Source: Candidatus Kaiserbacteria bacterium (GTDB taxonomy: Bacteria > Patescibacteriota > Minisyncoccia > Phycocordibacterales > UBA2100). Taken from it: a stretch of DNA of 64,000 nt. A program made the position numbers and the translations under genes. The notes beneath the pieces were generated by a model. It was not told the DNA's origin. It did no database searches and saw nothing but the letters and a program-made list of their open reading frames with translations. The DNA is taken from contig JACRFK010000005.1 of the NCBI GenBank assembly GCA_016217925.1, positions 44,170-108,169 on the forward strand, written 5' to 3'. This document shows positions 1 through 64,000 of the stretch, one piece after another. The first letter of the stretch is position 1; every line of letters starts with the position of its first letter.

Positions 1-1
1 T

Positions 2-457
2 CTTCCCGTAAACACAGTGGGGGTCAGTCAATCTCAGTGCGTGTCCCGACCCGCACCCTCGTGCAATGGAACGCTCATGTGGCTCGGCAACGACGGGAAC
101 GGATGCAGCTCCGGGTATCAATGCATTGCTCAGCGGACGGTATCGTGTCCGGTATACAACACGCCGCTCTGTCCTATAGGACAGACAGTGCAGAGCGGAG
201 CCGTCGATGTGAACGGCTGCCAAACGGCCCCTCGGTGTGTCGCATCGGCTACTACGACTACCGCCTCCGGATCATGCACGACGCCGTGGGGCAGCCTCGT
301 GGTAGCAAGCGGACAGACGGCTTCTTCGCAACCGTATTTCACGAAAGGAACGTACTCAGGCAGCGTTGTCGTGCCTCTTATGCGTTGCACGAATGGCCTC
401 TGGTATGTGTGTGATTGGCAGGGGAACATTTGCAACACCCTCTACGCTCCCCTATAA
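2..457 (+). CDS. C-terminal fragment of a Cys/Thr/Ser-rich secreted protein, 5' end outside window
   Basis: ORF runs in from the window edge; Cys-rich, T/S-rich composition; no domain recognised. Confidence 0.3.
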   Translation, partial: LPVNTVGVSQSQCVSRPAPSCNGTLMWLGNDGNGCSSGYQCIAQRTVSCPVYNTPLCPIGQTVQSGAVDVNGCQTAPRCVASATTTTASGSCTTPWGSLVVASGQTASSQPYFTKGTYSGSVVVPLMRCTNGLWYVCDWQGNICNTLYAPL

Positions 458-601
458 AAGGCTGAAAATAGCTCTTGGCGTTCGACCCGCACTTTTTGGC
501 ACAATTTCATCGCATTCGCGGCGCTATCCACCGGCGCGACTATCTTTTCTGACAGGTCGTAAGATAATAAGTCTATATTCGTCTTACTATGTAAATAGCT
601 T

Positions 602-2584
602 ATGAAACTAAAACACATTTCGGCTGCCCTGGCCGTTGCCGCACTCCTGCCTTTTGCGGCGAGCGCGCTTACGACTGAAGACATTCAACAGCAAATAACC
701 GCTCTCCTTGCGCAGATCGCGCAACTCCAGCAGCAACTCAAACAACTTCAGGTGCCTGACCAGAGGGCCTGCACCATGGAAGCTAAAATTTGCCCGGACG
801 GCACGGCAGTTGGCCGCACGGGGCCGAATTGTGAATTCGCCGCGTGTCCGGGGGCTGGAGCGCCACCGTCACGTATCTGTCCGCAAATTCTCCGCACGCT
901 CGCACAAGGCGCAACCGGTGATGACGTGACACAGCTCCAGCAGTACCTCGGCGTCTCGACGACGGGCTACTTCGGCCCCGTGACCGCGCGCGCCGTTGCC
1001 GCGGCACAAGCCGACGCGGGCCTCGAACAGGTCGGCATCGTCGGCCCGCAAACTCGCGCATGGATATATAGGCGTTGCGGTGGGGGAGGTACCGTCATCA
1101 ACGACACCTTCTTCTCGGCGGTTCCGACTTCCGGCCCGGCACCGCTTTCAGTCACGTTCCGAACAAATGTTGTCAACGACTTGGATTCGTACTCAATTGA
1201 GTTTGGTGATGGAACGAACGGTCCTCTGCAGAATAATTGTTTACTCGGATACGGCGCGTGCGGACTGCCGACCGCCACGCACACCTATACCGCAAATGGT
1301 ACGTATAGTGCGAAACTTACAAAAAAGACCGTATGTGGAATGACGAACAGCATGCCAGGCAGCCAGATTCATTGCCCCACAACAGTCGGCACTGTGACGA
1401 TATACGTTGGCGGAACGACAGGTGCCGGCGCACCGGTAGTGACCGGCGTTGACGGCCCTGCCGCTCTGAATGTCGGACAAACAGGCACGTGGACGGTGCG
1501 TGCGACTGTCCCGAATAACGCGAACACAAACTTGAGGTACTCGGTCGTCTGGGGCGATGAAGGCGTGTTCGACCAAATTCGCGGATTCGGTGGTATTGCT
1601 GCACCGGCACTCGCTACCTCCGGAACCTTCACGCATGCGTATCAGAGCGCAGGCACCTTCAGGCCCACGTTCGCCGTCGCAAATGACGCCGGTAGCGCAC
1701 AGACAAGCGCGTCGGTCACCGTCAGTGGCTCGACATCGGTGGCCGATTTCTCCGCCTCGCCGACTTCCGGCCCGGCGCCGCTCAATGTGAACTTCCAAGC
1801 GTCAAATACCGACGGTATTTCCAGATACTCTGTAAATTTTGGCGACGGCTCAAGCGCGGATATGATGCCCGGCCCGATGCCAATGATGGCCTGTCCGATC
1901 GATATCGATGGCGGCGGGTGCGGGAACTGGAAATCCTATCTAGCGGCTTATCACACCTACACCTCCGCCGGCACGTACACGGCGACACTCTATAGAGACA
2001 ATTGTCCCAAGGGTGCGTACTGCTTCGCAGGGCCGTTGCCGGTCGGCACCGTGAGCATCACCGTCTCTCCGGCGCCAACGAATGCCGGATATTTGAACGT
2101 AACTCCACGCTCGGGCCCGGCACCGCTTACCGTTACCGTAACGACATCGAATTTGCCGAGCGGAGCAGGCCTTGATTTCGGAGATTCAAGCGGCTCCGGA
2201 GCGGTGGCATGCGGTGTCACCGCCAATACCACGACATCGTCCGGCAATGCCGTGCCGCAATCAACTACTCCGGTCTGGCTCCCGTGCAATTTCACGGGCA
2301 CGACGCATACCTACGCCAACCCCGGCACATACATCGTACGCGTAAGCGGAGCAAACGGAACAATCGATACCGTGACGGTCACGGTCTCAGGGATCGCGAA
2401 CACTTGTGGGGACGGAGGATGTGGCTACTGGGTGCCGCCGTCAACGTATCCGACCACGGGTGCGCCAACCCCGGCACCACAAAGCTCAGTATCAACATCA
2501 AACGCAAGCCCCTCGGCAATCTATTGGTGCGGAGACGGTGCAGTGAGCAACGTGCAGTCAACCCCTTGTGCCACTGCGCGATAA
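602..2584 (+). CDS. secreted cell-surface protein with N-terminal signal peptide, peptidoglycan-binding domain and three PKD-like repeats
   Basis: Signal peptide MKLKHISAALAVAALLPFAASA; PG-binding motif (TGDDVTQLQQYLGVSTTGYFGPVTARAV); recurring SGPAPL(S/N/T)V(T/N)F modules; Gly/Thr-rich. Confidence 0.75.
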   Translation: MKLKHISAALAVAALLPFAASALTTEDIQQQITALLAQIAQLQQQLKQLQVPDQRACTMEAKICPDGTAVGRTGPNCEFAACPGAGAPPSRICPQILRTLAQGATGDDVTQLQQYLGVSTTGYFGPVTARAVAAAQADAGLEQVGIVGPQTRAWIYRRCGGGGTVINDTFFSAVPTSGPAPLSVTFRTNVVNDLDSYSIEFGDGTNGPLQNNCLLGYGACGLPTATHTYTANGTYSAKLTKKTVCGMTNSMPGSQIHCPTTVGTVTIYVGGTTGAGAPVVTGVDGPAALNVGQTGTWTVRATVPNNANTNLRYSVVWGDEGVFDQIRGFGGIAAPALATSGTFTHAYQSAGTFRPTFAVANDAGSAQTSASVTVSGSTSVADFSASPTSGPAPLNVNFQASNTDGISRYSVNFGDGSSADMMPGPMPMMACPIDIDGGGCGNWKSYLAAYHTYTSAGTYTATLYRDNCPKGAYCFAGPLPVGTVSITVSPAPTNAGYLNVTPRSGPAPLTVTVTTSNLPSGAGLDFGDSSGSGAVACGVTANTTTSSGNAVPQSTTPVWLPCNFTGTTHTYANPGTYIVRVSGANGTIDTVTVTVSGIANTCGDGGCGYWVPPSTYPTTGAPTPAPQSSVSTSNASPSAIYWCGDGAVSNVQSTPCATAR

Positions 2585-2597
2585 AAGTTTCGGTAAT

Positions 2598-4778
2598 TTA
2601 CTCTGAATGTAATTCGGCTCCCGCACTCGCGACGCGCTCTGCAAGCGCGGGGTAGTTCACGAGTGACGGGTCATGCTCGACGAGTGATTGCGCCTCCGTG
2701 CGCGCGGCCTGGATGAGCTTCACATTTTTGAGCGCCTCCATGCCGAGGTCGCTCACACCCCACTGTTTGCGGCCGAAGAGGTCTCCCGCGCCGCGATTCT
2801 CGAGGTCGGCTTCAGCGAGCTTAAATCCGTCGGAACTTTGCTCGAGTGCTTTTAAGCGCTTCAGCGACATCTCTCCTTTTGTTTCGGGCACGAGGAAACA
2901 TTGTGGGGGGTGAGACGAGCGCATTACACGACCGCGAAGTTGGTGCAGTTGTGCAAGCCCGAATCGCTCGGCGCCTTCTATCAAAATAATAGTGGCATTG
3001 GGCACATTGACCCCCACCTCGACGACGGATGTCGCGACGAGGACGTGTATCCTTCCCGCGACGAAATCGGCCATTCCCTCGTCTTTTTCGCCCGGCCGCA
3101 TTGCCCCATGTAGAAGCCCGACCGTATATTCGGGGAAGACGTCTTTTTGTAATCTTTTGGCCTCCGCTTTTGCGCTCTTTGCTTGCAGCGCATTTATTTT
3201 TGCGGGGTCGGGCTCCTCGATACGCGGACAAATGACGAATGCCTGCCTGCCTTTCTCCAGTTCTCCACGCACCGCCTCATATGCGCTCGCGCGCTCGGCC
3301 GGCTTCACGATTTTTGTGGTTATCTTCGCGCGTCCCGGCGGCAGTTCGTCGAGGACCGAGATATCAAGGTCGCCATAGAGCGTAAGCGCGAGCGTGCGCG
3401 GTATTGGTGTCGCAGTCATGGAGAGGAAATGCGGCGCGGCGTCTCCCTTGTGTGCAAGTTCGCGTCTTTGCTTCGTCCCAAATCGGTGTTGTTCGTCAAC
3501 GATACAGAGCGCGAGATGTTGGAATTTGACCGATTTTTGAATGAGCGCATGTGTGCCGACGAGCATCGCGATCTCACCACTCTCAACCCATTTCAGTAAC
3601 TGCGCGCGTGAAATATCCGTCGCCTCGCCGCGCTTCACCTTGGAGGGGAATTTCTTGCAGCCGCTTCCTGTCATGAGCGCGATATTGATAGGCAGGTGCG
3701 AGAAGTATTCAATGAACGACTGGAAATGTTGCTGCGCCAATATTTCCGTCGGTGCCATGTAGGCGACCTGGAGCGTTCCGCTTTCGCGCTGCGGCGGCCG
3801 TGAGTTTACTACCGCATAGGCAGTCGCAGCGGCGACCAAGGTCTTCCCGCTTCCCACATCGCCCTCCAAGAGCCGCGCCATCGGATGCTTCTTTTCGAAG
3901 TCGGAGAGAATACTCGTCACGGCGCGCTTCTGCGCACCCGTCGGCGGGAAGGGAATGGTCGAAAGAAATTTCTCCGCAAGCGCCGCGCCGTCGCGGATGG
4001 GGAATGAAGCAAGTGAATCATTCTCTTGCCGTTCGCGGGCGCGTGCTACTTGTATGGCAAATATCTCTTCAAACGCGAAGCGCTTGCGGGCGGCCTCGGC
4101 GTGCCGTAGGTCGTCCGGTTTGTGGATGTATAACAGCGCACTCTGGATGTCGGGGAGGTTGTACCGTTTTACGATATCGGCAGGAATGGGGTCGTCGACC
4201 GAATCTAAAATATTTGCGGCGTAGAGTTTGTCGAACGCATGGCGGAACCACAACGAGGTCACCCCCCGACTTTCGGGATACACCGCGAAGAAAGTCCCGG
4301 GTTCTTTGTTTGTCGCCGCGGCGGGTTTGAAAAGCCCCGCTTCAGTCCTGTCGGCGGGTTCGACGTGTGGATTCGCGAGATACGGCTTGCCCGTTTTACC
4401 GCTGACCACGCCCACCGCCTTGACGAACATTCCTTCGGCGAATTTCTTGGCAAGGTACGGCTGATGGAACCACATCACTTTCACCGAGCCGGATGAGTCG
4501 GTAATCACCGCCTCGCCGACGGGAATTCTACGCTTCCACGATTTTCTCGTGTCGAGCTTCGAGATCGTGCCGAAAATCGTCACCGATTCTCCGGCCACAA
4601 GGCCCACGATGTTCGAGTCCGCCCCAGCTTGGTCGTACCGTGCAGGGAAGTGGTAGAGGAGGTCGCGCACCGTGAGGATGCCGAGCTTCTTCAATGCGCG
4701 TATTTGAGGCGGCGCGAGCCGGAAATGCTTCGTGAGAAGGTCGTTTGGGTGCATGTGCGCATCATACATCCGCAACAA
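2598..4778 (-). CDS. recG: ATP-dependent DNA helicase RecG
   Basis: 726 aa; helicase motifs GSGKT, DEQHRFG, MTATPIPRT; wedge-domain N-terminus; start is either TTG at 4778 or ATG at 4769. Confidence 0.9.
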   Translation of the reverse strand: MLRMYDAHMHPNDLLTKHFRLAPPQIRALKKLGILTVRDLLYHFPARYDQAGADSNIVGLVAGESVTIFGTISKLDTRKSWKRRIPVGEAVITDSSGSVKVMWFHQPYLAKKFAEGMFVKAVGVVSGKTGKPYLANPHVEPADRTEAGLFKPAAATNKEPGTFFAVYPESRGVTSLWFRHAFDKLYAANILDSVDDPIPADIVKRYNLPDIQSALLYIHKPDDLRHAEAARKRFAFEEIFAIQVARARERQENDSLASFPIRDGAALAEKFLSTIPFPPTGAQKRAVTSILSDFEKKHPMARLLEGDVGSGKTLVAAATAYAVVNSRPPQRESGTLQVAYMAPTEILAQQHFQSFIEYFSHLPINIALMTGSGCKKFPSKVKRGEATDISRAQLLKWVESGEIAMLVGTHALIQKSVKFQHLALCIVDEQHRFGTKQRRELAHKGDAAPHFLSMTATPIPRTLALTLYGDLDISVLDELPPGRAKITTKIVKPAERASAYEAVRGELEKGRQAFVICPRIEEPDPAKINALQAKSAKAEAKRLQKDVFPEYTVGLLHGAMRPGEKDEGMADFVAGRIHVLVATSVVEVGVNVPNATIILIEGAERFGLAQLHQLRGRVMRSSHPPQCFLVPETKGEMSLKRLKALEQSSDGFKLAEADLENRGAGDLFGRKQWGVSDLGMEALKNVKLIQAARTEAQSLVEHDPSLVNYPALAERVASAGAELHSE

Positions 4779-4779
4779 G

Positions 4780-4819
4780 CCCCGACGCTATGGTCGGGGC
4801 CCCGGCCATAGCGTCGGGG
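4780..4819. promoter_or_regulatory. 40-bp near-perfect palindrome abutting the recG start codon
   Basis: ccccgacgctatggtcgggg | ccccggccatagcgtcgggg are reverse complements with one T.G position. Confidence 0.35.
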
Positions 4820-4905
4820 TTATGCACAGTCCCGTGGCCGGTATCTTGCGCGCCTGTATTTGATGAGTACTATGGGCGTGTAAAAGTGTAGCAACCATAA
4901 AAAAT

Positions 4906-5043
4906 ATGACATTCCACGAAGATGAAGAAAAAGATCCGCTCGCCATTAGCGAAGAGGCAATCGGCGAAGTGCTTGATGAAGACGCCGACGAGGACGAGGT
5001 GGCAAGTGCCCCGCTAGAAGACGACGAAAAGGCGTGGGAATAA
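4906..5043 (+). CDS. putative small acidic protein (45 aa) ending inside a 38-bp perfect palindrome
   Basis: MTFHEDEEKDPLAISEEAIGEVLDEDADEDEVASAPLEDDEKAWE; stop codon lies within the hairpin gggaataaagcgaggccg-ta-cggcctcgctttattccc (5036..5073). Confidence 0.2.
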   Translation: MTFHEDEEKDPLAISEEAIGEVLDEDADEDEVASAPLEDDEKAWE

Positions 5044-5127
5044 AGCGAGGCCGTACGGCCTCGCTTTATTCCCACTCTCCACACGGGTTTTCATCCCGCA
5101 TTGTGGAGACGTGGTACCATTTCCTCT

Positions 5128-5607
5128 ATGAGTGAAACAGGCGTCATAGACCTCAACGGTAAGTCGATACTCATTATCGAGGATGATCCGCTCTTGCACA
5201 GCCTTCTTGCGGACAAAATGAAGCAGCTCCGCGATAAGGGAGTCAAAGTGTTCCCGACCATGAGCGCGGAAGAGGGTCTCAAACAGGCGCAAGAGTCCAA
5301 GCCCGACCTTATCATGCTCGACCTCGTTCTACCGACTATGGACGGCTTCGAGTTTTTGCGGCAGCTGCGGGCTATTCCCGGTCACGAGAAGACTCCCGTT
5401 GTCGTACTATCAAATCTGAGTGCAGACACCGACAAAGAGCGGGCGCGGAGCCTCGGTGTCATTGCGTATATGGTCAAGGCGGATTTTTCGTTGAGCGAGA
5501 TATCGGCCGCCGTCGAACAAATATTGCAGGGTAAGCAGATGTCGCCGCCCAAACCGGTTGACGGGACTCTTACGAAAACTCCGTTGGGGTACATGACCTA
5601 TCTATAA
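5128..5607 (+). CDS. single-domain response regulator (CheY-like receiver)
   Basis: IIEDDPLL...DLIMLDLVLPTMDGFEFL...K receiver signature; no output domain. Confidence 0.8.
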   Translation: MSETGVIDLNGKSILIIEDDPLLHSLLADKMKQLRDKGVKVFPTMSAEEGLKQAQESKPDLIMLDLVLPTMDGFEFLRQLRAIPGHEKTPVVVLSNLSADTDKERARSLGVIAYMVKADFSLSEISAAVEQILQGKQMSPPKPVDGTLTKTPLGYMTYL

Positions 5608-5654
5608 GAGTTGTTAGCGATTCGCGCGGGTGACGACTCGAAACGGCGCTACAT

Positions 5655-6872
5655 ATGCCCGAGACAAAATCCGAGAAAGCAATATCGTCGACGGAGCCTC
5701 TGCAGCTGGACGCCTTTTCGTTGCGTCTGAAGTTAGTGCTCGCTTTTGCGGTCTTGAGTCTGCTGCCTTTCATCTTCATCGCCGTCCGCATTACGGGAAT
5801 GTGGAAATACATCGCGGGGCTTTCGGCGCAAGGGAATTTCGCCGACTCGGAACTTGCGCGCGCGGTAACCGAGCAGAGCAACGCCTTCATTGTGGGAAGC
5901 ATTGAGTTTTCGGTAGTCTTTTTCATACTCGTCTGCGCCGGCATTATCTTTGCGGACCGCATTCTTGTGGGGCCGTTGTACAAGATTATTGATTGGATGC
6001 GCACCGCACGGGAAAATAAGTTCGCCGCACTTGCGCCGCTTCCGGTACAGAGCGGGGACGAGTGGAGCGCTCTGGGATACGAGATAGATCAGTCCATCAA
6101 ATACTTCCAGGAGGTGGAATCGCGTGAGCGTCAGATAGCCGAAGAGAAGGGGGAATTCATATCGGTCGCCGCGCACCAGTTGCGCACCCCTCTCACGGGG
6201 CTCAAATGGACGCTTGAGGTCTTGCGGGATTCCTCGACGACTCCCGAGAGTAAAGCAAAACTCCTCGACCAGGTATCGGGGACCACGGAGCGCATGGTGC
6301 GCTTGGTGGACGACGTGCTCGACGTTGCGAAGATCGAAGAGGGAAAGTTCGGATACGAGTATGCGATTACGGACATTATCGGCCCGATGCAACACCTGAT
6401 AAACGATTTTCTGGTGGTCGGGAAGAGCCGCGATGTCGCCCTCGTGTTCGAGCACGGAGAGGTCGCTCTCCCTGTCTACATGGATGTCAATCGCGTTACC
6501 CTCGCGGTATCGAACCTCATTTCCAATAGTCTCGATTACACGCGCGCGGGCGGGCGCATCACCCTGCGGATTGAGCGAGCCGGCCGGCAAGTCAGGATAT
6601 CGGTGCAAGATACCGGCATCGGTATATCACCGGAAGACAAAAGACGGCTATTCACGAAATTCTACCGCGGCGAAAGCGCGCGACGTATGCATCCGGATGG
6701 CTCGGGCCTCGGACTCTTCATCGCACGCAATGTCGCTCTTCGCCACGGCGGCGACGTGACCGTCGAATCCGAAGCCGGCAAAGGGTCAACCCTCTCTTTC
6801 AATGTGCCGCTTGAAAAGGCGGATATGGGCAAGGTGGAAGTTTCAGTAGGCAACTTTTTCGCCAGCTTTTGA
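5655..6872 (+). CDS. sensor histidine kinase (2 TM, HisKA + HATPase_c)
   Basis: H-box AAHQLRTPLTGLKW; N/G1/G2 boxes (DTGIGI, GSGLGL); N-terminal TM helices. Confidence 0.85.
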   Translation: MPETKSEKAISSTEPLQLDAFSLRLKLVLAFAVLSLLPFIFIAVRITGMWKYIAGLSAQGNFADSELARAVTEQSNAFIVGSIEFSVVFFILVCAGIIFADRILVGPLYKIIDWMRTARENKFAALAPLPVQSGDEWSALGYEIDQSIKYFQEVESRERQIAEEKGEFISVAAHQLRTPLTGLKWTLEVLRDSSTTPESKAKLLDQVSGTTERMVRLVDDVLDVAKIEEGKFGYEYAITDIIGPMQHLINDFLVVGKSRDVALVFEHGEVALPVYMDVNRVTLAVSNLISNSLDYTRAGGRITLRIERAGRQVRISVQDTGIGISPEDKRRLFTKFYRGESARRMHPDGSGLGLFIARNVALRHGGDVTVESEAGKGSTLSFNVPLEKADMGKVEVSVGNFFASF

Positions 6873-7095
6873 ATCCACCGTGAGGTGCCGCCGAAGGCGG
6901 TTCGACTGTCGGCCGTAGGCCGATGGGAGAAGGTTCACGTCGGAACGAGCACGTTCCGACGCAAAGTGCGGACCACGATACGAGGAGTGTCACGCACGAA
7001 CGAGCACGTTCGGGCGTCGTAAGCATGAGCACGCGCGGGCCAAGTAAGAGAAGGTTCACGTCGGAACGAGCACGTTCCGACGTAAAGTGCGGACC
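6862..7095. repeat. repeat family A locus 1: ~100-nt stop-codon-embedded element with a second partial copy and a related hairpin
   Basis: 6862..6963 is near-identical to 21790..21890; the 24-nt perfect hairpin cgtcggaacgagcacgttccgacg occurs at 6938..6961 and 7059..7082, with related cgaacgagcacgttcg at 6996..7011. Confidence 0.65.
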
Positions 7096-7122
7096 AAAAC
7101 CCGTTTGTGATAGTATAAAGTC

Positions 7123-7458
7123 ATGCACACCGTACTGAAATACCTCGGTACCATCGCGGCGGTTTTTCTCACGGTCAACATCGTACCGGGCATTACGGTC
7201 GAAGGCGGCTGGCTCACGGTACTTCTGGTCGCTCTCGTGTGGTCGGTCATCACGATGGTCATCCGGCCGGTACTCGGCATTTTGACGCTCCCCATCACCC
7301 TTATCACCTTCGGGCTCTTCTCGCTCGTACTAAACGCACTCCTCTTTTGGGCGATGTCGGTCGTTGTTCCCGGATTCGTTGTCGCGGGATTCATCCCTGC
7401 GCTTTTCGGCGCACTCGTGCTTTCGATATTCACCTGGCTCATTCACCAAATTCTCTAG
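7123..7458 (+). CDS. YvlD/DUF360 family membrane protein (Phage_holin_4_2-like)
   Basis: VPGI.V.G........IRP.L..LTLP....T.G.F....N......VPGF pattern characteristic of B. subtilis YvlD-like proteins; 4 TM. Confidence 0.7.
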   Translation: MHTVLKYLGTIAAVFLTVNIVPGITVEGGWLTVLLVALVWSVITMVIRPVLGILTLPITLITFGLFSLVLNALLFWAMSVVVPGFVVAGFIPALFGALVLSIFTWLIHQIL

Positions 7459-7579
7459 AGCATCTTTTAAAACCCCATCTACTTCGTTGCGGGGCCCCAG
7501 CGTCACCGTCGCCGTACCTCCAGTACGTCTCCGTCGCCGCTTTCCCCGCGCCTCGTACCTGGAGTTTTAAAACACGCTC
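7456..7579. mobile_element. repeat family B copy 1: MITE-like element with ~17-nt terminal inverted repeats, starting at the TAG stop of the upstream gene
   Basis: TAGAGCATCTTTTAAAAC...GTTTTAAAACACGCTC; interior ~90% identical to copy 3 at 57042..57163. Confidence 0.6.
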
Positions 7580-7586
7580 CCTATCC

Positions 7587-7895
7587 TTAAGAATGAGAAT
7601 GATGTGTCGTCGGTTTCGTAAAATCGGAAAGCTTCCCTCCGGTCACAACGAAGATATAAATAATCTCAAGAATACCGAGGGTGTTCAGGAATAAGAAGGC
7701 GATAAACCACCACATATCGCCGCGTTTTGCCGCCCGCCAGAGTGCGAGGCCTTTCCACAGCAAGCTCCACAAAACACCCAGTAAGACGAAGGACATAACG
7801 AGCGGGATTCCCAATCCCACGCCGTCCATCATTCCAAAACCCCCTCCTTGTATGTAGTTCATATAAGGACAGTATACCTCATCTTGTTCTGACAA
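7587..7895 (-). CDS. small hypothetical membrane protein (2 TM)
   Basis: Hydrophobic helices LGIPLVMSFVLLGVLWSLLW and MWWFIAFLFLNTLGILEIIYIFV; start ambiguous. Confidence 0.45.
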   Translation of the reverse strand: MSEQDEVYCPYMNYIQGGGFGMMDGVGLGIPLVMSFVLLGVLWSLLWKGLALWRAAKRGDMWWFIAFLFLNTLGILEIIYIFVVTGGKLSDFTKPTTHHSHS

Positions 7896-8298
7896 GTTGC
7901 GGGGGGATTCGCCCGCGACTAAACTTTTGCCGTCGCAAAAGTTTGTCTGGGCACCGCCTCACTGTCGCGCAAGCTTGCGCGACATCGTTCCGGCGTTCGA
8001 ATCCCTCACGCAATGTGAGCAGGCACATTGCTCCTCTCCGCCATGAAAAAAGGCGCCTCGCGGCACTCGTTTTTCTTATGGCGGGATATTCTCGAAATAG
8101 CTCGAACTTTCGCCGCCGCCCCCCACCGGCGGCGAGAACCCCGCGAGAAAATGCAGGGCGCGGCGAAGCCGCACCGCTGACAATATCAAATTTTTCTTTG
8201 GCGGACTACATTCGAGAATTCGCGAAGCGAATACAACTGCTCTTTACATAAAAACGGGGCGGCCTTTCGGTCGCCACCGTTGGCAATACCGAACGACA

Positions 8299-8676
8299 TC
8301 AAATGTCGCCGGACTGCATTCTGCGTTGAAGCGCAGTTCGTGGAAACTTGCGCCGCTTTTTCTTGCTCTTGCTCTTGTGGCTGCTGAAGCATTCGAACGC
8401 CCTAGACAAGGTTTTGAGCTTGATGGGCTTCCCCTTTTCATCAAGCACGGGATAGACCTTGAGAGGCCGCTTCAAGGCACCTTTTGGCAGCTCAAGTGCC
8501 TGCGTAAGTGAGTGAGCAGGCGTTGATCTCACGAAGTCCACGAACTTTCGGAACTCCTCCAGCGGATCGACGTTGGGAGAGGCTCCGCGCTCCTCTGCCA
8601 ACAATTGGCCGATTTGACGGTAGCGTTCGACGCTTGCCGCGCGAGCGACACGCGTTCTCTTGCGAGTTTTGCCCAT
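8299..8676 (-). CDS. hypothetical basic protein
   Basis: 125-aa ORF, Lys/Arg-rich; no recognised domain. Confidence 0.3.
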   Translation of the reverse strand: MGKTRKRTRVARAASVERYRQIGQLLAEERGASPNVDPLEEFRKFVDFVRSTPAHSLTQALELPKGALKRPLKVYPVLDEKGKPIKLKTLSRAFECFSSHKSKSKKKRRKFPRTALQRRMQSGDI

Positions 8677-8918
8677 TTTCAGCTCCCGAAGAACAGGTTG
8701 AATCGCGGGCTACATGGCCCGTTCCAAGATGATTACACGAAACGGTGAATAGTAGCAATAGACCTAAAAATTAGTGCAAAAAAAATTGAACTGAATTTGT
8801 ATGACTAAAAAATTCTTTTCCCCCACAAATGCCAATTCGTTTTTGAACCTAAAATGCAATACGTTTTGACCGCCGAGCGCAGCGAGGCGGCTGACCTCGG
8901 CTTGCGCTTTCCATCTGT

Positions 8919-9007
<89 letters not shown>

Positions 9008-9047
9008 TTGCTGTTTCTCACGGGCGAACGACGACGTCGACTGCCCT

Positions 9048-9377
9048 GTGCGGCACAGTATACAGAAGCTCGATATTTATGCTAGATTTGCCGTTCACGG
9101 AGATGTTCTTTCAATGGCCAAATTACTTTCATCTGACGAGGCGGTGGCAAAAATCTCCCTGGTGTTTCAGCTCAGCAGTTCGAAAGGGGGGATACGCCCA
9201 CTGTACGGACCTGCGGAAACGCGATACGAGATCGCGAACGCCGTTGTCCAAAGCGAATGGGTTCCGGAGCGCCTTCGCGGACAACCGGATCTCCTGGCTC
9301 GGCTGCTGAACTGGACGAGGGATGACCTTAATCGCATCGCGCGCGGCCGTCGTCCGGGCACTCGCTTGAGATTCTGA
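9048..9377 (+). CDS. hypothetical protein (weak)
   Basis: 109-aa ORF ending just before the bidirectional hairpin at 9388..9413; no domain. Confidence 0.2.
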   Translation: MRHSIQKLDIYARFAVHGDVLSMAKLLSSDEAVAKISLVFQLSSSKGGIRPLYGPAETRYEIANAVVQSEWVPERLRGQPDLLARLLNWTRDDLNRIARGRRPGTRLRF

Positions 9378-9383
9378 CGAAAG

Positions 9384-9417
9384 AAAAGCCGCCGCCCTGA
9401 GATGGGCGGCGGCTTCC
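9384..9417 (-). terminator. rho-independent terminator downstream of comFC (hairpin usable on both strands)
   Basis: gccgccgccc-tgagat-gggcggcggc stem, followed by a T-run on the minus strand. Confidence 0.55.
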
Positions 9418-9430
9418 ACTTTTACGACCA

Positions 9431-10141
9431 TCACGCACGGGCGAGCGCGAGTAGAGTGACTTCCGCGCCGGCGCGGCGCAGGGGTGTGGCGGCGTTCACG
9501 AGTGTTGCTCCCGTTGTCGTCACGTCGTCTATCAAAAATATATGCGTCTTGTTCACGAGCGCGGCGTTGGGCGCCATGAATGCTCCCGCCACATTGCTGA
9601 GCCGTTCCGGGCGGGGGAGACGGGTTTGTTGTTTGGTCGCGCGGACGCGGGCGAGGGCATGGGGAACGAATGTTGAAAGTGTGCTGTCGCGGAATTCTTG
9701 CGGCAGATTCTTCAGTACCAACTCTATCTGATTGAATCCGCGCTCGCGCACGCGGCCTGCATGCAGCGGCACGGGGACGATGAGGATTTTTTTCTGCGAA
9801 AATGCTCGCTGAGACGAGACCTCCTCGTGCAAATAATCCGCGAGCAGTGTCGCGGCGAGCCGCGCAGCGTGTCCCGACCCGTCGTACTTGAGCGAGCGGA
9901 CGAGGTCTTGCACGGCGCTTTGTCGGTAATCCATCAGAGTTGTGATGCGCGAGCCAAGGAGCTCGTGCACCGTTGGTGTGAGAGGAACATCTTCGGCCGT
10001 GCGCTCTTTGGTGCGCGCGCTTCGCGCGCGCAGGGGAAGGATGGTATCAAAGATCACTTCGAGAACGAATCGGAGCCTGATGAGCATCAACTTCATGGGT
10101 ACGATTGTATCGCATGCCCACACAGGGGAGACATATTTCAC
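9431..10141 (-). CDS. comFC: ComF-family phosphoribosyltransferase-domain protein (competence protein ComFC homologue)
   Basis: C-terminal type I PRTase motif IFLIDDVTTTGATL; start ambiguous (MKLMLIRL at 10096 also possible). Confidence 0.7.
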   Translation of the reverse strand: MKYVSPVWACDTIVPMKLMLIRLRFVLEVIFDTILPLRARSARTKERTAEDVPLTPTVHELLGSRITTLMDYRQSAVQDLVRSLKYDGSGHAARLAATLLADYLHEEVSSQRAFSQKKILIVPVPLHAGRVRERGFNQIELVLKNLPQEFRDSTLSTFVPHALARVRATKQQTRLPRPERLSNVAGAFMAPNAALVNKTHIFLIDDVTTTGATLVNAATPLRRAGAEVTLLALARA

Positions 10142-10188
10142 GCATACGCGGCGTGCAGGCTTTATAATGTCCTTATTGATGATGCGTC

Positions 10189-12396
10189 ATGAATCTATCC
10201 AAACTGCATACGAAATTCCTCATCCTTCTCATCGGCGTCGCACTTGCGCCTGTTTTAGTCGTCAGTACGGTAACGCTAATCCGATTCCAAAAGACACTCC
10301 AAACGGAAGCCTCGCGTCTCGGCAATCAGCTCGGCGCGACGGCCGCCGCGGAGATACAGTCGTTCGTCGTGTCGCAGCTCGGTGTTCTCGACCACACCGC
10401 GGTTCTGTATAAGCCTGGTTTCCCCGTTGAGCCCGCCGTAGCCGACAGCATACTTGAAAGCTTGCTTTTTCAGAACGAAAACTTTGTCGATATTTCCGTT
10501 GTCGACACAAGCGGTGTTGAGCGTGCCCGCAAAGACAGGGTTCTCGTCATAGACAAAAGCGACTTGCGCGATGTGAGCGAGACACTCGCATTCCGCGCGG
10601 TGGTGGCAGACGGAATCTATGTGGGTCCGGTATATTCGGTAGGCGGAAAGCCGTTTTTCGATATTGGGCACGATATACGCGACTCAGACGGGAAATTTGC
10701 TGGTGCGGTGCTCGCGCAGGTCGATGCCAAGGTTATGCCACTCGTTGTCAGTACTATATCGAAGATTGTGGGCGAGAATGGACGCGTCTACATCGTTGAC
10801 GACAGGGGAGTCGTTGTCGCGTATCCGGATATTTCGTACATGCTTGCGGAGAAGGATCTCTCGAGCCTTCCGCCGGTCCGGCAGATAATCGCGTCGCCCG
10901 AAGAAGCCGAGACGTCGGCGATCTATGTGAATGAGCTGGGGTTGCGGGTGCTTGGGTCCGCACACGCGATGACCATCGAGGTCTCACAGGGGTCGGGTGA
11001 GACATTCCGTATCAATTGGTTCGTTGTAGCGGAGCAGCCGGTCGACGTCGTTTTTGATGAATCACAACGCGCGGGGTTATTTCTGGCGATGATAGCGTTT
11101 TTGACGCTGCTCGGTGCCGGTGCGGTCGCATTTTATGCTGCCGGGAGGGTATCGGAGCCCATCGAGAACCTCCACGAAGCGACGAAAGAGTTCGGCAAGG
11201 GAAATCTTGCATATCGCGCACGCGTCGAGTCCAAGGACGAGATCGGCGACCTCGCAAAGAGTTTCAACGTGATGGCTGATACGCTCGCGCGATCGATTGA
11301 GTCGCTAAAAACGGAAGAACAGATCGTCTCTGCGGAGCGGAACAAGCTCAGCGTGATTCTCTCCGGAGTAACGAACGCGGTCATCGCGGTGGACCTCAAG
11401 GGATCGGTAATTCTCTTCAATCGAGCGGCGGAGATGCTTCTGGGAATAGCAGGGGCAAACGTTCTTGGTACGCCGGTCGGCAGTCTTATGCGGGTTTTCA
11501 ATGGAGATAAGGAGCTTGCAATCAACGAGTATTGCCCCCTGCAGTCCGGTACTTCTGAGGGACCCGTGTTCAGCAAGAACGATCTCAGGATCGTGGTGCC
11601 GAAGGGGGAGGAGCGTTATGTAAATATCGTTTCAGGCCACATCAGCGAGGGTCTGCAGAGCAATCTGGGGTGCATACTTACGTTGCAGGACATCACAAGC
11701 GAATATGCCATGGAGAGAACGAAACGTGAGTTCGTATCGATCGCAGCGCATCAACTGCGCACGCCACTTACCGGGATCGCATGGGTGCTCGAATCACTTG
11801 GAACGGTAGGTGTTACCGAAACCGCTCGCGCTCGTACCATCATCGAAGGTGGCCGTGGCGCGGTGCGACGGATGATCAGTCTTGTGGACGACCTGTTGGA
11901 TGTAAGCAAAATTGAGGAAGGTCAGTTCGGGATACAGATGAAAAAACAGTCGATAGTGCCGCTCGTTATGCGTGCATCCGAAACGTTCAAGGATCCGGCG
12001 CATGACAGGAAGATACTGGTAGGTGTTGACGTGCAGCAGCCGTTGCCAGAGGTATTGATAGATGAAGAAAAGGTAGAGATGGTATTGAACAACGTCATCG
12101 ATAACGCAATTAAATACACGCCCATTGGCGGGTCCGTGAACGTGAAGGCGGCACGCGAAGGGGATTCCGTGATCATCTCTGTAAAAGATAGCGGTATCGG
12201 CATCGCGAAAAACGAGACTGGTCGCATTTTCACCAAATTTTTCCGCTCGCCGAGAGCGCTTTCGTATTTCACCGATGGCAGTGGCCTTGGACTCTATGTT
12301 GCAAAGAATATTATCGATCAACATGGGGGAAATATATGGTTCGAGTCGGAGGAGGACAAAGGAACGACGTTCCATTTCTCTTTCCCAGTATCGTGA
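10189..12396 (+). CDS. sensor histidine kinase with Cache-like periplasmic domain, HAMP, PAS, HisKA and HATPase_c
   Basis: N-terminal TM; HAMP-like (IENLHEATKEFGKGNLAYRA); H-box AAHQLRTPLTGIAW; G-boxes DSGIGI, GSGLGLYVAK. Confidence 0.85.
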   Translation: MNLSKLHTKFLILLIGVALAPVLVVSTVTLIRFQKTLQTEASRLGNQLGATAAAEIQSFVVSQLGVLDHTAVLYKPGFPVEPAVADSILESLLFQNENFVDISVVDTSGVERARKDRVLVIDKSDLRDVSETLAFRAVVADGIYVGPVYSVGGKPFFDIGHDIRDSDGKFAGAVLAQVDAKVMPLVVSTISKIVGENGRVYIVDDRGVVVAYPDISYMLAEKDLSSLPPVRQIIASPEEAETSAIYVNELGLRVLGSAHAMTIEVSQGSGETFRINWFVVAEQPVDVVFDESQRAGLFLAMIAFLTLLGAGAVAFYAAGRVSEPIENLHEATKEFGKGNLAYRARVESKDEIGDLAKSFNVMADTLARSIESLKTEEQIVSAERNKLSVILSGVTNAVIAVDLKGSVILFNRAAEMLLGIAGANVLGTPVGSLMRVFNGDKELAINEYCPLQSGTSEGPVFSKNDLRIVVPKGEERYVNIVSGHISEGLQSNLGCILTLQDITSEYAMERTKREFVSIAAHQLRTPLTGIAWVLESLGTVGVTETARARTIIEGGRGAVRRMISLVDDLLDVSKIEEGQFGIQMKKQSIVPLVMRASETFKDPAHDRKILVGVDVQQPLPEVLIDEEKVEMVLNNVIDNAIKYTPIGGSVNVKAAREGDSVIISVKDSGIGIAKNETGRIFTKFFRSPRALSYFTDGSGLGLYVAKNIIDQHGGNIWFESEEDKGTTFHFSFPVS

Positions 12397-12450
12397 TCTG
12401 CAGGACGCGCAGGCCCGATGCCCGTGGGGTTGCTTATGCACAGCTAGCGA

Positions 12451-13656
12451 GTGGAGGGCGCGATATGCCGCTATATACTTCTAGGTATGCCTCCGCAAGA
12501 GAGTGTTGGGACAGGTGTCGGCACGCCTCCACAAGAACCCGTATCTCCTGAACCGGTGGAGCCTTTCGTCCCCACACGACCACTACGCGCCGTCGTAGGT
12601 GCACTCATCGCGGTTGTCGCGGTCGGCGCAGCTTTCTACGGATACAAGCTTTTGAGAGCGAGTCTCACCCCACCCGCACCCGCAAAAACATATGTCATCG
12701 GTATACTCTACTACCCGCAGCAGAATGATGCGGTCATCGCCTTTCAACAAAATATGGAGAGGCTCGGCTACAAAGAGGGGGTGAACGTGCGCTACGACCT
12801 GGCCAAAGTCTCTGTAGGGCCGACCATGATTGAAGAGTTTACGGCAGCAGCGGACCGGATGATAACTGCACAGGAAGACCTGATCTACGCGACATTCGAG
12901 AACGAGACCGCGATAGCGCTCCAAGAGTCTAAAAAGTACGGGAGCGATGTCCCGATCGTTTTTCTCACACGCTTCCACGATCCGGTGGAATACGGACTCA
13001 TCAATTCATATAAATCGTCTGGAAATAACGCGACAGGTATCGCGACGAATGTTTCCGAGACGATCGGTCGCACGCTCGGCTTTTTAAAAGAGATACGTCC
13101 CAATCTCAAGAAACTCGGCGTATTCAGTGATGGCTTCATGGTGGGTGACATCGGCGGCGCGTATCTCATCGAGCTCAGAAAGCAGGCGCCGAAATTCGGC
13201 ATGGAAGTCGTCGAATACAAAACGTCTGCACCGCCGGGGGAGGCGGAAGCGGAATTCCAGCGGGTGGCGGCGTCGATAAAACCCGGCGACATTGACGGCC
13301 TGTTCCACATCGCGGGTCACTTCATCGGTCCGCAGGAGGCCCTTGAGAATGAACTTGCGACGCGTCTCAAAATACCGATGTCAGCTCCCAACGAAGACCT
13401 TCCCAACGGTGGCATGTTCTCGTATTCGGACCTTGCTTCCGCTGCGGGTGAGCAGGCGGCTGTTTTGGCAGATAAGATATTCAAAGGCGCGAAACCATCG
13501 GACATCCCCGTAGAGTTTAATGCGAAATATGAACTCACGCTCGTCTTAGGACGCGCGCGTGCCGCAGGCATCACATTCCCCGATTCGATGCTCTTCATTG
13601 CAACGAACAAATACGAGGATAGTAGCAGTTTCCCCGAGGTTCTCCACGAGCGGTAG
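12451..13656 (+). CDS. membrane-anchored ABC-transporter-type substrate-binding protein (ABC_sub_bind-like)
   Basis: N-terminal TM helix, then a periplasmic binding-protein-like fold; sits immediately after the sensor kinase. Confidence 0.5.
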   Translation: MEGAICRYILLGMPPQESVGTGVGTPPQEPVSPEPVEPFVPTRPLRAVVGALIAVVAVGAAFYGYKLLRASLTPPAPAKTYVIGILYYPQQNDAVIAFQQNMERLGYKEGVNVRYDLAKVSVGPTMIEEFTAAADRMITAQEDLIYATFENETAIALQESKKYGSDVPIVFLTRFHDPVEYGLINSYKSSGNNATGIATNVSETIGRTLGFLKEIRPNLKKLGVFSDGFMVGDIGGAYLIELRKQAPKFGMEVVEYKTSAPPGEAEAEFQRVAASIKPGDIDGLFHIAGHFIGPQEALENELATRLKIPMSAPNEDLPNGGMFSYSDLASAAGEQAAVLADKIFKGAKPSDIPVEFNAKYELTLVLGRARAAGITFPDSMLFIATNKYEDSSSFPEVLHER

Positions 13657-13809
13657 AGCACGTTTTTAAACCTGCGCTTCAGTGCGAGCTTCTCTGCGGT
13701 CGCTATCTGGCGCTGCTGCGCCAGCGCTCAATCTCGCCGCCGCCGCGGCTGCGAAGACCGCAGAGAAGCCCGCCCCTCGCTCCGGTTAGACGTTTTAAAA
13801 CATGCTCTA
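13654..13809. mobile_element. repeat family B copy 2: MITE-like element starting at the TAG stop codon
   Basis: TAGAGCACGTTTTTAAAC...GTTTTAAAACATGCTCTA terminal inverted repeats; divergent interior carrying its own long inverted repeat (gcttctctgcggtc...gaccgcagagaagc). Confidence 0.6.
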
Positions 13810-13830
13810 GTGGTACAATGGCGAAATGGA

Positions 13831-13911
13831 CCCCGTTAGAAGCTTTGTGGAATTTTCACTGGTAGCAAAAAGTATCGCTCGAATTTCAATATCCTATGGC
13901 TTCTAACGGGG
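13831..13911. repeat. repeat family C copy 1: 13-nt perfect dyad CCCCGTTAGAAGC...GCTTCTAACGGGG around a 55-nt AT-rich loop
   Basis: The 3' arm encodes the ATG and first codons (MASNGV) of the downstream gene. Confidence 0.6.
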
Positions 13912-14237
13912 TGGACCTCGCGCAAAAGAAGTGTGTTGCATGCGAAGGCGGCGCAGAGCCAATGACTCCCATGGAGGCGATGGCGCTCCTCACGCACCTC
14001 AAGGGGTGGGCGCTGGCAAAAGATTTTAAAAAGATATCAAAACAATTCAAGTTCAAGAATTTTCTTGAAGCAATGGAGTTTGCCAACAAGATAACGCCGA
14101 TAGCGGAAGCAGAAGGCCATCATCCTGACCTCGAAATAGGCTGGGGAAGGGTCGGTATCGAACTCACCACGCACGCCATCAAGGGTCTTTCCGAAAATGA
14201 CTTCATTTTGGCTGCCAAGATAGACAAAATTGCGTGA
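13896..14237 (+). CDS. phhB: pterin-4a-carbinolamine dehydratase (PCD/DCoH)
   Basis: EGHHPD...W..V...L.TH...GLS motif; 113 aa. Confidence 0.8.
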   Translation: MASNGVDLAQKKCVACEGGAEPMTPMEAMALLTHLKGWALAKDFKKISKQFKFKNFLEAMEFANKITPIAEAEGHHPDLEIGWGRVGIELTTHAIKGLSENDFILAAKIDKIA

Positions 14238-14317
14238 CCCCGTTAGAGGCTTCGAGAACTATGCGTATGCCGTTGTTCGTTCCGCAACGAAAAGAATGAC
14301 CGTGGCCTCTAACGGGG
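14238..14317. repeat. repeat family C copy 2 (CCCCGTTAGAGGC...GCCTCTAACGGGG), between PCD stop and pilM
   Basis: Starts directly after the TGA stop of PCD; the 3' arm is followed by a TATAAT box and then the pilM ATG. Confidence 0.6.
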
Positions 14318-14332
14318 TGATATAATTTCACA

Positions 14333-15481
14333 ATGGCGTTCTCTCTGAGCAACGTTCTCAAAAGCTTTACCTCACTCGGAAAATCAGCCGAGGGGAGTGT
14401 GTTGGGGATAGACATCGGTGCATCAAGCGCGAAGATCGTTCAACTGCGCACATCGCGCGGGGCCGCGATACTCGAAACCTATGGCGAAATAGCGCTTGGC
14501 CCCTACGGGCAGCAAGCTATCGGGAAGGCGGTCAAACTTACGCCAGAAAAGATTGCAGAGGCGCTTACTGATGTGATGCGCGAAGCAAATGTAACCGCAC
14601 GCGAAGGTGGACTCTCCATTCCTTTTTCCTCGAGCCTCGTCTCGGTGATAGACCTGCCGCAGAGCGAGCCCGATCAGTTGAAGCGCATGATACCGATCGA
14701 GGCGCGCAAATACATTCCGATACCGATAAGCGAAGTGACGCTCGATTACTTCGTCATTCCGCGCGAAGAAGGGGAAGGGAGCGCTTTCGATCGTGTCGAA
14801 GCAAAGACGCCTATGCAAGCGAAAGGCCAGGAGGTGCTCCTCGTCGCCATCCACAATACGACGCTCAAAGACTATCAGACCATTGCCGGGACAGCAGCGC
14901 TCAAGATTAATTTTTATGAGATCGAGATATTTAGCGCCGTACGTTCTTCCGTAGCGCATGGGATCGCACCCGTTCTTGTCGTCGACCTCGGAGCGGCGAC
15001 GACGAAGATCTATGTTGTCGAGCGTGGCGTCGTACGCTCCTCGCATCTCGTTTCCGTAGGGGGTCAGCACATGACAGAGAACCTCGGTCGTTCGATGGGG
15101 TGGGAGTTCGAGAAGGCCGAACGTGTGAAGCGCGAACGCGGGCTCATAGATTCCAACGCATACAGTACCGACGAAAATGACAAGATCAAGACAGCGCTGT
15201 TATCAACACTTACACGTGTGTTTTCCGAAGTGAATCGGGTACTATTGGGCTACGGGCAGCGATACAACAAAAATGTATCGCGCGTGGTCCTCGCAGGCGG
15301 CGGGGCGTCGCTCCCGGGCATTGCCGCGGCGGCGCACGAAAGTTTGTCTGCGGAAGTCGAGATCGCTAATCCTTTTTCGCATACGGAGGCGCCAGCGTTC
15401 CTCGAAACTGTACTGCGCGAAATAGGCCCGGGATTTTCGGTCGCCGTGGGTGTCGCGTTGCGCAAGCTCAAAAGCAGCTAA
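14333..15481 (+). CDS. pilM: type IV pilus assembly protein PilM (actin-like ATPase)
   Basis: GIDIGASSAKIVQL N-terminus; FtsA/actin-like fold signature; first gene of the pilMNO block. Confidence 0.85.
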   Translation: MAFSLSNVLKSFTSLGKSAEGSVLGIDIGASSAKIVQLRTSRGAAILETYGEIALGPYGQQAIGKAVKLTPEKIAEALTDVMREANVTAREGGLSIPFSSSLVSVIDLPQSEPDQLKRMIPIEARKYIPIPISEVTLDYFVIPREEGEGSAFDRVEAKTPMQAKGQEVLLVAIHNTTLKDYQTIAGTAALKINFYEIEIFSAVRSSVAHGIAPVLVVDLGAATTKIYVVERGVVRSSHLVSVGGQHMTENLGRSMGWEFEKAERVKRERGLIDSNAYSTDENDKIKTALLSTLTRVFSEVNRVLLGYGQRYNKNVSRVVLAGGGASLPGIAAAAHESLSAEVEIANPFSHTEAPAFLETVLREIGPGFSVAVGVALRKLKSS

Positions 15482-15484
15482 TGT

Positions 15485-16189
15485 ATGGTTGATACAGGCA
15501 TATCAGGTTCATTCATACCGCATGACACGTCGGTCGCACCTCCCGCACGCAGTAGCGGAGGTGGAGGGCTCAGCGATCTTCTTCTCCTCTGTGCAATAGT
15601 GCTTCTTGTCGCATCGGCCGCTCTTGCGATCGGTGTTTTTCTGTATGGACAATATCTGACGACCGAAAGTAGCGCAAAATTGTCCCAGCTCGAACGTGCG
15701 AAAGCGGCATTTCAGCCGGCTCTTGTGCAACAGTTCACGCGGCTTGACGATCGCATGCACGCAGCCGATCAGATCTTGAGCAGGCACCTCGCCCCGTCGC
15801 GTTTTTTCTCGGCACTTGAGGCTGCGACACTGCAAACCGTTTCATTCCAGACGCTGGATATTCAATCAGCTGATTCATCGAATTTGTCCATAGCTATGGC
15901 TGGAGTCGCACAAAGCGTAAACTCGATAGCGCTCCAGGCGGATCTTTTCAGCAAAAACGGAGTGATTACAAGCCCGATATTCTCCAATATCACACGACAA
16001 GCAGACGGCGTTCATTTCAAACTCTCCGCCACCGTGAATTCGGCAGCGATTCGCTTCAGCGGTGAGGGCGGGAGCCAAGAGACAGGTACTCAGAACGTAT
16101 CCGCGCCGGCTCAAAGCACATCTCCGTTCGACGCACGCACAGCTACTTCCACACAAGCACCAAAATCTTCGGCCACACCTCAAAACTGA
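15485..16189 (+). CDS. pilN: PilN-like pilus assembly membrane protein
   Basis: Single N-terminal TM followed by a periplasmic domain; position after pilM. Confidence 0.5.
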   Translation: MVDTGISGSFIPHDTSVAPPARSSGGGGLSDLLLLCAIVLLVASAALAIGVFLYGQYLTTESSAKLSQLERAKAAFQPALVQQFTRLDDRMHAADQILSRHLAPSRFFSALEAATLQTVSFQTLDIQSADSSNLSIAMAGVAQSVNSIALQADLFSKNGVITSPIFSNITRQADGVHFKLSATVNSAAIRFSGEGGSQETGTQNVSAPAQSTSPFDARTATSTQAPKSSATPQN

Positions 16190-16193
16190 TCAT

Positions 16194-16829
16194 ATGCGCT
16201 TCATTATTGCAATCGTCGGTGTCGTTCTCGCAGGGAGCATATTCTTTTGGTACACAAAACCCGCGTACGACAAAGTGCAGGGGACGCGGGGCACCATCGC
16301 GCAATACGATGCGGCACTTAACAAAGCCACAGAACTTCAGCAGTTGAAACAGACGCTGCTCATGCGTTTCAATACGTTCAGCCCAGCAGACCTAGACCGC
16401 CTCCAGAAACTGCTACCCGACCACGTGGACAACGTACGCCTTATTCTTGACCTCGACAATCTCGCAGAAGACCACGGGCTCGCTCTCCAGAATGTTGACG
16501 TTTCGAGTTCACAAAAACAGGTGACAAAAGGATCATCGGTCATTGGAGCGGTCGGTGGTTCAAATCAAAAGTATGATTCGCTCACACTAACGTTCGGCAC
16601 TGTCACCACGTACTCCGAATTCGTACGATTCTTGACAGACCTTGAGGCGAGCTTGCGCATTGTTGATCTCGTCTCCCTCTCGATCACACCATCCGGGAAC
16701 GCTGCTTCTTTTGCGTCAAGTGCGACGAATCCGTTCCTGACGTCTGGTGCGAAAGCAACAGCTCCCGTGAAGTCGACCGAACCACTCTACGTTTTTAACA
16801 TCTCACTCCGAACGTACTGGCTTAAATAA
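16194..16829 (+). CDS. pilO: PilO-like pilus assembly membrane protein
   Basis: N-terminal TM (FIIAIVGVVLAGSIFFW), then a coiled region; position in the operon. Confidence 0.5.
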   Translation: MRFIIAIVGVVLAGSIFFWYTKPAYDKVQGTRGTIAQYDAALNKATELQQLKQTLLMRFNTFSPADLDRLQKLLPDHVDNVRLILDLDNLAEDHGLALQNVDVSSSQKQVTKGSSVIGAVGGSNQKYDSLTLTFGTVTTYSEFVRFLTDLEASLRIVDLVSLSITPSGNAASFASSATNPFLTSGAKATAPVKSTEPLYVFNISLRTYWLK

Positions 16830-16830
16830 T

Positions 16831-17190
16831 ATGCAAACGCTTCTCCAACATAAACTCATACTCGTTGCGTGCGCGCTTCTTGTCGCGGGGGGCGTGTGGT
16901 ATGGCATGTCGTCGACCCCCGCAGCGCCCGACCTTACTTCTACTCCGGCTACAGCGGGTACCTCCTCGGTCGATCAAGGCATCGTCCCGACCCTGCTCAC
17001 ACTGCGAGCGGTCAAGTTGGATGGCACGGTATTTTCAGATCCCACATTCACGCAATTAAAGGACTTTTCGACAGAGATAATCGAGGAGCCTGTTGGTCGT
17101 ACGAACCCGTTCGCTCCATTTTCTTCTCCGTCACAGCTGTCGGCGAGCAGCACCAAGGGGACACAAACTTTCCAGCCCAGAGGTCAATAA
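16831..17190 (+). CDS. small pilus-associated membrane/periplasmic protein (PilP-like?)
   Basis: N-terminal TM, Ser/Thr-rich; position between pilO and pilB. Confidence 0.35.
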   Translation: MQTLLQHKLILVACALLVAGGVWYGMSSTPAAPDLTSTPATAGTSSVDQGIVPTLLTLRAVKLDGTVFSDPTFTQLKDFSTEIIEEPVGRTNPFAPFSSPSQLSASSTKGTQTFQPRGQ

Positions 17191-17196
17191 CGTTGT

Positions 17197-18933
17197 ATGC
17201 CGGGAGAGGGAACCACGACGGCACCTAGAACAAGCGCTCAGCCTATTGGGGATGTGCCGGTGCGCACTATCGGAGAGACCAAGATCGCCTATGAGATACT
17301 CCGGTACATACCCGAGGAGTCAGCGACCCATTACGGATTAGTTCCGATTGGTGTTACGGAAGGTGTTCTTGAAGTCGGAATGCTGGACCCGACTAACATC
17401 GATGGTGTCGATGCGCTTAATTTCATCGCACGGACGTCTGGAATGCCTTTCAAAATCTTTCAGATCAGCAAGGACGACTTCGATCATGTATTGGGAATGT
17501 ATCGTGGGCTCGGTGGTGAGGTTGAGCGAGCAGTCTCGGATCTTGCGACAGAGAGCAAACAAGAAAAAGGAAAAACAGGCGACCACGAGAACTCCTCTCT
17601 CGACCTCGAAGACCCCTCTATAGGAAGAGGCCCAGGTGAGGGCAGAGCAAATATCCAAGAAGACGCGCCGACAATCAAGATCGTTTCGACAATACTACGA
17701 TACGCCGTTGATGGGAAAGCGTCCGACGTACACATAGAACCGCAGCCATCCGGTGTACGCGTCCGCTATCGTGTCGACGGCGAATTACACACGAGCGTCA
17801 TATTACCTCTCAGCACGCACCGCGCGCTCGTTGCGCGCGTGAAGGTCCTCGCTTCTATCAGGCTCGACGAAATGCGCAAGCCGCAAGACGGTCGCTTTTC
17901 GGCGTCGATAGACACGCGTCAGATCGACTTCCGTGTATCCACATTCCCGTCGTACAACGGGGAAAAGGTGGTCATCCGTATCCTCGACCGCGATCAAGGA
18001 TTCATTCCTCTCGACCAAATAGGCCTCACGCCACGCAATCTAACAGCGATACGAAAAGCGGTCGCCGCTCCACACGGACTGGTCCTTATCTCGGGACCGA
18101 CGGGTTCCGGAAAATCGACGACACTGTATTCGATGCTCTCAGAGGTCGATCGTGAACACAAGAACGTCCTCTCGCTTGAAGACCCTATCGAGTATTACGT
18201 CGAGGGGGTCATTCAGTCACAGGTGCGTCCCGAGATTGGGTACACGTTTGCCAATGGTTTGCGCACGACCCTGCGCCAGGACCCGGACGTCATCATGGTG
18301 GGCGAGATACGCGATGGCGAGACCGCTAAACTTGCCATCCAGGCGGCGCTCACGGGCCACCTGGTGTTGTCGACGATACACACCAATGATGCGATCGGTA
18401 CTATTCCGCGCCTCATCGACATGGGAGTTGATCCATACCTCATCCCGCCGGTCCTTATTCTTTCCATCGCGCAGCGGCTCGTGCGCACCTTTTGCCCTGA
18501 TGCGGCGCAAGAAACCGCGCTCAGCGTGTCGCAACGCAAAAGCATCGAGAAACAACTCGGGTCTCTTCCGGAAAAGTATCGCTTTAAGGTGCCTGATGTG
18601 GTGTATGAGCCGGTACGCACTCCGACCTGTCCGACTGGTCTTCGCGGACGCCAGGCAGTGTTCGAGGTCCTCGAAATGTCTTCAGATATCGAGAAGATCA
18701 TACTCGACAATCCGGTCGACTCGCGCATTTGGGCGGCGGCGCGTGCACAAGGCATGATGACCATGCAAGAGGATGCTATGATTAAAGCGTTCGATAAGCG
18801 CGTTCCGTTCTCTGAAGTGAATGGCCTCTCCACGCTTTTGCTCGCTGGCGATGAGGACCACGAAGTGGGAGCGGAGCCCGCAGACAAAGAAGCTTCGCCC
18901 GAGGCGGAGACGCCTGGGGCCACGAATGTATGA
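17197..18933 (+). CDS. pilB: type IV pilus assembly ATPase PilB/GspE
   Basis: N-terminal GspE_N (MshEN-like) domain; Walker A GPTGSGKSTT; Asp/His boxes; 578 aa. Confidence 0.9.
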   Translation: MPGEGTTTAPRTSAQPIGDVPVRTIGETKIAYEILRYIPEESATHYGLVPIGVTEGVLEVGMLDPTNIDGVDALNFIARTSGMPFKIFQISKDDFDHVLGMYRGLGGEVERAVSDLATESKQEKGKTGDHENSSLDLEDPSIGRGPGEGRANIQEDAPTIKIVSTILRYAVDGKASDVHIEPQPSGVRVRYRVDGELHTSVILPLSTHRALVARVKVLASIRLDEMRKPQDGRFSASIDTRQIDFRVSTFPSYNGEKVVIRILDRDQGFIPLDQIGLTPRNLTAIRKAVAAPHGLVLISGPTGSGKSTTLYSMLSEVDREHKNVLSLEDPIEYYVEGVIQSQVRPEIGYTFANGLRTTLRQDPDVIMVGEIRDGETAKLAIQAALTGHLVLSTIHTNDAIGTIPRLIDMGVDPYLIPPVLILSIAQRLVRTFCPDAAQETALSVSQRKSIEKQLGSLPEKYRFKVPDVVYEPVRTPTCPTGLRGRQAVFEVLEMSSDIEKIILDNPVDSRIWAAARAQGMMTMQEDAMIKAFDKRVPFSEVNGLSTLLLAGDEDHEVGAEPADKEASPEAETPGATNV

Positions 18934-19096
18934 CCCCGTTAGAGGCTTCGCGTTTCAAAAAACAATAAATGTATGAACCCCGTTAGAAGCTTCGTAAAAT
19001 ATCTTTCAGTATGTACTTTATAATTTATTGCCCAATATCCTATGGCTTCTAACGGGGTGAACCAAGCAGATACAAATAAAGAGGCCTCTAACGGGG
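18934..19096. repeat. repeat family C copy 3: nested double dyad (outer CCCCGTTAGAGGC/GCCTCTAACGGGG, inner CCCCGTTAGAAGC/GCTTCTAACGGGG)
   Basis: 5' arms at 18934 and 18978; 3' arms at 19045 and 19084; both 3' arms are translated in-frame as MASNGV...EASNGA at the N-terminus of the receiver protein. Confidence 0.6.
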
Positions 19097-19497
19097 CGGC
19101 CGATACACCGGCAAAAAAAGGGACAATTCTTCTCATCGATGATGACAAGTTCCTTTTGGATATGTACGGGATGAAATTTTCTCAAAGCGGATATACGGTC
19201 GAAGCGTGTTTATCAGGAAATGAGGCGCTCGGCGTCTTGCGCGGCGGATTCCAGCCCGACGTGCTCCTCTTTGATCTGACCATGCCAGAGCTCGATGGAT
19301 TTTCATTCCTAAAGGCAATTTCTGATGAGCGTCTTGCGACTAATTCGCTCAAGATCGCGCTCACGAACCAAAGCGATGAATCGGAAAAAACAAAGGCGAT
19401 GGAGATGGGCGCTTCACGTTATATCGTGAAGGCGAGCATGATCCCGTCGGAAGTTGTCAACACGGTCAGTGAAGAGCTTTCAAAACGTCACGCGTAA
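19042..19497 (+). CDS. single-domain response regulator (PilG/PilH-like receiver) with a repeat-derived N-terminal extension
   Basis: ILLIDDDKFLLDMYG...DVLLFDLTMPELDGFSFL...K receiver signature; sits between pilB and pilT. Confidence 0.75.
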   Translation: MASNGVNQADTNKEASNGAADTPAKKGTILLIDDDKFLLDMYGMKFSQSGYTVEACLSGNEALGVLRGGFQPDVLLFDLTMPELDGFSFLKAISDERLATNSLKIALTNQSDESEKTKAMEMGASRYIVKASMIPSEVVNTVSEELSKRHA

Positions 19498-19523
19498 TAC
19501 TGGTATCATTTCTCTATATACAT

Positions 19524-20588
19524 ATGAATGATTATCCGGCACTTTTGAAAAAGTATATCAACGTTCTCGTGCACGAGGGCGGTTCGGACCTGCACTTCTC
19601 TACCGGCGCGCACCCCACGATTCGTGTTTCTGGCTCGCTCAGTCCGATGCTCAAGGAGGCGGTCCTTACCACCGAGGATACGCGCGGCTTTCTTAAGGCA
19701 CTCATTACCCCCACGCAAGAGAGCCGATTCAACGAGGTCCAAGAAATTGATTTTGCCTACGAAAGCCCCGACAAGTTCCGTTTCAGGGGCAATGCATTTA
19801 TCCAGCGCGGGGCTGTGGGGATAGCGCTGCGCCTCGTTCCCAACAAAATACTGTCCATCCAAGAACTAAATCTTCCGGAGATACTTACGTCATTTGCCCG
19901 TAAGGAGCAAGGATTCTTTCTGGTGGTAGGGCCTGTGGGGCAGGGCAAGACGACGACGCTCGCGTCATTGGTAGAGCTCATTAATACCGAGCGCATGGAG
20001 CACATCATCACTATCGAGGATCCGATAGAGTACATTTTTGAGCCAAAACAGTCACTCATAGACCAGCGAGAGGTCGGTATCGACACCAAGGACTTTGCCT
20101 CGGCGCTTCTCTCGGCCTTTCGTGAGGACGTAGACGTCCTCCTGGTCGGTGAGATGCGTGGACCGGAAACTATGGCGGCCGCCGTGACCGCGGCCGAGAC
20201 AGGCCACCTCGTATTCTCGACTCTGCATACCAATAACGCTGCGCAGACCATCGATCGCATCATCGATACGTTCCCTCCGGGCCAGCAAGACCAGATACGT
20301 CTCCAACTTGCCGCGTCCTTGGCCGGGATTTTCTCTCAGCGGCTCATTACACGCATCTCCGGCGGACGGATCCCATGCTATGAATTGCTCATCAACAACA
20401 AGGCCGTCGCCAACCTTATCCGCGAGAAACGCACACACGAGATCAACACCGTGATAGAGACCGGTTCGACGGAGGGTATGATCGACATGAACCGTTCGCT
20501 TGCCGAGCTGGTAGCGCGCGGCGAGATTACTCCCGAGAGCGCATACCAACACTCGCTCAACCCGAACGTCCTGCAAAAACTTCTCTAA
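19524..20588 (+). CDS. pilT: twitching-motility ATPase PilT
   Basis: 354 aa; Walker A GPVGQGKTTT; PilT-type C-terminus; no GspE_N domain. Confidence 0.9.
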   Translation: MNDYPALLKKYINVLVHEGGSDLHFSTGAHPTIRVSGSLSPMLKEAVLTTEDTRGFLKALITPTQESRFNEVQEIDFAYESPDKFRFRGNAFIQRGAVGIALRLVPNKILSIQELNLPEILTSFARKEQGFFLVVGPVGQGKTTTLASLVELINTERMEHIITIEDPIEYIFEPKQSLIDQREVGIDTKDFASALLSAFREDVDVLLVGEMRGPETMAAAVTAAETGHLVFSTLHTNNAAQTIDRIIDTFPPGQQDQIRLQLAASLAGIFSQRLITRISGGRIPCYELLINNKAVANLIREKRTHEINTVIETGSTEGMIDMNRSLAELVARGEITPESAYQHSLNPNVLQKLL

Positions 20589-20591
20589 CGT

Positions 20592-21800
20592 ATGGCCATC
20601 TTCAAGTACACGGCCCTTGACGCGGAAGGGAACCAGCGGCAAGGAACCATTGATGCCGTCAATATGGACGTGGCAATTGCGGCACTTCAGCGTCGCGGTC
20701 TTGTTATATCCGGTATCGATCCTGCCGAGAGCAAGACGCTTTTGTCACAACGCTTTTCGTTCTTTGACCGCGTGAATAATGCGGACGTCGTCATGCTCTC
20801 AAGGCAGATCACGACGCTCTTCGAAGCGCAGGTCTCGGCCCTCCGCGCGTTCCGATTGCTTGCGGCGGAAGCACGCACTCCGGCCTTAGGCGAGAAATTG
20901 ACGGCTATCGGCAACGATCTGCAAAGTGGTAGCTCGATCTCGGCAGCCCTCGCACGACACCCCGACGTATTCACGCCTTTTTACGTGAACATGGTGCGCG
21001 CGGGGGAGGAATCAGGAAAACTCGATGAGACCTTCGCATACCTTGCCGACTACCTTGACCGCAATTACGAACTTACCCAAAAGGCTCGCAACGCGTTGGT
21101 CTACCCCGCGTTCATCATGCTCACGTTCATTGTGGTCATGGTACTCATGATGACGCTCGTGATCCCGCACCTTTCGGACATGCTTCAAGAGACTGGGCAG
21201 GGCATACCGATCTACACAAAGATCGTGATCGGCATTTCACAATTCCTCACCCGCTATATTGCTCTCATCCTCATATTGGTCGTGATAGGAGCGGTCTTCC
21301 TATATCGATTCTCGCGCACAGCACACGGTAGAGAAATGCTCTCGCGCGCACGTCTCGAATCGCCGGCGATCGGCAACATATATCGCAAGATATTTCTTTC
21401 GCGCATCGCCGACAACCTTTCAACAATGCTTCGAAGCGGCATTCAGGTATTGCGTGGCCTCGAGATAACGGGATTGGTAGTCGGGGATGCGGTCTATGAA
21501 AAAGTGCTCGCTGATTCGGCGAACGACGTCAAGGGCGGTATGCCGCTTTCTGAGGCCTTGCGTAAGCATCGGGAGATCCCGGGTATTGTGGTCGCCATGG
21601 TGAAGATCGGCGAGGAGACGGGGAATATGGGGAAGATACTTGAGACTATGGCCCGATTCTATCGTCGAGAAGTGAACAACGCCGTCGACACGCTCGTTGG
21701 CCTCATTGAGCCGTTAATGATCGTTATCCTAGCCGTCGGCGTCGCGATACTTCTCGCGTCAGTCCTCTTGCCTATTTACAACATTGCTTCCAGCTTCTGA
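20592..21800 (+). CDS. pilC: type IV pilus inner-membrane platform protein PilC (GspF family)
   Basis: 402 aa with two GspF repeats and 3-4 TM helices. Confidence 0.9.
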   Translation: MAIFKYTALDAEGNQRQGTIDAVNMDVAIAALQRRGLVISGIDPAESKTLLSQRFSFFDRVNNADVVMLSRQITTLFEAQVSALRAFRLLAAEARTPALGEKLTAIGNDLQSGSSISAALARHPDVFTPFYVNMVRAGEESGKLDETFAYLADYLDRNYELTQKARNALVYPAFIMLTFIVVMVLMMTLVIPHLSDMLQETGQGIPIYTKIVIGISQFLTRYIALILILVVIGAVFLYRFSRTAHGREMLSRARLESPAIGNIYRKIFLSRIADNLSTMLRSGIQVLRGLEITGLVVGDAVYEKVLADSANDVKGGMPLSEALRKHREIPGIVVAMVKIGEETGNMGKILETMARFYRREVNNAVDTLVGLIEPLMIVILAVGVAILLASVLLPIYNIASSF

Positions 21801-21890
21801 ACCCACCGCGAGGTGCCGCCGAAGGCGGTTCGACTGTCGGCCATAGGCCGATGGGAGAAGGTTCACGTCGGAACGAGCACGTTCCGACGA
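21790..21890. repeat. repeat family A locus 2, beginning 8 nt before the pilC stop codon
   Basis: ccagcttctgaacccaccgcgaggtgccgccgaaggcggttcgactgtcggccataggccgatgggagaaggttcacgtcggaacgagcacgttccgacg is ~95% identical to 6862..6963. Confidence 0.65.
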
Positions 21891-21991
21891 ACCGTCCGGT
21901 TATGCACATATGAAGTTGTCCAGTCGTGCCGGGGGTATACAATAGTCAGACTAGTTATCAAGGTAATTTAATAGGTAATTTCTCGTTTATC

Positions 21992-22501
21992 ATGAAAACA
22001 TCTTATAAAAAGGGCTTTACGTTGATTGAGCTCCTGGTGGTCATTGCGATCATCGGAATTCTTTCTTCCATCGTCCTCGCCTCTCTCAACAGCGCACGAC
22101 AAAAGGGCCGTGATGCGCGCCGTGTCGCAGATATCAAGCAGATCCAGCTCGCCCTTGAGCTCTATTACGATGCACACAGCGTGTACCCGACACAGGCGCT
22201 CTATGCGACCAATCTCGTAAGCGAAGGATTTATCTCGACGCTCCCGAAGGACCCATCAAGCAATCTTAGCTACGCATATGCGGGTCTTGCGCCTTCCGGC
22301 ACGACTTGCACAAGTTACCATTTGGGTGCCAAACTTGAGACGACTGGCCACACTGCCCTCAGTAGCGACGCTGACTCGACGGGCGGGACGGTCTGTACAA
22401 GTCCCACGACCGGAGCATGGGTCACCAATGCCGACGTAACGGCGCTCGCAGGTGGCGACTTTGACGGAACATTGGCACAGATCTACGACGTGAAGCCGTA
22501 A
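21992..22501 (+). CDS. pilA: type IV major pilin (prepilin with class III signal)
   Basis: MKTSYKKG|FTLIELLVVIAIIGILSSIV leader plus N-methyl-Phe helix; ~170 aa. Confidence 0.8.
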   Translation: MKTSYKKGFTLIELLVVIAIIGILSSIVLASLNSARQKGRDARRVADIKQIQLALELYYDAHSVYPTQALYATNLVSEGFISTLPKDPSSNLSYAYAGLAPSGTTCTSYHLGAKLETTGHTALSSDADSTGGTVCTSPTTGAWVTNADVTALAGGDFDGTLAQIYDVKP

Positions 22502-22605
22502 GTGACCCCGCCCGAAGAGGGCGCCCGTAGGGGCCGAATGTCTGCCGAAGGCAGATACGAGGCGGGTCAGGCACGCGCGAGCACGCGCGGGCCAAGACAA
22601 AAACC

Positions 22606-22650
22606 AGCACGAACCCCGCCTATGGCGGGGTTCGTGCTGTATACTCTTTT
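22606..22650 (+). terminator. rho-independent terminator after pilA
   Basis: agcacgaaccccgcc-tatg-gcggggttcgtgct hairpin followed by gtatactctttt. Confidence 0.6.
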
Positions 22651-22652
22651 CA

Positions 22653-23477
22653 ATGACCACGATCGTGTTCGGACTCTTCGGCCTTATCGTCGGCAGTTTT
22701 CTCAATGTCGTCGTTCTTCGCCACGGCGTGCGCTCCACCTTGGGCAGAAGCGGCTGCATGAGCTGTGGCACCCAACTTCGATGGTACGACATGATACCCG
22801 TCGTCTCGTGGCTCGCACTAGGGGGCAGGTGTCGTGTGTGTCGAGCGCGCGTCTCTTTCCAGTACCCGCTCGTTGAAGCGGCTACGGCCGTCGGCTTCGG
22901 ATTCATAGGTGCCTCGTCGCTGCCCATGTTTTCACAGATCATCGGCGGCATCATTCTTGCGCTACTCATCTGTATAGCTGCATACGACATGCTCCATACG
23001 ATAATTCCCGACGAATGGGCGTACGCGTTTGCGGGTCTTGCACTCCTCTTTCAATTCTTGGTACCTCATATAGGATCCTTCTCTACTTGGATGGTTTTGG
23101 CAGGGCCACTTACAGCCCTTCCACTTTTTGCACTGTGGTTTTTTTCTCACGGAAGGTGGATGGGATTGGGTGATGCAAAACTCGCTCTTGGTATCGGCTG
23201 GCTGCTCGGCCCCGCAGAGGGTCTTTTCGCGGTTTTCGGTGCGTTCATTGTGGGGGGAGTTGTGAGTGCGCCACTCCTCGTCGTATCGTCGGAGTGGTGG
23301 CGTCGAATTGTTCAGAAGTTTACCCCCACTCAAACTTCGCGGAATTTGGTGTGGGGGTTTACAATGAAAAGCGAGATCCCATTCGGGCCTTTTCTCATAC
23401 TGAGCTGCATCATATTATGGTTCTCATCGATCAACGGAATAGATCCACTACAAGCTCTCGGGCTTTTACCCTCATAG
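22653..23477 (+). CDS. pilD: prepilin peptidase PilD (A24 family)
   Basis: LIVGSFLNVVV...CxxC...CxxC zinc-finger N-terminus; multi-TM; peptidase A24 signature. Confidence 0.85.
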   Translation: MTTIVFGLFGLIVGSFLNVVVLRHGVRSTLGRSGCMSCGTQLRWYDMIPVVSWLALGGRCRVCRARVSFQYPLVEAATAVGFGFIGASSLPMFSQIIGGIILALLICIAAYDMLHTIIPDEWAYAFAGLALLFQFLVPHIGSFSTWMVLAGPLTALPLFALWFFSHGRWMGLGDAKLALGIGWLLGPAEGLFAVFGAFIVGGVVSAPLLVVSSEWWRRIVQKFTPTQTSRNLVWGFTMKSEIPFGPFLILSCIILWFSSINGIDPLQALGLLPS

Positions 23478-24067
23478 AACTGCTGGTCGTTACCGCCATC
23501 ATTACGGTCGTCTCCTCCGTCGTCCTAGTAAGCAATAACCGGTTCGGAGGCGTCGTACAGCTCCAAAACCTCGCGTATGATATTGCGCTCTCGATACGAC
23601 AGGCGCAGGTCTACGGTATCTCCGTACAACGATTTGGTACCAATTGTTCAGAGCCGGGATCGGCGTGTTTTGAATCGGGATACGGCATGCATTTTTTAAA
23701 GAACGATGCGCAGCACTATGAACTCTTCGCGGATGTCGACCAAGACGGTCTGTACGTTGTGAGTGAGAACGTCCCTCCGTCGCCATACACAATAAGCGGC
23801 GGTTTCAGGATAATCGACCTCTGTGCACCGGAGGGGACTAGCTGGGCCCTGTGCAAGGATGCATCGCCTGCTACGCAGCTCGACATTGTCTTTAAGAGAC
23901 CGGAACCGGGCGCATGGATCAGCGCGAACGGGGTAGCATGCACGTACGGTGCCGGTATTTGTGCGGATAGCGCGCGAATTGTCCTCATTTCGCCGCGTGG
24001 TGATGTTATGAGCGTGCTCGTAGAGGCCAACGGGCAAATATCGGTGAAAAAGGAATCCTCACAGTAG
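23420..24067 (+). CDS. minor pilin / pseudopilin 1 (prepilin-type N-terminal domain)
   Basis: ...SRAFTLIELLVVTAIITVVSSVVLV; start uncertain, chosen ATG overlaps the pilD 3' end. Confidence 0.5.
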   Translation, partial: VLIDQRNRSTTSSRAFTLIELLVVTAIITVVSSVVLVSNNRFGGVVQLQNLAYDIALSIRQAQVYGISVQRFGTNCSEPGSACFESGYGMHFLKNDAQHYELFADVDQDGLYVVSENVPPSPYTISGGFRIIDLCAPEGTSWALCKDASPATQLDIVFKRPEPGAWISANGVACTYGAGICADSARIVLISPRGDVMSVLVEANGQISVKKESSQ

Positions 24068-24093
24068 AAAGTATGAAGTATAGTGTATAGAAT

Positions 24094-24720
24094 ATGGAGG
24101 AGAAAACTCAGAAAAAGGCAAATCAGACTTCCCGCCATACGCCATACGCCATACGCCATACGCGTGGGTTTACTCTCATCGAGATGATAGTGGCAACCGC
24201 GCTTTTTGCGGTCGTTATGGTAGTTTGCGTCGGGGCCCTCTTGTCTCTCGTGTCTGCGAACAGAAAGGCGCAGGCTCTACAATCCGTGATGAATAATCTG
24301 AACATCGCGCTCGACGGAACGGTGCGGTCGGTGCGCATGGGCAGTGACTACGATGCCGGTTCAGCGGGCTGTACGGTGATCGACCCCCTGAATCCGCACG
24401 ATTGTGCGGAGGGCAGCACACAAATATCATTCAAACCATTCGGTGACCCATTGCAGTCCCGCTGGGTATATCGTTTCAATAGCACAACCCACCAGCTAGA
24501 GCGCTCGACGACCGGCTCTATCGCAGGCGCGGTCCCCATCACCGCCCCTGAGGTGTCCATCGACAGCATGCTCTTCTATGTTATTGGGACACAACAATCG
24601 GACACGGTGCAGCCGAAGGTCGTTATCGTTATCAAGGGAAGCGCCGGGGCTTCCGGCACGACAGCACACACCACGTTCCACATCCAAGCGACCGCGGTCC
24701 AACGCGTACTCGATCTATGA
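24094..24720 (+). CDS. minor pilin / pseudopilin 2 with heptamer-repeat-containing leader
   Basis: ...HTRGFTLIEMIVATALFAVVMVV prepilin N-terminus; leader contains (GCCATAC)x4. Confidence 0.65.
   Translation: MEEKTQKKANQTSRHTPYAIRHTRGFTLIEMIVATALFAVVMVVCVGALLSLVSANRKAQALQSVMNNLNIALDGTVRSVRMGSDYDAGSAGCTVIDPLNPHDCAEGSTQISFKPFGDPLQSRWVYRFNSTTHQLERSTTGSIAGAVPITAPEVSIDSMLFYVIGTQQSDTVQPKVVIVIKGSAGASGTTAHTTFHIQATAVQRVLDL
24134..24161. repeat. tandem heptanucleotide repeat (GCCATAC)x4 in the 5' region of minor pilin 2
   Basis: gccatacgccatacgccatacgccatac read directly. Confidence 0.85.
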
Positions 24721-25409
24721 ATATGAAGAAAAGTATATCGTATATCGTATATCGTATATCGTATGGAAAATACGGAACGGCCGGCATCCATACCAGATAC
24801 CAAATACTACATACTACGTACGGCGCACGGAGTGCGGGGTTTTCGCTCATCGAAACGCTCATCGCGATCTCACTTCTTTCGATCGCGATCGTCGCGCCGA
24901 TGACGCTTGCATCGAAAGGCCTTTCGACCGCTTATTATGCGCGCGATCAGATCACCGCTTTTTATCTCGCTCAAGAAGCCATCGAGGCGCTCCGGAGTAT
25001 CCGTGATGCGCAGGTACTCAAGATTACCCAAGGGCAAAGCGGGATCGATATTTTGGGGCAAATACCCATAACGACCGCCACCCAAGATAATTCTTTTACG
25101 ATTGATGCGCGGAAGGGAGACCCCGCACTTGCGATAACAAGGTGTTTAGATTATCCCGGGCAGACATGCCCGCCGCTTCAGACCAATATTGCTTCCGACC
25201 TTCCTCTGTACGGATACGAGAGTGGTTGGGATGAGACCTATTTCACGCGCATCGTGCGCGCGACGGTCGTCAGTGAGGATACCGGTGGTGTGCCGCAGGA
25301 AATACGCGTCTCAGTCACTGTTTCCTGGCGGACGGGCTCCATCCAGACCCGCACGTTCAATATTTCGGGGAACTTGTATCGGTGGGCCAACGACGATTCA
25401 GCTCAATGA
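24717..25409 (+). CDS. minor pilin / pseudopilin 3 with heptamer-repeat-containing leader
   Basis: ...SAGFSLIETLIAISLLSIAIVAPM prepilin N-terminus; ATGA overlap with the previous gene; leader contains (GTATATC)x4. Confidence 0.6.
   Translation: MNMKKSISYIVYRISYGKYGTAGIHTRYQILHTTYGARSAGFSLIETLIAISLLSIAIVAPMTLASKGLSTAYYARDQITAFYLAQEAIEALRSIRDAQVLKITQGQSGIDILGQIPITTATQDNSFTIDARKGDPALAITRCLDYPGQTCPPLQTNIASDLPLYGYESGWDETYFTRIVRATVVSEDTGGVPQEIRVSVTVSWRTGSIQTRTFNISGNLYRWANDDSAQ
24733..24764. repeat. tandem heptanucleotide repeat (GTATATC)x4 plus partial, with ATACTACx2 nearby (24805..24818)
   Basis: gtatatcgtatatcgtatatcgtatatcgtatgg read directly. Confidence 0.85.
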
Positions 25410-26011
25410 CGACTATGAAAAAACAAAAACACAACGGTAGAAGTCGGGTATCGGAGCGCGGCTTTACGCTCCTGCTTGCCGCACTCGTTTCTTCTGTCGT
25501 CCTTGCGGTCGGGGCCGCGATATTTGGCATCGCCCAAAAACAGATCACACTCTCAGCTCTCGGACGTGATTCGCAATTCGCGTTCTACGCGGCCGATACT
25601 GCCGCCGAATGCGCACTGTACTGGGATTTTCGCTGCAACTATTTTGCGAGTTCCACGACGGCGATAAGTCCGGGGTGCACTATCCCCGACCCGCCCGGAC
25701 CGCTGTGCGACGGGCAACCATTGACGCCATTCAGTCCGGACCGTCCTGATCCACCATCCTATCCCTATACGATGACATCAGCACAAATGGACCTCTTCCA
25801 GGATGTGACGGTCGCTGGTTCCGGCAATCTTTGTGCGCAGGTGTCGGTCACAAAATGTCAGGGCACATTCAATGGCAGCGGGGAGTGTATTTCTGGCTCG
25901 CCGACGGATCCAGTGCGGACCATCGTCCATGCTGATGGGTATAGTACAAATTGCGCTTCTATCGGGACGAGCGTGCGGGCACTACAACGCTCCGTGGAAC
26001 TCCACTACTAG
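25406..26011 (+). CDS. minor pilin / PilX-like pseudopilin 4
   Basis: MTTMKKQKHNGRSRVSERGFTLLLAALVSSVVLAVGAAIFG prepilin N-terminus; start ambiguous (25382, 25406 or 25415). Confidence 0.55.
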   Translation: MTTMKKQKHNGRSRVSERGFTLLLAALVSSVVLAVGAAIFGIAQKQITLSALGRDSQFAFYAADTAAECALYWDFRCNYFASSTTAISPGCTIPDPPGPLCDGQPLTPFSPDRPDPPSYPYTMTSAQMDLFQDVTVAGSGNLCAQVSVTKCQGTFNGSGECISGSPTDPVRTIVHADGYSTNCASIGTSVRALQRSVELHY

Positions 26012-26029
26012 CTCTAGTATGATGGTTGA

Positions 26030-28111
<2,082 letters not shown>

Positions 28112-28125
28112 GATACACAGAAGCT

Positions 28126-29223
28126 ATGGTAAATAAAAAACGGGTACTCTTTCTTTACAACGGCGGTACCATCGGACTCGTTGCGGAAAAGCACGACGGG
28201 CAGACGATTTTAATGCCCCCGAAAGATAGCAAAGTATTCCAGGATGCCTGCGAGCCGACCATTGCAGCGCTCGGGAAGGACATGAAAATCACCTTTGAGT
28301 TCGTCACGTCAAAAGACAGCTCCAACATGACGCCGAACGACTGGGAGAAGCTCATTTTTCGGATTAAAAAGGCACAGGACGAGGAAGGATATGACGGCAT
28401 TGCTATCGTGCATGGTACCGACACGCTCGCTTACACGACGACTGCGCTCGCTCTCGCCCTTCACGGAAGGGAAGTCGGCAAGAGCGGTCTTCGAATCCCC
28501 GTTTGTCTTACAGGAGCTCAAAATCCGATTTACGAGCCGGGCGGCGACGGAAGGTTCAACCTTGAGAATCTTTTCAGGACGCTGGATGAGGCGATAGATC
28601 GGGAAGTTGCCGACGTCCTCCTAAATTTTTGGGACAAGGTACTCCTCGGCTGTCGTTCCCTCAAGATGAGCGAGCGGAAATTCGATGCCTTCGAGTCGCC
28701 CTCTTACCCGGAGGTAGGCGAGATCGACTCAAGGGGAGTGCATTTACGACTGCCGCTAATACACATGAAGAAAGACTCGAACGGGAAATTGGATCTCGCG
28801 CCGAAATTCGGCAGAGGTGTCATCAGTTTCGAACTCACACCGGGCATAGATCCGAATGTTGTTCTCGGTTTTATAACGGGCGGTGGCATTTCTGCAATGA
28901 TATTGAAATCGCTCGGAGAGGGGAACGTATGTTCCGAAGGACAATACAACATGCTTCCTGTTATTAAGCAGGCGACGGAAGAATATCAGGTGCCTATTTT
29001 CATCACAACGAAATTTCCCGGTGGCAGCATGGTGGCCGCTCACTATGAGGGTGGCGTTGCCGCTATCAAGGCGGGGGGCATTCCTTGTTATGACCAGACG
29101 GATGTCGCGGTAGACGTGAAAGTACGATGGCTCCTCGGTAACGGCATCGCGACACGTTCCGAAGATCTGCAAAAGGCAATGAGGACGAGTTATGCGGGGG
29201 AAGTTACTCCGCCGGAGAAATAA
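28126..29223 (+). CDS. L-asparaginase family protein (type I asparaginase / GatD-like)
   Basis: FLYNGGTIG and IVHGTDTLAYT catalytic threonine motifs; 365 aa. Confidence 0.75.
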   Translation: MVNKKRVLFLYNGGTIGLVAEKHDGQTILMPPKDSKVFQDACEPTIAALGKDMKITFEFVTSKDSSNMTPNDWEKLIFRIKKAQDEEGYDGIAIVHGTDTLAYTTTALALALHGREVGKSGLRIPVCLTGAQNPIYEPGGDGRFNLENLFRTLDEAIDREVADVLLNFWDKVLLGCRSLKMSERKFDAFESPSYPEVGEIDSRGVHLRLPLIHMKKDSNGKLDLAPKFGRGVISFELTPGIDPNVVLGFITGGGISAMILKSLGEGNVCSEGQYNMLPVIKQATEEYQVPIFITTKFPGGSMVAAHYEGGVAAIKAGGIPCYDQTDVAVDVKVRWLLGNGIATRSEDLQKAMRTSYAGEVTPPEK

Positions 29224-29271
29224 CGCGATATCCGGGCTGACAGAAGGGCTGTTTGTGCGTATAGTATTGCA

Positions 29272-29568
29272 ATGACTCAGCCTAAAGTTGATGTTGCCGC
29301 ACTTGCTAAGCTCGCGCGGCTCGACATCCCCGAAGGTGAAATGGTTCAGTTGGAAAAAGAGATTCCGGCAATTTTGAAGTTTGTTGAGACGATACAAGCC
29401 GCGAGCACCGGAAGAGAGGCGAATACACCTGCTCTGCGCAATGTGATGCGGGCGGATGAGAATCCTATTGAGAGCGGCAAATACACGAAGACGCTTTTGG
29501 ACGCTGCGCCAGCGCGGGAGGGCAATCGGGTTGCGGTAAAGCAAGTAATTTCGCGAAAGAAGAAATGA
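29272..29568 (+). CDS. gatC: Asp-tRNA(Asn)/Glu-tRNA(Gln) amidotransferase subunit C
   Basis: 98 aa; GatC-like; immediately precedes gatA with a 1-nt gap. Confidence 0.7.
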   Translation: MTQPKVDVAALAKLARLDIPEGEMVQLEKEIPAILKFVETIQAASTGREANTPALRNVMRADENPIESGKYTKTLLDAAPAREGNRVAVKQVISRKKK

Positions 29569-29569
29569 T

Positions 29570-30970
29570 ATGGATTTGTCGACACTAACGATTGCGGAGG
29601 CTCGTCGCGCATTGGACGCCAAAGAATATTCCGCGCTCGAACTTACGAACGCATATTTGGATGCTATTGCCCAGAAAGACGGAGAATTCCACGCATACCT
29701 AGAAGTATGGACTGATTCGGCACGTGAGGAGGCAAAGGCGGCGGATGCGATGATTGCGGCGGGCAAGTCGCAGCCGCTTACGGGAATTCCTATTGCGGTC
29801 AAGGACAATATGCTCATTGAAGGTCGTATCGTGTCGGCCGCATCGAAAATCTTGGAAAATTATCACGCCTCATACGATGCGACTGTCATTTCAAAATTAA
29901 AAGCGCAGGGCGTTGTATTTCTCGGCCGCACCAATATGGATGAATTCGCGCTCGGCAGCTCCACGGAAAATTCGGCCTATGGCCCCACCAAGAATCCGCA
30001 CGACACATCCCGCGTGCCCGGCGGCACCTCAGGCGGCTCGGCTGCGGCTGTGGCGGCAGGAATGGCGCTTGCCGCGCTCGGGAGCGACACGGGCGGCTCT
30101 ATCCGCCAGCCGGCGGCATTTTGCGGCGTCGTCGGGCTGAAGCCCACATATGGCGCTGTTTCCCGTTCCGGCCTTATCGCCGCAGCTTCCTCGCTCGACC
30201 AGATAGGCACGCTCGCGAAGAACGTGAATGATGCAAAAATCCTCTTCGATGCGATTCGCGGTCACGACGCGATGGACAGTACCTCTATAGAAAATCCGAA
30301 ATCCGAAATCCGAAACCCGAAAAAGCTTGGGGTGCCGCGGGAGTTTCTTACAGATTTGAATCCGGAAATACGGACGCAATTCGAGAGCACACTGCAGACG
30401 CTAAAAGATAAGGGATACTCGGTCACTGACGTTGCGCTACCGTCTTTGCAGTACGCGCTTGCGGTGTACTACATCATTAACCCTGCGGAAGTTTCTACGA
30501 ATCTCGCGCGGCTCGACGGCATCCGCTACGGGCTTTCCGTCCCCGCGGATGTCATCGGGGAAGTGTATTCAAAGACGCGCGCCGCGGGATTCGGCGCTGA
30601 GACACGCCGTCGCATCCTCGTCGGCACGTTCGTACTTTCTTCGGGATACGCCGATGCGTACTACCGCAAGGCGCGCTCGGCGCGCGAGCTTATACGCGCC
30701 GATTTTGCAAAAGCGTTTGAATCCGTAGATGCGATTGTCATGCCGACGACGCCATCTCCCGCATTTAAACTCGGCGAGAAAAATAATGACCCCGTATCAC
30801 TGTATCTCGAAGACATTTTCACGGTGCCTGTAAATCTCGCAGGAGTACCCGCAATATCGGTGCCTGGTGGCACCGTGGAGCGCGATGGAAAAAAGCTGCC
30901 TGTAGGATTTCAGATAATCGGTGCGTGGGGCGGGGAACAGACACTCTTTGCCATCGGCAAAGATGTCTGA
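29570..30970 (+). CDS. gatA: Glu-tRNA(Gln)/Asp-tRNA(Asn) amidotransferase subunit A (amidase signature)
   Basis: GGSSGGSAAAVAAG amidase signature; Ser-cisSer-Lys triad context; 466 aa. Confidence 0.9.
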   Translation: MDLSTLTIAEARRALDAKEYSALELTNAYLDAIAQKDGEFHAYLEVWTDSAREEAKAADAMIAAGKSQPLTGIPIAVKDNMLIEGRIVSAASKILENYHASYDATVISKLKAQGVVFLGRTNMDEFALGSSTENSAYGPTKNPHDTSRVPGGTSGGSAAAVAAGMALAALGSDTGGSIRQPAAFCGVVGLKPTYGAVSRSGLIAAASSLDQIGTLAKNVNDAKILFDAIRGHDAMDSTSIENPKSEIRNPKKLGVPREFLTDLNPEIRTQFESTLQTLKDKGYSVTDVALPSLQYALAVYYIINPAEVSTNLARLDGIRYGLSVPADVIGEVYSKTRAAGFGAETRRRILVGTFVLSSGYADAYYRKARSARELIRADFAKAFESVDAIVMPTTPSPAFKLGEKNNDPVSLYLEDIFTVPVNLAGVPAISVPGGTVERDGKKLPVGFQIIGAWGGEQTLFAIGKDV

Positions 30971-31093
30971 TCCCGCTAATGGCGCGTCGGCATCTGCTGA
31001 TGCCGACGTAAACCTCTCGCATCGGCCTTCGGCCAACACTCGACCTGCCTATGGCAGGCACACCCTCGTGTTGGTTTAGGTTATAATCTCTCC

Positions 31094-31804
31094 ATGGACT
31101 CCAATCCCGCACCCGGCAGCTCAATAGGGTCGGCGCTTTGGTTTCTCGGCGAGGTCGCATTCAAGTGGATTCCCGGTGCGGTGGTAAGCATCGCAGGCAC
31201 CGGAGTCGCGGCGCCTTCGGGAGAAGCGTCACCATTCGCCACGCCCATTACGGCCCCAGTGACCGCTCCGCAGATCGTTCAGTATCTACAGACGGCGTCG
31301 GCGCCTGGAGCGTACGACAGACTTTTCCAACAGTGGAGCACCTTTGTCGCGTTCTCACTTCTCATCTCGTTGTTGCTGGGCGCGCTTTCGATCTACTGCT
31401 CGATACGAGTTTTTCAGATACGCCAGCTCGAAAGACGTAAATTTGCGGCGGCGCAGCGTACGGTCGTGGCGCATGATGTGCCGAAAACGCAGTTACGCTG
31501 GAACAGAATACTGGAACAAGCAAACAGTGATTCCGAGCAGTCGTGGCGGCTCGCGATACTCGAGGCAGACATCATGCTCAACGAGCTCCTCGATGTGAGA
31601 GGTTATAGGGGTGAGACGATGGCAGACAAAATGCGCGGCGTTGACCGCACGGATTTCAACTCGATCGATCTCGCGTGGGAGGCTCACAAGATCCGTAACA
31701 AGATCGCGCACGACGGCAGCGCGCACCAGCTCACGGCGCGCGAGACGCGTCGAGTCGTCGCTTTGTACGAAAGAGTGCTGAAAGAATCCCGCTTCATTGA
31801 GTAG
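31094..31804 (+). CDS. membrane-anchored protein with C-terminal HEPN-like (DUF4145-like) domain
   Basis: One TM (FVAFSLLISLLLGALSIYCSI), then a C-terminal R-x4-H motif (KIRNKIAHDG) in a helical context typical of HEPN. Confidence 0.45.
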   Translation: MDSNPAPGSSIGSALWFLGEVAFKWIPGAVVSIAGTGVAAPSGEASPFATPITAPVTAPQIVQYLQTASAPGAYDRLFQQWSTFVAFSLLISLLLGALSIYCSIRVFQIRQLERRKFAAAQRTVVAHDVPKTQLRWNRILEQANSDSEQSWRLAILEADIMLNELLDVRGYRGETMADKMRGVDRTDFNSIDLAWEAHKIRNKIAHDGSAHQLTARETRRVVALYERVLKESRFIE

Positions 31805-32480
31805 TTTGTCTTGCGAGTTCTTGAATCGACCCCAGAATTCTGCGCCGCAAAGCGGTTGCTCTACGAACCTTGATGCGAAGTGTGCCGAAGTGTTGCTCCG
31901 GGTCGGAGTATACCTTTTGAGAGCGCGCCTTAATCAGACTCGCCTTTGAGAACTGCGAAAGAGGAATCCCCGAAATTTTTGACCAGTATCGCTCGACATC
32001 CGCCACTCTATGGCGATGTTTTTGGTTGATAGATACACGAAGTATCAGGTCGGACAGAGGAATGTTATATATACGTCGGAGCCAAAGTACAAAAGAGCGG
32101 ATAATATCGGGGTTACTGTTAGTGAGCCCGCACTCCTCATTTCCACTCTTATAACCTTCACCCCAGTAGAGACCTATACCCAGTATGAATATGTCCCGCT
32201 GACTCAGGGAACCGATTGCCCGGGCGCCACGTCTCGACTCTACCTCCACAGCTTCAATGCGTGCAGTACGTTTTTTCTCCGCAGCCCGTAGGCGACCGAG
32301 GGCGCCGGCGTCGTTCCGCCTTTGGACAAGTGATTGTATCTGTTTGTCCGATAGCAAGATGTCCCGGCACCAGTAGCTCACGGTGCTTTTACTTGTCTTC
32401 AGCATCGTTGCGATTACTGCAATGCTTTCTCCCTTTACCCGCAAACCGCGTGCCTTCTCGCGAAGTCGGATGAAAGCCAT
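31794..32480 (-). CDS. HTH + LAGLIDADG-like putative homing-endonuclease-family protein (paralog 1), divergent from the intron-containing tRNA(CAU)
   Basis: N-terminal HTH (IAVIATMLKTSKSTVSYWCRDI); central LGIGLYWGEGYK...TNSNP motif resembling a single LAGLIDADG motif; ~35-40% identical to the ORF at 34855..35544. Confidence 0.6.
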   Translation of the reverse strand: MAFIRLREKARGLRVKGESIAVIATMLKTSKSTVSYWCRDILLSDKQIQSLVQRRNDAGALGRLRAAEKKRTARIEAVEVESRRGARAIGSLSQRDIFILGIGLYWGEGYKSGNEECGLTNSNPDIIRSFVLWLRRIYNIPLSDLILRVSINQKHRHRVADVERYWSKISGIPLSQFSKASLIKARSQKVYSDPEQHFGTLRIKVRRATALRRRILGSIQELARQTTQ

Positions 32481-32564
32481 CCGAGCATGATAACACAAGG
32501 TTTCTGGATATCAGTCGGTTGTCCAGTGCTTGCATGCAGTGGCGTATACGTCTATACTCACAAA

Positions 32565-32868
32565 AGCGGGGTGGAGCAGTAGTAGCTCGCAAGGCTCAAT
32601 ATGGGCTCGTTCACGAGCAATTGTGAACGGAACACTTGTCAAATTCGGTGAAACCTCTCTCGTGCCACGAGGTGGCAATACCGAGCCAAGTCCCGCCGGC
32701 GGCGGGAAAGGTGTAGAGACTAGATGGCAGGCTCCCAGACGGATACTTGAAAAGTATCGTGAGGGATGAAGGTATAGTCCAGACCACGAATCCACTGGTA
32801 GTGGAGCGGCGAAAGCCGTAGCGGTATGCATAACCTTGAGGTCGCAGGTGCAAGTCCTGCCCCCGCAA
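32565..32868 (+). tRNA. tRNA(CAU) (initiator-like tRNA-fMet; Ile2/elongator Met not excluded) interrupted by a group I intron between U33 and C34
   Basis: 5' exon AGCGGGGTGGAGCAGTAGTAGCTCGCAAGGCT (32565..32596) nearly matches E. coli tRNA-fMet 1-26; 3' exon CATAACCTTGAGGTCGCAGGTGCAAGTCCTGCCCCCGCAA (32829..32868); spliced anticodon loop is CTCATAA; 1:72 A.A mismatch. Confidence 0.8.
32597..32828 (+). ncRNA. self-splicing group I intron, subgroup IC3-like (232 nt, no internal ORF)
   Basis: Conserved core blocks GTCAAATTCGGTGAAACC, TGGCAATACCGAGCCAAG, AAAGGTGTAGAGACTAGATGGCA (R) and AAGGTATAGTCC (S) align with the Azoarcus pre-tRNA-Ile intron; 5' exon ends in U and the intron ends in G. Confidence 0.8.
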
Positions 32869-32960
32869 CAGAATTGTGACGCTTGGAACTCGTTCCGTCA
32901 GGCGTCGAAAGTGCAAGAAGTCGGTACTATACCGACGGACCTAAAAGCTCAAAGGAACGA

Positions 32961-32988
32961 CAAGGCCGCGATGAAAATCGCGGCTTTG
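32961..32988. terminator. hairpin between the tRNA 3' end and the convergent gene (bidirectional terminator candidate)
   Basis: caaggccgcgat-gaaa-atcgcggctttg. Confidence 0.45.
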
Positions 32989-33010
32989 TCGTGTTGCGGG
33001 TCAGGGATAT

Positions 33011-33685
33011 TTAGTTAGACTTGGAGGAGTTAAGGTTGATAGCTAAAGAATTTATACTTCCCACCGGTTCTCCACTTCGATTACACAGGCTGATTTTACC
33101 TGACATCCTATAAACTCCGGATAAATCGGTTAGGCTTCTACTGATTCCTGCAAGATGAACAGGTTCGCAGGAAGTCAAAGCTTCATCCGGTACTGCGGAG
33201 AATGCAACCGAATTATGAAAAGGAGTATGTCTTAGTTCTACGAAAATATCAAAGAAAGAATTCGCCGGAATATTGCTTCCCCCTATACCAACCGGCATAC
33301 GGACAAGCCGTTCGGCCACACCCGTACTTCGATTCGACTTACTGCTGTTGAGATTGACCGCTAAACCCCGTGATGTTGTGCCCGTTAAGCTCATACTTAC
33401 AATCTCTGTAGCCACATCCGGCAAACCATCGCTATCCACATCGCCAATCACAGAACCCTCGATTATTGCAGTTCCTTTCGCTTCAAATGTCTGGGCCAAA
33501 CGCTCATTAAAAAACTTCACTTTGCCCTTGACAACCATGTGGTATGAACTGATCCCCCTGCTAGGGGAGGTGGCGAAGCTTACGACGGGCGCTGCAAAAA
33601 GTACACCCGCGAGGAGAATCGACGCGAAAAAAGCAGCCCCAGAGGTCAAAAGCATCAGCGCTGTTGTCGATGGTCCGAACTTCAT
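33011..33685 (-). CDS. secreted hypothetical protein with internal repeat
   Basis: Signal peptide MKFGPSTTALMLLTSGAAFFASILLAGVLFAAP; repeated A(V/I)NLNSSKSN segment. Confidence 0.55.
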   Translation of the reverse strand: MKFGPSTTALMLLTSGAAFFASILLAGVLFAAPVVSFATSPSRGISSYHMVVKGKVKFFNERLAQTFEAKGTAIIEGSVIGDVDSDGLPDVATEIVSMSLTGTTSRGLAVNLNSSKSNRSTGVAERLVRMPVGIGGSNIPANSFFDIFVELRHTPFHNSVAFSAVPDEALTSCEPVHLAGISRSLTDLSGVYRMSGKISLCNRSGEPVGSINSLAINLNSSKSN

Positions 33686-34089
33686 GTAGTGCCAGCCTAA
33701 GGACTAATGTATCGGATGTCAAGCGAGAGAAAATCCTGTGACTATGGCGATTTAAGACCAGCGAACCAACCTGAAATCAGGTGCCAATCCCGTCGTATAC
33801 TTGCAACAAATACTGAAAAGGCTCCCGCATGTCGGGGGCTTTTTCAGTATTCGGATTGTGCGGGGAGCGAGGCAACTGCTTGCCTCGCCTGCGGACTTGC
33901 AAGGCGGAGCGATGCCGAGCTAGCAGGCGAGGCCGCGAGCCGGGGTCGCGAAATTTCCGAGCGGCGGCGAGGAAATATTTGTGACCATGTCCTGCCCAAG
34001 CCTGCCCCCACAATGCACAGACGAGCGCACCAAGAGCTGCGGCAAGTGCTACCATTGCAGGACAGTCGGAGGAGATACCGGCCGGACAT

Positions 34090-34576
34090 TATGGACACAT
34101 CGGGAGAAAAACCATTTGCATTACTCAGGATTCTTTTCGGTGCAGTGTGGCTCGTTGATGCTGTATTCAAGTGGAATCCAGCATTTTTCGACGCTTTCAC
34201 GTCTTACGTCGTAGGAGGTACACAAAATCAGCCTCCTCTCGTGCAATCATGGATCGATCTGTGGGTGAATGGGGCAAACGTGGACCCATATTCTTTCGCC
34301 GTCGTTGTGGCGATTGGGGAAACTGCGATAGCGCTGAGTCTGTTGTTCGGCGTACTTACTCAGCTCGGCATCGCAGGCGGGATCGCGATGATGTTGGTCG
34401 TCTGGTCTACTGCCGAAGGATTTGGGGGGCCATATGTCGCGGGCTCCACCGACATCGGCGCCGCGGCCATTTACGTCATCGTTTTTGTCGCGCTCTGGTT
34501 CGGGCGTTGTTGGCGACAATACAGCCTCGATCCCTTAATAAGAAAATGGCTTCCGGTTTTGTACCAGCATTGGTAA
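34090..34576 (+). CDS. DoxX-family membrane protein
   Basis: 4 TM helices; DoxX-like pattern (FALLRILFGAVWLVDAVFKW...); 162 aa. Confidence 0.65.
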
Positions 34577-34596
34577 GGCACAGATGGCGCTCCTTT

Positions 34597-34776
34597 TTAG
34601 GGCTCTTGCAGGGCGGCAAAGATGACCTCGGTCACCCCCAAAAAAGCGAATAACAGAAGCGAGAGCAAGAATTGTTTCCACGACCAAGTCAGTATCGCGT
34701 TGCCGGCAGAGTAGACAAGGAAGACGCCGGCCAATGCCAAGAGTACGGAGTTGGCCTGTAAAATGTGTCCCCACAT
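34597..34776 (-). CDS. putative small membrane protein (59 aa), absent from the ORF track
   Basis: MWGHILQANSVLLALAGVFLVYSAGNAILTWSWKQFLLSLLLFAFLGVTEVIFAALQEP; two hydrophobic helices; convergent with doxX. Confidence 0.3.
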   Translation of the reverse strand: MWGHILQANSVLLALAGVFLVYSAGNAILTWSWKQFLLSLLLFAFLGVTEVIFAALQEP

Positions 34777-34854
34777 GAATTAAAGCGTAGCACAAAAGAC
34801 ACAGGTGGGGATAATGAAATGGACGTACGTATACGCGCTATATACAATATCAAT

Positions 34855-35544
34855 ATGGCAAAATCGAAGGAACGAATCCAGGCGAAAGTTCTGCGTAACA
34901 AAGGCCGGAGCATTCTTTCTATCGCGGAGGAGTTGAAAGTCTCAAAAGCGAGCGTTAGCTCATGGTGTCGAGATATTGTATTAACTGAGAAACAGATCCA
35001 ATTACTCACAGAGCAAGGTCAGCAAGGCGCCCGTCGCGGACAGTTACTGGGGGCCGCTGTAAATCGAAAGAAAAAGGAAGATAGCATCGCTCGATATCGT
35101 CTTGACGCCCAAAACGAGCTCCATAATTTAACACCCCGAGAAGTTCTCTTGGCGGGACTGGGGATTTATTGGGGGGAAGGCATCAAGGGAACAGGTACGG
35201 TGGCGGTGACAAATTCAGACCCAAGAGTTATTTCTTTTATGCTCCACTGGTTTCGTAGCATGTTCGACGTGCCGAAAGAGATGTTCCGTCCCCAGATATT
35301 TATAAATGACACACATCGGCCCCGGGAGAAGACTGTTCGAAAGTTCTGGTCTACATTACTCGATATACCTGATGCGCAGTTTCGCAAAGTCGTTTTTATA
35401 AAAGTAAGGAACAAGAAGGTTTACGAAAACCACGATTCGTATTATGGTGTCTTAGCGCTTCGAGTCAGGAAGGGAACAAGTTTGAAGTATAGAGTTCTTG
35501 GTTATTTGGACGCACTCGGAGCACAATACAATAAGCCGACGTAG
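34855..35544 (+). CDS. HTH + LAGLIDADG-like putative homing-endonuclease-family protein (paralog 2); 3' end overlaps tRNA(CAU) by 10 nt
   Basis: ILSIAEELKVSKASVSSWCRDI HTH; LLAGLGIYWGEGIKGTGTVAVTNSDP motif; paralogous to the ORF at 31794..32480; stop TAG lies inside the tRNA acceptor stem. Confidence 0.6.
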   Translation: MAKSKERIQAKVLRNKGRSILSIAEELKVSKASVSSWCRDIVLTEKQIQLLTEQGQQGARRGQLLGAAVNRKKKEDSIARYRLDAQNELHNLTPREVLLAGLGIYWGEGIKGTGTVAVTNSDPRVISFMLHWFRSMFDVPKEMFRPQIFINDTHRPREKTVRKFWSTLLDIPDAQFRKVVFIKVRNKKVYENHDSYYGVLALRVRKGTSLKYRVLGYLDALGAQYNKPT

Positions 35545-35607
35545 CTCAACGGTTAGAGCGGAGCCCTCATAAAGCTCAGGTTACAGGTTCGATTCCTGTC
35601 GTCGGCA
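35535..35607 (+). tRNA. tRNA-Met/Ile2 (anticodon CAU), intron-less, elongator-type (G1:C72)
   Basis: GCCGACG acceptor; anticodon loop CTCATAA; T-arm GGTTCGATTCC; 73 nt. Confidence 0.85.
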
Positions 35608-35650
35608 TTTCATTGAAAAATGAGTGATTTTCAAGTATTGTGTGCATGTT

Positions 35651-35724
35651 GCGGGTGTAGCTCAATTGGTTAGAGCACTCCCCTGTCACGGGAGAGGCTG
35701 CGGGTTCGAGCCCCGTCACTCGCG
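35651..35724 (+). tRNA. tRNA-Asp (anticodon GUC)
   Basis: GCGGGTG acceptor; anticodon loop CTGTCAC; T-arm GGGTTCGAGCCCC; 74 nt. Confidence 0.9.
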
Positions 35725-35734
35725 CTAGTGAGAC

Positions 35735-35765
35735 AAAAGGCCGCCTGAAAAGGTGGCCTTTTGCG
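35735..35765 (+). terminator. rho-independent terminator after the tRNA pair
   Basis: aaaaggccgcc-tgaaa-aggtggcctttt. Confidence 0.6.
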
Positions 35766-35812
35766 CACAGGGCAAGCGAAGAGGGAAGCGCGCGGATGGT
35801 ACCATCGTATGT

Positions 35813-38800
35813 ATGGTAGAGCGTTCGCATCAAGGTCCTGGAAAAGGTCCTCTGGGAGGTCCGCGGGCATCTCAAGATCAACAACAAGTTGATGAGAAAG
35901 GAATAAAAAGCGACTTGGCCGTTCTCCTACGAAGTCTAGAAGACATGGAGAAACGTGTCGTGAAATCAGGTCAACAGGTTTTTTTCGGTACAGCTCAGCT
36001 CGGCCATCGTATCGAGACATTGCAACGTACTCACCAAGGCGGGACCCACGATGTGCGGATAATGTATGACGCACTTTTTGATGCGGGAGTTCCTGCGGCT
36101 GCTTTGGAGGATTTTGGCAGAAATGTTGCAAAGAGAGGAGTTCCAGACAACCAGCTCTTCAGCACAGGATACATAAAAGAAAAGTTCTTCTCCAAAGGAG
36201 TTATTTCCGAGGCAGGACTCAAATTCAACCCCGGCGAAGGCGGGGAAGCGTGGCTCAGTAAACATGTCCAAGAAGAGCTTGAAGGATTAAGAGGTTTCGA
36301 TCTCGGCGCTGCTTGCAAGGTCCAAGACCTCGCGAGGTCAATGGGAACACAGTATGGCAATTCAGCGGCGATGATGACGCGGCTCATGTTTGTATGCAGC
36401 GGTAACGAACCTGGTGCCGAAGAGAGATCCGTTCGCTTTTCCGATCCCGCCGAAAAGATAGGGCTCCTCGTCCGAAGTCGCCTTGCAGAAGCCCGTACAA
36501 AAGGGGTGAGAGAAGAAAATACGTTTGTGGAAGGGATGCAGATGTTTTTAGGCGTATACGCAGATATTACGGCGAAAGTTCTTCAAAACGCAAAACCGGA
36601 ACAGCAAGCAAATATACATGAGAGATCAAAAGCGATGCTTTCCAAGCTCCTTCAATCGGAACAACTTCGAGCGGCGCATCTGGACCCCGGCAAGAGTCCT
36701 CCCGACCCTTTCAGTATATTCAGCGAACTGTTGCGAGAGGAGGGCGCAATAAATCCTTGGGTTGTCGGTGACAGCACCGAGACACCTTTTGACATCGGCA
36801 AGTTCCACCTCCTAATCTCTCCGGACGTGCCGCGCGGGCTTGTTGCCGACGCTGTCTTCGTCCTCAACAACTACCAGGAGGCGTTACTTGCACAGGATGT
36901 AGCAAAAATCCCCGCAAGTGTGCAAAAGTATAAAGACAGACAGCGGCAGGCAGGTGCGAACGCGGAACTACCCTCGGGTCTTGATATAACGAAAGCACTT
37001 ACCAATGCAGCTTCACGCATATGCAGGTTGCGGGGAGAGAAATTCAATGCACCTAATCCAAAGGAGGACACCGAAGAAGTGCTGCGTCTTAAAAGACAAG
37101 AGTACGAACGAATAGTCGAGGATTTCGTGAGGCCACTTGGACGAGGCATTCCCCCCTTCTCAGCCCTCTTACGTATTGTAGACCCCAAGAAAGTCGTAAG
37201 AGACGGCCAGATTAGGGACGATTTCATTCCGCTGCTCAAGAGCATACCTAAATTTAGCGATACAGCGGAAGATGCAGATAAGGTTAGAATAGTCGCTTCT
37301 TCGGTAAAGACGTTCCTGGAAGATCCGGACCCTTACTTGGATGTTCCGCTTTTGGGCACAGAGGGTGATTATTCATTGCGCACGCTGCTCACTATCCGAG
37401 CCAATGAGTGGTTCGATAAGGAAATCCTTCTAAGAGGTCCCTACGCACATTCAGACAGGAAGGGAGCACCTCCGCCCGAGCCGCTCATTCCGCCGCGCGA
37501 TACATGGCGTGTCCCAAAAGAGCGTCTCGTAGAATTGGCGAAGAATTTCAATACCGCCGCGGGAGCAAAATGGTTGTGGGCCAGAGAGTGGATCGAGGAT
37601 GCTTGTAAGATTCTTCGAAGACTACCGAATAGTTATGAAAATATTCTCGGCTTCGCTTCGCGCGAATCAAAAAGGTACTACAAAATGCCGGGAGAATACG
37701 AAGTAGTTTTCTATGCAAGTGCGACCGACGCAATGAGCAACATTGTAGATAAATTATTCCCCAACATGGTTGCGGGAGATTATTTTATCGGCTCACCGCA
37801 GGAATACGAGAGTATGGCGGATCCCCTCATTCATAAGGGTGCCCGATTTGAAGCGGCATATATCAACGAACGAATCGGCGATACGCGCCGTACAAAGACT
37901 CCGGATCAATTTTATGATGACATAGTCCGCATCATCGAAAGTCCCAGGAAAGATGGGCGACTCCCGCGAGCAATCTTTCTTAGCAGCAAAACCCGCTTCG
38001 GTGATGCGGTTGGTGTAACGCCCCCCGAGCCGCGCCGCGTGCTTGACGAAAATGGAAAAGAAACCGGGGAAGAAAAGATGTTTTACACCCCAAACACTCA
38101 CGGGCTTTCCATGATTATTCAAAGACTCAAGAGCCGCTATCCTTCCGTGCCGGTTGCTGTCGACGGGTGTCAAAGCGTTGGCCGCAACGATCGCGACGAA
38201 GACCTCAGTCGTCTCGGCTGCGACATATTCATTAATAGTGGTGGCAAAGGTCCTGGTATCGAAAACGTTTCAATGGTCGCTATCAGAAAGGTTAGCCTGG
38301 AGCAACGGGACGATAAGGGAAATGTTGTCAGAAAGGACGGCAAGCCGGTTTTTACAACCCCGGAGCATCACTGGTTGGAACACATCACAGATGAGAAAGT
38401 CTTACGGAATCCAGAATCTGTATTGACCCCAGGCAAGGGGACCGTCGACATCAGTCGCGTCGCGGCGTTAGGTTTCGCGTTACAACTGCTCGATTCAAGG
38501 ATAGATACATGGAGCGTCATTGACCCTAGCGACAAGCGTAAGCAGCGTGACCGGATAGCCGATCATATGGGGGCGATGACTGAGCACATGCTGACGCGCA
38601 CACAGGAATATGCGGGGTCCCTATTTAAAAGATTGCAAACCGCCAATTTACCTTTTCCCATTCCAGATGAAGCGAGTCTTGCAAAAAATCCTGAATTCGT
38701 AAAACGTTTCGGTTGTCAGGTAGTCCATCCCGCTCATCAAAATATTATCGACTACGACGGAATCGTCACGCTGACCTTTCCCAATATCGGTACAGTCGAG

Positions 38801-39157
38801 CGTAAGAACGTCGTGCTGAACGAGGGTACGCCGGAACAACGAGAGCTACGCATTCCGTATAGAGACAACTACCTTAAGACAGCACTTGACCGTGAGGGAT
38901 GGCCGAGCGAGCAGTGCAAGAAAGGTGGTAATGCTTGGCGTTTTTCAGTTCACGCCTCTACGTTCCCCACGAATGAGCATATCGACAACCTAGTCGAAAA
39001 GATAGCTGATGTGCACATTGAATTTCTCAAGTTGCAGATTGAGAAAGGCAACAGGTTGGCGGACAAAGCCGGTGATGAGAACCTAAGAATTACCTCATGG
39101 GAAAGCTTATTGGAAAGGACGGAAAACGTCCAAGACTATGAATGGTTAGAGGACTAA
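35813..39157 (+). CDS. large hypothetical protein (~1115 aa) with a C-terminal class V aminotransferase / cysteine-desulfurase-like PLP-fold region
   Basis: C-terminal half has YASATDAM, DGCQSVG and FINSGGKGPGIENVSMVAIRK blocks resembling IscS/SufS-type (S/T)xHK and DAxQSxG motifs; N-terminal ~600 aa unrecognised; no signal peptide. Confidence 0.7.
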   Translation: MVERSHQGPGKGPLGGPRASQDQQQVDEKGIKSDLAVLLRSLEDMEKRVVKSGQQVFFGTAQLGHRIETLQRTHQGGTHDVRIMYDALFDAGVPAAALEDFGRNVAKRGVPDNQLFSTGYIKEKFFSKGVISEAGLKFNPGEGGEAWLSKHVQEELEGLRGFDLGAACKVQDLARSMGTQYGNSAAMMTRLMFVCSGNEPGAEERSVRFSDPAEKIGLLVRSRLAEARTKGVREENTFVEGMQMFLGVYADITAKVLQNAKPEQQANIHERSKAMLSKLLQSEQLRAAHLDPGKSPPDPFSIFSELLREEGAINPWVVGDSTETPFDIGKFHLLISPDVPRGLVADAVFVLNNYQEALLAQDVAKIPASVQKYKDRQRQAGANAELPSGLDITKALTNAASRICRLRGEKFNAPNPKEDTEEVLRLKRQEYERIVEDFVRPLGRGIPPFSALLRIVDPKKVVRDGQIRDDFIPLLKSIPKFSDTAEDADKVRIVASSVKTFLEDPDPYLDVPLLGTEGDYSLRTLLTIRANEWFDKEILLRGPYAHSDRKGAPPPEPLIPPRDTWRVPKERLVELAKNFNTAAGAKWLWAREWIEDACKILRRLPNSYENILGFASRESKRYYKMPGEYEVVFYASATDAMSNIVDKLFPNMVAGDYFIGSPQEYESMADPLIHKGARFEAAYINERIGDTRRTKTPDQFYDDIVRIIESPRKDGRLPRAIFLSSKTRFGDAVGVTPPEPRRVLDENGKETGEEKMFYTPNTHGLSMIIQRLKSRYPSVPVAVDGCQSVGRNDRDEDLSRLGCDIFINSGGKGPGIENVSMVAIRKVSLEQRDDKGNVVRKDGKPVFTTPEHHWLEHITDEKVLRNPESVLTPGKGTVDISRVAALGFALQLLDSRIDTWSVIDPSDKRKQRDRIADHMGAMTEHMLTRTQEYAGSLFKRLQTANLPFPIPDEASLAKNPEFVKRFGCQVVHPAHQNIIDYDGIVTLTFPNIGTVERKNVVLNEGTPEQRELRIPYRDNYLKTALDREGWPSEQCKKGGNAWRFSVHASTFPTNEHIDNLVEKIADVHIEFLKLQIEKGNRLADKAGDENLRITSWESLLERTENVQDYEWLED

Positions 39158-39195
39158 CCATTTGCTTTTTTTAACCCCGTGCGTAGAGTTATTGC

Positions 39196-39990
39196 ATGCT
39201 CCGCAAATTGCTCGAAAGCATAGGGCTGAACGCCAAGGAAGCAGAGGTGTATCTGGCTTGTCTGAAGCTCGGAACGCAGGATATCGCCACCTTGAGCAAG
39301 GAAACGAAACTTGCCCCGTTTGACGTGAGCGTCATTTTGACCAACCTTCTGGACAGGGGGTTCGTCAGCAAATTCTCCCGCGAGAAGGATTTCTTCACTC
39401 CGCAAGAGCCGGGCATTTTGGTCAATATTCTCGAGAACGGAAAAATGAGGCTCGAGGCCAACATCTCGAACTTCAAAAAGCATTTGAAGCATTTTGAGGA
39501 TTACATGAATCCAGCCTTCACCAAGCCGGAAATCGCATTCTATGAGGGAGCGGAGGGCATCGTGGCAGCATACGAAGACACGCTGACGTCAAAAACGGAG
39601 ATTTTGGCGTTTGCGTCCATAGACGACACGGAAAACATCTTGCCCGAGTACGTACCCAAGTACTACAAGCGGCGTAAAGCGGCAAAGATACCGATACGCG
39701 CGATCTTCCCCGATACAAAAATGGCGCGGGCGCGCCAGAAGAAAGATGTCGAAGAGCTGCGCGAGAGCCGCCTCTTGCCGAAATCCGTCTTGAATATCGA
39801 GATCGAAATAAATGTGTACGATGATAAGGTCGCCTATTTCTCAATCCCCGAGAAGCTCGCCATCATCGTCAAAAGCAAGCTCATCGCGGCGAGTATGCGA
39901 GAAATGTTCGGTCTCTGCTGGAAAATGGCCGATACGTACGCCGCGGTTGCCGAGCCACCCACACCCGCGAGAGCTAAGAAGAAGCAATAG
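39196..39990 (+). CDS. TrmB-family transcriptional regulator
   Basis: N-terminal winged HTH (LGLNAKEAEVYLACLKLGTQDIATLSKETKLAPFDVSVILTNLLDRGFV) typical of TrmB; C-terminal sensor-like domain. Confidence 0.7.
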   Translation: MLRKLLESIGLNAKEAEVYLACLKLGTQDIATLSKETKLAPFDVSVILTNLLDRGFVSKFSREKDFFTPQEPGILVNILENGKMRLEANISNFKKHLKHFEDYMNPAFTKPEIAFYEGAEGIVAAYEDTLTSKTEILAFASIDDTENILPEYVPKYYKRRKAAKIPIRAIFPDTKMARARQKKDVEELRESRLLPKSVLNIEIEINVYDDKVAYFSIPEKLAIIVKSKLIAASMREMFGLCWKMADTYAAVAEPPTPARAKKKQ

Positions 39991-40912
39991 TTCTCGACGA
40001 TTTCTTGTACTCCGCATGATTTGCGGGGCCCGATGCGGCTATGTGGTCCATTTCATATGTCCTCACTTGGAATTCGATGAGTTTCCCTTCGAGGCAACTG
40101 AGTACGGTGTGTACGCTCCGGTAGCCGTTCTCCTTGGGATTTGCGATGTAATCTTTGTACCGCTCGGGGAAATGCCGCCAGAGTTTGTGAAGCACCTCAA
40201 TCGCTTTCCGGCAATCTTTTTCGGACAATGTCAGTATGCGGAAGCCGTGTATATCGTAGATGTCGTTGATACTCTTGTTCTTAAGCGCAACTTTGTTGTA
40301 GACACCGAAGATGTTCTTGACCCTGTTCTCAATACTGAAATCCTTGATACCGGCCTTCCTGAGTGCGTCTTCGAGTATCCCGCGAATGGAAAGGATAAGA
40401 TGTTGGTCAATGAACATCTGTTTTTGGACGACGCTCTCGAAGAGGGCGAAATTCTCCGGGTCGAATGTCTTGAAGACCGCATCCTCAAGCATGTACCGGA
40501 GTTTCCAGAGACCGAAGTGATTGGCCACGTCGAGCCACTGCCGGTAGCGTTTTTCTTCCGGAAGCAGCACCTTGTTCTCATACAAGTCATACAGTGTCTC
40601 GAGGAGGGCGAGTGTGACGGCTTCGCTCGAGTGGTGCAGCGGGTCGCGCACGTCGAGGAATTCTTTCGGGTGGGGGAGCGACTTCAGCATCGCCGTTTTC
40701 AGTTGCCAGATACGTTTGCACTTCTCGGGCACGTATGCTTCGGCCTCCGGGACAGGGGGTGTCAGAAATGCGAGCCAAATGCGAGGAGGAATCTTCAAGC
40801 GCTTCTCGGCTTCCAAAATCTTCTTATATGCGAGCTTTCCCATGAGGAATGGTTGAAATTCCTGGGGGAAAAGTGCCACATAGTCCTCAAAATAGCCCTT
40901 GGGGACAGCCAT
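39974..40912 (-). CDS. RelA/SpoT-homologue (p)ppGpp synthetase-domain protein (small alarmone synthetase-like) with ~140-aa N-terminal extension
   Basis: Synthetase-domain blocks RVKNIFGVYNKV, DIHGFRIL, GYRSVHTVL, EFQVRTYEMDHIAASG; no hydrolase HD motif. Confidence 0.8.
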   Translation of the reverse strand: MAVPKGYFEDYVALFPQEFQPFLMGKLAYKKILEAEKRLKIPPRIWLAFLTPPVPEAEAYVPEKCKRIWQLKTAMLKSLPHPKEFLDVRDPLHHSSEAVTLALLETLYDLYENKVLLPEEKRYRQWLDVANHFGLWKLRYMLEDAVFKTFDPENFALFESVVQKQMFIDQHLILSIRGILEDALRKAGIKDFSIENRVKNIFGVYNKVALKNKSINDIYDIHGFRILTLSEKDCRKAIEVLHKLWRHFPERYKDYIANPKENGYRSVHTVLSCLEGKLIEFQVRTYEMDHIAASGPANHAEYKKSSRTIASS

Positions 40913-41002
40913 ATTCCTTATTTATACGCACAATAAGCCCTGGGGGCAACAGAACGAGGATTTCCACAGGGAGGGGGCGGAGGGTGCTAGAATGGTTGAT
41001 AT

Positions 41003-41581
41003 ATGACAACGATCCAAGGCGGAGGAGTAAAGATGGAGATGCCACAAGGCCCGGAGCAGCCTAAGGGGTTCGATTTCAAACCAATTGATGACTCAGCGAC
41101 GTTTTTCAAGTACAAGACGACCATCGAGGGTTTGGAATGGGACCCGGGGGATACAAGTGAGGGGCGGGTAAAGATGCGGGAACGGACGCCGGATTTAAAG
41201 AAGCTGTACCTGCAGAGTTTGAATGAAAATAATCGCCTCAAACTTTTTCTGATAATGGACGGGGAAAAAGTAGACGGATTTGCGGCGATAAAAATCGATG
41301 CGCAAGATGAGGTGGGAAAGCGCCTCGGCACCGTCACGCATCTGTGGCTTTCCGAGCGTCGTCGCCAGGGAGGTACACTCTTGAATGTTCTCGATTCCGC
41401 TGAAAAGCAGATGCGCAAAGAGGGCTGCACAGACGGGATAATCAACGCGCCCGAAGCGCTCGCCACATTTGAGCGTGTGGCAGGGCACACTAAGCCCAGT
41501 AATTTCTTCGAGCTTAAGGGTGCGGCGAATGACAACGAACAGTCCAAGCCGAGGGCAGCCGTTGAGAGAAAAGTCGCTTAA
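41003..41581 (+). CDS. hypothetical protein, possible GNAT-fold acetyltransferase
   Basis: C-terminal RRRQGGTLLNVL resembles the acetyl-CoA-binding R/Q-x-x-G-x-G/A motif; weak. Confidence 0.4.
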   Translation: MTTIQGGGVKMEMPQGPEQPKGFDFKPIDDSATFFKYKTTIEGLEWDPGDTSEGRVKMRERTPDLKKLYLQSLNENNRLKLFLIMDGEKVDGFAAIKIDAQDEVGKRLGTVTHLWLSERRRQGGTLLNVLDSAEKQMRKEGCTDGIINAPEALATFERVAGHTKPSNFFELKGAANDNEQSKPRAAVERKVA

Positions 41582-41583
41582 CC

Positions 41584-42243
41584 ATGAAAACACCGCGCGA
41601 GATTTATGCGGCATACAAAATAATGCCGGCTTTGCAAACGCACCAGCTTCGCGTCGCAGCGGTGGGGAAGTTGATCTGCGACAACTTTACACAGCCTATT
41701 GAGAAGCTCGATGTAATCCTTGCGTGCCTCTTTCACGACATGGGAAATATCGTCAAATTCAAACTCGGGCAAATCCCGGAATTTCTTGAGCCGGAGGGTT
41801 TGGAATACTGGCAGAGGGTGAAAGATGAGTTTAAAAACAAGTACGGGAACGACCAGCATGAGGCGTCGAAGCAGATCGCACGCGAGCTGGGGCTACCCAA
41901 TCCCGTTATTGGATACATCGATGCCGTGGCGTTCGCGAAGGCCGAGACTACTCTTGCTAGTGGTTCATGGGAGGAAAAGATCTGCGAATACGCGGACACT
42001 CGCGTTTCCCCGCACGGCATACTCCCTTTGGTTGCAAGACTCGAAGAAGGGCGTAAAAGATACGAGGGGCGTACAGCTGACACCGGTCTGACCGCATCGC
42101 GCGGGCGGTTCGATGAACTTCTCGATGCCGAGCGGGCGATAGAAAAACAGATCTTCGCGCAAGCGACGATCCGGCCCGAAGATATCAACGACGCGACGGT
42201 CGCACCGCTCGTGGAAGAATTGTGGGAGTATCCAGTCTCGTGA
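41584..42243 (+). CDS. HD-domain phosphohydrolase
   Basis: H...LFHDMGN metal-binding motif; 219 aa. Confidence 0.7.
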   Translation: MKTPREIYAAYKIMPALQTHQLRVAAVGKLICDNFTQPIEKLDVILACLFHDMGNIVKFKLGQIPEFLEPEGLEYWQRVKDEFKNKYGNDQHEASKQIARELGLPNPVIGYIDAVAFAKAETTLASGSWEEKICEYADTRVSPHGILPLVARLEEGRKRYEGRTADTGLTASRGRFDELLDAERAIEKQIFAQATIRPEDINDATVAPLVEELWEYPVS

Positions 42244-42258
42244 TATTCTCACGTTGTT

Positions 42259-42331
42259 GCCGTTGTAGCTCAGTTGGTAGAGCACGTCATTGGTAATGAC
42301 GAGGTCTCCGGTTCAATCCCGGACAACGGCT
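42259..42331 (+). tRNA. tRNA-Thr (anticodon GGU)
   Basis: GCCGTTG acceptor; anticodon loop TTGGTAA; T-arm GGTTCAATCC; 73 nt. Confidence 0.9.
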
Positions 42332-42411
42332 CACGATTGAACTCAAGTCTGTTGTGAGGAGCCACTCAACTGCGGACCTCGCTTCGGGTTAAATACTGGT
42401 ATGATGTTGGT

Positions 42412-42852
42412 ATGGTCAATGCAAAGAAACCAAGGAGGCCATGCCTTACGTGCGGCAAAGAGCCTGACCGTTCGTACTACAAATACTGTAGTAATGCTTG
42501 TCAGTCGGAATACCAACGCGAGGTATATATAAAGAACTGGCAAGCGGGCAGGCTTAGTGGCCTAAATAGTATCGGGGTAGTTTCAAAGCCGGTCAAAAGA
42601 TATTTGCGAAAGAAATTTGGAAATCAATGCAGTATTTGTGGGTGGTCAAAAGTAAATAAAAAAACCGGAGAGGTTCCGTTAGTTGCCGATCATATCGATG
42701 GAAATTGGCGTCATAATTGGGAGACCAATCTTCGGCTGATTTGTCCCAACTGCGATTCTCTGACTTCAACATATGCCGGTCTTAACAAAGGAAACGGAAG
42801 AAAAAATCGAACCACAAGCAAAAGAGCCTATAACGCTCGTTTATTTATGTAG
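42412..42852 (+). CDS. HNH-family endonuclease (zinc-ribbon HNH) between two tRNA-Thr genes
   Basis: CxxC...CxxC pairs; CSICGW...LVADHIDGNWRHN...NLRLICPNC HNH motif. Confidence 0.7.
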   Translation: MVNAKKPRRPCLTCGKEPDRSYYKYCSNACQSEYQREVYIKNWQAGRLSGLNSIGVVSKPVKRYLRKKFGNQCSICGWSKVNKKTGEVPLVADHIDGNWRHNWETNLRLICPNCDSLTSTYAGLNKGNGRKNRTTSKRAYNARLFM

Positions 42853-42875
42853 TTGTGGTACTATCTTTTTCGATT

Positions 42876-42948
42876 GCCGCCTTAGCTCAGTTGGTAGAGC
42901 ATATCTTTCGTAAAGATAAGGTCCGCGGTTCGATCCCGCGAGGCGGCT
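42876..42948 (+). tRNA. tRNA-Thr (anticodon CGU)
   Basis: GCCGCCT acceptor; anticodon loop TTCGTAA; T-arm GGTTCGATCCC; 73 nt. Confidence 0.9.
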
Positions 42949-43020
42949 CCAGAGATGGTAAGCTGAGAGCAGTTTGCTCAAAAGCCGGAGCTGCACAAAA
43001 CCAGAGAAGAGGAGCTCAAT

Positions 43021-43320
43021 ATGGCGCAATACACCGTATTTGACTTAACTCTCCCGAACGGCAGACAGTCCGCACGCGGATATCCCGACGACTACGTCAC
43101 TGAGTACGGGCTTGAGAAAGGCAAATTGGTACGTGTCTTTCCAAGTGGCAATTCGTTCCAGATTGAATTCGGCGTTACGCCATCATTTGAGAGCGGTGTC
43201 ATGTGCCGCATCATGTCGATGGGTCCGGCGACTATCAAATCGCCACTCTGGAACAATGCTCCGCGCGACGTGCTGCTTGTACATCTCGCATTCACCGAAG
43301 TGACAAGTATGTACCACTGA
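43021..43320 (+). CDS. hypothetical small protein
   Basis: 99-aa ORF; no confident domain. Confidence 0.3.
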   Translation: MAQYTVFDLTLPNGRQSARGYPDDYVTEYGLEKGKLVRVFPSGNSFQIEFGVTPSFESGVMCRIMSMGPATIKSPLWNNAPRDVLLVHLAFTEVTSMYH

Positions 43321-43373
43321 CGAGACGAGGGGGGAGCGCACTGCTCCCTCTCCTCATTTGTTATACTCGTCTC

Positions 43374-44273
43374 ATGGGAAAGAAAGAAGAAATACAAGCC
43401 AAAATCTCCGAAATCGAAACCGCAATGGGAGCGGCGGATTTTTGGAGCGACAAGGTTAAGGCTCAGGCTGCGCTCAAAGAGTACCAAGATCTGAAGGCAA
43501 AGCTCGCAAGCGGCGGCGGTTACGACAAGAGCGACGCGCTCGTCACGATAATCTCGGGGGCGGGCGGTGACGATGCCGAAGATTTCTCCCGCATCCTTTT
43601 CGAGATGTACAAAAAATACGCGGCGGCGAAAGGATGGAACACAGGATTGCTTTCATCCAACGAGAATACGATGGGCGGCTTTCGCAGCATCTCGTTCGAG
43701 ATCGACGGCTCGGGTGCCTATGGCGCTCTGAAGCATGAAGCGGGTGTGCACCGGCTTGTGCGCATGTCACCGTTCAATTCGGCGGGGAAGCGGCAGACCA
43801 GCTTCTCGCTCGTCGAAGTGCTCCCGAAACTGGAAGACTTGCCCGAGACGCATATTCCTGAAAAAGAGCTCGACATATCAGTCGCGCGCTCGGGTGGCCC
43901 TGGCGGGCAAAATGTGAATAAGCGCGACACGGCGGTGCGCATGACGCACATCCCTACCGGCATCTCGGTGCAGGTCACTTCCGAGCGTAGTCAGGCGCAA
44001 AATAGAGAGAAGGCACTCGAAATGATACGCGGCAAACTCTATACATTGCGTGAAGCCGCGCAAGCGCAGGAATCGCGGGGACTCTCCGCGGGAGTCTCCA
44101 CGAAGATTGAGTGGGGAAGTCAGATACGCTCTTATGTATTGCATCCGTACCAGATGGTGAAAGACCACCGCACCGAGCACGAGCGCCGCGACGTGGAGCG
44201 GGTACTCGAAGGCGATATTCAGTCTTTCGTTGATGCGGAGAAAAGTTTGGAGGGAAGTTCAGCTGGGGTATAG
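43374..44273 (+). CDS. prfB: peptide chain release factor 2 (N-terminally short form, no programmed frameshift site)
   Basis: SPF tripeptide motif (MSPFNSAGKRQTSFS); GGQ motif (GGQNVNK); ~300 aa, lacking the first ~60 residues of E. coli RF2. Confidence 0.85.
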   Translation: MGKKEEIQAKISEIETAMGAADFWSDKVKAQAALKEYQDLKAKLASGGGYDKSDALVTIISGAGGDDAEDFSRILFEMYKKYAAAKGWNTGLLSSNENTMGGFRSISFEIDGSGAYGALKHEAGVHRLVRMSPFNSAGKRQTSFSLVEVLPKLEDLPETHIPEKELDISVARSGGPGGQNVNKRDTAVRMTHIPTGISVQVTSERSQAQNREKALEMIRGKLYTLREAAQAQESRGLSAGVSTKIEWGSQIRSYVLHPYQMVKDHRTEHERRDVERVLEGDIQSFVDAEKSLEGSSAGV

Positions 44274-44361
44274 TCGCTCCGCTCGTTTAGCCGTCGCCCA
44301 CTCGGAGGCGAGAGCTAGCTCTCGCCTCACTCGCTTCGCTAGGCTATAATAACTCCTTACA

Positions 44362-45051
44362 ATGCACATGATTTACTTCGATAAGGTAACGAAAACGTAT
44401 TTTGACGGGGCTGCTGCCGCAGTTGCCGACATCACGCTCGGTATCGATCCCGGCGAGTTCGTCTCCATCGTCGGGCATTCTGGTGCGGGAAAGACGACGC
44501 TCCTCAAAATGCTGTTCGCAGAGGTCATTCCGACCGAAGGTGCGGTATTTTTCGGCTCACGCGATGTAAGTAAGCTCTCAAATGGGGAGCTTTTGAAGCT
44601 GCGTCGCAATATCGGCACTATATTTCAGGACTACCGGCTCCTCTCCACCAAGAATGTGTACGAAAATATCGCTTTTGCGCTCGAGGTGGCGGGCCGCAAC
44701 GATGAAGATATCGCCGGTGATGTGCCGCACGTATTAGACCTCGTGGGTCTCTCCGACAAGATCTGGAGCTTCCCGCACGAACTTTCCGGCGGGGAGCAAC
44801 AGCGGGTCGCGATAGCGCGTGCGATCGTGAACCAGCCCGACGTCTTGATAGCAGATGAACCGACGGGCAACCTCGATCCCATCAACACGCACGATATCGT
44901 GGAGATCCTCAAAAAGATCAACGACCTCGGAACGACCGTCCTTCTCACGACCCACAACAAATCTGTTGTCGATTCCATCGATCGGCGCGTCGTCACGATG
45001 GATCAGGGCCGCATTGTCCGCGACGACAAAGAAGGGAGGTACTCTTTGTAG
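44362..45051 (+). CDS. ftsE: cell-division ABC transporter ATP-binding protein FtsE
   Basis: Walker [10 protein letters not shown]; [14 protein letters not shown] signature; Walker [13 protein letters not shown]; 229 aa; followed by ftsX. Confidence 0.9.
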
Positions 45052-45066
45052 TAGTACAATATCAAT

Positions 45067-46014
45067 ATGTCTTATTGGACGACAACAAAGCGAATAGCGC
45101 GATACGGACTCGTCGGTTTTGTTCGTAACGGGTTCGTTTCACTTTCCGCGATACTCATGATGACCATCATGTCGTTCATGCTCGTGAATATCATGATCTC
45201 CAACGCGGCGATGACCGCCACGCTCAAGGACCTTACCAATAAAGTCGATGTGACGGTCTACTTCCGGACGAATGCGACGGGAGATCAGATAGAACAGATC
45301 AATAGATCACTCCAGTCGCTTCCTGAGGTCGCGTCCGTTTCCTTGATGACCCGCGAACAAGCTCTGGCCGATTTCCGGGAGCGCCATAAAAACGATCAGC
45401 TGACGATACAGGCGCTCGATGAGCTCGGTACAAATCCGCTCGGCGCGTCTCTTGAGATTCGCGCGAAGCAGACAAGCCAGTACGAGGGCATCGCCAAGTA
45501 TCTTCAGGCGCAGCAGGATTCACAATCCGGTGCGGGCGTCGCTATCGACAAAGTGAATTTCTACCAGAACAAGACGGCCATCGACCGTCTCACGAACATC
45601 ATTGATACATCGAAAAAGAACGGTATCGCAAAGACGATCTTTCTCGCCGTCTGTGCGGTGCTCATCGTGCTCAATACGATCCGTCTTGCCATCTACACCG
45701 CCCGCGACGAAATAGGAGTCATGAATCTGGTCGGAGCGAGCAGGTGGTACGTGCGTGGCCCCTTTATGGTCGCCGGAGTGCTCTATGGAGTCGTATCGAG
45801 CGTTCTTGTTCTCATACTGTTGTATCCCATTCTGCTCTACCACCCGGTATTGATCGGGCTCGATCCCACGACCGAACTCTTGTTTGGTAATTTCAACTCG
45901 TTTACCTATTACACGGCCAATTTCCTCTTATTTTTCGTGGTTGTGACAGGCACGAGCATCGCGCTCGGCGCCTTGTCCAGTTATTTGGCCGTCCGCCGCT
46001 ATCTACGCACGTGA
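45067..46014 (+). CDS. ftsX: cell-division permease FtsX
   Basis: One TM, a large periplasmic loop, then three C-terminal TMs; position after ftsE. Confidence 0.8.
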   Translation: MSYWTTTKRIARYGLVGFVRNGFVSLSAILMMTIMSFMLVNIMISNAAMTATLKDLTNKVDVTVYFRTNATGDQIEQINRSLQSLPEVASVSLMTREQALADFRERHKNDQLTIQALDELGTNPLGASLEIRAKQTSQYEGIAKYLQAQQDSQSGAGVAIDKVNFYQNKTAIDRLTNIIDTSKKNGIAKTIFLAVCAVLIVLNTIRLAIYTARDEIGVMNLVGASRWYVRGPFMVAGVLYGVVSSVLVLILLYPILLYHPVLIGLDPTTELLFGNFNSFTYYTANFLLFFVVVTGTSIALGALSSYLAVRRYLRT

Positions 46015-46027
46015 TACAGTAGAGGGT

Positions 46028-47677
46028 ATGAAGCGTGCGCGCGCGGGTCATAAATATATTTTCGTCGTGGGCGGGGTAATGTCTGCCGTAGGCAAGGGTA
46101 TCGCCGCCGCATCCATCGGGAAATTGCTCACCGCGCGCGGGCTCGCGGTCAACCTCGTAAAGATCGATCCGTATCTCAATGTGGACGCCGGAACGATGAA
46201 TCCTATCGAGCACGGGGAAGTCTTCGTCCTCGATTCCGGTCTCGAGACGGATCAGGACATGGGCAACTACGAACGTTTCTTGGGACGTGATCTGGGTCCA
46301 GAGGATTACATGACGAGCGGCATGGTCTACAAGACGGTCATCGAACGTGAGCGCAATCTCGGATACGGCGGGAAATGCGTCGAAGCGATACCGCATGTGA
46401 GAGATGAGATAGTCGGCCGCTTGGAAAGTTCTGCGCGCAAGGCGAAGTCCGATGTGACGGTCGTGGAGATAGGCGGTACGCTCGGTGATTTCTCTAATGC
46501 GCTTTTCATCGATGCGGCGCGCGTCATGCACCTCAAACATTCGTCCGACGTCCTCTTTGTGATGGTTTCCTACTTGCCGGTGCCCAACACGATCGGCGAG
46601 ATGAAAACGAAGCCGACGCAAAATGCAGTGCGCCAGCTCAATGCCTACGGCGTACAGCCCGACATCATCATCGCGCGCTCCACGCATACGCTCGATAAGA
46701 AACGAAAGGAGAAACTCGCGATTTGGTGTAATGTCCAGCCGGACCACATCATCTCAGCACCGGACGTGGATTCTATCTACGACGTGCCACTGAATTTCGA
46801 GCGCGACAAACTCTCCGAGACTCTGATGAGCCTGCTGGGCAAACGCCCGAAGCAGACCCCGGATTTTTCCGAGTGGAAATCATTCGCCGAACACGCGCAC
46901 AATGGAAATGGCACGGTAAAGATAGGCATTGTCGGGAAGTATTTTGATACGGGCGAATTCGTCCTCTCCGATGCGTACATTTCCGTCATCGAGGCCATCA
47001 AATTTTCCGCCTACGTCCACGGCGTAAAGCCGGAGATCGATTGGCTCAACGCGAAAAATTATGAAAGCAATCCCGCGTCCGTTTCCGAGCTCAAGAAGTA
47101 CGACGGGGTCATCGTCCCCGGCGGATTCGGCGAGACGGGCATTGAGGGAAAAATCAACGCCATCCGTTTTGCGCGTGAGAACAAAATCCCATATTTCGGT
47201 CTCTGCTACGGCATGCAATTGATGACCGTCGAATACGCACGCAACGTCGCCGGTCTCGCAGGTGCCCACACGACCGAAATAAATCCGAAGAGCCCGCATC
47301 CCGTCATCGCAATTTTGCCGGAGCAGATAGAAAAACTCGCAAAAAAGAACTACGGAGGCTCGATGCGCCTCGGCGCTTACCCGTGTGAGCTGGTTTCCGG
47401 CACCATCGCGCACGAAGCGTATGGAAAGGGGAGCATCTCCGAGCGCCATCGCCACCGTTTCGAGGTGAATCCCGACTATATTGAGCGTCTCCAAAAAGCC
47501 GGTCTCGTATTCTCGGGCAAATCACCGAGCGGACACCTTATGGAAATCGCGGAATTGCCCAAGAGCGAGCACCCCTTTATGCTCGGCACGCAATTCCACC
47601 CCGAACTCAAAGCCCGCCCGCTCTCACCGCATCCGCTTTTCAACGCGTTCATCAAAGCCGCTATAACCCGTAAGTGA
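46028..47677 (+). CDS. pyrG: CTP synthase
   Basis: KYIFVVGGVMSAVGKGI N-terminus; GATase C-terminal domain with GLCYGMQ and HRHRFEVN; 549 aa. Confidence 0.95.
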   Translation: MKRARAGHKYIFVVGGVMSAVGKGIAAASIGKLLTARGLAVNLVKIDPYLNVDAGTMNPIEHGEVFVLDSGLETDQDMGNYERFLGRDLGPEDYMTSGMVYKTVIERERNLGYGGKCVEAIPHVRDEIVGRLESSARKAKSDVTVVEIGGTLGDFSNALFIDAARVMHLKHSSDVLFVMVSYLPVPNTIGEMKTKPTQNAVRQLNAYGVQPDIIIARSTHTLDKKRKEKLAIWCNVQPDHIISAPDVDSIYDVPLNFERDKLSETLMSLLGKRPKQTPDFSEWKSFAEHAHNGNGTVKIGIVGKYFDTGEFVLSDAYISVIEAIKFSAYVHGVKPEIDWLNAKNYESNPASVSELKKYDGVIVPGGFGETGIEGKINAIRFARENKIPYFGLCYGMQLMTVEYARNVAGLAGAHTTEINPKSPHPVIAILPEQIEKLAKKNYGGSMRLGAYPCELVSGTIAHEAYGKGSISERHRHRFEVNPDYIERLQKAGLVFSGKSPSGHLMEIAELPKSEHPFMLGTQFHPELKARPLSPHPLFNAFIKAAITRK

Positions 47678-47683
47678 ATCTCT

Positions 47684-48181
47684 ATGCGCGATCTGGAAGA
47701 TCCGTTCGCGCAAGATAGGGAAATTGGCGAGCGGTGGGCAGCGATTGTATCCGAGCACAGAGAACGAAACATCGAGACGAAGAAAGGTCTCGAGCTGAAA
47801 GTCAAAGCAGTGCCAGTAGAAAAACGGCGCGCTGAATACAATGCATATCTTCCAGATGGCAGACACATCGTCTGGATGTATACAGGCGCGATACGAAAAG
47901 GCTATTCGCGTGTTACCAACGCAAATGTCGATCCTCACACCCTGAAAGAGATATCCGAATTCAGGCAGATTGGGATTGGCACCGCACTCTACGACCTCAT
48001 TGAATCCGATATCAAAGCAGCGGGCGGAAGAGGTTTGGAACCGGATTGGGGAGCGATGAACGAAGACGCTATCGAATTCTGGAAAAAACGCCGGCCGGAA
48101 CTTTCAGATAAGCTCACAGCCTATGGTCCGCACGGTAGTGCGCGCATGCCGTACGAGAAGTGGACTCAAAGTGGAGATTGA
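47684..48181 (+). CDS. hypothetical protein, possible GNAT-fold
   Basis: QIGIGTALYDLIE...NEDAIEFWKK resembles the GNAT motif A region; weak. Confidence 0.4.
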   Translation: MRDLEDPFAQDREIGERWAAIVSEHRERNIETKKGLELKVKAVPVEKRRAEYNAYLPDGRHIVWMYTGAIRKGYSRVTNANVDPHTLKEISEFRQIGIGTALYDLIESDIKAAGGRGLEPDWGAMNEDAIEFWKKRRPELSDKLTAYGPHGSARMPYEKWTQSGD

Positions 48182-48210
48182 CATTTTGGCGCGGGAGAGT
48201 ATAATGGGCC

Positions 48211-49257
48211 ATGGCAGCTAAGATTCTCAAGGAGGGTTTTACATTCGACGACGTCCTCATCCGGCCGGGGGCCTCCAAGATGGAGCCGGCAGAAGCGTCT
48301 CTCAAAACAAAAATAGCAGGCATCGAGCTCTCGGTGCCGTTTCTCTCCGCCGCGATGGATCGCGTGACGGAAGAGGAGATGGCGATAGCACTCGGCAAAC
48401 TCGGGGGCCTTGGCGTCATCCACCGCAACTGCTCTATAGAGGTGCAGGTGAAAATAGTCAAACACGTGAAAGATGCGGGAGTGAAAGTTGCCGCCGCATG
48501 CGGGCCGTTTGCCGCAGACAGGGCGAAAGCACTTGATGAGGCGGGATGTGATGCCATCGTTATAGATTGCGCGCACGGACACAATTTGAATGTGGTAGAG
48601 AGTGCGCGGAAGATAAAGAAAAGTCTTAAACACGCAAAAATGATTTTCGGCAACATCGCGACAGGCGAAGCGGCAAAAGCCGTGTGCCAGTTCGCCGACG
48701 CCGTCAAAGTCGGCGTCGGCCCCGGAAGCATCTGCACGACGCGCCTTATCTCGGGTGTGGGCGTGCCCCAGCTCTCGGCCGTGCTCGACGTCGTCTCCGT
48801 CGCCCGCAAATACAAAGTTCCCGTCATCGCCGACGGCGGTATCCGCACCTCGGGTGATATCGCCAAGGCGCTCGCCGCAGGTGCATCGGCAGTCATGCTC
48901 GGTAATCTCTTTGCAGGCACCGACGAATCGCCGGGCAGCATCGTCGAGAAAGACGGCAGAAAATTCAAAGAATACCGCGGCATGGGCTCGCAGGCGGTCA
49001 TCAAAAGCGCATCCGGCTCTGAGCGCTATTTCACCCACGGACGCAAAGCGGTGCCCGAGGGCGTCGAAGCACTCGTGCCTTACAAAGGACCGGTGGGGGA
49101 GATAGTCGCGACGCTTGCATCCGGTGTGCAGGTAGGCATGGGCTATGTCGGCGCAAAGACCATTCCCGAATTCGAAAAGAAAGCGCAGTTCATCCGCATC
49201 ACACATGCTGCAATTGCCGAAGGCAGGCCGCACTCGCTTTCAGGCATCACCGGCTAA
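48211..49257 (+). CDS. guaB: IMP dehydrogenase / GMP reductase family protein lacking the CBS subdomain
   Basis: TIM-barrel IMPDH motifs; catalytic loop GVGPGSICTTR; 348 aa, too short to contain the CBS pair. Confidence 0.8.
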   Translation: MAAKILKEGFTFDDVLIRPGASKMEPAEASLKTKIAGIELSVPFLSAAMDRVTEEEMAIALGKLGGLGVIHRNCSIEVQVKIVKHVKDAGVKVAAACGPFAADRAKALDEAGCDAIVIDCAHGHNLNVVESARKIKKSLKHAKMIFGNIATGEAAKAVCQFADAVKVGVGPGSICTTRLISGVGVPQLSAVLDVVSVARKYKVPVIADGGIRTSGDIAKALAAGASAVMLGNLFAGTDESPGSIVEKDGRKFKEYRGMGSQAVIKSASGSERYFTHGRKAVPEGVEALVPYKGPVGEIVATLASGVQVGMGYVGAKTIPEFEKKAQFIRITHAAIAEGRPHSLSGITG

Positions 49258-49264
49258 GGAACGT

Positions 49265-49681
49265 ATGCAATCGAGTAACGCTCGCATTACATTACTTTTC
49301 GCACTCTCCGTCGCAGGGCTTCTTTTTTCGGGTTACTTAAGTGCAGTCAAGTTTTTCTCGGAAGTTTGTGCGCTCAACGAGCAGTGCCCGTATTTTCTCG
49401 GCTACCCGGCGTGCTATTTCGGATTCGCGATGTACCTCACCATGACGATACTCACTGCCCAATTTTTCTTGGGAGGTCTGACGCGTTCGGTGGCGCTCAA
49501 CGCGCTGAAGGTTGTCTCAGGAGCCGGCATCATCTTTGCCGGATACTTTACACTCCAGGAATTGCCGCGGCTCTTTGCAGGGGGTCTCTCCGCGTACGTT
49601 CTGGGGCTCCCGACGTGTGCCTACGGGCTCCTGGTCTACATCGCTATTTTTTGCATCGCTTTTGCGGCCCATCGCGAATAA
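49265..49681 (+). CDS. VKOR-family (vitamin K epoxide reductase-like) membrane protein
   Basis: 4 TM helices; Cys pair CALNEQC in the loop; C-terminal CAYG; 138 aa. Confidence 0.6.
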   Translation: MQSSNARITLLFALSVAGLLFSGYLSAVKFFSEVCALNEQCPYFLGYPACYFGFAMYLTMTILTAQFFLGGLTRSVALNALKVVSGAGIIFAGYFTLQELPRLFAGGLSAYVLGLPTCAYGLLVYIAIFCIAFAAHRE

Positions 49682-49784
49682 CGGGTGCGGCGGCTATACA
49701 CAGCCCCACCGTTTTTCTCCGCGAGGACGCGTACAATAATGGGGATAAGGCAGTACCCATTTATTACTTAGACCTATTTATACT

Positions 49785-50279
49785 ATGGAGAATTTCTTGG
49801 CAGCGGCAGCAGCGGGTATCGCAGCGGTCTTCGGCGGTTTCGGCGGCGGTGATAACAAGATGCCGCCACCCCAGCGCAACGCAGTACAGAATGAAATAAA
49901 ATTGCAGGCCTCGACGACCGCACGCGGCTCTTTTGACATCGCATGTATTGCCGCAGCGGTTGCCGCGCGCGAGGCAGCACTCGCTAGTGCGGCATCAGCC
50001 AATGCGCAAGCGCTTACTTCCGCATATTCGGCTCGTGCGTCCGCACTTGCGACTGCATACACGCAGACGGAGAAAGAGGCTATCAAAAAGTCAGTGAAAT
50101 CATCATGGGCGAATTTCGGTGCGGCGCTTCGGCTCGCGCAGCGTGGCTGGAAGAATGCGCAGAAGACCGCGTGGACGCAATTCAAGACCGCCATCAAAGC
50201 ATGCGGCCCCGCCGCCTCATCTGTTGCCGACACGTCCAATGCAGGGGCGGATGAGAAAGCCGGCGCCGGGTCGGATTGA
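49785..50279 (+). CDS. Ala-rich hypothetical protein
   Basis: 164 aa; low-complexity Ala-rich helical protein; followed by a strong terminator. Confidence 0.4.
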   Translation: MENFLAAAAAGIAAVFGGFGGGDNKMPPPQRNAVQNEIKLQASTTARGSFDIACIAAAVAAREAALASAASANAQALTSAYSARASALATAYTQTEKEAIKKSVKSSWANFGAALRLAQRGWKNAQKTAWTQFKTAIKACGPAASSVADTSNAGADEKAGAGSD

Positions 50280-50305
50280 GGTTAAGCGATAAAACGAGTA
50301 TTATG

Positions 50306-50335
50306 AGTGCGCGCCCGAAAGGCGCGCACTTTTTG
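50306..50335 (+). terminator. rho-independent terminator
   Basis: agtgcgcgcc-cgaaa-ggcgcgcact followed by ttttt. Confidence 0.7.
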
Positions 50336-50356
50336 CAGGTTGCGGAGTGCAAACAT

Positions 50357-50427
50357 TGCCAGATCGTCTAATGGTAGGACCTCTGCCTCTGGAGCAGAGT
50401 ATCTTGGTTCGAATCCAAGTCTGGCAG
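50357..50427 (+). tRNA. tRNA-Gln (anticodon CUG)
   Basis: U1:A72 acceptor TGCCAGA/TCTGGCA as in bacterial tRNA-Gln; anticodon loop CTCTGGA; T-arm GGTTCGAATCC; 71 nt. Confidence 0.85.
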
Positions 50428-50517
50428 TTTGTAAGTGTAAAATAGATTTATGACAGTTGATAAAACGCGACTTGGGAAACAACCATTTCCGCCAGACAAG
50501 GTGGCCGAAATGTAATT

Positions 50518-51006
50518 ATGCAAGCGGCCCAATTGGACGGATTGTTAGACAAAGATAAGTGTCAGGTCTTTCTTTTTACATGCCCCGCGACGTTGCCTTT
50601 TAGCTTCAGCCCGCACCCCTGGTTCATAGTGAATCAAAAAGGAACCATCTCACGGTGGGAGATTTTCTGGTGGCCGGAAAAACAATGGAACCTGAGATGG
50701 GGACATTTGCACAAAGATTTTTATCAGCCTCTGGAAGGGATCCCACTTTTGTTCTTCTTACCCAGACTTCTTTGGCCGCAGCACCGTCTTTTGGGTTATA
50801 TCGAGGGCGGTGATGATTCGATTGCTGCGCGCATGGCGGACACCATTATGAATTCTTTCCGCACCTACCCATATTGTCACCAATATCTCCTACGCGGCCC
50901 CAACAGCAACAGTTATGTGCAGTGGGTTCTCGATAAATTTCCCGACTCGGGATTGCGCCTGCCCTGGAACGCTTTCGGTAAAGCGGCAGCTCGCAAGACG
51001 GTCTAA
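50518..51006 (+). CDS. hypothetical protein (DUF3750-like)
   Basis: 162 aa; Trp/Pro-rich conserved-hypothetical pattern; no function assigned. Confidence 0.45.
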   Translation: MQAAQLDGLLDKDKCQVFLFTCPATLPFSFSPHPWFIVNQKGTISRWEIFWWPEKQWNLRWGHLHKDFYQPLEGIPLLFFLPRLLWPQHRLLGYIEGGDDSIAARMADTIMNSFRTYPYCHQYLLRGPNSNSYVQWVLDKFPDSGLRLPWNAFGKAAARKTV

Positions 51007-51080
51007 ACAGTTTCCTCAAGAGTTTGAAGTGTGATTCCAACGTCGTCCCAGACCCCAGTCTGTAAGCTACACTAAGCAGT

Positions 51081-51662
51081 ATGGATACCGTGTTAAATTT
51101 GCTTCTCAATGTTACCCCGATTGAACTGGTTGCCGGTCTCGGGTATCTCTTCGGCCATATATTGCTATCAAAAGGCTTAACAAGCGGATGGATAATAAGA
51201 ATAGCCGGAGGCATAGCCTGGGTAATCTTTCTCATTTTGAATAAAAACTACATCTTCATGGCGGTAACGACAGTCATAGTGTTGGCGATGTTTTACGGAT
51301 TGTACAAGTGGCGAAGTGGAGAGTTCGATAAGCGATCTACTCTCGACATTTTCTTCGAAGTTCTCGCCTGGATAGTAGCGGCAGTGGTGATAAGTTATTT
51401 TTTAATTTCACAAAATTATTCGCTGAACGAATTATTGCAAACAGCCATTGTCATTCTTGAGATATCGGGAACAATGCTCCTTGCACGAAAGCTCGTACTT
51501 GGTTGGTATGCATATATAGTTATGAGTACGCTTGTTGCCGTATTGATTATATTCATCAATCCGCAGCCCGCGCCAGTTCTCGGTCTATTAGAACTAGCAT
51601 CAATATATTTTTACATCCAAGGAATTACTAACAATCGTCTGCGTTCAGAGCTGGCGGTCTAA
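51081..51662 (+). CDS. multi-TM membrane protein, possibly PnuC-like nicotinamide riboside transporter
   Basis: 6-7 TM helices; length and W/Y-rich loops loosely resemble PnuC; weak. Confidence 0.4.
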   Translation: MDTVLNLLLNVTPIELVAGLGYLFGHILLSKGLTSGWIIRIAGGIAWVIFLILNKNYIFMAVTTVIVLAMFYGLYKWRSGEFDKRSTLDIFFEVLAWIVAAVVISYFLISQNYSLNELLQTAIVILEISGTMLLARKLVLGWYAYIVMSTLVAVLIIFINPQPAPVLGLLELASIYFYIQGITNNRLRSELAV

Positions 51663-51719
51663 CTCACCACACGCTCAATAAAAGTTCTAACGTTGTACCA
51701 AACCCTCACTTAACAAAGT

Positions 51720-52172
51720 ATGACGGCAAACATCACATTACGAAAAGCAACCACGGCTGATATAGAAGCGTACATTGCTATAGACAGAAAAGTTGGTAGC
51801 AGAAGGTATATGCCAATGCTTGAAGAAAAGGAGGTCTTGGAGTACATGGCGAAAGGCCCGGTGTATATGATTACGAGGGGTGAGGAGGTAGTCGGGACTG
51901 TCTCTTACGAAATTAAAGAAGACGAGAGCGTATATATTAGCGGTCTTGCAGTTGACCCGAAGTATCAGGGGCAGGGAATCGGTCGGGAGACACTTCGGCG
52001 AATCCTTGAAGAAGTCAAAGATGCCCGAAAGGTTGAACTCCTTACGCACCCCGATAACGCAAACGCGATTAACCTCTATGAATCTTTCGGCTTTAAGGTT
52101 ACAGGACGAAAAGAGAACCACTTTGGAGACAGGGAGCCCAGGATAGTCTTAACACTGGTAAGGGGCCAATGA
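51720..52172 (+). CDS. GNAT-family N-acetyltransferase
   Basis: VDPKYQGQGIGRETLRRILEE acetyl-CoA-binding motif A. Confidence 0.75.
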   Translation: MTANITLRKATTADIEAYIAIDRKVGSRRYMPMLEEKEVLEYMAKGPVYMITRGEEVVGTVSYEIKEDESVYISGLAVDPKYQGQGIGRETLRRILEEVKDARKVELLTHPDNANAINLYESFGFKVTGRKENHFGDREPRIVLTLVRGQ

Positions 52173-52248
52173 GGTTCCGACATCGTATCAGACTCGCGGT
52201 CAGCATAAAACTCGCGTCGGAATCCCGAACGTCGGCCGACACTTGTCC

Positions 52249-52278
52249 TATGCTAGTGTTTTGCAAAACACTAGCATA
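52249..52278. promoter_or_regulatory. perfect 30-bp palindrome upstream of the arsR-family gene (candidate operator)
   Basis: tatgctagtgttttgcaaaacactagcata. Confidence 0.6.
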
Positions 52279-52293
52279 AGGTAGAATACGGGG

Positions 52294-52572
52294 ATGGCGA
52301 GCGGGAAAAACTATAGGCAAATCGAACGCATCGTGAAAGGATTCGCGAGCCACCGGCGGCTTCAGATTTTGGATCTTCTGAAGCGCGAACCGGAGTTGTC
52401 TGTGGAAGATATTTCCGAACGCCTCGTTTTGGGCTATGAGAATACGTCCGACCATGTGCGCAAGCTTGCGATAGCCGGCTTGGTGATGAAACGCAACGAG
52501 GGGAGCGCCGTGCGGCACAAGCTCACCCCGCGAGCCGAAGCTATACTAGTGTTTTGCAAAAGACTAGTATAA
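52294..52572 (+). CDS. ArsR/SmtB-family HTH transcriptional regulator
   Basis: HRRLQILDLLKREPELSVEDISERLVLGYENTSDHVRKLAIAGLV winged-helix pattern; 92 aa. Confidence 0.75.
   Translation: MASGKNYRQIERIVKGFASHRRLQILDLLKREPELSVEDISERLVLGYENTSDHVRKLAIAGLVMKRNEGSAVRHKLTPRAEAILVFCKRLV
52542..52571. promoter_or_regulatory. second 30-bp palindrome (one mismatch) overlapping the arsR stop, upstream of the csaA-like gene
   Basis: tatactagtgttttgcaaaagactagtata shares the core TAGTGTTTTGCAAAAsACTAG with 52249..52278. Confidence 0.6.
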
Positions 52573-52601
52573 GGGGAAGGCAAACACGGTCAACAAGTCG
52601 T

Positions 52602-52946
52602 ATGGAACAAATAGCATGGAATGATTTTGATAAGGTGGATATCCGGGTGGGGAAGATTATTGAAATTCTGGATTTTCCCGAAGCCCGGAAGCCTGCCTAT
52701 AAATTACAGATAGATTTTGGGCCTGAAGTCGGTATCAAGTGCTCAAGCGTCCAGGTCGTCGGGGCACATACCAAAGAAGAACTGTTGAATTCACTGGTCT
52801 GCTGCGTCGTGAACTTTCCTCCCAAACAGGTCGGCCCTTTTACTTCGGAAGTACTGACGCTCGGCTTCAAAAATACCGCAGGAGATGGGTGGGTACTCAT
52901 CGAGCCGAAGAGTGATTCCGTGGATATCGGAAGCAAGCTCGCGTAA
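52602..52946 (+). CDS. tRNA-binding domain protein (CsaA/Trbp111-like OB fold)
   Basis: DIRVGKIIEI...KLQIDFG...VVG pattern of the Myf/EMAP tRNA-binding domain; 114 aa. Confidence 0.65.
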   Translation: MEQIAWNDFDKVDIRVGKIIEILDFPEARKPAYKLQIDFGPEVGIKCSSVQVVGAHTKEELLNSLVCCVVNFPPKQVGPFTSEVLTLGFKNTAGDGWVLIEPKSDSVDIGSKLA

Positions 52947-53015
52947 AATGAGTCTGTAAAGTGCCTTTGACATGTTCGCGCGGCGGCTATATGCTGAAGC
53001 GGTAGCAAAAAAGCG

Positions 53016-53228
53016 ATGGCAGAATATATTACAAACGCCGTGTACACCTTACGCACCAAAAAAGGCTTAACCCAGGAAGCGTTGGCGGAGAAGGCCGGTA
53101 TCACGCGCCAAACCGTCATTTCTATTGAGAAGGGGAACTACACCCCCTCAGTTCTCCTCGCACTCAAGATAGCGTCCGTCTTCAAAGTTCCGGTCGAAGA
53201 CGTTTTTCATATTTCGTATGGTAAATAA
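53016..53228 (+). CDS. XRE-family HTH transcriptional regulator
   Basis: LTQEALAEKAGITRQTVISIEKG. Confidence 0.75.
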   Translation: MAEYITNAVYTLRTKKGLTQEALAEKAGITRQTVISIEKGNYTPSVLLALKIASVFKVPVEDVFHISYGK

Positions 53229-53580
53229 ATTCTCCCACATCGGCACGGCGATAGTCTTGGTGGGGCTCCTCACGCTCCTTTCCGATCCGTTTATGTTGTG
53301 GATGCCGAGCGTTGCCCAAATGACGGTCCTGCTCGGTGCGGCGGTGCTTGCGTGCGTCTGGGCGGGTTTTGTCATGTATGAGAGGTCGGGCGATGAGCGC
53401 GAAGCATTTCATAAAATGCATGCGGGGCGCGTCGCATATCTCTCCGGCATTGCCGTGCTGACCGTCGCACTGGTCGTTCAGGGCTTTGCCCACGCTATTG
53501 ACCCGTGGATATCTGCGGCTCTCGGGGTAATGGTTGTCTCCAAACTCGTCGCCCGCTTCTACTCCGAGCGGTACCGGTAG
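53218..53580 (+). CDS. membrane protein partner of the XRE regulator (3 TM)
   Basis: Overlaps the XRE gene; three hydrophobic helices. Confidence 0.5.
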   Translation: MVNKFSHIGTAIVLVGLLTLLSDPFMLWMPSVAQMTVLLGAAVLACVWAGFVMYERSGDEREAFHKMHAGRVAYLSGIAVLTVALVVQGFAHAIDPWISAALGVMVVSKLVARFYSERYR

Positions 53581-53653
53581 GGTGTGTAAAGCCGACTTTA
53601 CATTTCATTTCATGCCCTCTATACTGGTGGCATTGGTATTAGTAGATAAAAAA

Positions 53654-54148
53654 ATGCGTATGGATACGACAAAAGTACTTATTATCGGTGCAGTAATCAT
53701 TCTCCTCGGCGGTATCGGCTGGTTCGCCGTTTCAGAGAGCAAGGGAGACGGCGCCATGATGGAAAAACCCACCGTCGCTCAAGCGATGGAGGGCAAGAAC
53801 GAAGAGGTAGTGGCGGACAAGGGAGACACGATGATGCGTAAGGGCTCGTACGAAATCTATAGCCCCGAAAAGCTTGCGCTCGCGGCAAGCGGAGACGTGC
53901 TCTTATTCTTCCACGCGGCATGGTGCCCTATTTGTCGGGGCATTGAATCAGAAATCAACGCGGATATGTCCAAGATACCCGACGGCGTTCATATCCTTAA
54001 GGTAGATTACGATACGGCGATAGCACTTCGCCAAAAGTATGGTGTTACGGTACAGCACACGTTTGTGCAGGTAGATGCCTCCGGCAACGCTCTTCAGAAA
54101 TTCAACAACGCTTCAAGTCTTTCCGGCGTGCTTGCGCGGATACAATAA
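53654..54148 (+). CDS. membrane-anchored thioredoxin-fold protein (CxxC)
   Basis: N-terminal TM; WCPIC active-site motif. Confidence 0.65.
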   Translation: MRMDTTKVLIIGAVIILLGGIGWFAVSESKGDGAMMEKPTVAQAMEGKNEEVVADKGDTMMRKGSYEIYSPEKLALAASGDVLLFFHAAWCPICRGIESEINADMSKIPDGVHILKVDYDTAIALRQKYGVTVQHTFVQVDASGNALQKFNNASSLSGVLARIQ

Positions 54149-54149
54149 C

Positions 54150-54875
54150 ATGGCACTTCTCGTTGTTTCGTTCGTAGCGGGAGTACTCACAGTGCTTGCG
54201 CCGTGCATTCTCCCGCTCCTGCCCGTAGTCGTCGGCTCCTCCGCCTCGGGGAGGAGCCGCGCGACCCCGTACATCGTTGTCGGCTCACTCGCGGTTTCAA
54301 TTATCCTCTTCACGTACCTCCTGAAAGCGTCGACGGCGTTTATCATGGTGCCGCCGTATGTATGGACCTATCTCTCGGGAGGTATTATCGGGATTTTCGG
54401 TCTTACCCTTTTGTTCCCGGCTCTATGGGAAAAGGTTCCCGGCCTTGCTAAACTTTCCGCTAATTCGAATACGCTCATGGGCGCCGGTTTCCGGAAAAAA
54501 GGTTTCTGGGGTGATGCGCTCGTAGGAGCAGCGCTCGGGCCTGTTTTCTCGACATGCTCGCCGACGTATTTCGTCATTCTTGCATCGGTTCTTCCCGTGA
54601 GTTTTGCGTTGGGAACGCTCTACCTGCTCTCCTATACGCTGGGGCTTTCGCTCGCGCTCCTTCTCATCGGCCTCATCGGCGAGCGGCTCGTGAGCAGAAT
54701 CTCACCGCTCTCGGATTCTCGCGGGTATTTCAAACGGGCGATAGGGCTCCTTTTTCTGGTCCTCGGTTTCTCGATAGCTCTTGGCTACGAGAAAAAACTG
54801 GAGATTGCGATCCTGGATAGCGGATACTTCGATATCACGAAGCTTGAACAGGTGCTTCTCCAAAAAGTAAACTAG
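54150..54875 (+). CDS. ccdA: cytochrome c-type biogenesis / thiol:disulfide transporter CcdA (DsbD beta-domain family)
   Basis: LAPCILPLLP motif with the first conserved Cys; 6 TM; second Cys in CSPTY. Confidence 0.75.
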   Translation: MALLVVSFVAGVLTVLAPCILPLLPVVVGSSASGRSRATPYIVVGSLAVSIILFTYLLKASTAFIMVPPYVWTYLSGGIIGIFGLTLLFPALWEKVPGLAKLSANSNTLMGAGFRKKGFWGDALVGAALGPVFSTCSPTYFVILASVLPVSFALGTLYLLSYTLGLSLALLLIGLIGERLVSRISPLSDSRGYFKRAIGLLFLVLGFSIALGYEKKLEIAILDSGYFDITKLEQVLLQKVN

Positions 54876-54876
54876 T

Positions 54877-55938
54877 ATGAAAGCCGTATACATCATAGGT
54901 ATAACACTCGTTGGGCTCGTCAGCATCGGACTCGCTTTTCTTTTTGCGCCCGCTGGCGCGAATCAAGACCCTGCACAGAAAGTCACCGCACAAGATGGCA
55001 CTGCGCAAGAAGTCGCCGCACAAAAAGGCACACCGTACGCGGAGATTGCAAATCCGTCCGGTTTTGTAAATACCGACGGCGTAACTATCGGGCAGCTGGT
55101 CGGTAAAAAGGTCATCTTGGTCGACTTCATGACATACAGCTGCATCAACTGCCAGCGTACGTTCCCGTATCTCGTCGCATGGTACGAGAAATACAAAGAC
55201 CAAGGACTTGAAATCGTCGGGATACATACGCCGGAATTCGCGTTTGAAAAGGATATCGGCAATGTGCGGGCGGCGATGAAGCGTTTCGGCATAACCTATC
55301 CGGTAGTGTTGGACAACGACTACGCCACCTGGCGCGCGTACGGCAATCAGTATTGGCCGCGCAAGTATCTCATCGATATACACGGCAACATAGTCTACGA
55401 CCACGCCGGCGAGGGCGCATACGAAGAGACCGAGATGAAGATACGGGGGCTTCTTCTAGAACGTTCGCGCCTACTCGGCGGGGGAAGCTTGAATGCGGGC
55501 AATCTGGCGGCTTCTCAGATGCCGGGTATTCAAAACGCCGCGCGAAGCCCCGAGACGTACTTCGGTTCACTGCGCAATGAGTACCTCGCAAACGGCACTC
55601 CCGGCCGGTCCGGCGAACAAAGATTTTCTGTTCCGCAATCTTCCGCGCGCAACGCGCTCTACTTGGGCGGCACATGGAACATCATGCCGGAGTATGCGGA
55701 ATCAATCTCAAGCGCTTCAGTCTTTTACAAATACCACGCAAAGGCCGTGTACATTGTTGCGGAGGCGGATACGGCGGCGGAGCTTGAGGTCTGGCAGGAC
55801 GGCGTATTGCAGAGGACCCTGCGCATACAAGAGAGTACGCTGTATACGCTAATTCAAGACGAAACAGGAGGCGAACACGAGTTGGAGTTGCGGGTGAAAG
55901 ATAGTCGCATCCGTTTGTATGCGTTTACCTTCGGATGA
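54877..55938 (+). CDS. thiol-disulfide oxidoreductase (TlpA/ResA-like thioredoxin domain plus C-terminal DipZ-like domain)
   Basis: N-terminal TM; CINC active site in a redoxin fold (VILVDFMTYSCINCQRTFPYL); ~130-aa C-terminal extension. Confidence 0.7.
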   Translation: MKAVYIIGITLVGLVSIGLAFLFAPAGANQDPAQKVTAQDGTAQEVAAQKGTPYAEIANPSGFVNTDGVTIGQLVGKKVILVDFMTYSCINCQRTFPYLVAWYEKYKDQGLEIVGIHTPEFAFEKDIGNVRAAMKRFGITYPVVLDNDYATWRAYGNQYWPRKYLIDIHGNIVYDHAGEGAYEETEMKIRGLLLERSRLLGGGSLNAGNLAASQMPGIQNAARSPETYFGSLRNEYLANGTPGRSGEQRFSVPQSSARNALYLGGTWNIMPEYAESISSASVFYKYHAKAVYIVAEADTAAELEVWQDGVLQRTLRIQESTLYTLIQDETGGEHELELRVKDSRIRLYAFTFG

Positions 55939-55997
55939 AAAGTCCGTGCGTAGCGGGACACTGGAAGTGTTTATCTCACGGGGTATACTCTCTCAAT

Positions 55998-57044
55998 ATG
56001 ATGCAAACAGAGAGGCTCCGGCCATACTTTTTGATGATAGTGCTCGCGGCGGCTCTCGTGCTGACCGCTTTTATATTCGCACCCTTTTTCCAGCCGCTTG
56101 CGCTTGCTGCGGTGTTTGCGGTGGTGCTGCAAGGACTCTGTAGAAGGATTTCAGGTCTTCTCGGCGGGTGGCCGAGCGTCGCCGCCTTGCTCACGGTCAT
56201 CGTGAGCGTCGTTCTCATACTGCTCCCGCTCTCGCTCGTCGGCGTGCTCGTGGGCAACGAAGCGCGCGAGATGTACTTCTCGCTCGAAGAGGGAAGCGGC
56301 CGCAGCACCATATCAGAACTCTTCTTGCGCGTAGATGAATCCTTCGGCGGCGCAATCCCCGGCCTCAGTGAATTTGCCCGCGACATCTCGGCCAACGTGG
56401 ATACGTATACAAAAGAAGCTTTGCAGTGGATTACCTCTCATGCGGGAGATATTTTCTCAAGCATCTCTTCGCTCCTCCTCTCGTTCTTCATTTTTTTCAT
56501 CGCGCTCTACTACCTGCTGCGCGACGGCAAGCGCGTGCGGCAAATGCTCATCGAGCTCTCACCACTCAGCAATAGGGAAGATATGGGTGTCTTCGACCGA
56601 CTTGAGCTCGCGGTGAATTCCGTCATCAAAGGCAATCTCACGATAGCGCTCATACAGGGGATTCTCACGATGATAGGCTTCACGCTCTTCGGCGTGCCGA
56701 GCGCCGTCTTGTGGGGAACGGTGGCCGCCGTCGCGGCGCTCATCCCGGGCATCGGGACCGCGCTCGTCTTTATCCCCGCAGTTGCGTTCCTCTTTTTCAC
56801 CGGGGAAACACCGCCGGCGCTCGGACTTCTCGTGTGGGGCGCTTTTGCCGTGGGACTCGTCGACAACATTTTGAGTCCCAAGCTCATCGGCAGCGGGATG
56901 CGTCTCCACCCGATGCTTGTCCTCCTTGCGGTACTCGGCGGCATAATGTTCTTCGGCCCGATAGGCATCTTTCTCGGTCCCTTGGCGCTTAGCCTTCTCT
57001 TCGCACTTCTTTCGATATACGCCGATGTTTCGCGCCGGGCCTAG
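55998..57044 (+). CDS. AI-2E family transporter (PerM/UPF0118)
   Basis: 8 TM; YYLLRDG motif; 348 aa. Confidence 0.75.
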   Translation: MMQTERLRPYFLMIVLAAALVLTAFIFAPFFQPLALAAVFAVVLQGLCRRISGLLGGWPSVAALLTVIVSVVLILLPLSLVGVLVGNEAREMYFSLEEGSGRSTISELFLRVDESFGGAIPGLSEFARDISANVDTYTKEALQWITSHAGDIFSSISSLLLSFFIFFIALYYLLRDGKRVRQMLIELSPLSNREDMGVFDRLELAVNSVIKGNLTIALIQGILTMIGFTLFGVPSAVLWGTVAAVAALIPGIGTALVFIPAVAFLFFTGETPPALGLLVWGAFAVGLVDNILSPKLIGSGMRLHPMLVLLAVLGGIMFFGPIGIFLGPLALSLLFALLSIYADVSRRA

Positions 57045-57163
57045 AGCGCGTTTTAAACCCCATCTACTTCGTTGCGGGGTCCCAGCGTCGCCGTCGCCGT
57101 ACTTCTAGTACGTCTCCGTCGCCGCTATCCCTGCGCCTCGTATATGGGGTTTAAAACGCGCTC
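57042..57163. mobile_element. repeat family B copy 3: MITE-like element starting at the TAG stop codon
   Basis: TAGAGCGCGTTTTAAACCCC...GGGGTTTAAAACGCGCTC perfect 18-nt terminal inverted repeats; interior ~90% identical to 7456..7579. Confidence 0.65.
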
Positions 57164-57193
57164 CAAAACGTCAGCACCGGAGTTTTCCACACC

Positions 57194-57221
57194 TTGACAT
57201 ACCCCCTGGGGGGTATATACT
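57194..57221 (+). promoter_or_regulatory. sigma70-like promoter (TTGACA...TATACT) with embedded CsoR-type operator ATACCCCCTGGGGGGTAT
   Basis: -35 TTGACA at 57194, -10 TATACT at 57216; GC-rich inverted repeat (57199..57216) between them resembles the B. subtilis CsoR box (ATACCC-N-GGGTAT). Confidence 0.55.
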
Positions 57222-57235
57222 CTTGCGGATATGGG

Positions 57236-57343
57236 CCCCGTTAGAGACCGCGGTCGCTCAAAATAATAATAGGACGCCTTTTACGCTAAAACATTTTATG
57301 TCTTTACGGAAAAACATACGACCGCGACCTGTCTCTAACGGGG
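57236..57343. repeat. repeat family C copy 4 (CCCCGTTAGAGAC...GTCTCTAACGGGG, arms extended to ~22 nt), spanning the csoR 5' UTR and start codon
   Basis: The 3' arm is translated in-frame as VSNGV within the CsoR N-terminus; the ATG at 57298 lies in the loop. Confidence 0.6.
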
Positions 57344-57618
57344 TGGGACATGCGCACAGCAAGAGCACGGAAAAAATAGTCCGTCGGCTCAAAATACTGG
57401 AGGGGCAGGTTCGCGGGCTTCAGGATATGATAAAAAACGATACATATTGTGTCGACGTCATTACGCAAACATCGGCGGTAAAGCAAGGCCTTTCGAATGT
57501 GGAGGATATGATACTAGAGAACCACCTTTCTACCTGCGTCGTCGACCAGATAAGGTCCGGAGACTCCAAGAAGGCAATCGGCGAAGTCTTAAAGGTCTAT
57601 ACGCTCAAACGCAAATAA
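57298..57618 (+). CDS. csoR: copper-sensing transcriptional repressor CsoR (DUF156 family)
   Basis: [21 protein letters not shown]...C...H...C W-X-Y-Z metal-ligand pattern. Confidence 0.8.
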
Positions 57619-57619
57619 T

Positions 57620-59947
57620 ATGGCCGAGCACACGTATCGCGTAAAAGGAATGCACTGCGCATCGTGCGCGGGCATCATTGAGAAGTCGCTCAAGAAAGTG
57701 GACGGCGTAGGGGATGTGCAGGTGAATTATGGCACGGAGACCGCCAGGGTTACGTTCGACGAAGTAAAAACAGATCATCAGCATCTTTCTCAAAAAGTCG
57801 AGCATCTCGGGTACTCGCTCGTTGCGCCAAAAGAGCAGTCCGTGAGCCACGCGGGGAGCCACGCGGGCATGTCTGCGGCCGATATGGGCATGTCGGAGAG
57901 CGAGCATGCGGCGCATCTCGGGCTCAACCAGACGAAAGAAGAAAAACTTGCCGAGCTCGCGGATATGAAATGGAAAGTCATTTCCGCCATACCACTCACC
58001 GTGTTCAGCGCTTTTGTGTTGGGGTGGGAGACGCTTGCGCAATTTAATGCCGCGCCCGCCGTTCCGTATTTGTGGGAAGAATTTTTCCATCACCTCCTGC
58101 CCATCGTGGCGACATACATGCTTTTTGTCGTGGGCAAACCGTACCTTCTCGGTTTCTACCGTTTCCTCCGCTACGGGCATGCCAATATGGATACGCTCAT
58201 CGGCTTGGGGACTTCCGCCGCTTTTCTCTACAGCTTCGCCGTTACCGCATTTGAAGAATCGCTTCGGCCGTATGTAGACGTCAGCGCCACGTACTATGAC
58301 GTGACGATCATCGTTATCGCTTTCATCGCGCTCGGCAAATATCTCGAAGCCCAGTCAAAATTGAAAACGGGGGATGCCATAGAGAAACTTTTGAATTTGC
58401 AGGCGAAAATGGCGCTCGTCGTCCGCGACGGCAAAGAGGTTGAGATTCCGGTGGACCAAGTCGTCCACGGCGAGCTCATCATTGTAAAACCTGCAGGAAA
58501 AATCCCCGTTGATGGAGTCCTTACCGAGGGTGAATCCTTTGTAGACGAATCGATGATTACGGGCGAGCCGATGCCTGTGAAAAAAGAAGCGGGCGACTCG
58601 GTTGTCGCGGGGACGATGAATACAAGCGGCGCGTTCACATTCAAAGCGACGAAAGTCGGCTCCGAAACAATGCTGGCGCATATCGTGAAAATGGTAGAGG
58701 AAGCGCAGGGGAGCCGCGCTCCCATACAAGCGCTTGCCGACAAGATTTCGGGCGTGTTCGTGCCTATCGTACTCGTCATCGCATTCGTCGCGCTCGCCAC
58801 GTGGCTCATCATCGGCTCCCAGTACCTCGGTTTTCCGCAGGCGCTTTCGTTCGGACTCGTGTCGTTCGTCGGCGTTCTCGTCATTGCGTGTCCGTGCGCA
58901 CTCGGCCTTGCGACGCCGACGGCCATCATCGTCGGCGTGGGCAAGGGAGCGAAGGAGGGAATACTGGTCAAAGACGCGGCGACGCTTGAGAAACTGCACA
59001 AAGTACGTGTCATCATCATGGACAAGACGGGGACGATTACCCGCGGCAAGCCGGAACTCGTATCAATAAAAAATCTATCCGAAAAGAGCGATACGGATAT
59101 CGTTGCGATTCTCGCGTCGCTCGAGAACAAATCCGAGCACCCCATCGCCCACGCCGTCGTTTCCTATGCAAAAGAGAAAAACATCGCGCTTTTGCCTGTG
59201 GATAAATTTGAAATAATCAAAGGAAAAGGGCTCGGCGGTGTCGTAGGCGGCGTTGCGTATCGCGTGGGAAGCGAGAAACTCGCCCGTGAGCTTGGTGCCG
59301 AGTTTGGCTCGCTTGAAAAAGACACATCCGAAGGCAAGACGCCCGTTATTCTTGCGGCAAACGGGCGTGCGCTCGCTGTCGTCATGGTCGCCGACCAAGT
59401 GAAGCCCGAAGCGGTACAAGCGGTGAAGGACCTACACGCGCTCGGTATCTCGGTGGTGATGGTCACGGGAGACGATAAGAATACGGCGCAATTCATCGCA
59501 AAACAGGTCGGCATTGATGAGGTGGTCGCGGAAGTGTTGCCGGAGGACAAGATGAACAAAATCAAAGAATTGCAGGCAAGCGGAACAATCGTTGCAATGG
59601 CGGGGGATGGGGTAAACGACGCGCCCGCGCTCGCGCAGGCCGATGTAGGAATCGCAATGGCGACGGGGACCGACGTCGCGATAGAGAGCGCCGGCATCAC
59701 GCTCCTCCGTGGCGATATCTCAAAACTCGTCAAAGCCGTGCGCCTCTCGAAAATAACCATGCGCGGCATCAAGCAAAACCTCTTTTGGGCGTTCATATAC
59801 AACATCGTGGGCATCCCTCTGGCAAGCGGCATACTCTTTCCCGTCTTCGGCTGGCTCCTCTCGCCCGTATTCGCGGGGTTCGCCATGGCAGGGTCGAGCG
59901 TGTCGGTCGTCGGCAACTCGCTTCGACTTAAGTCGAAAAAGTTGTAA
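57620..59947 (+). CDS. copA: copper-translocating P1B-type ATPase
   Basis: N-terminal HMA domain GMHCASCAG; TGE; transmembrane CPC motif; DKTGTIT phosphorylation site; GDGVNDAP; 775 aa. Confidence 0.95.
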
Positions 59948-59950
59948 TAT

Positions 59951-60370
59951 ATGCATATGCCGTCCCTGCTTACAAAGACCGTAACCCTCTTCGCCCTCGT
60001 GTCGCTTCTTTCGATAGTGTTTTTCAGTTTTAGCTTCATGGCGCGCGGGGTGGACGGGCAGATGCAAGGAGATTGTCCGTTTTCCATCATGGGAGTACCG
60101 ATCTGTCCACAGGATGCGTTTGCTGCGGCCGTCCATCACATTTCCGCGTATCAATCATTTCTCGCAGTGTTCGCAGGCTCCGGGATGACCGCCGTCGTCA
60201 TTGCGTTTCTTCTTGCTCTCTCCGCAGCGTTGTCGTTTCTCATCGCACCACTTTTGTACAAACCCCCGGAGCTGGCAAGAATTTTTTTCATAACTTTACC
60301 CACTGTTCGAAAAGATAGGAAGGAAATCCACTGGCTCTCATTGTTTGAGAACAGTCCCTCTATCGCCTAA
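59951..60370 (+). CDS. hypothetical membrane protein (copA operon)
   Basis: 139 aa; 2-3 TM; Cys pair in CPFSIMGVPIC. Confidence 0.4.
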   Translation: MHMPSLLTKTVTLFALVSLLSIVFFSFSFMARGVDGQMQGDCPFSIMGVPICPQDAFAAAVHHISAYQSFLAVFAGSGMTAVVIAFLLALSAALSFLIAPLLYKPPELARIFFITLPTVRKDRKEIHWLSLFENSPSIA

Positions 60371-60404
60371 GAGCGCCAAAAAAGCGGACGCTTTTTTGGC
60401 GCTC
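60371..60404. terminator. strong bidirectional terminator hairpin
   Basis: gagcgccaaaaaagcg-gac-gcttttttggcgctc, a 16-bp perfect stem with A/T tracts. Confidence 0.65.
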
Positions 60405-60460
60405 ACGCTCGCTTACTGCGGGCTTTTTGCGATTACCACTCCACTAGGAAAATTCAAACT

Positions 60461-60976
60461 ATGAAACCAAAAACACTTACCTTCTCAGCTCTGTTCATTC
60501 TCCTCATCATCGGCCTGCTCGCTTGGGGCAATGCTGGAAAAGGCGGGGCCGCGGCCGTTCAGGGGGCATCCTCGACGAACGCGCCAAAAAGCTCGCTCGT
60601 TGCTCCCGAAGTATTCTACGACTTCGGCACCATCTCGATGAAGAACGGCAACGTCACAAAAGAATTCGCCGTGACCAATCCAACCGCTGAAGCCATTACT
60701 CTCGAAGCTGTATTCACGTCTTGTATGTGCACGACGGCCTTTATCGTGGGGCCGGACGGTGGCGTGAAGGGCCCCTTCGGCATGCCGGGTCATGGTGGTC
60801 CAGTTCCGCCCGCGAATGAGCTCGTCAAGGCCGGCGAGAGTCGCATTATTCGCGTCGTCTATGACCCCAATGCGCATGGCCCCGCCGGTGTCGGGCAGGT
60901 AGACAGATTCATAACTCTGGCCGATTCCTCTAACGGCACGCTTGAGTTAGAGATAAAGGCGAACGTGACTCCCTAA
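60461..60976 (+). CDS. secreted DUF1573-domain protein
   Basis: Signal peptide; FDFGTISMKNG...FAVTNPTAEAITL...TSCMCT matches the DUF1573 pattern (F.FG.I....F...N.G...L.I..V..SCGCT). Confidence 0.6.
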   Translation: MKPKTLTFSALFILLIIGLLAWGNAGKGGAAAVQGASSTNAPKSSLVAPEVFYDFGTISMKNGNVTKEFAVTNPTAEAITLEAVFTSCMCTTAFIVGPDGGVKGPFGMPGHGGPVPPANELVKAGESRIIRVVYDPNAHGPAGVGQVDRFITLADSSNGTLELEIKANVTP

Positions 60977-60977
60977 T

Positions 60978-61757
60978 ATGAACCGGATCCTTATTATCGG
61001 AGGCACGGTGGCCGCGTTCATTCTGGGGATACTCGTCCTGAAATTCAGTCCCGCCACCTCGTCGCTCATCTGGGCTGCGAGTGAGGGCGGGGCGTGGCTT
61101 CTTCCTCTCGTGCTCATCTCGTCGCTCCTCGACAGCGTGCATCCCTGCTCGTTCTCAATCCTTCTCATCACGATAGCGTTCCTCTTCGGGCTGCAGCTCT
61201 CGCGTGAAAAGATCCTGCAGATCGGGGGTGTCTACATTGCCGGCATCTTCGCGGCATACCTCGCGATAGGGCTTGGCGCGCTCAAGGTCTTGCACCTCTT
61301 CAACACGCCGCACTTCATGGGGAAGCTCGGTGCAACGCTGCTCATCATCTTCGGCATCATCACGCTCCTGAACCGATTCTTCCCGAACATGCCGCTCAAG
61401 CTCAAAATGCCGTCCGTTGTGCATCGGCCGATGGCGAAACTTCTGGAGCAAACGTCTCTCGCTGCGGCCTTCGGGCTGGGACTCTTGGTCGGCATCTGTC
61501 AATTCCCGTGCATGGGCGGGCCCTACCTTATGGTCATCGGGCTCCTGCGCGATCAGGTAACGTACATGAGCGGATTCTGGTACTTGCTTCTGTACAACCT
61601 CATCCTCATCGTTCCGCTCGTTCTTGTCTTGTGGTTCTCGTCGGATAAAACGGTGGTGGACAAGATGCAAGAGTGGAAGCGCGGCCATCTCTCGCGCGTA
61701 CGCCTCATTGCCGGTATCGCAATGATTCTCTTGGGTGCGCTTATCCTCGTAATCTAA
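60978..61757 (+). CDS. CcdA-like / DsbD_2-family membrane protein (cytochrome c biogenesis-type thiol transporter)
   Basis: 6 TM; Cys in VHPCSFSILL and CQFPCMGGP. Confidence 0.55.
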   Translation: MNRILIIGGTVAAFILGILVLKFSPATSSLIWAASEGGAWLLPLVLISSLLDSVHPCSFSILLITIAFLFGLQLSREKILQIGGVYIAGIFAAYLAIGLGALKVLHLFNTPHFMGKLGATLLIIFGIITLLNRFFPNMPLKLKMPSVVHRPMAKLLEQTSLAAAFGLGLLVGICQFPCMGGPYLMVIGLLRDQVTYMSGFWYLLLYNLILIVPLVLVLWFSSDKTVVDKMQEWKRGHLSRVRLIAGIAMILLGALILVI

Positions 61758-61761
61758 CTCT

Positions 61762-62256
61762 ATGAACAACAAACAATCATCACAGGACCAATTCCTCGCC
61801 AAGATCGCCGCGCTCAAGGAAAAAAGCGGCGTCGACCTCTCGACCGGAGAAGACCTCTCGCTCGCGGTCATGAACCTCATCTCACTTGAAGAGCACTTCT
61901 TCTTCACGGGGGTGAAGACGCACAAGGACGAGTACTTCGATACGGTCCAGGAAATTCGCGAACTGCGTAAGTCGCTCCTCAAGGAGCTCATGCCAAACCA
62001 CGAAGGCGAGACGTGGTGTATCTCAAAGCATTTGCTCTCGACCACCATGCGTCTCGTGGAGGTCGGCAACAAATTGCAATCGGAGGGAAAGAAAGCAGAG
62101 GCAAAAAAGATGTTCGAGCACGCGTACAAGGTGTACTCCGTCTTCTGGGCGCTCAAGCTCAAACTTATCAGCGGCTCAACAATTAAAAATGTAGCGGCCG
62201 GCAGCACGACACTCGAAGACCTTGTGTCGAAGCTCGCTGACTGCTGCGACGAATAA
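61762..62256 (+). CDS. hypothetical protein with C-terminal CCDE motif
   Basis: 164-aa soluble ORF; no domain recognised. Confidence 0.45.
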   Translation: MNNKQSSQDQFLAKIAALKEKSGVDLSTGEDLSLAVMNLISLEEHFFFTGVKTHKDEYFDTVQEIRELRKSLLKELMPNHEGETWCISKHLLSTTMRLVEVGNKLQSEGKKAEAKKMFEHAYKVYSVFWALKLKLISGSTIKNVAAGSTTLEDLVSKLADCCDE

Positions 62257-62264
62257 TACACTTT

Positions 62265-63251
62265 ATGGAACTGGAACAACGCAATCAGGAAATTCAAGCG
62301 CAATCGGGTACGTCAGGGTTGAAAGAATATGCCGTGCCGATAGCGATCGTCATCGCGGGATTCATGCTTGCCGTGTCGTACTACCTAGTGCAAACGAATG
62401 CCGGGAGCGGGGCGCGTTTTGCGGTGCAAAACGCGCCCGCAAGCGCGCTCCAAGAAGCCGTCCTTCCGTCGGCGGGCGTTGAATTACCCGTCACTTGGGG
62501 CGACCTCGGCAAAAAGCTCGTCGATGCGGGAGCGATTGATGCGGCGGCCATGGAAAGTTTGTATCGAAATCGCGGCGGGATGCCCGCCGAGTATCGTACG
62601 CTTCTTAGCGGCTCGTCCGGCAAGAAACTCGTCATGACACAGGATAACGCGGGGTACCTACTGAATCTTCTGTGGGCGCTCGGGCTTGCCAACAAGAATC
62701 AGATACTTGAAGACAAAACGGAAATGATGAATCCGGAGTATGGCGGTGCGGGCAATTTCGCTTCGACCGGCGGCTGGACGATAGCAAAGGGCGATGCGAT
62801 GGAACATTACAATATGCACTCGCTCGTTACGCTTACCCCCGAACAGCAAAAACTCGTTGACAAAGTCTCCCGCAATATCTTCCGGCCGTGCTGCGGCAAT
62901 TCGACGCACTTTCCCGACTGCAATCACGGCATGGCGATGCTCGGCTTCTTGGAGCTCATGGCTTCGCAAGGGGTGAGCGAAGCTGATATGTACAAAGCGG
63001 CGCTCGCGGTGAATTCGTACTGGTTCCCCGACACGTACCTCACCATTGCGATGTACATGCAAGGCAAAGGTGTCGCATGGGAGGCGGTGTCGCCGAAAGA
63101 GGTGCTCGGCGCGGATTATTCGAGCGCGGCGGGATTTCAAGACATCTCGTCGCAAGTCAATGCTCCCTCAAATCGGGGCGGAGGCGGCGGCTGTGGCGTA
63201 GATGCCGGAGCACCTGTTGCACCGAAACAGCAAAGCGGATGCGGAGTGTAA
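62265..63251 (+). CDS. membrane-anchored hypothetical protein with CCG...C.H Cys/His cluster
   Basis: N-terminal TM; IFRPCCGNSTHFPDCNHGMAM motif; Gly-rich C-terminus ending in a CG pair. Confidence 0.5.
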   Translation: MELEQRNQEIQAQSGTSGLKEYAVPIAIVIAGFMLAVSYYLVQTNAGSGARFAVQNAPASALQEAVLPSAGVELPVTWGDLGKKLVDAGAIDAAAMESLYRNRGGMPAEYRTLLSGSSGKKLVMTQDNAGYLLNLLWALGLANKNQILEDKTEMMNPEYGGAGNFASTGGWTIAKGDAMEHYNMHSLVTLTPEQQKLVDKVSRNIFRPCCGNSTHFPDCNHGMAMLGFLELMASQGVSEADMYKAALAVNSYWFPDTYLTIAMYMQGKGVAWEAVSPKEVLGADYSSAAGFQDISSQVNAPSNRGGGGGCGVDAGAPVAPKQQSGCGV

Positions 63252-63282
63252 TCTTAACAGTACACATACATTAAGATACATT

Positions 63283-63666
63283 ATGAAGTACGGATACAAA
63301 CGAAAAGTGCCGCTTCCCTTCGGGGAAGCGGTGGAGAAGGTGAGAGGCGAGCTTGCAAAGGAAGGTTTTGGCATCCTCACTGAAATAGATGTGAAAGCAA
63401 CGCTCAAGAAAAAGCTTGGCATCGAGTACGAAAACTACCTCGTTCTCGGCGCGTGCAACCCGCCGTTCGCGCTCAAAGCGCTCAAGGCGGAAAAAGACAT
63501 CGGCCTGCTCTTGCCATGCAATGTGGTCGTGTATGAGGAAAGCGGTGAGGTATTCGTCTCAGCGATACGTCCAACAGTAGCGATGGAGGTGGTCGGAAAC
63601 CCGTCTCTCGCCGATGTAGGGAAGACGGTGGAGGAGAAATTAAAGAAAGTAGTAGACGCAGTATAA
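63283..63666 (+). CDS. DUF302-domain protein
   Basis: FGEAVEKVRGELAKEGFGILTEIDVKATLKKKLG...LGACNP matches the DUF302 pattern; 127 aa. Confidence 0.65.
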   Translation: MKYGYKRKVPLPFGEAVEKVRGELAKEGFGILTEIDVKATLKKKLGIEYENYLVLGACNPPFALKALKAEKDIGLLLPCNVVVYEESGEVFVSAIRPTVAMEVVGNPSLADVGKTVEEKLKKVVDAV

Positions 63667-63688
63667 ATTATTAATCAGATTGAAATGT

Positions 63689-64000
63689 ATGAATAACAGC
63701 ATTTTACTTGTGACAGGCGGAGTTATTGGGGGATTACTCTTAGGGATTGTCTTTGCGGGAGCCACGTTCCCCGGAAGCCGCAGCGGGTATTTCGGAATGA
63801 TGGGCGGTAATCGAAACGCAGGCGGTATTCAGGCGATGGGCGCTATAGACAGGCACTTCATTGAACAAATGATTCCGCATCATGACGGGGCAATCGCGAT
63901 GGCGACGCTGGCTCTTGAGAAAGCCAAACGTCCCGAGATCAAAACCCTTGCAGAAGCTGTCATCAGGGACCAAAACAGGGAAATAGTGCAAATGAGGGGC
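63689..64000 (+). CDS. DUF305-domain protein (copper-resistance associated), 3' end outside window
   Basis: N-terminal TM; FIEQMIPHHDGAIAMA matches the DUF305 HH-motif; runs to the window edge. Confidence 0.65.
   Translation, partial: MNNSILLVTGGVIGGLLLGIVFAGATFPGSRSGYFGMMGGNRNAGGIQAMGAIDRHFIEQMIPHHDGAIAMATLALEKAKRPEIKTLAEAVIRDQNREIVQMRG

Follow-up and report, generated by a model that had tools for sequence, protein, structure and literature searches.

What kind of sequence lies across the stop codons of two genes of a Candidatus Kaiserbacteria genome and is repeated almost exactly between them? The stretch of DNA analysed here (the window, 64 kb in length) contains two segments, at 6862-6961 and 21790-21889, that are identical at 96 of 100 positions. 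This near-identity had been reported in a preliminary description of the DNA, together with the observation that the similarity begins within the coding sequence. It starts 8 nt ahead of the TGA in each of two genes, encoding a HisKA/HATPase kinase and PilC/T2SSF (20592..21800). A REP/BIME-like unit, a protein-binding RNA motif and a terminator cassette had been offered as explanations.

The repeat unit comprises 92-93 nt, and folds as a perfect four-way junction (helices P1 to P4) with a terminal hairpin P5. The outer stem P1 (UGAAYC/GRUUCA) includes the stop codon and encloses P2, P3 and P4, after which the strand continues into P5. P5 adjoins P1 directly with no gap, so the 5′ and 3′ ends of the unit lie side by side. 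The three hairpins of the preliminary description are all correct as listed, but the complete fold has five helices. The strands of P1 are TGAAYC...GGTTCAC in type I copies, and TGACCC...GGGTCAG in type II. P2 of type I is CACC-GYGA-GGUG, and GNRA loops (GUGA, GCGA and GAGA) occur in P2. In P4 the tandem G·A internal loop is invariant, and one G·U pair is conserved. The loops of P3 and P4 are mostly C(GNA)G triloops, which are especially stable in DNA. P5 of type I is a perfect 10-bp, G+C-rich hairpin that starts with CGTC, paired to GACG; CGTC is absent from type II and from the copy in L020.

The folding z-scores are between -4 and -7 relative to shuffled sequences, and the covariance-model E-values range from 1e-10 to 1e-20; the repeat is thus not due to chance. 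Covariation was analysed in 17 distinct copies from seven Kaiserbacteria genomes, using slid and shuffled alignments as controls. Across these copies 97.0% of cells are paired. Changes on both sides of a pair occur at 22 of 37 pairs (78 cells), compared with 2-5 pairs in the slid controls and 11.4 ± 1.7 in the shuffles, and the covariation score is 0.381 against 0.150 in the shuffles. Comparison of type I with type II reveals covariation in all five helices. There are 35 G·U cells among the copies and just 2 A·C cells, from which it follows that one strand has been selected as a single-stranded fold. The full fold is obtained from the sense strand with either DNA or RNA parameters, while the complement lacks P1 and the outer part of P4. 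The identity of the element lies in this single-stranded fold, not in its sequence. It is also found in independent NCBI, ENA, JGI and Logan assemblies.

Copies within the window were scored by cmsearch with the covariance model, and with a further model, R2. Both of the copies reported at the outset are real, but the covariance model finds four full copies, at 6870-6961, 21798-21889 and 22503-22593 on the plus strand and 30985-31078 on the minus strand, plus two fragments. All the full copies are confined to the first 31 kb. The preliminary description had named a repeat restricted to two sites and free of covariation as what would speak against it. This is clearly not the case, with four full copies and compensatory changes at the 22 of 37 pairs noted above.

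The first full copy, c1 (6870..6961, plus strand; 110 and 106 bits), is of type I. Its opening TGA is the stop codon of the HisKA/HATPase kinase (5655..6872), and its P5 is CGTCGGAACG-AGCA-CGTTCCGACG. It is preceded by the kinase-native 3′ coding flank CCAGCTTT (…A S F; 6862..6869, plus strand), which is also present at the pilC site (21790-21797). G3 (L035 1417-1508) and L039 carry the element at the c1 site, which is empty in L038. Continuing along the plus strand there is a truncated remnant of an older copy (6976..7016; 17-22 bits), made up of the P4 3′ end, the 3′ strand of P1 (GTGTCA) and a variant P5, CGCACGAACG-AGCA-CGTTCGGGCG; the related hairpin noticed earlier lies within it in diverged form. 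A like remnant, GAGTGTCACGCACGAACGAGTGCGTTCGTGCG, occurs in the pilC-pilA spacer of G3. The remnant is followed by the 3′ half of a type II P5 hairpin, GAGCACGCGCGGGCCAAG (7027..7044, plus strand), an 18-mer identical to 22579-22596. The tandem partial copy of the preliminary description is present at 7048..7096 (plus strand), and is 98% identical to 6927-6975. It is a truncated type I 3′ module, GAGAAGGTTCA plus P5, with the duplicated 3′ flank TAAAGTGCGGACCA. A cmsearch of 7026-7082 gives 29-30 bits.

The second full type I copy, c2 (21798..21889, plus strand; 111 bits), provides the stop codon of pilC with its own TGA. It differs from c1 at 3 of 92 positions in the distance table, and is a recent copy of it. 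The c2 site is empty in L023 and L025, and the Logan contig L001, from the same organism as the window, breaks off 42 nt into c2. Beyond it lies c4 (22503..22593, plus strand), a full type II copy that scores 63 bits with a model from which c4 was omitted and 80 bits with R2. It begins 1 nt past the pilA stop, with P1 UGACCC/GGGUCA, P2 CGCCC-GAAGA-GGGCG, P4 UGUCUGCC-GAA-GGCAGAUA and P5 GGCACGCGCG-AGCA-CGCGCGGGCC. The element is present at this site in G2 but not in G3 or G4. The motif GAGCACGCGCGGGCCAAG had been recognized after pilA; it is indeed there, but at 22579-22596 (and also at 7027-7044), 4 nt from where it had been placed, and the sequence is a complete diverged member (22503-22593) rather than a motif alone. 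The remaining full copy, c3 (30985..31078, minus strand; 82 bits), is a diverged type I that lies antisense between gatA (29570..30970) and the ORF beginning at 31094, and compensatory changes preserve all of its stems. Two sites are empty in the window. Site A (5040..5075, plus strand, from the alignment with L013) lies past the gene for a small acidic protein and its hairpin, and is filled in L034 at 8486-8574. The other is in the leader-peptide region of a pseudopilin (24094..24165, plus strand), and is filled in relatives.

Five gene ends take their stop codon from the TGA of P1: the kinase in three genomes, pilC, and gatA in G3. Some copies start with TAA or CGA, begin past the stop or run antisense. 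Sense copies at gene 3′ ends follow the kinase (G1, G3 and L039), pilC (G1), pilA (G1 and G2), gatA (G2-G4) and site A (G3 and G6); at the gatA 3′ site of G2, G3 and G4 the copies are in the sense orientation and of subtypes other than that of c3. For the kinase and pilC, the proposed overwriting of gene 3′ ends is true of the nucleotides only, whereas the protein ends match those of orthologues lacking the element. The PilC C-terminus is ...IASSF* in four of four genomes, with the element present or absent, and the kinase orthologues end ...FFASF or ...FFASL. The kinase gene ends with GCG AGC TTT TGA in L039 and with GCA AGC TTA TAA in L038, which lacks the element. The pilC gene ends with TCN TCN TTC TAG in three other genomes, and with AGC TTC TGA in the window only. 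The 8 nt of kinase coding flank were thus co-copied with the element to the pilC site. The C-terminus of gatA has been remodelled in relatives, from KDV* to ETATRRA* in one genome and by a nine-codon extension in another.

The element runs antisense to the surrounding genes at at least five types of site: 3′ of gatA in the window, in the pilC-pilA spacer of G3 and in three pseudopilin leaders. In the leaders, all from relatives, it lies in frame immediately before G|FTL(I/V)E. Neither a single copy (31 codons) nor two nested ones close the leader ORFs. Pseudopilin leaders also contain a GIY-YIG domain and heptamer repeats, which suggests that they serve as safe harbours. A peptide-proxy search returned 15 proteins only, mostly pseudopilins. 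In this very compact genome the element is tolerated only in places of minimal damage, namely last codons and stops (its own TGA or TAA often serving as the stop), short spacers, older copies and cleavable prepilin leaders.

The element is demonstrably mobile. L020 is equal to L014 plus exactly one 93-nt unit, from the first base of P1 to the last base of P5, and the nested unit is inverted between the G and A of the GA loop of the host copy. There is neither TSD nor TIR at this insertion, the one event whose boundaries are exact to the base, and no duplication is found in the flanks of 19 copies. Filled and empty sites can be paired 3′ of pilC, pilA and the kinase, at site A and in the pseudopilin leader, and the gatA 3′ spacer contains differing subtypes and orientations among four genomes. 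Remnants and split older copies are present, and L039 contains a type II/type I chimera. Five short-read contigs terminate within the element. The heptamer CCGNARG adjoins the 5′ end at 4-5 of ~13 independent sites, where ~0.01 would be expected. This association is partial and the remaining flanks differ; no constant insertion target was found, which speaks against a classical IS200/IS605-type mechanism. No HUH, DDE or RAYT gene lies beside any copy among the ~50 ORFs of the window and the genes tabulated for ~150 kb of related loci, and a Pfam scan of the ~50 window ORFs detected no transposase, recombinase or reverse transcriptase. The searched DNA includes one large serine recombinase and one DGR reverse transcriptase, both unlinked to copies. 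Viral contigs gave 0 matches to three patterns, and so provide no hint of a phage vector.

Once inserted, copies are kept under constraint at the level of the nucleic acid. Copies at the leader site share 92-97% identity, compared with 68-81% for the pilin coding sequence beside them, and at the kinase site the corresponding values are 96% for the element, 70-75% for the coding sequence and 43% for the downstream spacer. The excess of conservation over the flanking genes at orthologous sites indicates that the element is also constrained in place. Variation among type I copies is confined to loops or is compensatory. Type I copies group by class of site rather than by genome, and within-genome homogenization was rejected on these grounds as the cause of the conservation. 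Taken together, the strong conservation at orthologous sites and the clustering by site class agree no less well with a function for the host than with selfish persistence. The copy number seems low. A strict type I pattern is found at one locus among GTDB representative genomes and at seven true loci in JGI metagenomes. Most matches to the strict core pattern arise by chance in unrelated high-GC genes, and the real ones are all Kaiserbacteria loci. The strict pattern is too narrow for type II, so abundance is underestimated; moreover the sampling is biased, with all sampled copies in or near one ~30-kb region that contains the kinase, the type IV pilus genes and gatA.

On balance the repeat is probably a previously undescribed family of small non-autonomous interspersed elements belonging to one Candidatus Kaiserbacteria lineage, and working in the manner of REP/BIME and RPE. 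In the literature searched no repeat of this kind is described from CPR, Kaiserbacteria or Parcubacteria. The unit is occasionally copied elsewhere as one precise block without target-site duplication, and would be mobilized by a trans-acting enzyme that recognizes the folded single-stranded DNA; an HUH/RAYT-like or other structure-specific nuclease would fit. Sense copies retained at gene 3′ ends may in addition protect RNA 3′ ends.

REP/BIME and the Rickettsia palindromic elements are the closest analogues. REP/BIME are extragenic and mostly downstream of genes, form strand-specific hairpins and mosaics of full and partial units, and are conserved between related species (PMC3733652; PMC6006769, PMC8266576). 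They have no TIR or TSD, and are thought to move as single-stranded DNA by means of an HUH enzyme acting in trans. The present element is likewise extragenic, strand-specific and mosaic-forming, without TIR or TSD, and the GTAG-containing heptamer CCGTAGG adjoins several copies. The earlier suggestion of a REP/BIME-like unit was therefore the closest of those offered, in the sense of interspersed, structured, extragenic mobile mosaics. It does not extend to membership. A REP consists of one imperfect palindrome of 20-40 bp, with a stem of 5-13 bp and a terminal GTAG or CGTC tag that is left unpaired (PMC3733652). The unit here has 92-93 nt, five helices and a four-way junction, with no constant GTAG or CGTC tag; CGTC is paired, and the GTAG heptamer is found at 4-5 of ~13 sites, so that size and tag exclude it from the REPs. 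REP copies number from tens to thousands and are often arranged as head-to-head dimers, whereas the copy number here seems low. No RAYT gene flanked by repeats was found in the window or the related loci searched.

The CGTC-tagged REPs, which include Rickettsia RPE-4/RPE-6 and Neisseria dRS3, are palindromic and have no dedicated transposase, and intragenic units are known (PMC3733652). P5 of type I similarly opens with CGTC. However, in the CGTC REPs the tag is unpaired, the stems of 8-9 bp start with A/T pairs and the loops have 4-5 nt, while here CGTC is paired to GACG within a G+C-rich stem, and is missing from type II and the L020 copy. Elements of the RPE-1 type are palindromic units of ~100-150 nt in a reduced genome, are in frame and translated within genes, and have an unknown mechanism of mobilization (PMC10969869). 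The 93-nt unit (31 codons) is comparably read through in prepilin leaders, single or doubly nested. It occurs in another phylum and has no apparent sequence relationship to RPE, and no known RNA or repeat family matched it in Rfam; its insertions are in a cleaved leader rather than the mature protein, and most copies sit at gene ends.

Other known systems fit less well. An IS200/IS605-type element enters on the 3′ side of a fixed tetra- or pentanucleotide, and its tails extend past the end hairpins, whereas the flanks vary here and the unit ends exactly at helix ends. The PATEs derived from them are described as having no TSD or TIR, strand-specific subterminal structures and single-stranded intermediates (PMC6006769). 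The present element also lacks TSD and has strand-specific secondary structure at its ends; no tnpA gene was seen in the DNA examined. TIRs, and in most cases TSDs as well, are what defines a MITE (PMC10969869). The element resembles such families (Correia/NEMIS, ERIC and BOX) as a small structured intergenic repeat that can supply stop codons or fuse with ORFs and that breaks assemblies, but a DDE-derived MITE is excluded by the absence of TIR and TSD from L020 relative to L014 and of duplications from the 19 flanks. A tRNA-like element or known small ribozyme is excluded by loops that are too small and by the lack of a model match: Rfam gives nothing at the gathering score and a single 15-nt chance match at E ≤ 10, and the tRNAs that ARAGORN and Rfam find all lie elsewhere in the window. 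On inspection the P1 strands of types I and II do not fit the GTTRRRY of integron attC sites (RYYYAAC...GTTRRRY), and the neighbours are core genes rather than cassettes. Differences between copies are not adenine-specific as in a DGR template/variable repeat, and the window lacks the DGR of one relative. Nor are the copies organized with arrays or spacers in the manner of TIGR.

The most substantial alternative, which we consider somewhat unlikely, is that the element is primarily a host-functional structured RNA that duplicates only now and then, acting as a 3′-UTR exonuclease block, a processing site by which relative expression in the kinase/pilus operons is set or, as the preliminary description had also offered, a protein-binding RNA. 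At 3′ ends most copies have the orientation of the gene upstream and begin at its stop or just past it, and the strand-specific fold, conserved G·U pairs and GNRA loops of P2 would suit an RNA. So would the identity of orthologous copies (92-97%, against 43-81% in the flanks), the clustering by site class across genomes and the low copy number. Yet the element runs against the genes around it at no fewer than five types of site, nested copies and truncated remnants occur, and the same gene ends exist in sister genomes without the element and with nothing substituted. C(GNA)G triloops predominate in P3 and P4, and no Rfam family matches even at E ≤ 10.

It is doubtful, and less probable again, that CPR bacteria here reveal a novel class of replicator or module, structured and single-stranded, inserted as an exact block without TSD or TIR by a mechanism outside those of the known transposases, with sublineages kept by the host for their function. 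A structure-specific nuclease/ligase acting on single-stranded DNA, or an RNA intermediate, would be candidates for its propagation; the host would keep sense copies as gene-end RNA modules, and antisense copies within prepilin leader peptides.

A DNA-level site used by the type IV pilus locus, whether for binding or recombination as pilin genes are rearranged or varied or for a nucleoid protein, is very improbable. The sampled copies all fall in a ~30-kb pilus-centred region, and include those 3′ of pilC and pilA and in three pseudopilin leaders. Other signs of plasticity at this locus are a DGR insertion, a GIY-YIG fusion and heptamer repeats. Against this, sampling was deliberately centred on the pilus locus, copies are also preceded by the kinase, gatA and the gene for the small acidic protein, and neither pilin cassettes nor silent copies were observed. 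Nor would a site in duplex DNA need the selection of a one-strand fold (35 G·U versus 2 A·C).

The terminator cassette put forward in the preliminary description is scarcely credible, despite the perfect 10-bp G+C-rich P5 located at gene ends. An intrinsic terminator is rejected because the sense strand has no T-tract after P5, the flanks at this point being CAAAGT, AACCGT, AAGACA and AAAAAA. Locus 1 gives a single terminator-like call, and this falls on the opposite strand. Beyond the pilA copy lies a distinct, genuine terminator, conserved and bidirectional, at 22605-22639, and there are antisense and intragenic copies. Least credible of all is a recoding signal at UGA, SECIS-like or for read-through: although at five gene ends the opening triplet of P1, TGA, doubles as the stop codon, and the sense frame past it is open through the type I element, this is rejected because the protein ends are the same as those of orthologues without the element, and in addition some copies begin with TAA or CGA, start past the stop or are antisense, and substitutions track base pairing, not codons.

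A mobile element family of the REP/BIME and RPE kind, defined by structure, probably occurs in this Kaiserbacteria lineage of the CPR, a group whose genomes are tiny and compact and usually thought to be poor in repeats and mobile DNA. The element rewrites gene ends, and is much better conserved than neighbouring genes over genus-level divergence. It provides a compact test case for how palindromic elements without TSD or TIR (REP, CGTC-REP and RPE) move, and why hosts keep them; we know of no enzyme for the CGTC REPs and RPEs. With a GIY-YIG domain, heptamer repeats and nested elements all found there, cleavable prepilin leaders are of interest as an insertion safe harbour. The element also breaks short-read assemblies, creates spurious ORFs and gives odd prepilin leaders of 40-75 residues in annotations, and the covariance model can be used to flag it in Kaiserbacteria MAGs and to aid scaffolding. 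A separate repeat that does carry TIRs is present in the window at 7466-7571 and 57051-57156.

The unit folds as five helices, by folding, where the preliminary description had recognised the hairpins but counted three. Starting at the 5′ end, the RNA or DNA strand forms the first side of P1 (UGAAYC/GRUUCA), which closes a junction holding P2 (CACC-GYGA-GGUG), P3 (CCGCC-NNN-GGCGG) and P4. The last begins with UUC/GAA, passes through a tandem G·A internal loop and ends as CUGUCGGCC-NNN-GGCCGAUGG. P5 (CGUCGGAACG-AGCA-CGUUCCGACG) follows directly after P1, with no linker. There are zero unpaired bases in the junction, and if P5 stacks on P1 the 5′-most and 3′-most nucleotides of the unit would be adjacent. 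Fifteen of 16 copies carry the tandem GA/GA loop, and a single G·U pair does not vary at all. The P2 loop of type I copies (those resembling the kinase and pilC copies) is a GNRA tetraloop, while P3 and P4 mostly have C(GNA)G triloops. The former are usual in RNA and the latter in stable DNA hairpins, so the folded molecule may be either.

The fold is supported by covariation. Standard pairs occupy 97.0% of cells (n = 17 distinct copies), and 22 of the 37 pairs change on both sides (78 cells), compared with 2–5 in slid controls and 11.4 ± 1.7 in column shuffles; the covariation score is 0.381 (0.150 in shuffles). Type I and type II (pilA-like) copies differ in sequence in all five helices, with pairing retained. 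G·U cells greatly outnumber A·C cells (35 versus 2, or 10 versus 2 when two conserved wobble columns are set aside). The selected form is therefore one strand, in single-stranded state, and this excess excludes a duplex or cruciform as the selected form.

The two copies first noted in the window lie at gene ends. The stretches at the ends of the HisKA/HATPase sensor kinase gene (5655..6872) and the PilC/T2SSF gene (20592..21800) match at 96 of 100 positions, each repeat starting 8 nt before the TGA stop, in agreement with the near-identity noted in the preliminary description. The kinase locus also has the tandem partial copy reported there (7048–7096 against 6927–6975, 98% identical, comprising the 3′ module and flank) and a further, diverged hairpin (6976–7016). 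The motif said to recur after pilA does so, 4 nt from the coordinates first assigned, as the 18-mer GAGCACGCGCGGGCCAAG (7027–7044 at the kinase locus and 22579–22596); the remaining points of that observation hold on re-examination. A third full copy, diverged, was found by sensitive self-comparison on the minus strand between gatA and the next gene (30985–31078), its stems preserved through paired changes. A covariance model seeded with seven copies recovered the post-pilA sequence (22503–22593), absent from the seed, at 63 bits. A second model, with both subtypes in the seed and all filters off, gave the same census of four full copies and two fragments. All lie within the first 31 kb, and this search found no copy in 31–64 kb of the window.

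The sole true match among species-representative genomes was a Candidatus Kaiserbacteria MAG, syntenic with the window at 68–78% nucleotide identity. The kinase of the window was also found on a 123-kb NCBI contig carrying the same taxon label. Six further related genomes (G2–G6 and a seventh, L039, counting the window as G1) came from metagenome contigs and from contigs retrieved by way of proteins; the related DNA sampled amounts to ∼300 kb, centred on one locus. More distant kinase loci (43–45% identity) and the viral contigs searched contained no copy. Five short-read contigs, two of them Logan contigs from the same organism as the window, end inside the element, as is characteristic of a repeat that assemblers are unable to span.

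The element is mobile. The near-identical genomes L020 and L014 differ by exactly 93 nt, a complete diverged unit from the first base of P1 to the last base of P5, inverted and placed between the G and A of the GA loop of a host copy. Neither target-site duplication nor terminal inverted repeats accompany this nested insert, the one event for which base-exact boundaries are known. Occupancy varies between genomes at the pilC 3′ site (filled in the window only), the pilA 3′ site (filled in G1 and G2, empty in G3 and G4), the kinase 3′ site (filled in G1, G3 and L039, empty in contig L038), the pseudopilin leader site (filled in G2–G5, empty in the window) and a site following a small acidic-protein gene (filled in G3 and G6, empty in the window). 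The gatA 3′ spacer is one site struck repeatedly: the window has an antisense type I variant there, G2 a sense type I copy beside an older 5′ remnant, G3 a sense type II copy without P2, and G4 a sense type II copy overlapping the gene end. In the pilC–pilA spacer of G3 an older copy (P1 UGACAC...GUGUCA) is interrupted by a newer one, and in the G3 leader a new variant adjoins a leftover type I P5.

The kinase-3′ copy of L039 (1338–1432) has a type II 5′ half (UGACCC, CGCCC-GAAGA-GGGCG) and a type I 3′ half (GAUUCA and a type I-like P5, CGUCGGAACG-AGUA-CGUUCCGACG), so that its P1 pairing is incomplete; this chimera is evidence of recombination between the subtypes. Kinase orthologues natively end GCN AGC TTN TRA, and PilC natively ends TCN TCN TTC TAG in three genomes; AGC TTC TGA occurs at the pilC end in the window only. 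These kinase-like codons show that the pilC copy derives from the kinase copy and brought along 8 nt of kinase flank. Since both proteins end SF*, the change is silent.

Several genes stop on the first triplet of the element, TGA: the kinase gene in three genomes, pilC, and gatA in G3. The C-terminus of GatA changes from KDV* to ETATRRA* in G4, and is extended by nine codons in G2. Prepilin leaders of relatives contain the element as its reverse complement, translated in frame, the insertion stopping exactly at the G(−1) codon (...RRLxADS|GFTL(I/V)E). Such copies occur in two different pseudopilin families and, as a variant, in a third gene; a leader with a nested second copy remains open, at ∼75 residues. 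On contig L023 (2061–2909, minus strand) a complete GIY-YIG nuclease domain (Pfam E = 2e-14) forms the 'leader' of a pseudopilin, joined in frame ahead of the N-methylation motif; it is another mobile-type insertion. In the window, two neighbouring pseudopilin genes have perfect heptamer repeats in their 5′ ends, where the leader is encoded (CGCCATA, 24133–24163, and GTATATC, 24733–24764, both 100% matches); AAATCCG (30292–30322, 95% matches) is inside gatA, and each has ∼4.4–4.6 copies. Because leaders also house the GIY-YIG domain and these heptamers, the cleaved-off leader may be a safe harbour for insertions. Slippage by a period of 7 would shift the frame, so the pseudopilins may be phase-variable.

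Resident copies are under constraint. Between genomes, the element at the orthologous leader site is 92–97% identical and the adjacent pilin coding sequence 68–81%; at the kinase site the values are 96% for the element, 70–75% for coding sequence and 43% for the downstream spacer. Type I copies from different genomes group according to site class rather than genome of origin, so homogenisation within genomes does not explain the conservation. Sense copies at 3′ ends differ among themselves by 3–7 nt and antisense leader copies by 3–8 nt, while the two classes differ by 7–13 nt, even inside one genome. Variable columns make up 6 of 18 unpaired and 10 of 74 paired; changes in paired columns are mostly compensatory or wobble, which shows that the constraint acts on the nucleic acid rather than the peptide it encodes.

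What defines the unit is its single-stranded fold; it goes in as an exact block, with no duplication, and can enter the unpaired loop of another copy. The heptamer CCGNARG lies immediately 5′ of the unit at 4–5 of ∼13 independent sites (expected ∼0.01), and at pilA is already present in empty sites, as Pro-stop; the association, partly shown, suggests either a preferred target or an optional 5′ module. We infer mobilisation in trans by an enzyme recognising folded single-stranded DNA. Published accounts of REPs with RAYTs and of IS200/IS605 propose similar mobilisation (PMC6006769, PMC8266576, PMC3733652). Three of the four window copies are carried by the + strand, which GC skew suggests is the leading strand. 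By analogy with IS608 the folded strand would lie on the lagging-strand template, but four copies are too small a sample to weigh this.

The element may instead be primarily a host RNA module; a role for retained sense copies as a putative RNA 3′-end module is plausible. The suggestion of a REP/BIME-like unit stands in that the element works in like manner, but it lacks the defining features of tagged REPs. The profile of IS200/IS605 derivatives fits in part only, and in-frame insertions recall Rickettsia palindromic elements (PMC10969869). The defining features of MITEs are absent, and a classical MITE is rejected as there are neither TIR nor TSD. The proposed terminator cassette fails, since the sense strand has no T-tract after the element, and downstream of the pilA copy lies a separate bidirectional terminator. 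Comparison with orthologues without the element, as originally proposed, shows that the kinase and PilC ends are native, so a recoding signal is rejected; an attC site (core sites unsuited) and a DGR-related element are also rejected, and no Rfam family matches. No transposase, recombinase or reverse transcriptase was found in the window, nor adjoining copies in related loci. We classify the element as a new family of small palindromic mobile elements, distinct in architecture, in this CPR lineage.

Several other features were observed. The terminator-like structure between pilA and pilD (22605–22639) is a perfect hairpin of 16 bp that has T-tracts on both strands; it is conserved in L023 and distinct from the preceding element. 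In one relative the pilus locus carries, between the response regulator gene and pilT, an inserted gene pair typical of diversity-generating retroelements: bAvd and an RVT_1 reverse transcriptase (contig L025, 3764–5205; also L026 and L027). The pair is absent from the window. A conserved, very acidic small ORF (∼45–62 aa, ending ...WE*; window 4906–5075, L013 100–260, L034 8266–8480) matches no Pfam family and is followed by a conserved hairpin, AAAGCGAG...CTCGCTTTATTCC, both upstream of the response regulator; in two relatives the element is inserted immediately after this hairpin. A group I intron lies at 32587–32801 (Rfam, 69 bits), around which ARAGORN called no tRNA; the minus-strand ORF beside it (31794–32498) has only a weak HTH_38 match. 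A second, unrelated repeat of 106 nt (7466–7571 and 57051–57156, 90% identical) bears clear terminal inverted repeats (gagcNNNttttaaaac ... gttttaaaacNcgctc) and, unlike the five-helix element, looks like a classical MITE. A third family comprises inverted copies of GACCCCGTTAGARGCTTCG (13826–13931, 14233–14320 and 18931–19100); the long hairpins they form lie on either side of the pterin dehydratase gene and between pilB and the response regulator.

Follow-up and report, generated by a model that had tools for sequence, protein, structure and literature searches.

A TA-targeting MITE family sited on stop codons in Candidatus Kaiserbacteria and probably retained there as a gene-end module

Three copies of a short inverted-repeat element, here called family B, sit on the TAG stop codons of three genes in the window, by which we mean the whole 64,000-nucleotide stretch of Candidatus Kaiserbacteria DNA analyzed here (contig JACRFK010000005.1, positions 44,170 to 108,169). 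On balance we consider it probable that family B is a TA-targeting MITE moved in trans by an IS5-family DDE transposase, and that the copies that have been retained were domesticated as a gene-end module. Family B is thus a MITE of a known general kind, which differs from the others by its near-exclusive siting on stop codons, its fixed polarity, and the slow evolution of its orthologous copies. The proteins nearest to those encoded in the window belong to Candidatus Kaiserbacteria, and run SRR12113407 yielded a Logan contig identical to the window.

Pattern scans of the window recovered the three copies that an initial annotation had placed there, each with inverted-repeat ends. All are on the plus strand: copy 1 (site S1, positions 7458–7579) is 122 nt long with the termini GAGCATCTTTTAAAAC and GTTTTAAAACACGCTC; copy 2 (site S2, 13656–13807) is 152 nt long and combines the termini of copy 1 with a GC-rich palindromic interior of another sequence; and copy 3 (site S3, 57044–57163) is 120 nt long with 24-nt arms that are 96% complementary. 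The terminal inverted repeats of the 3 copies, which are 16 to 24 nt long and in this respect are those of a MITE, have the form GAGC-NNN-TTTTAAAA. The one-ended terminus pattern matched 7 times in the window when 1.8 matches were expected (0 of 100 shuffles reached 7), and the two-ended pattern matched 4 times, corresponding to 3 loci, against an expectation of 0. Copies 1 and 3 are 90% identical across 106 ungapped nt (87.7% over the full length), as the initial annotation had estimated, and its description of the interior of copy 2 as different and GC-rich was likewise accurate. Its proposal that the whole element folds as one long hairpin holds for all three copies (z-scores of −5 to −10.6). 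The elements are short and non-coding (120–152 nt): in frame 0, translation past the TAG would end within 4 codons, at a TAA inside the element terminus. Scanning with model R1 revealed no additional copies in the window or in syntenic relatives, and this model matched copy 2 weakly (24 bits) and on the plus strand only. The extra 5.6 kb of the source contig beyond the window held no further copy.

The three genes that carry the elements are a YvlD-like gene (positions 7123–7458, plus strand, 111 aa, Pfam family Phage_holin_4_2), an ABC substrate-binding gene (12451–13656, plus strand, ABC_sub_bind), and an AI-2E family transporter gene (55935–57044, plus strand, AI-2E_transport), and Pfam thus agrees with the identities first assigned to them. 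The element had been described as beginning with the TAG of the upstream ORF. Each ORF does end in that TAG (positions 7456–7458, 13654–13656, and 57042–57044, respectively), but only its G is the first base of the element, whereas the TA is the target; the stop of the YvlD-like gene, for instance, consists of the target TA and the first G of copy 1. The choice originally offered between a target preference and a stop codon supplied by the element therefore has a mixed answer, in which the TA is a duplicated target derived from a native TAA or TAG and the G belongs to the element. Because the element starts with G, its insertion in the TA of a TAA or TAG codon rebuilds an in-frame TAG and leaves the upstream protein unchanged. 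The further idea that the element brings its own stop, truncating or remodelling the 3′ ends of genes, would suit the element-derived G of each TAG and the TAA that frame 0 meets in the terminus beyond it. Yet the proteins end at the same residue as their element-free orthologues, the Pfam domain matches are complete and extend to the C-terminus in all three, and the ancestral stop at that codon is TAA or TAG. Specifically, the YvlD-like orthologues listed are of 111 aa or slightly more, the ABC substrate-binding orthologue in the syntenic contig L081 stops at the identical codon, and 5 AI-2E orthologues of 86% to 92% identity that lack the element have their stop (TAG, TAA, or TGA) at the same codon position. 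Since the C-termini of the three window genes are those of their orthologues, no gene has been remodelled, and we give this reading hardly any credence.

Comparison with syntenic Kaiserbacteria contigs revealed empty sites at all three genes. At S1, the empty site reads ATCCTC-TAA-GAATGAG in L081, where the holin TAA overlaps the minus-strand TAG of a convergent DUF5652 gene, and CTC-TAG-GAATG in L095; in relatives, the DUF5652 stop overlaps the holin stop within CTAAG or CTAG. The window has the same convergent gene (positions 7587–7895, minus strand), and its TAA stop (TTA, 7587–7589) contains the distal TA of copy 1. The distal junction of this copy (7580–7589) consists of 8 extra bases, CCTATCCT (7580–7587), followed by that TA (7588–7589), so that an empty CTC-TA-AGAATGAG is to be compared with a filled CTC-TA-(element plus CCTATCCT)-TA-AGAATGAG. 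This is consistent with a TA duplication provided that the 8 extra bases arrived with the insert. Site S1 is also filled in L084, with the same junction as in the window (CCTCTCCT) and a copy that carries a 50-nt internal deletion. At S2, GAGCGC-TAG-TGATACAAT in L081 corresponds to GAGCGG-TA-(GAGC..GCTC)-TA-G-TGGTACAAT in the window, which is a clean TA duplication at a native TAG, with the second TA at positions 13808–13809; this site is empty in L095 as well. Copy 2 is the only one in the window with TA on both flanks, since the distal flank of copy 3 is CA instead of TA. Orthologous filled copies of site S3 were found in L092 and L085. The TA duplication that had been suggested as a check is therefore clean at S2, present at S1 only when the 8 extra bases are counted, and missing at S3.

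Two further genes show the reverse situation, in which the window is empty and a relative is filled. Site S4 (positions 26009–26011, plus strand) is the native TAG, in the context CACTAC TAG CTC, of the gene at 25382–26011, the orthologues of which carry the element in L086 and L089. Site S5 (34597–34599, minus strand) is the native TAA of a minus-strand gene, and its L087 orthologue is filled with TA on both flanks; in L087, both element ends appear to close convergent ORFs, each TAG being composed of the duplicated TA and the terminal G or C. Scanning metagenomes with the conserved core as a 24-nt exact probe yielded nine more loci, two of which are site S3 (L085 and L092), and TA..TA flanks were seen among these in both L087 and L093. 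Overall, the family is polymorphic for filled and empty states at five genes and occupies eleven independent sites, as expected of the dispersed copies of a MITE, and its target-site duplication is evident as TA..TA at S2 (where the empty site is available), S5, and L093. A 3-bp duplication of TNA or TAG was considered for the Kaiserbacteria copies and rejected because S2, S5, and L093 share TA only. The duplication is degenerate at S3, S4, L029, L046, and L088. Clean TA..TA flanks occur only at insertions present in a single genome (S2, S5, and L093), while insertions shared by several genomes have degenerate distal junctions; at S1, S3, and S4, which are such older sites, the distal TA is either absent or displaced. 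This pattern fits either the age of these insertions or the loss of copies still able to excise.

The inverted repeats, the TA duplication, the filled/empty polymorphism at five genes, and the copies at unrelated genes elsewhere together bear out the MITE reading of the initial annotation. That annotation had opposed a mobile element to a conserved 3′ flank, which turned out to be a false choice, because the element is mobile, as the empty sites show, and is also conserved in relatives. A lineage-specific conserved terminator or 3′ UTR that does not move could account for the conserved orthologous copies at S1, S3, and S4 and for a hairpin that spans the whole element. It is nevertheless highly improbable, given that all three genes have empty sites in close relatives, that the element lies behind unrelated genes in other genomes where the window is empty, that the TA is duplicated, and that a U-tract consensus is lacking.

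A genome scan with the two-ended pattern placed these termini in a much wider family, with 67 loci in Verrucomicrobiota, Burkholderiales, Gammaproteobacteria, one Kaiserbacteria MAG, and others. Identical 3-bp TNA flanks were present in 34 of 68 terminus-sharing hits, 20 of these 34 within C-TNA-G. Family B thus has its termini in common with a cross-phylum MITE family that duplicates TNA at C-TNA-G, whereas the Kaiserbacteria lineage duplicates the central TA only. The IS1031 subgroup of the IS5 family has a recorded target preference for TNA (PMC1676026). Duplications of 2 to 4 bp at TNA or TA, in C-TNA-G or CTAG-like targets, are of the IS1031/IS427 type and were found here. Termini starting with GAG, combined with duplications of 2–4 bp, presumably fit the IS1031 and IS427 subgroups as tabulated in ISfinder. 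An IS5-family DDE transposase of the IS1031- or IS427-like groups would accordingly be the candidate enzyme that moves the element in trans. MITEs of the IS5 family (IS1031 and IS427, with PIF/Harbinger-Tourist as the eukaryotic counterpart) likewise have GAG termini and are small, non-coding, and palindromic, and the relatives that share the termini of family B duplicate 3 bp (TNA) at C-TNA-G. The Kaiserbacteria copies differ from them in duplicating TA only, and the fetched loci contained no IS5 transposase with these ends. More generally, neither the window nor the approximately 1 Mb of fetched loci yielded a transposase with matching ends, terminus pairs spaced 400 to 3000 bp apart in all fetched loci were composites of MITEs only and not full-length insertion sequences, and the called genes of the Kaiserbacteria loci included no transposase Pfam families. 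The sole 2-kb insertion-sequence candidate (L016, positions 3353–5349) was rejected since it contains no transposase-like ORF. A BLAST search of PLSDB plasmids with a MITE taken from an isolate genome (L042) returned chance matches only, and viral contigs gave no match for the two-ended terminus pattern or the core. In a Candidatus Parabeggiatoa locus (L034, positions 3239–3988), two TNA-class MITEs lie 460 nt apart with a single outer TAA duplication, and this pair may have moved as a composite.

Several other known repeats resemble family B in part. Correia/NEMIS of Neisseria and RUP of Streptococcus pneumoniae are TA-duplicating MITEs of about 100–155 bp with terminal inverted repeats, which form stable RNA stem-loops co-transcribed with neighbouring genes (PMC2229807). 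Family B is like them in size, inverted repeats, TA targets, and stem-loops, but their termini are unrelated in sequence and they are mostly intergenic without a stop-codon rule. RUP is linked to IS630-Spn1, but the relatives of family B duplicate TNA, which argues for the IS5 family. The TA duplication of family B would also suit a MITE derived from IS630/Tc1-mariner; TNA duplication, as made by other elements that have the family B termini, is foreign to IS630. Chunjie was rejected as a match because it has 9-bp repeats. The terminus strings of family B appeared in no paper of the searched literature, which also contained no paper combining MITEs with CPR or Patescibacteria, and the reviews consulted do not discuss MITEs sited on stop codons. 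To our knowledge, strict gene-end siting, fixed polarity, and slow orthologue evolution have not been described for IS5-family MITEs.

The siting itself is highly skewed. Gene ends hold 10 of the 11 independent family B sites; the element directly adjoins the stop of a long ORF at nine of them (S1 to S7, L029, and L046) and lies 1 nt from a stop in L091, and the only site away from a gene end, L093, is behind a hairpin with a T-run. The window contains 2,488 TA dinucleotides, about 273 of them intergenic and 44 within stop codons, and stops therefore make up approximately 14% of the harmless TA sites. The chance of stop siting is then approximately 0.003 for 3 of 3 copies and of the order of 1e-6 for 9 of 11, the latter being a rough value because the sites were collected in different ways. 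Part of the skew lies in the target, since each of the four TNA triplets reads as a stop on one of the two strands, so that the target itself favours stop codons; in a Verrucomicrobiota control subfamily, 9 of 32 copies are on the stops of ORFs with 100 codons or more. The compactness of the Kaiserbacteria genome accentuates this bias. In the mechanism that we favour, the element inserts at TA with duplication of the TA, its first G rebuilds the TAG so that the upstream protein stays unchanged, and harmful insertions elsewhere would be purged. With about 90% of the genome coding, stops would be among the few harmless TA sites, and this would leave the surviving copies on stop codons.

Orthologous pairs of copies were compared with fourfold-degenerate sites of the adjacent gene. 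At S3 (window versus L092), the element has 6 differences in 122 positions against 55 in 157 fourfold-degenerate sites (Fisher p = 2e-10); at S1 (window versus L084), 4 in 72 against 25 in 70 (p = 7e-6); and at S4 (L086 versus L089), 8 in 122 against 23 in 99 (p = 7e-4). Hence, 5% to 7% of positions differ between orthologous copies and 23% to 36% at silent sites. The copies are orthologous by descent, as indicated by the junction oddities that they share, namely 8 extra bases at S1, a distal TA that is absent at S3, and termini of the form GCGC..CGCT at S4. L092, L086, and L089 were found with the 24-nt exact core probe, which biases the sample towards conserved copies. However, the differences at S3 and S4 all lie outside the probe region, and both comparisons are significant with that region left out. 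The S1 pair was found through its protein and is therefore free of this bias; it is 94% identical, compared with 64% at fourfold-degenerate sites and with the 74% to 79% identity that the window and L084 show in ordinary intergenic DNA. The identity of the upstream gene is flat at approximately 85% up to the stop and does not rise towards the element, for which reason a recent recombination tract spanning the element was rejected. Concerted evolution or gene conversion was also rejected, as the paralogous copies 1 and 3 (87.7%) are more diverged than the orthologues. Orthologous copies of a second hairpin family, family A, exceed silent-site conservation too (82% and 90.5% identity, pooled p = 5e-4), and slow evolution may for this reason not be specific to family B.

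The polarity of the element is also constrained. At 8 of 8 sites where it could be scored (S1, S3, S4, S5, S6, S7, L029, and L091; two-sided p of about 0.008), the core runs in the same direction as the upstream gene. At L029, for example, the model scores 66.6 bits on the gene-sense strand versus 32.7 on the other strand, and the weak match of copy 2 is likewise on the gene-sense strand. Symmetrical termini predict no polarity, and the Verrucomicrobiota control family splits 4:4. Fixed polarity is not what a DDE mechanism predicts and in this respect speaks against it. One way to obtain it is a relic of an IS200/IS605-type single-strand element moved by an HUH transposase, which would insert 3′ of TA without duplication in an orientation fixed by replication. 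The strict polarity, the hairpin that makes up the whole element, and the fact that one flank is always TA and the other often not would agree with such a relic, and gene polarity and replication polarity are inseparable in the window because its plus strand is G-rich and carries most genes. Elements of this type have asymmetric ends and a fixed 5′ target and leave no duplication, whereas family B is flanked by TA at either end in S2, S5, and L093, and has a single TA at the empty S2, an S1 junction that fits TA duplication when the 8 extra bases are counted, and symmetrical termini that are the same as in elements whose 3-bp TNA duplications are clear. We therefore regard this origin as very unlikely.

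Conservation and a single polarity together indicate that the retained copies are not neutral passengers and that the host probably uses them as a gene-end module. The alternative is a purely selfish MITE, whose siting on stops would reflect a (C)TA(G/A) preference plus purging, and whose conservation and polarity would be sampling effects. The TA duplication and the filled/empty polymorphism are those of such an element, the C-TNA-G consensus contains stops and places 9 of 32 Verrucomicrobiota copies on them too, the core-based probe favours conserved copies, and neither a terminator nor an Rfam signal was obtained. This account has to be set against the 94% identity of the unbiased S1 pair with its lower silent-site and intergenic values, the significance of S3 and S4 without the probe region, the 8/8 polarity against 4:4 in the control family, and the greater divergence of paralogues than of orthologues. 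We judge it rather unlikely and favour a MITE whose retained copies were domesticated, although the number of sites is small, and the irregular distal junctions, the 8 extra bases at S1, and the failure to find a transposase partner in the fetched loci count against that reading.

An alignment of nine copies has 42 consensus pairs with 92.8% of cells paired and compensatory changes in 12 pairs, a number reached by 0 of 500 shuffles. However, 9 of the 12 compensated pairs are in the terminal helix, where transposition needs matching ends in any case. Conservation is higher in the core, unpaired loops included, than in the termini, and in L088, L093, and L091 this core is joined to ends that are altered or unrelated. 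The sense strand contains about 43 C to 27 G and is thus C-rich; in each of the nine copies it folds 2 to 20 kcal/mol less stably than the antisense strand, a result that counts against a function as a sense-strand RNA hairpin. The initial annotation had also proposed that the element doubles as a terminator. Its hairpin is real, but a simple scan for rho-independent terminators found no passing site in the three window copies, where the inner stem is followed only by UUU(U)AAAA; the GC-rich hairpin with U-tract of an intrinsic terminator is thus represented by the hairpin only. The weaker fold of the sense strand and the missing U-tract argue against a classical terminator. Searches of Rfam 15 gave no match to the element at gathering score in the window and none at E ≤ 1 in three element-carrying loci. 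Judging from sequence, the most likely role would be that of a structured 3′ end of the upstream transcript, acting in termination, insulation, processing, or protection.

In position, family B resembles REP/BIME elements, which are likewise hairpins that follow stop codons closely where transcription units end. They affect mRNA stability and, when within about 15 nt of a stop, also translation. REP sequences are 20–40 nt long, have neither terminal inverted repeats nor target duplications, and depend on RAYT tyrosine transposases, and family B, with 120–150 nt, inverted-repeat termini, and TA duplication, does not belong among them. The pneumococcal SPRITE, a rho-independent terminator-like element, is another repeat proposed to act at transcript ends (PMC10969869), but it has terminator-like sequence whereas family B gave no terminator consensus.

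A bolder interpretation, which we put forward only tentatively, is that the core of approximately 75 nt with its invariant internal loops is a new functional module, delivered into stop codons by the MITE ends and kept by the host in one polarity, as a gene-end device, in the streamlined genomes of CPR (Candidate Phyla Radiation) bacteria. If this is true, family B would in effect act as a self-installing mobile cassette that restores the stop codon and supplies a functional 3′ structure; taken together with the siting of family A on start codons, it would mean that MITEs in these genomes live on, and are recruited at, translation punctuation. If functional, the core would add a structured element not described before to the gene ends of a major uncultured lineage. 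Family B illustrates clearly how a transposon can persist where about 90% of the genome is coding, by using the TA of stop codons and rebuilding the codon with its own first base, and its slow evolution and fixed polarity are sequence-level evidence of later recruitment by the host. The pairs of filled and empty sites are natural controls for metatranscriptome tests.

The window also contains other repeats. The second hairpin family (CCCCGTTAGAG..CTCTAACGGGG), presumably the family A of the initial annotation, is found at positions 13831–13911, 14238–14317, 18934–19096 (with a nested copy at 18978–19057), and 57236–57343. Family A is sited at start codons, at TGA stops, and where a start and a stop overlap as ATGA, with duplications of 3–4 bp (TGGA, TGGG, TGA, and TGAA), and an in-frame ATG within it extends the downstream protein by a few residues. 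Its sites at the pterin-4a start, the pterin-4a stop, and the T2SSE/response-regulator ATGA are empty in L081, and the site at the csoR start is empty in L079, L073, and L092; L095 has two of the insertions of the window, at 82% and 90.5% identity. A third repeat family (6851–7096 and 21779–21903) consists of units of 41–121 nt that contain the hairpin CGTCGGAACGAGCACGTTCCGACG; three units lie upstream of the holin gene, and a fourth is at 21.8 kb. Two near-identical, operator-like 30-nt palindromes (TATGCTAGTGTTTTGCAAAACACTAGCATA) lie 263 nt apart at 52249–52278 and 52542–52571, and positions 32587–32801 match an Rfam group I intron with 69 bits (gathering score, 50).

At positions 13808–13828 and 26012–26032, stop codons are directly followed by −10-like hexamers (TGGTACAAT and TATGAT) about 7 nt before the next ATG, which from their sequence suggests leaderless transcripts and almost no free intergenic DNA. 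In L073, the TGA stop of the AI-2E gene is inside the TTGACA −35 box of the csoR promoter. A 171-aa leucine-rich-repeat gene separates the AI-2E gene from csoR in the relatives L069, L079, and L080, and is absent from this interval in the window (57164–57235), L092, and L073. Upstream of the AI-2E gene, L075 to L078 carry genes for bAvd and a reverse transcriptase (RVT_1) that the window lacks (about 6900–8350 in L075), a pair that looks like a diversity-generating retroelement.

Follow-up and report, generated by a model that had tools for sequence, protein, structure and literature searches.

The dyad repeats found in the 64-kb stretch of DNA analysed here (the window) are very probably copies of a non-autonomous cut-and-paste transposon, i.e. 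a MITE family with 13-nt termini and a 4-bp duplication of the form R|TNNA|Y. The family is mobile and has a target preference, and its insertions rebuild codons and donate extensions to open reading frames. The copies would be moved in trans by a DDE-type transposase, possibly of the IS1380/piggyBac type. The initial annotation, made from the window alone, had proposed a selfish mobile hairpin, and this is supported by flanking target duplications, by relatives with empty sites, by nesting and by the occurrence in several phyla. The element family is apparently undescribed; no account of it turned up in literature searches, whether made with the sequence or for MITEs from CPR, Patescibacteria or Parcubacteria.

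Ten arms of the CCCCGTTAGARGC pattern (at most one mismatch) are present in the window and form five inverted pairs, compared with 0.15 ± 0.36 arms expected by chance from 100 dinucleotide shuffles of the window. The 13-nt inverted repeats had been reported at four loci, one with a nested pair, and all five pairs were found where they had been placed. Every copy is at a gene end and none is inside a gene. Based on Pfam, the neighbouring genes encode PCD, PilM, a PilB-type ATPase, a receiver-domain protein (the response regulator, RR), CsoR and CopA. Arm variants covary inside each copy (GAAGC/GCTTC, GAGGC/GCCTC, GAGAC/GTCTC).

All window features described below are on the + strand. Copy 1 (13831..13911, 81 nt; arms 13831-13843 and 13899-13911) lies in the start codon of PCD, between TGGA repeats at 13827-13830 and 13912-13915. 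The original ATG is at 13826-13828, an internal ATG at 13896-13898 begins MASNGV, and a rebuilt GTG is found at 13911-13913. Copy 2 (14238..14317, 80 nt) is located between the PCD stop TGA (14235-14237) and the extended -10 box of pilM (TGATATAAT, from 14318), with TGA repeated at 14318-20; the mini-ORF MTVASNGVI is at 14296-14325, ahead of pilM. Copy 4 (57236..57343, 108 nt; arms 57236-57257 and 57318-57343), of a long-arm subfamily, is in the start codon of csoR, flanked by TGGG at 57232-57235 and 57344-57347, with an internal ATG at 57298-57300 and a rebuilt GTG at 57343-57345. Its arms have one mismatch each to the pattern and are extended to 22 nt, pairing over 13+9 bp with a 4-nt bulge.

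The remaining two copies are nested, as had been noted for 18934-19096. The outer element (18934..19096; arms 18934-18946 and 19084-19096) is 163 nt long with the inner copy and 79 nt without it, and its target was the ATGA overlap of the PilB stop and the RR start. The inner element (18978..19057, 80 nt) is in the ATG previously supplied to RR by the outer element; it is flanked by TGAA at 18974-18977 and 19058-19061 and has an internal ATG at 19042-19044 and a rebuilt GTG at 19057-19059. The RR gene (19042..19497) has codons 1-21 (MASNGVNQADTNKEASNGAAD) derived from both elements, the receiver domain beginning at residue 29. The peptides claimed by the initial annotation, i.e. MASNGV in PCD, the RR N-terminus, VSNGV in CsoR and the mini-ORF peptide, are all encoded as described. 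The 163-nt region is predicted to fold as a nested double hairpin of -61.4 kcal/mol (z = -8.0).

Three of the window insertions split a start codon, A|TGGA|CC in PCD, A|TGAA|CC in the RR ATG supplied by the outer element and A|TGGG|AC in csoR. Copy 2 and the outer element are both on TGA stops, the former at the end of PCD and the latter in the pilB-stop/RR-start overlap, and their flanks consist of TGA and one ambiguous base, which coincides with the terminal G or C of the element. The earlier statement that 5' arms directly follow TGA stop codons is correct for these two of the five copies (14238 and 18934); the 5' arms of the remaining three are preceded by the original start codons, as ATGGA, ATGAA and ATGGG. 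The direct repeats TGGA, TGAA, TGGG and TGA with its ambiguous base had not been pointed out in the initial annotation, nor had the original start codons as targets, the rebuilding of GTG from a terminal G and duplicated TGNN, or the insertions in open reading frames and -35 boxes described below.

Outside the window, one genome per species was scanned for pairs of arms separated by 40-70 nt, which gave at least 113 genome loci. Most are from CPR/Patescibacteria, such as Kaiser-, Kerfeld-, Doudna-, Nomura- and Yanofskybacteria; according to record titles, carriers outside CPR include Planctomycetota, Deltaproteobacteria, Nitrospinota, Nitrospiria, Elusimicrobiota and one gammaproteobacterium. 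The termini are 13-nt terminal inverted repeats (TIRs), 5'-CCCCGTTAGARGC...GCYTCTAACGGGG-3', which are invariant in all five window copies and, among the matches listed, in about 130 copies elsewhere, while the core is variable. A copy is typically 68-121 nt long, with modes at 68 and 80 nt, and there are also 29-nt mini versions and nested composites of up to 174 nt. No copy is long enough to hold a transposase ORF.

Most copies have a 4-bp direct repeat at their flanks, and in 66 of the 129 copies listed it is perfect, when 1/256 would be expected per copy (binomial p ~1e-122). The targets reconstructed from these 66 copies give the logo R|T-N-R-A|Y, corresponding to the consensus R|TNNA|Y, with a purine at -1 in 57 and a pyrimidine following the target-site duplication (TSD) in 47. 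Position 1 of the TSD is T or C in all 66 (T in 56) and position 4 is A or G in all 66 (A in 53). TTAA was rare as a target (1/66).

About 19 of the 66 perfect-TSD copies are located on an ATG or GTG start followed by an ORF of at least 60 codons. Insertion into an A|TGRA| start places the terminal G of the element in front of TGRA; since the terminal G and the duplicated TGNN together form a GTG, a start codon is kept in the original frame. In a further 20 of the 66 the TSD is TTGA/TCAA, and nearly all of the 19 sites that were reconstructed read TTGAC. Most of these have a -10-like hexamer, judged by eye, about 17 nt downstream, and the TTGAC is for this reason taken as a -35 box. Insertion into TTGA|C of such a box leaves TTGAC on either side, as C is the first base of the element.

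About 19 copies in other genomes are inside long ORFs, and all of them are in the PVRS...ASNG(V/A) frame; PVRS...ASNGV is the single reading frame without a stop in either arm. The ten hosts tested with Pfam are all conserved proteins, including the carbamoyl-phosphate synthase large chain, PGK, FolD, a beta-CASP nuclease, a radical-SAM enzyme and ComEC. In-ORF copies are mostly without a clean duplication, especially in Planctomycetota. The length plus 4 is divisible by 3 in 75 of 130 copies (p = 1e-8). As most copies are thus 3n+2 nt long, element and duplication together add whole codons, which makes survival inside genes possible. Purifying selection following random insertion at RTNNAY could by itself account for the clustering at start codons and -35 boxes; true targeting and the selective removal of other RTNNAY insertions from a compact genome are not separable here.

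The initial annotation had also suggested that the element donates a start codon and N-terminal codons, and this holds. An in-frame ATG within the element, ahead of its right arm and with no intervening stop, is present at 15 of the 17 ends that face a struck start codon, compared with 29 of 221 other ends (Fisher p = 1e-10); examples are M-ASNGV, MADK-ASNGV, MEKK-ASNGV and MVEK-ASNGV. Each gene-facing window copy carries such an ATG, and consequently the annotated proteins begin with element-derived residues. In Deltaproteobacteria that use Shine-Dalgarno (SD) sequences, AAGGAGG is found at the equivalent position (L013, L059, L066). In the window genome SD-like motifs were found at 2 of 57 genes, and a -10-like hexamer was located 5-8 nt ahead of the ATG at 17 of 57 genes, compared with 1-7 in shifted controls. 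With few SD motifs and -10-like hexamers so near the ATG, many window genes look leaderless, and judging from the sequence PCD, pilM and csoR are among them. The promoter thought to be carried by the element was not recovered, as a consensus scan found no complete sigma-70 -35/-10 promoter inside any window copy, and of the TATAAT-like boxes reported in the loops a perfect TATAAT is present in the inner copy only. The idea that a read-through transcript would fold into a long stem is supported by prediction, the last position of the stem being the first G of the rebuilt GTG.

In copy 1 an upstream ORF of 26 codons (13826..13906; MDPVRSFVEFSLVAKSIARISISYGF, then the stop) leads from the original PCD ATG to a TAA in the right arm (13904-13906), which is 8 nt past the internal ATG and 5 nt ahead of the GTG. 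Among copies with a length divisible by 3, the upstream ORF from the old ATG is open to the right-arm TAA in 10 of 12 (shuffling p = 1.6e-5), or in 6 of 8 when orthologs are collapsed (p = 0.003), in a post hoc test designed once the data had been seen. We infer a role for this ORF in translational coupling. Translation would begin at the old leaderless 5' AUG and continue across the element as far as the right-arm TAA, and termination there would allow re-initiation at the adjacent AUG or GUG, so that expression is kept. If so, these loci offer a natural test of how leaderless genes tolerate a long structured leader. We put forward only tentatively, as a rather doubtful extension, that the family has been co-opted into, or built for, gene expression in SD-less genomes. 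It would then seek and rebuild start codons and -35 boxes and act as a portable initiation module, in which the upstream ORF from the old leaderless AUG unwinds the hairpin, stops at the arm UAA and permits re-initiation at the donated AUG. Selection would maintain the invariant arms, in the form of an RNA stem or of a site bound by a protein, through which dozens of genes are under common control, and the termini would have been moved between phyla by the putative transposase.

Insertion of one element into another is common, and further nested copies were found at five loci (L016, L028, L061, L090 and L093). In the last four the nesting site is the same, CAGG/CCTG in the terminus of the long-arm subfamily itself. 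The inner copy of the window is about 95 % identical, by a count made by eye, to that at L238, while the host RR proteins are only 80 % identical, and this difference suggests recent spread. A metagenome scan with the 24-nt right end of the window subfamily gave a single contig, with another PCD ortholog, and no sibling copies or parent. Plasmid BLAST with a 68-nt consensus gave nothing relevant. In viral contigs a 14-mer scan gave 120 matches, none with a partner arm nearby, a 14-mer being too short for this collection. One viral arm pair about 2.1 kb apart was rejected, as it is located in ordinary phage genes and includes a coding match to ...EASNGV....

An autonomous parent was sought among arms separated by 300-5000 nt, with up to 3 mismatches allowed, in about 0.8 Mb of genome loci, and only neighbouring MITEs or chance pairs were returned. 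No transposase with these termini was found in the same 0.8 Mb, in the annotated part of the window, in the viral-contig sample or in plasmids. The ORFs adjacent to solitary arms in L026, L050 and L069 are ordinary genes. The cores of copies within one genome are nearly unalignable while the termini are perfect. This is unusual for a recently amplified MITE and needs selection on the termini, turnover by excision and re-insertion, or some other source of core variation. The core of a 68-74-nt CPR subfamily forms a three-way junction with 11 covarying pairs and about 21 strand-specific G.U pairs, hinting at a single-stranded or RNA stage which a simple DDE model does not predict.

These observations bear on a different mode of movement, in which an HUH or tyrosine enzyme (REPIN/RAYT or IS200/IS605-PATE type), and not a DDE enzyme, transposes the hairpin in single-stranded form. 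The per-copy covariation of the arms, the structured subfamily, whose G.U pairs would be A.C mismatches on the other strand, and the failure to find a DDE parent agree with it, and REPINs resemble the present elements as inverted short-repeat doublets that form hairpins, have covarying arms and a high copy number and are mostly intergenic. However, elements of the REP/REPIN and IS200/IS605 types insert next to a fixed tetranucleotide and do not duplicate their target, and REPINs are tied to a single-copy RAYT gene. Here variable 4-bp duplications are found on both sides of copies that also insert in ORFs and start codons, and no RAYT or TnpA gene was found in the annotated parts of the loci or of the window. 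The structured subfamily is also randomly oriented towards the adjacent downstream promoter (4 same, 7 opposite), for which reason a function of its core as an oriented terminator or leader was likewise dropped. We thus consider transposition as single-stranded DNA unlikely.

A MITE is expected to leave empty sites, and the search for these at orthologous loci, already proposed in the initial annotation, located them at the RR start, the PCD start and the PCD stop, all three in a close Kaiserbacteria relative. The RR start is empty in L234 (...GTATGACCGATACA), where the pilB stop overlaps the RR ATG. In L236 the outer element is present alone at the same position, with the junction GGGG|TGACC, the old ATG having become GTG; in the window the corresponding GTGACC has since mutated to GCGGCC. 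L238 has insertions at three positions no more than 20 nt from the RR start, one of them from a sister family with arms CCCCGTGAGAGAA, and its outer-plus-inner composite is at a different site, with the TSD CAAA. The RR N-termini form a corresponding series, which further supports the donation of codons: MTDTPAKKG... without element (133 aa, many genomes, the closest 95 % identical), MSQADTNKQASNGV-TDTPAKKG with the outer element only, MASNGV-NQ(A/P)DT... with outer and inner elements, and decayed forms such as MNQADTTAQTPAAKKG.

The PCD start is empty in L240, which is on the contig of L234 (TGATACAAT-CAGGAA-ATGGATCTC), and in L241, and filled in L048, L239 and L242. At the PCD stop and pilM promoter the site is empty (GCGTGATATAATTTCACGATG) in L240, L241 and L242, and filled in L005. 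At least two subfamilies have struck the PCD ATG, the MASNGV type in the window, L048 and L239, and a 115-nt type with arms ...GAAAT/ATTTC... in L242. A relative with 89 % identity is empty at this site while those with 75-78 % identity are filled, an interspersion that either repeated insertion or precise excision would give. Most of the 120 CsoR relatives listed begin with MGHAHG or a near variant and have no extension (55 of the 120 are 91 aa long), and the element-derived extension (...(V/A)SNGV) was found in only 3 of the 120. The pil operon is conserved in relatives, also where there are no elements.

The PCD orthologs also provide an argument for immobile arms acting as operator half-sites of a dimeric or looping transcription factor, whose regulon would comprise PCD, the pil genes, RR and csoR-copA. 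At three PCD orthologs the core and the synonymous sites vary but the arms do not, the copies are at gene 5' ends, and the arm spacing is constant at 54-55 nt in three copies. Purifying selection in situ as the cause of this invariance is weakened by the empty closer relatives and by the different subfamily at the same site, and repeated insertion or excision is at least as likely an explanation. Moreover, operators would not be flanked by variable 4-bp duplications, be missing from near relatives with filled and empty states interspersed, or occur inside enzymes, in unrelated phyla and nested in each other. We therefore regard an operator origin as very unlikely; the same evidence does not argue against secondary co-option of an element as a binding site.

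The bracketing of PCD by two copies 407 bp apart brings to mind a gene cassette between integron attC-like sites, which are likewise imperfect palindromes with a GTTAGA/TCTAAC core as in typical R boxes, a variable but structured centre and strand-biased structure. In attC sites, however, R'' (RYYYAAC) is at the 5' end and R' (GTTRRRY) at the 3' end, and here the order is reversed, GTTAGAR...YTCTAAC on either strand. No integrase was found among the 20 window ORFs scanned with Pfam and there is no cassette array. In L240 and L241 PCD occupies this locus with neither element beside it, and such empty sites point to simple insertion. The flanking duplications vary in sequence and insertions also occur inside ORFs, and the cassette reading is highly improbable. 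A structured non-coding RNA or leader (riboswitch, thermometer or sRNA) conserved for its fold would fit the very stable predicted stems (z = -5 to -8) and the covariation in the CPR subfamily, but is just as hard to credit given copies in both orientations, inside ORFs and upstream of -35 boxes, where transcription is not required, the target duplications, and the lack of any Rfam 15 match, both in the window (gathering threshold) and in eight loci (E<=1).

As copies of a MITE, the five elements in 64 kb of a small CPR/Patescibacteria genome show how a transposon may persist in a compact genome, by rebuilding the start codon or -35 box that it strikes and by being frame-neutral inside genes. 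The occurrence of the same 13-nt termini in at least six other groundwater phyla points to a shared transposition system that crosses deep lineages. Protein N-termini are rewritten by the insertions (MASNGV... in PCD, 21 residues in RR and 15 in CsoR), and 24-28 residues are inserted into conserved enzymes. This has to be considered when start sites are annotated in CPR genomes or the structures of CPR proteins are modelled.

Several features of the family are precedented singly, i.e. in-frame insertion in Rickettsia palindromic elements (RPEs), gene-proximal siting in Correia elements, and nesting. We have met no description of rebuilt starts and -35 boxes combined with donated ATGs and with frame neutrality in either orientation, nor of invariant termini common to several phyla. 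With regard to mechanism, IS1380/piggyBac elements have CC(C) termini and a 4-5-bp TTAA-like duplication, and piggyBac is excised precisely. The present ends, CC(C)... and ...TCTA..GGG-3' (CCCC...GGGG), and the 4-bp TNNA duplication resemble this definition, and precise excision as in piggyBac would explain the interspersed empty and filled alleles. On the other hand, no such transposase was found next to the present termini and TTAA itself is rare as a target; the IS1380 literature gave no terminal sequences for comparison.

With regard to insertion in genes, RPEs are described as short palindromic repeats found in frame in unrelated conserved protein genes, where they add a peptide while the ORF is kept (Ogata et al. 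2000, as reported in PMC10969869). The in-frame copies of the present family in conserved proteins behave in the same way. The present elements, at 68-96 nt, are shorter than RPEs (about 100-150 bp) and have clear 13-nt TIRs and 4-bp TSDs, many copies are on starts or -35 boxes, and the hosts belong to free-living or episymbiotic groundwater phyla and not to Rickettsia.

Correia elements (CREE/NEMIS) of Neisseria and ERIC are MITEs with TIRs, located just upstream of genes, which can nest, are co-transcribed as long RNA hairpins and can alter expression (PMC10969869). The present family is likewise a gene-proximal, nesting MITE with TIRs. Correia elements duplicate TA and have demonstrated promoters and IHF sites. 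The elements described here, in which no promoter was found, differ from them in their 4-bp duplication at an RTNNAY target, and the rebuilt start codon and the donated ATG are the features that set them apart.

Immediately upstream of csoR, whose start codon carries the insertion at 57236-57343, a palindrome (ATACCCCCTGGGGGGTAT, 57195-57216) is flanked by a -35 box (TTGACA) and a -10 box (TATACT). It looks like a CsoR operator and is a candidate for that role; the MITE studied here would thus separate the coding sequence of csoR from an autoregulated promoter. Further upstream, at 57044-57163, there is a copy of a second repeat family; this copy has 24-nt inverted arms (GAGCGCGTTTTAAACCCCATCTAC / GTATATGGGGTTTAAAACGCGCTC) at a spacing of 72 nt. 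The family is represented twice, also at 7466-7571, by 106-nt copies that are 90 % identical, and is probably another MITE family.

Other repeats and palindromes were present in the window. The PCD promoter is separated from a gene for an ABC substrate-binding protein by an 18-nt inverted repeat (GCGAGCTTCTCTGCGGTC / GACCGCAGAGAAGCCCGC, 13684-13773), the arms of which have a spacing of 54 nt, as in the studied family. A 121-nt repeat (6851-7096 and 21779-21903, 89 % identity) contains up to three tandem hairpin units of the form CGTCGGAACG-AGCA-CGTTCCGACG; it follows the gene of a histidine kinase and precedes one that is pilin-like, and may be a terminator-like feature or a further mobile repeat. 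Two near-identical perfect palindromes of 34 nt (CTATGCTAGTGTTTTGCAAAACACTAGCATAAGG), at 52248-52281 and 52541-52574, 293 nt apart, look like operators and are candidates as such. A group I catalytic intron was detected at 32587-32801 (Rfam match, 69 bits, E = 2e-15), and ARAGORN found no tRNA around it.

Shine-Dalgarno motifs were almost absent from the window (two of 57 genes). In approximately 30 % of its genes the ATG is preceded, at a distance of 5-8 nt, by a -10-like hexamer. On the basis of these two features, leaderless initiation seems to be common in this Kaiserbacteria genome.

In L236 and L237, loci of other bacteria used for comparison, a diversity-generating retroelement (approximately 3600-6140) is located between the response regulator and pilT, and consists of a bAvd-like gene and an RVT_1 reverse transcriptase. 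Its carrier is the relative having only the outer element at the response-regulator start. The retroelement is absent both from the window and from L234, the locus that is empty at this start.

The comparison loci also contain sister families, the termini of which (CCCCGTGAGAGAA, CCCCGTTAGAAAT, CCCATTTAGAAAC and CCCCATTACTGC) are related to those of the studied family but different. These were found in L238 (771-866), L242 (347-461), L050 (7056 and 7653) and L084, the last being a 2.5-kb contig end densely filled with nested copies. In addition, four mini elements of 29 nt consist of two arms of the studied family and a 3-nt joint (L020, 4380-4408; L053, 2299-2327; L040, 4960-4988; L048, 109-137), and two of the four have matching 4-bp flanks, TTTA in L053 and CAAG in L048. 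Such mini elements may be deletion derivatives, or evidence on the origin of new cores.

Follow-up and report, generated by a model that had tools for sequence, protein, structure and literature searches.

Two HTH and LAGLIDADG-like proteins beside tRNA(CAU) genes: a candidate family of free-standing homing endonucleases

Two proteins encoded in the window, which is the whole stretch of 64,000 nt of DNA analysed here, represent two lineages of a previously undescribed, large and unannotated family, whose members are probably selfish DNA-cutting enzymes. According to our preferred reading, to which we assign a probability of roughly 0.6, they form a new family of free-standing homing endonucleases in the flanks of tRNA genes, in which the B-type proteins possibly mobilise the ORF-less group I intron of the initiator tRNA gene (tRNA-fMet) in trans. 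We observe for this family the fold, a conserved motif, site-specific placement, presence and absence in close relatives and an occurrence in phage tRNA arrays. The hosts are ultra-small bacteria and giant phages, which carry the genes beside tRNA genes, and the family may account for the spread of tRNA introns that have no enzyme of their own.

Organisation of the locus

The preliminary description of this DNA reported two paralogous ORFs, here called p1 and p2, and both are confirmed at 31794..32480 and 34855..35544. They are identical in 82 of 225 residues (36% identity, E 1e-52); p1 scores 274 bits against the family profile and is placed in clade B of the family tree. The features of the locus are the following:

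31794..32480 (-): p1, B-type HTH + LAGLIDADG-like protein, ORF of 228 aa
32481..32564 (.): divergent intergenic region between p1 and tRNA-fMet, 84 nt, read from the sequence
32565..32596 (+): tRNA-fMet 5' exon, positions 1-33, last base U33, read from the sequence
32597..32828 (+): ORF-less group I intron, 232 nt, at tRNA position 33/34 (Rfam: RF00028, 69.1 bits; boundaries from the sequence)
32829..32868 (+): tRNA-fMet 3' exon, positions 34-73, from the sequence and exon folding
34793..34854 (+): 5' flank of the p2 cassette with a promoter-like site (homology end-point, promoter scan)
34855..35544 (+): p2, A-type HTH + LAGLIDADG-like protein, ORF of 229 aa
35535..35607 (+): elongator-type tRNA(CAU), intron-less (ARAGORN; Rfam 69.6 bits)
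35608..35650 (.): spacer between tRNA-Met and tRNA-Asp, empty site for a LAGLIDADG_3 gene (comparison with locus L076)
35651..35725 (+): tRNA-Asp(GUC) (ARAGORN, Rfam), next in the conserved cluster fMet / X / Met / Asp / Thr / Thr, where X is the slot of the HTH + LAGLIDADG-like gene

The start codon of p1 and the 5' end of tRNA-fMet are 84 nt apart, on opposite strands and in divergent orientation; the neighbouring intron-containing tRNA(CAU) had been described correctly, except that the distance was given as 85. On its other side, the p1 stop is overlapped by 11 nt by the end of a convergent host ORF (31094..31804). The divergent region holds a promoter-like TTGCAT-17-TATACT on the tRNA-fMet side, read by eye. 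The promoter scan added CTGATA-16-TATCAT at 32514-32487 (-), 6 nt ahead of the p1 ATG, and TGGACG-17-TACAAT at 34820-34848, likewise 6 nt ahead of the p2 ATG, with an overall number of matches no higher than in shuffled controls.

In the initiator tRNA-fMet gene (32565-32868) the intron separates U33 from C34. The Rfam group I intron match spans 32587-32801, with its 69.1 bits compared to a gathering score of 50, and the joined exons fold into a 73-nt tRNA(CAU) with an A1xA72 mismatch. The size of the intron is insufficient for an ORF of endonuclease size. Position 33/34 is the known intron site in tRNA-fMet (PMC13011429).

As described before, p2 ends inside the intron-less tRNA(CAU) with an overlap of 10 nt (p2 end 35544, tRNA start 35535). 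Its TAG stop codon is U8-A9-G10 of the tRNA, and the last three sense codons also fall within tRNA positions 1-10. This tRNA, which has a C31-A39 mismatch in the anticodon stem, is most likely tRNA-Met rather than Ile2, because it resembles the E. coli elongator tRNA-Met and because its position is kept in genomes with a tRNA-Ile(UAU).

Domain architecture and conserved residues

Both proteins consist of an N-terminal HTH, a 44-residue linker helix and one core domain. The HTH, which had been proposed from the sequence, is backed by weak but consistent Pfam matches to HTH_23, which 31 of the 35 family members show with a best E of 6.9e-8. It is the sole match in searches of Pfam, NCBIfam, PHROGs and PDB, and the PDB profile search returned HTH proteins alone. 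Fold comparison identified in the C-terminal domain the alpha-beta-beta-alpha-beta-beta-alpha core of LAGLIDADG proteins, the check suggested in the preliminary description, with an additional helix between strands 3 and 4.

The family carries the motif G-x3-YWGEG-x-K, followed by NSDP. The motif helix comprises residues 94-108 with E108 at its end, and E108 and G109 are invariant in 88 of 88 homologs. Position 107 is G or A in all 88, G101 and N120 are each kept in 87, residue 111 is K in 85 homologs and R in the other three, and 84 homologs retain H154 and R157. These residues resemble an active site and are constrained; dN/dS is about 0.1.

The proposal of a LAGLIDADG-like motif with Glu is supported by the fold and by the invariant Glu that closes the motif helix, but no sequence method recognises LAGLIDADG. 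Neither p1, p2 nor the 35 aligned members match the Pfam models LAGLIDADG_1, _2, _3 or _WhiA, even at E<=10. The hhalign comparison with I-CreI is not significant, its sole alignment pairing GLGIYWGEG with LAGFVDGDG; the one with an alignment of the co-resident LAGLIDADG_3 genes (probability 0.2) is not significant either, nor are the Foldseek matches. The domain is recognised as LAGLIDADG by fold comparison alone.

Placement beside tRNA genes

In other genomes, a tRNA(CAU) was found at most 100 nt downstream of 72 out of 74 A-type homologs, and the remaining two are located at contig ends. The insertion point is identical in all 72 assessable loci, every one abutting tRNA(CAU). The ORF overlaps the tRNA in 49 of these 72 genes, and in 34 the stop codon is U8-A9-G10. 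Linkage to tRNA(CAU) was found across hundreds of Patescibacteria genomes, and the placement beside tRNA(CAU) is not due to chance. The tie to tRNA(CAU) loci pointed out in the preliminary description stands, but the wider family also adjoins other tRNAs. Other paralogs are found upstream of tRNA-Ile(UAU), tandem single-chain versions adjoin tRNA-Gln in high-GC genomes, and distant relatives occur beside many different tRNAs in the tRNA arrays of large IMG/VR viral contigs. Among the IMG/VR relatives, 21 of 25 have a tRNA at a distance of no more than about 125 nt, and two of these show the same 10-nt overlap.

All ten B-type homologs are divergent to a group I intron, whose host was recognised as a split tRNA-fMet in eight. 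Eight of the intron calls reach the Rfam gathering score, while that of L068 has 46.8 bits and that of L056 is based on a 308-nt split fMet only. Over 26 divergent loci the spacing between gene and tRNA is 77-125 nt. Intron-less fMet neighbours were found for none of the B-type and for 22 of the A-type copies; another 16 A-type copies adjoin an intron-containing fMet, and for 34 no fMet lies closer than 300 nt. The distance of p2 from the fMet intron is 2 kb. The 22 A-type copies adjoining an intron-less fMet make it unlikely that cutting of the fMet intron site is a property of the whole family.

In total, the family extends over no fewer than 425 species genomes and 1081 clusters, counted at E<=1e-30, and is mostly intact, and its tree broadly tracks the taxon labels. 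This distribution and tree are also compatible with a long-retained host gene.

Presence and absence in close relatives

The loci L076 and L083 contain p1 (92% identical to p1 of the window in L076) and lack p2, having instead a 50-nt spacer with a promoter-like site before an identical tRNA-Met. L084 and L085, with 95.6% identity to the window downstream of the cluster, have neither copy, and their fMet is intron-less and identical (100%) to the fMet 5' exon of the window. In L001 p2 and the intron are present and p1 is absent, and the same host ORF as in the window lies 51 nt from tRNA-fMet. L082 lacks p2 with conserved flanks and tRNA-Met, and in L079 the 28 nt from fMet to Met have nothing in between.

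The homology of the window to the p2-less L076, L082 and L084 stops at 34792. The tRNA-Met of the window is 100% identical in L076, L082, L084 and L085. Since genomes that carry p2 and genomes that lack it share this tRNA unchanged, the target of p2 is not wholly within tRNA-Met. Both p1 and p2 are present or absent at one fixed site, a mark of mobility, and this polymorphism is the expectation of homing or collaborative homing. Between the window and L076, the 84-nt divergent region has 96.4% identity compared to 80% in the flanking host gene. In a single genome pair, p1 has a dS of 0.39 versus 1.34 in the neighbouring host gene, and a DNA identity of 89.6% versus 80.1%. Decayed copies exist as well, with a frameshift in L029 and an N-terminal truncation in L039.

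A second kind of gene occupies the same cluster. An insert of about 760 nt between tRNA-Met and tRNA-Asp in L076 holds a 234-aa ORF matching LAGLIDADG_3 (Pfam: PF14528, E 1.9e-12). This canonical two-motif gene is also found upstream of tRNA-Asp in nine more loci with a gene in slot X and in L082, L084 and L085. Its distribution is sporadic, some copies are frameshifted, and it overlaps or abuts tRNA-Asp as the A-type genes do with tRNA(CAU).

Proposed mechanism and alternative explanations

We propose that the proteins carry a predicted single, highly diverged LAGLIDADG-type nuclease domain behind the N-terminal HTH and the long helical linker and would act as homodimers, with the invariant Glu of the GEG motif probably serving as metal ligand. 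Such an enzyme would introduce a double-strand break at the tRNA locus of a gene-less allele, and repair off the gene-carrying allele would then place a copy of the gene beside the tRNA, in its 5' flank. The A-type p2 would in this way have come to lie directly upstream of the elongator tRNA-Met, having displaced the tRNA's own promoter, and the two are probably co-transcribed. The B-type p1 and the group I intron, which has no ORF, may be the two parts of one trans or 'collaborative' homing unit. Homing or collaborative homing on tRNA(CAU) genes had been suggested from the start; the ten of ten B-type copies beside an intron and the presence and absence in relatives speak for it, but a target in the CAU gene or its anticodon loop is unsupported, and 22 A-type copies stand by an intron-less fMet.

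The other roles considered in the preliminary description, a tRNA-associated regulator and a maturase, are both weakened. We regard it as unlikely that a LAGLIDADG scaffold was domesticated as a WhiA-like, non-cutting DNA-binding regulator, whose HTH and saddle domain would attach to the divergent promoter region and regulate transcription of tRNA-fMet, tRNA-Met and its own gene. Autoregulation would be equally compatible with a homing endonuclease, and the acidic motif residue, lost in WhiA-type proteins, is invariant here (88/88). The one domain instead of two and the N-terminal position of the HTH are unlike WhiA, and relatives adjoin many unrelated tRNAs in phage arrays. Moreover, close relatives without the protein at either site keep identical tRNA-fMet and tRNA-Met, so the protein is dispensable for both tRNAs.

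A free-standing maturase, which would aid folding and splicing of the group I intron in pre-tRNA-fMet by binding its RNA, would belong to an established class of LAGLIDADG proteins and would agree with the group I intron beside all ten B-type copies, including p1, and with the 16 A-type copies at intron-containing tRNA-fMet. It is nevertheless very improbable: 22 A-type copies are found by an intron-less fMet and 34 without any fMet within 300 nt, p2 is 2 kb away from the intron, phage and Actinobacteria-type relatives adjoin intron-less tRNAs, and L001 retains the intron with no B-type copy. Known maturases are encoded within their own intron. Those patescibacterial tRNA introns that were assayed in vitro, from Asn and Asp and not from fMet genes, self-splice without protein (PMC13011429). 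We also give little credence to a role at the RNA level or in tRNA-array maintenance, either as a pre-tRNA 5' processing factor or as a nuclease in phage-host conflict over tRNA arrays. The family does occur in both CPR genomes and large tRNA-rich viral contigs, and with the ORF end inside the tRNA in 49 of 72 A-type genes, RNase P cleavage would strip the stop codon. However, the canonical LAGLIDADG_3 gene overlaps tRNA-Asp in like manner, and tight insertion in compact genomes is therefore the simpler source of the overlap.

Building on the homing endonuclease reading, a broader joint scenario can be drawn, which is tentative and, taken as a whole, rather doubtful. The B-type gene and the ORF-less fMet intron would home as a two-part unit within a cellular chromosome, and the family would be the so far missing engine that moves the many tRNA introns of Patescibacteria without an endonuclease and drive mosaic exchange of tRNA clusters between these bacteria and huge phages. 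The A-type gene, by replacing the promoter and ending within an essential tRNA, would be hard to delete and have its expression tied to pre-tRNA processing.

Comparison with known systems

LAGLIDADG homing endonucleases cleave both DNA strands site-specifically at targets of about 20 bp and leave 4-nt 3' overhangs. In comparison to the single-motif homodimeric enzymes I-CreI, I-CeuI, I-MsoI and I-Vdi141I, p1 and p2 have no detectable sequence homology. They add the N-terminal HTH, the 44-residue linker helix and the helix between strands 3 and 4, and are free-standing in tRNA flanks with a predicted nuclease activity, whereas I-CreI-type enzymes are encoded in an intron or intein. WhiA (DUF199) is a transcription factor with two degenerate LAGLIDADG domains that have lost the catalytic acidic residues and a C-terminal HTH. 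With a single core domain, an N-terminal HTH, the invariant Glu and no Pfam WhiA match, p1 and p2 do not belong to this group. Nor is p1 a LAGLIDADG maturase encoded in its own intron, as the 232-nt intron is too short, p1 lies outside the tRNA gene and numerous homologs lack an intron in their vicinity.

T4 SegB is a free-standing GIY-YIG homing endonuclease in the T4 tRNA cluster which recognises a tRNA motif (PMC2330249). As for p1 and p2, the gene is free-standing in a tRNA cluster and related genomes have the cluster without it (PMC2330249), and relatives of p1 and p2 are also found in phage tRNA arrays. The SegB target, a conserved tRNA motif with degenerate flanks, is a precedent for one family serving many tRNA neighbours. 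SegB differs in its fold, in being a phage gene, where the p1/p2 family is mostly found on bacterial chromosomes, and, from p1, in having no intron partner.

Collaborative and intronless homing have been reviewed (PMC3984707), and the known collaborative pairs include F-CphI with the psbA intron of cyanophage S-PM2 and T4 mobE with the I-TevIII intron (PMC3984707, PMC2790892). The arrangement of such a pair is seen in p1, 84 nt from a tRNA-fMet with a 232-nt intron, and in the divergent orientation of all ten B-type genes. F-CphI and mobE are phage genes with Endo VII-like or HNH folds and demonstrated cleavage at the intron insertion site, which for p1 is hypothetical; unlike these pairs, A-type genes are frequently found together with an intron-less fMet.

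LAGLIDADG endonucleases have also been reported in rRNA insertions of CPR bacteria (Tsurumaki et al. 2024, as cited in PMC13011429). These enzymes and the LAGLIDADG_3 gene of the cluster are Pfam-recognisable (PF14528) and have two motifs, whereas the p1/p2 family escapes both Pfam and hhalign. The p1/p2 family has the phylum and the general lifestyle in common with both, and its A-type members share with the LAGLIDADG_3 gene a position directly against the 5' end of a tRNA.

Paralogous genes beside two tRNA(CAU) genes

Two genes for proteins with an HTH and a LAGLIDADG-like part, p1 (B-type) and p2 (A-type), lie beside tRNA(CAU) genes in the window. Both ORFs are found where the preliminary description had placed them and are true paralogs, as it had claimed, with 36% identity over 225 aligned residues (E 1e-52). 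The features of the region are:

31794..32480 (-), ORF of p1
34855..35544 (+), ORF of p2
35535-35607, tRNA(CAU), with tRNA-Asp downstream (ARAGORN and Rfam)
32587-32801, group I intron match (Rfam, 69.1 bits; gathering score 50)
32565-32868, interrupted gene, initiator tRNA-fMet (sequence reading)
32597-32828, fMet intron of 232 nt between U33 and C34 (sequence reading)

The joined fMet exons give a 73-nt tRNA(CAU) fold with an A1xA72 mismatch, and position 33/34 is the established insertion site of fMet introns (PMC13011429). The start of p1 is 84 nt from the 5' end of tRNA-fMet on the opposite strand; its position beside an intron-containing tRNA(CAU) therefore stands and the spacing, earlier given as 85 nt, is corrected. 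As had also been described, p2 ends inside an intron-less tRNA(CAU) with a 10-nt overlap (35535 to 35544), and its TAG stop codon is formed by the tRNA bases U8-A9-G10. Met is favoured over Ile2 as the identity of this tRNA. At position 31:39, the bottom of the anticodon stem, it has C-A; in tRNA(CAU) genes beside A-type genes this position is often non-Watson-Crick, with A-A, A-G or U-G in other loci.

A tRNA-Met promoter within the 3' end of p2 (TTGGAC-15-TACAAT, by eye) was rejected, because its -10 hexamer stops 2 nt short of the tRNA and the transcription start would fall within the tRNA. A promoter-like site is present 6 nt ahead of the p2 ATG, in a region where the count of such sites is not above that of shuffled controls. 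The convergent host ORF 31094..31804 and p1 overlap tail to tail by 11 nt (31794-31804), with the p1 stop codon among the final host codons; in L001, one of the compared loci, the same host ORF is followed by a 51-nt spacer and p1 is absent.

Protein fold and conserved residues

Sequence searches with p1 and p2 (Pfam, NCBIfam, PHROGs, PDB phmmer and PDB profile) detected a weak N-terminal HTH and nothing else, and in all 35 aligned family members sequence methods likewise detected the HTH only. The AlphaFold2 model of p2, for which a 35-sequence alignment was the input, is confident (pLDDT 91.3, pTM 0.71) and divides the protein as follows:

p2 residues 4-37, HTH
p2 residues 45-88, single helix of 44 residues
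p2 residues 94-223, alpha/beta core

The N-terminal part of the model resembles resolvase- and Tc3-type HTH domains.

Structural matches of the p2 model, with match scores
TliVMA intein endonuclease, 9.2
WhiA (8dy9), 9.0
I-Tsp061I, 7.9
I-DmoI, 7.5
WhiA (3hyi), 7.3
I-CeuI, 7.1
I-CreI, 5.7

Foldseek found no match at E<=1e-3 in the PDB or BFVD, and hhalign comparisons of the family with I-CreI and with nine co-resident canonical LAGLIDADG_3 genes were not significant. Thus the LAGLIDADG-like assignment rests on the modelled fold and the motif position and, because sequence-level membership failed, the family should not be classed as a proven LAGLIDADG endonuclease. The motif glutamate E108 is positioned at the end of the motif helix and is invariant in all 88 homologs, together with G109, W165 and G198. 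Position 111 is K or R in 88 of 88, N120 is conserved in 87, and H154 and R157 in 84. The loss of the acidic residue is known from domesticated scaffolds of the WhiA type, whereas the p1/p2 family has kept it.

Family size and placement beside tRNA genes

When 1.84 billion representative proteins were searched with a profile, 1081 clusters passed E<=1e-30 and 4386 passed E<=1e-10; family proteins carry the source labels "hypothetical", "HTH domain-containing" or "transposase". Scanning species-representative genomes with a 12-sequence alignment as query gave at least 425 loci, of which the best 80 were analysed. Almost all of these belong to Patescibacteria-type MAGs, some with other automatic labels. 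A neighbour-joining tree of 88 copies from the best 80 loci and the window has four groups, namely clade A with p2, clade B with p1 and two small divergent clades.

Of the 74 clade A genes, 72 have a same-strand elongator-type tRNA(CAU) within 100 nt downstream and the other two are at contig ends, so that adjacency by chance is ruled out (72/72 assessable loci). In 49 of them the reading frame runs into the tRNA, and 34 of these 49 stop on U8-A9-G10 like p2 in the window. The usual gene order is fMet, A-type gene, Met, Asp, Thr, Thr, and about half of the A-type genes have a tRNA-fMet within 300 nt upstream.

Where this upstream tRNA-fMet has an intron, it is divergent at 15 A-type loci and on the same strand at 1; where it is intron-less, it is divergent at 4 loci and on the same strand at 18.

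Each of the 10 clade B genes is oriented divergently from a group I intron about 80-110 nt away; a split tRNA-fMet was confirmed as host in 8 of 10, and 9 of 10 have no tRNA downstream. Eight of these introns are at the Rfam gathering score, the one at L068 has 46.8 bits, and the one at L056 was called solely from a 308-nt split fMet.

Members of one divergent clade are found 12-20 nt upstream of tRNA-Ile(UAU). The high-GC homologs P0150, P0165, P0175 and P0200 (430-576 aa) are single chains in which two full units are fused in tandem, so that the series HTH ... YWCEG ... NSDP is repeated. Of these, P0165 (L086 3001-4599) and P0175 (L087 1115-2710) were looked up; both adjoin tRNA-Gln(UUG), and the one in L086 is upstream of glmU-prs. 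On IMG/VR viral contigs (15-527 kb) the YWGEG motif is kept in 25 of 25 relatives, 21 of which belong to dense arrays of many different tRNAs, with a tRNA no more than about 125 nt away; two have the identical 10-nt tRNA overlap. One IMG/VR relative (L093 1807-2205 (-)) is in a 6.6-kb viral stretch that also encodes a tmRNA and 17 tRNAs.

With tRNA-Ile(UAU), tRNA-Gln(UUG) and many phage-array tRNAs as neighbours, tRNA adjacency is thus a family-wide trait and not CAU-specific. The proposed tie to tRNA(CAU) loci, looked for in other CPR genomes, was borne out for the A-type genes and, as an intron-bearing fMet, for 8 of the 10 B-type genes, but not as a CAU-only rule.

The upstream region is conserved in one set of loci (L040, L042, L050, L057-L060, L067, L072, L073 and L078), with TTGACA-N17-TATAGT and AGAAC in the spacer, an AGTACT palindrome right after the -10 and GGTTC right before the ATG. 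The conserved elements could act as an autoregulatory operator.

Gain and loss among relatives

The closest genome locus is L076 (Candidatus Kaiserbacteria RIFCSPHIGHO2_01_FULL_55_37), which has a p1 ortholog with 92% identity and shows synteny to the window between the host ORF and tRNA-fMet, both included. It has no p2; a 50-nt spacer stands in place of window 34793-35532, with a promoter-like TTGTGG-N17-TACTAT immediately before a tRNA-Met identical to that of the window. The interval from tRNA-Met to tRNA-Asp, a 43-nt spacer in the window (35608-35650), is occupied in L076 by a canonical two-motif LAGLIDADG_3 gene (1606-2310 (-), 234 aa, PF14528 E 1.9e-12). This gene is sporadic, being found in 9 more loci of genomes with a p1- or p2-type gene, and is frameshifted or partial in L009, L011 and L012. 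Its 3' end is at or within the 5' end of tRNA-Asp, a habit which it shares with p2.

A metagenome scan with the window tRNA-Met sequence as query added five further contigs (L081-L085).

Presence of the genes and the intron
B-type gene: present in the window, L076 and L083; absent from L084, L085 and L001; L081 and L082 do not cover the site
fMet intron: present in the window, L076, L083 and L001; absent from L084 and L085; L081 and L082 do not cover the site
A-type gene: present in the window, L001 and L081; absent from L076, L083, L084, L085 and L082
LAGLIDADG_3 gene: present in L076, L083, L084, L085 and L082; absent from the window, L001 and L081

The intron-less tRNA-fMet of L084 and L085 has the opposite orientation to that of the window, and tRNA-Met is preceded by the same 50-nt spacer. 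Because the three p2-less relatives have this one spacer in common, the simplest history is that p2 was acquired in the window lineage, at the exact site used by distant genomes. L084 and L085 are 95.6% identical to the window downstream (35680-38000) and 75-82% upstream (window 30152-31803), which suggests a recombination breakpoint inside the region of the tRNA and endonuclease-like genes. In L079, fMet and Met are 28 nt apart with no gene between them. No conserved sequence upstream of tRNA-Met was seen in the three empty sites L076, L079 and L068.

In a single genome pair, p1 has a dS of 0.39 versus 1.34 for the host neighbour and a DNA identity of 89.6% versus 80.1%, with a dN/dS of 0.11 for p1. 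Decayed copies are found in L029 (frameshifted) and L039 (truncated). The same hotspot has a further indel, as about 1.1 kb of the window (32871-34010) corresponds to about 200 nt in L076; the segment contains an ORF of 224 aa (33011..33685 (-)) with an N-terminal hydrophobic segment.

Proposed function

We propose, with a probability of about 0.6, that the members of the p1/p2 family are free-standing homing endonucleases. The observations behind this reading are the fold, the conserved motif, the fixed insertion sites, the gain and loss among relatives, the canonical homing endonuclease gene in an analogous slot and the residence in phage tRNA arrays. A dimer with E108 would cut the empty allele, the tRNA locus without an inserted gene, near the 5' boundary of the tRNA, and break repair would copy the gene with some flanking sequence into it. 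The target cannot be wholly inside tRNA-Met, because this tRNA is the same in genomes with and without p2. The insertion of p2 would have displaced the tRNA-Met promoter, so that p2 and the tRNA are probably co-transcribed. SegB of T4 is a free-standing endonuclease in a tRNA cluster which recognises a conserved tRNA motif with degenerate flanks (PMC2330249), and recognition of this kind would explain how one family serves many tRNA neighbours.

The strict pairing of B-type genes with an ORF-less fMet intron fits, by analogy, the collaborative or trans homing described for phages (PMC3984707). The intron-containing fMet allele would be immune and the intron-less allele of the L084 type is the predicted p1 substrate. 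A family-wide cutter of the fMet anticodon loop was rejected, since many A-type copies adjoin an intron-less fMet whose loop is of identical sequence.

A regulator like WhiA would account for the divergent HTH layout, the highly conserved intergenic region and the operator-like repeats in one lineage, but we consider it unlikely given that the glutamate is invariant, the protein is dispensable in close relatives and relatives reside in phage tRNA arrays. A role in RNA processing or in tRNA-array conflict appears very improbable. Least probable is a maturase: the B-type copies are linked to group I introns, but many homologs have no intron nearby and related introns self-splice in vitro (PMC13011429).

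Searching the literature, we found no description of the p1/p2 family. What appears to be new here is a LAGLIDADG-like branch that is a sequence orphan, carries a fused HTH and has a new chromosomal niche; its members would inhabit the 5' flanks of tRNA genes, both on bacterial chromosomes and in the tRNA arrays of phages. If they are active endonucleases, the LAGLIDADG superfamily gains a new branch in which an HTH is tethered to the nuclease, and such compact, possibly modular meganucleases would be of interest as genome-editing scaffolds. A 2026 survey of tRNA introns in Patescibacteria sought endonuclease genes inside introns only and, most tRNA introns being without them, concluded that horizontal transfer is limited (PMC13011429). 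This conclusion would change if a neighbouring free-standing endonuclease acts in trans. Annotation pipelines should expect ORFs which terminate within tRNA genes.

Variants of the initiator tRNA

In L022 (3616-3901 (-)) the group I intron of fMet is apparently inserted after U36 (36/37) and not at 33/34, with the exon ends placed by eye. Three intron-less initiator tRNAs upstream of the gene (L036, L045 and L077) have C33 in place of the near-universal U33 (GGCCCATAACC). As U33 closes the 5' exon at the 33/34 intron site, C33 could block intron insertion or alter the target site.
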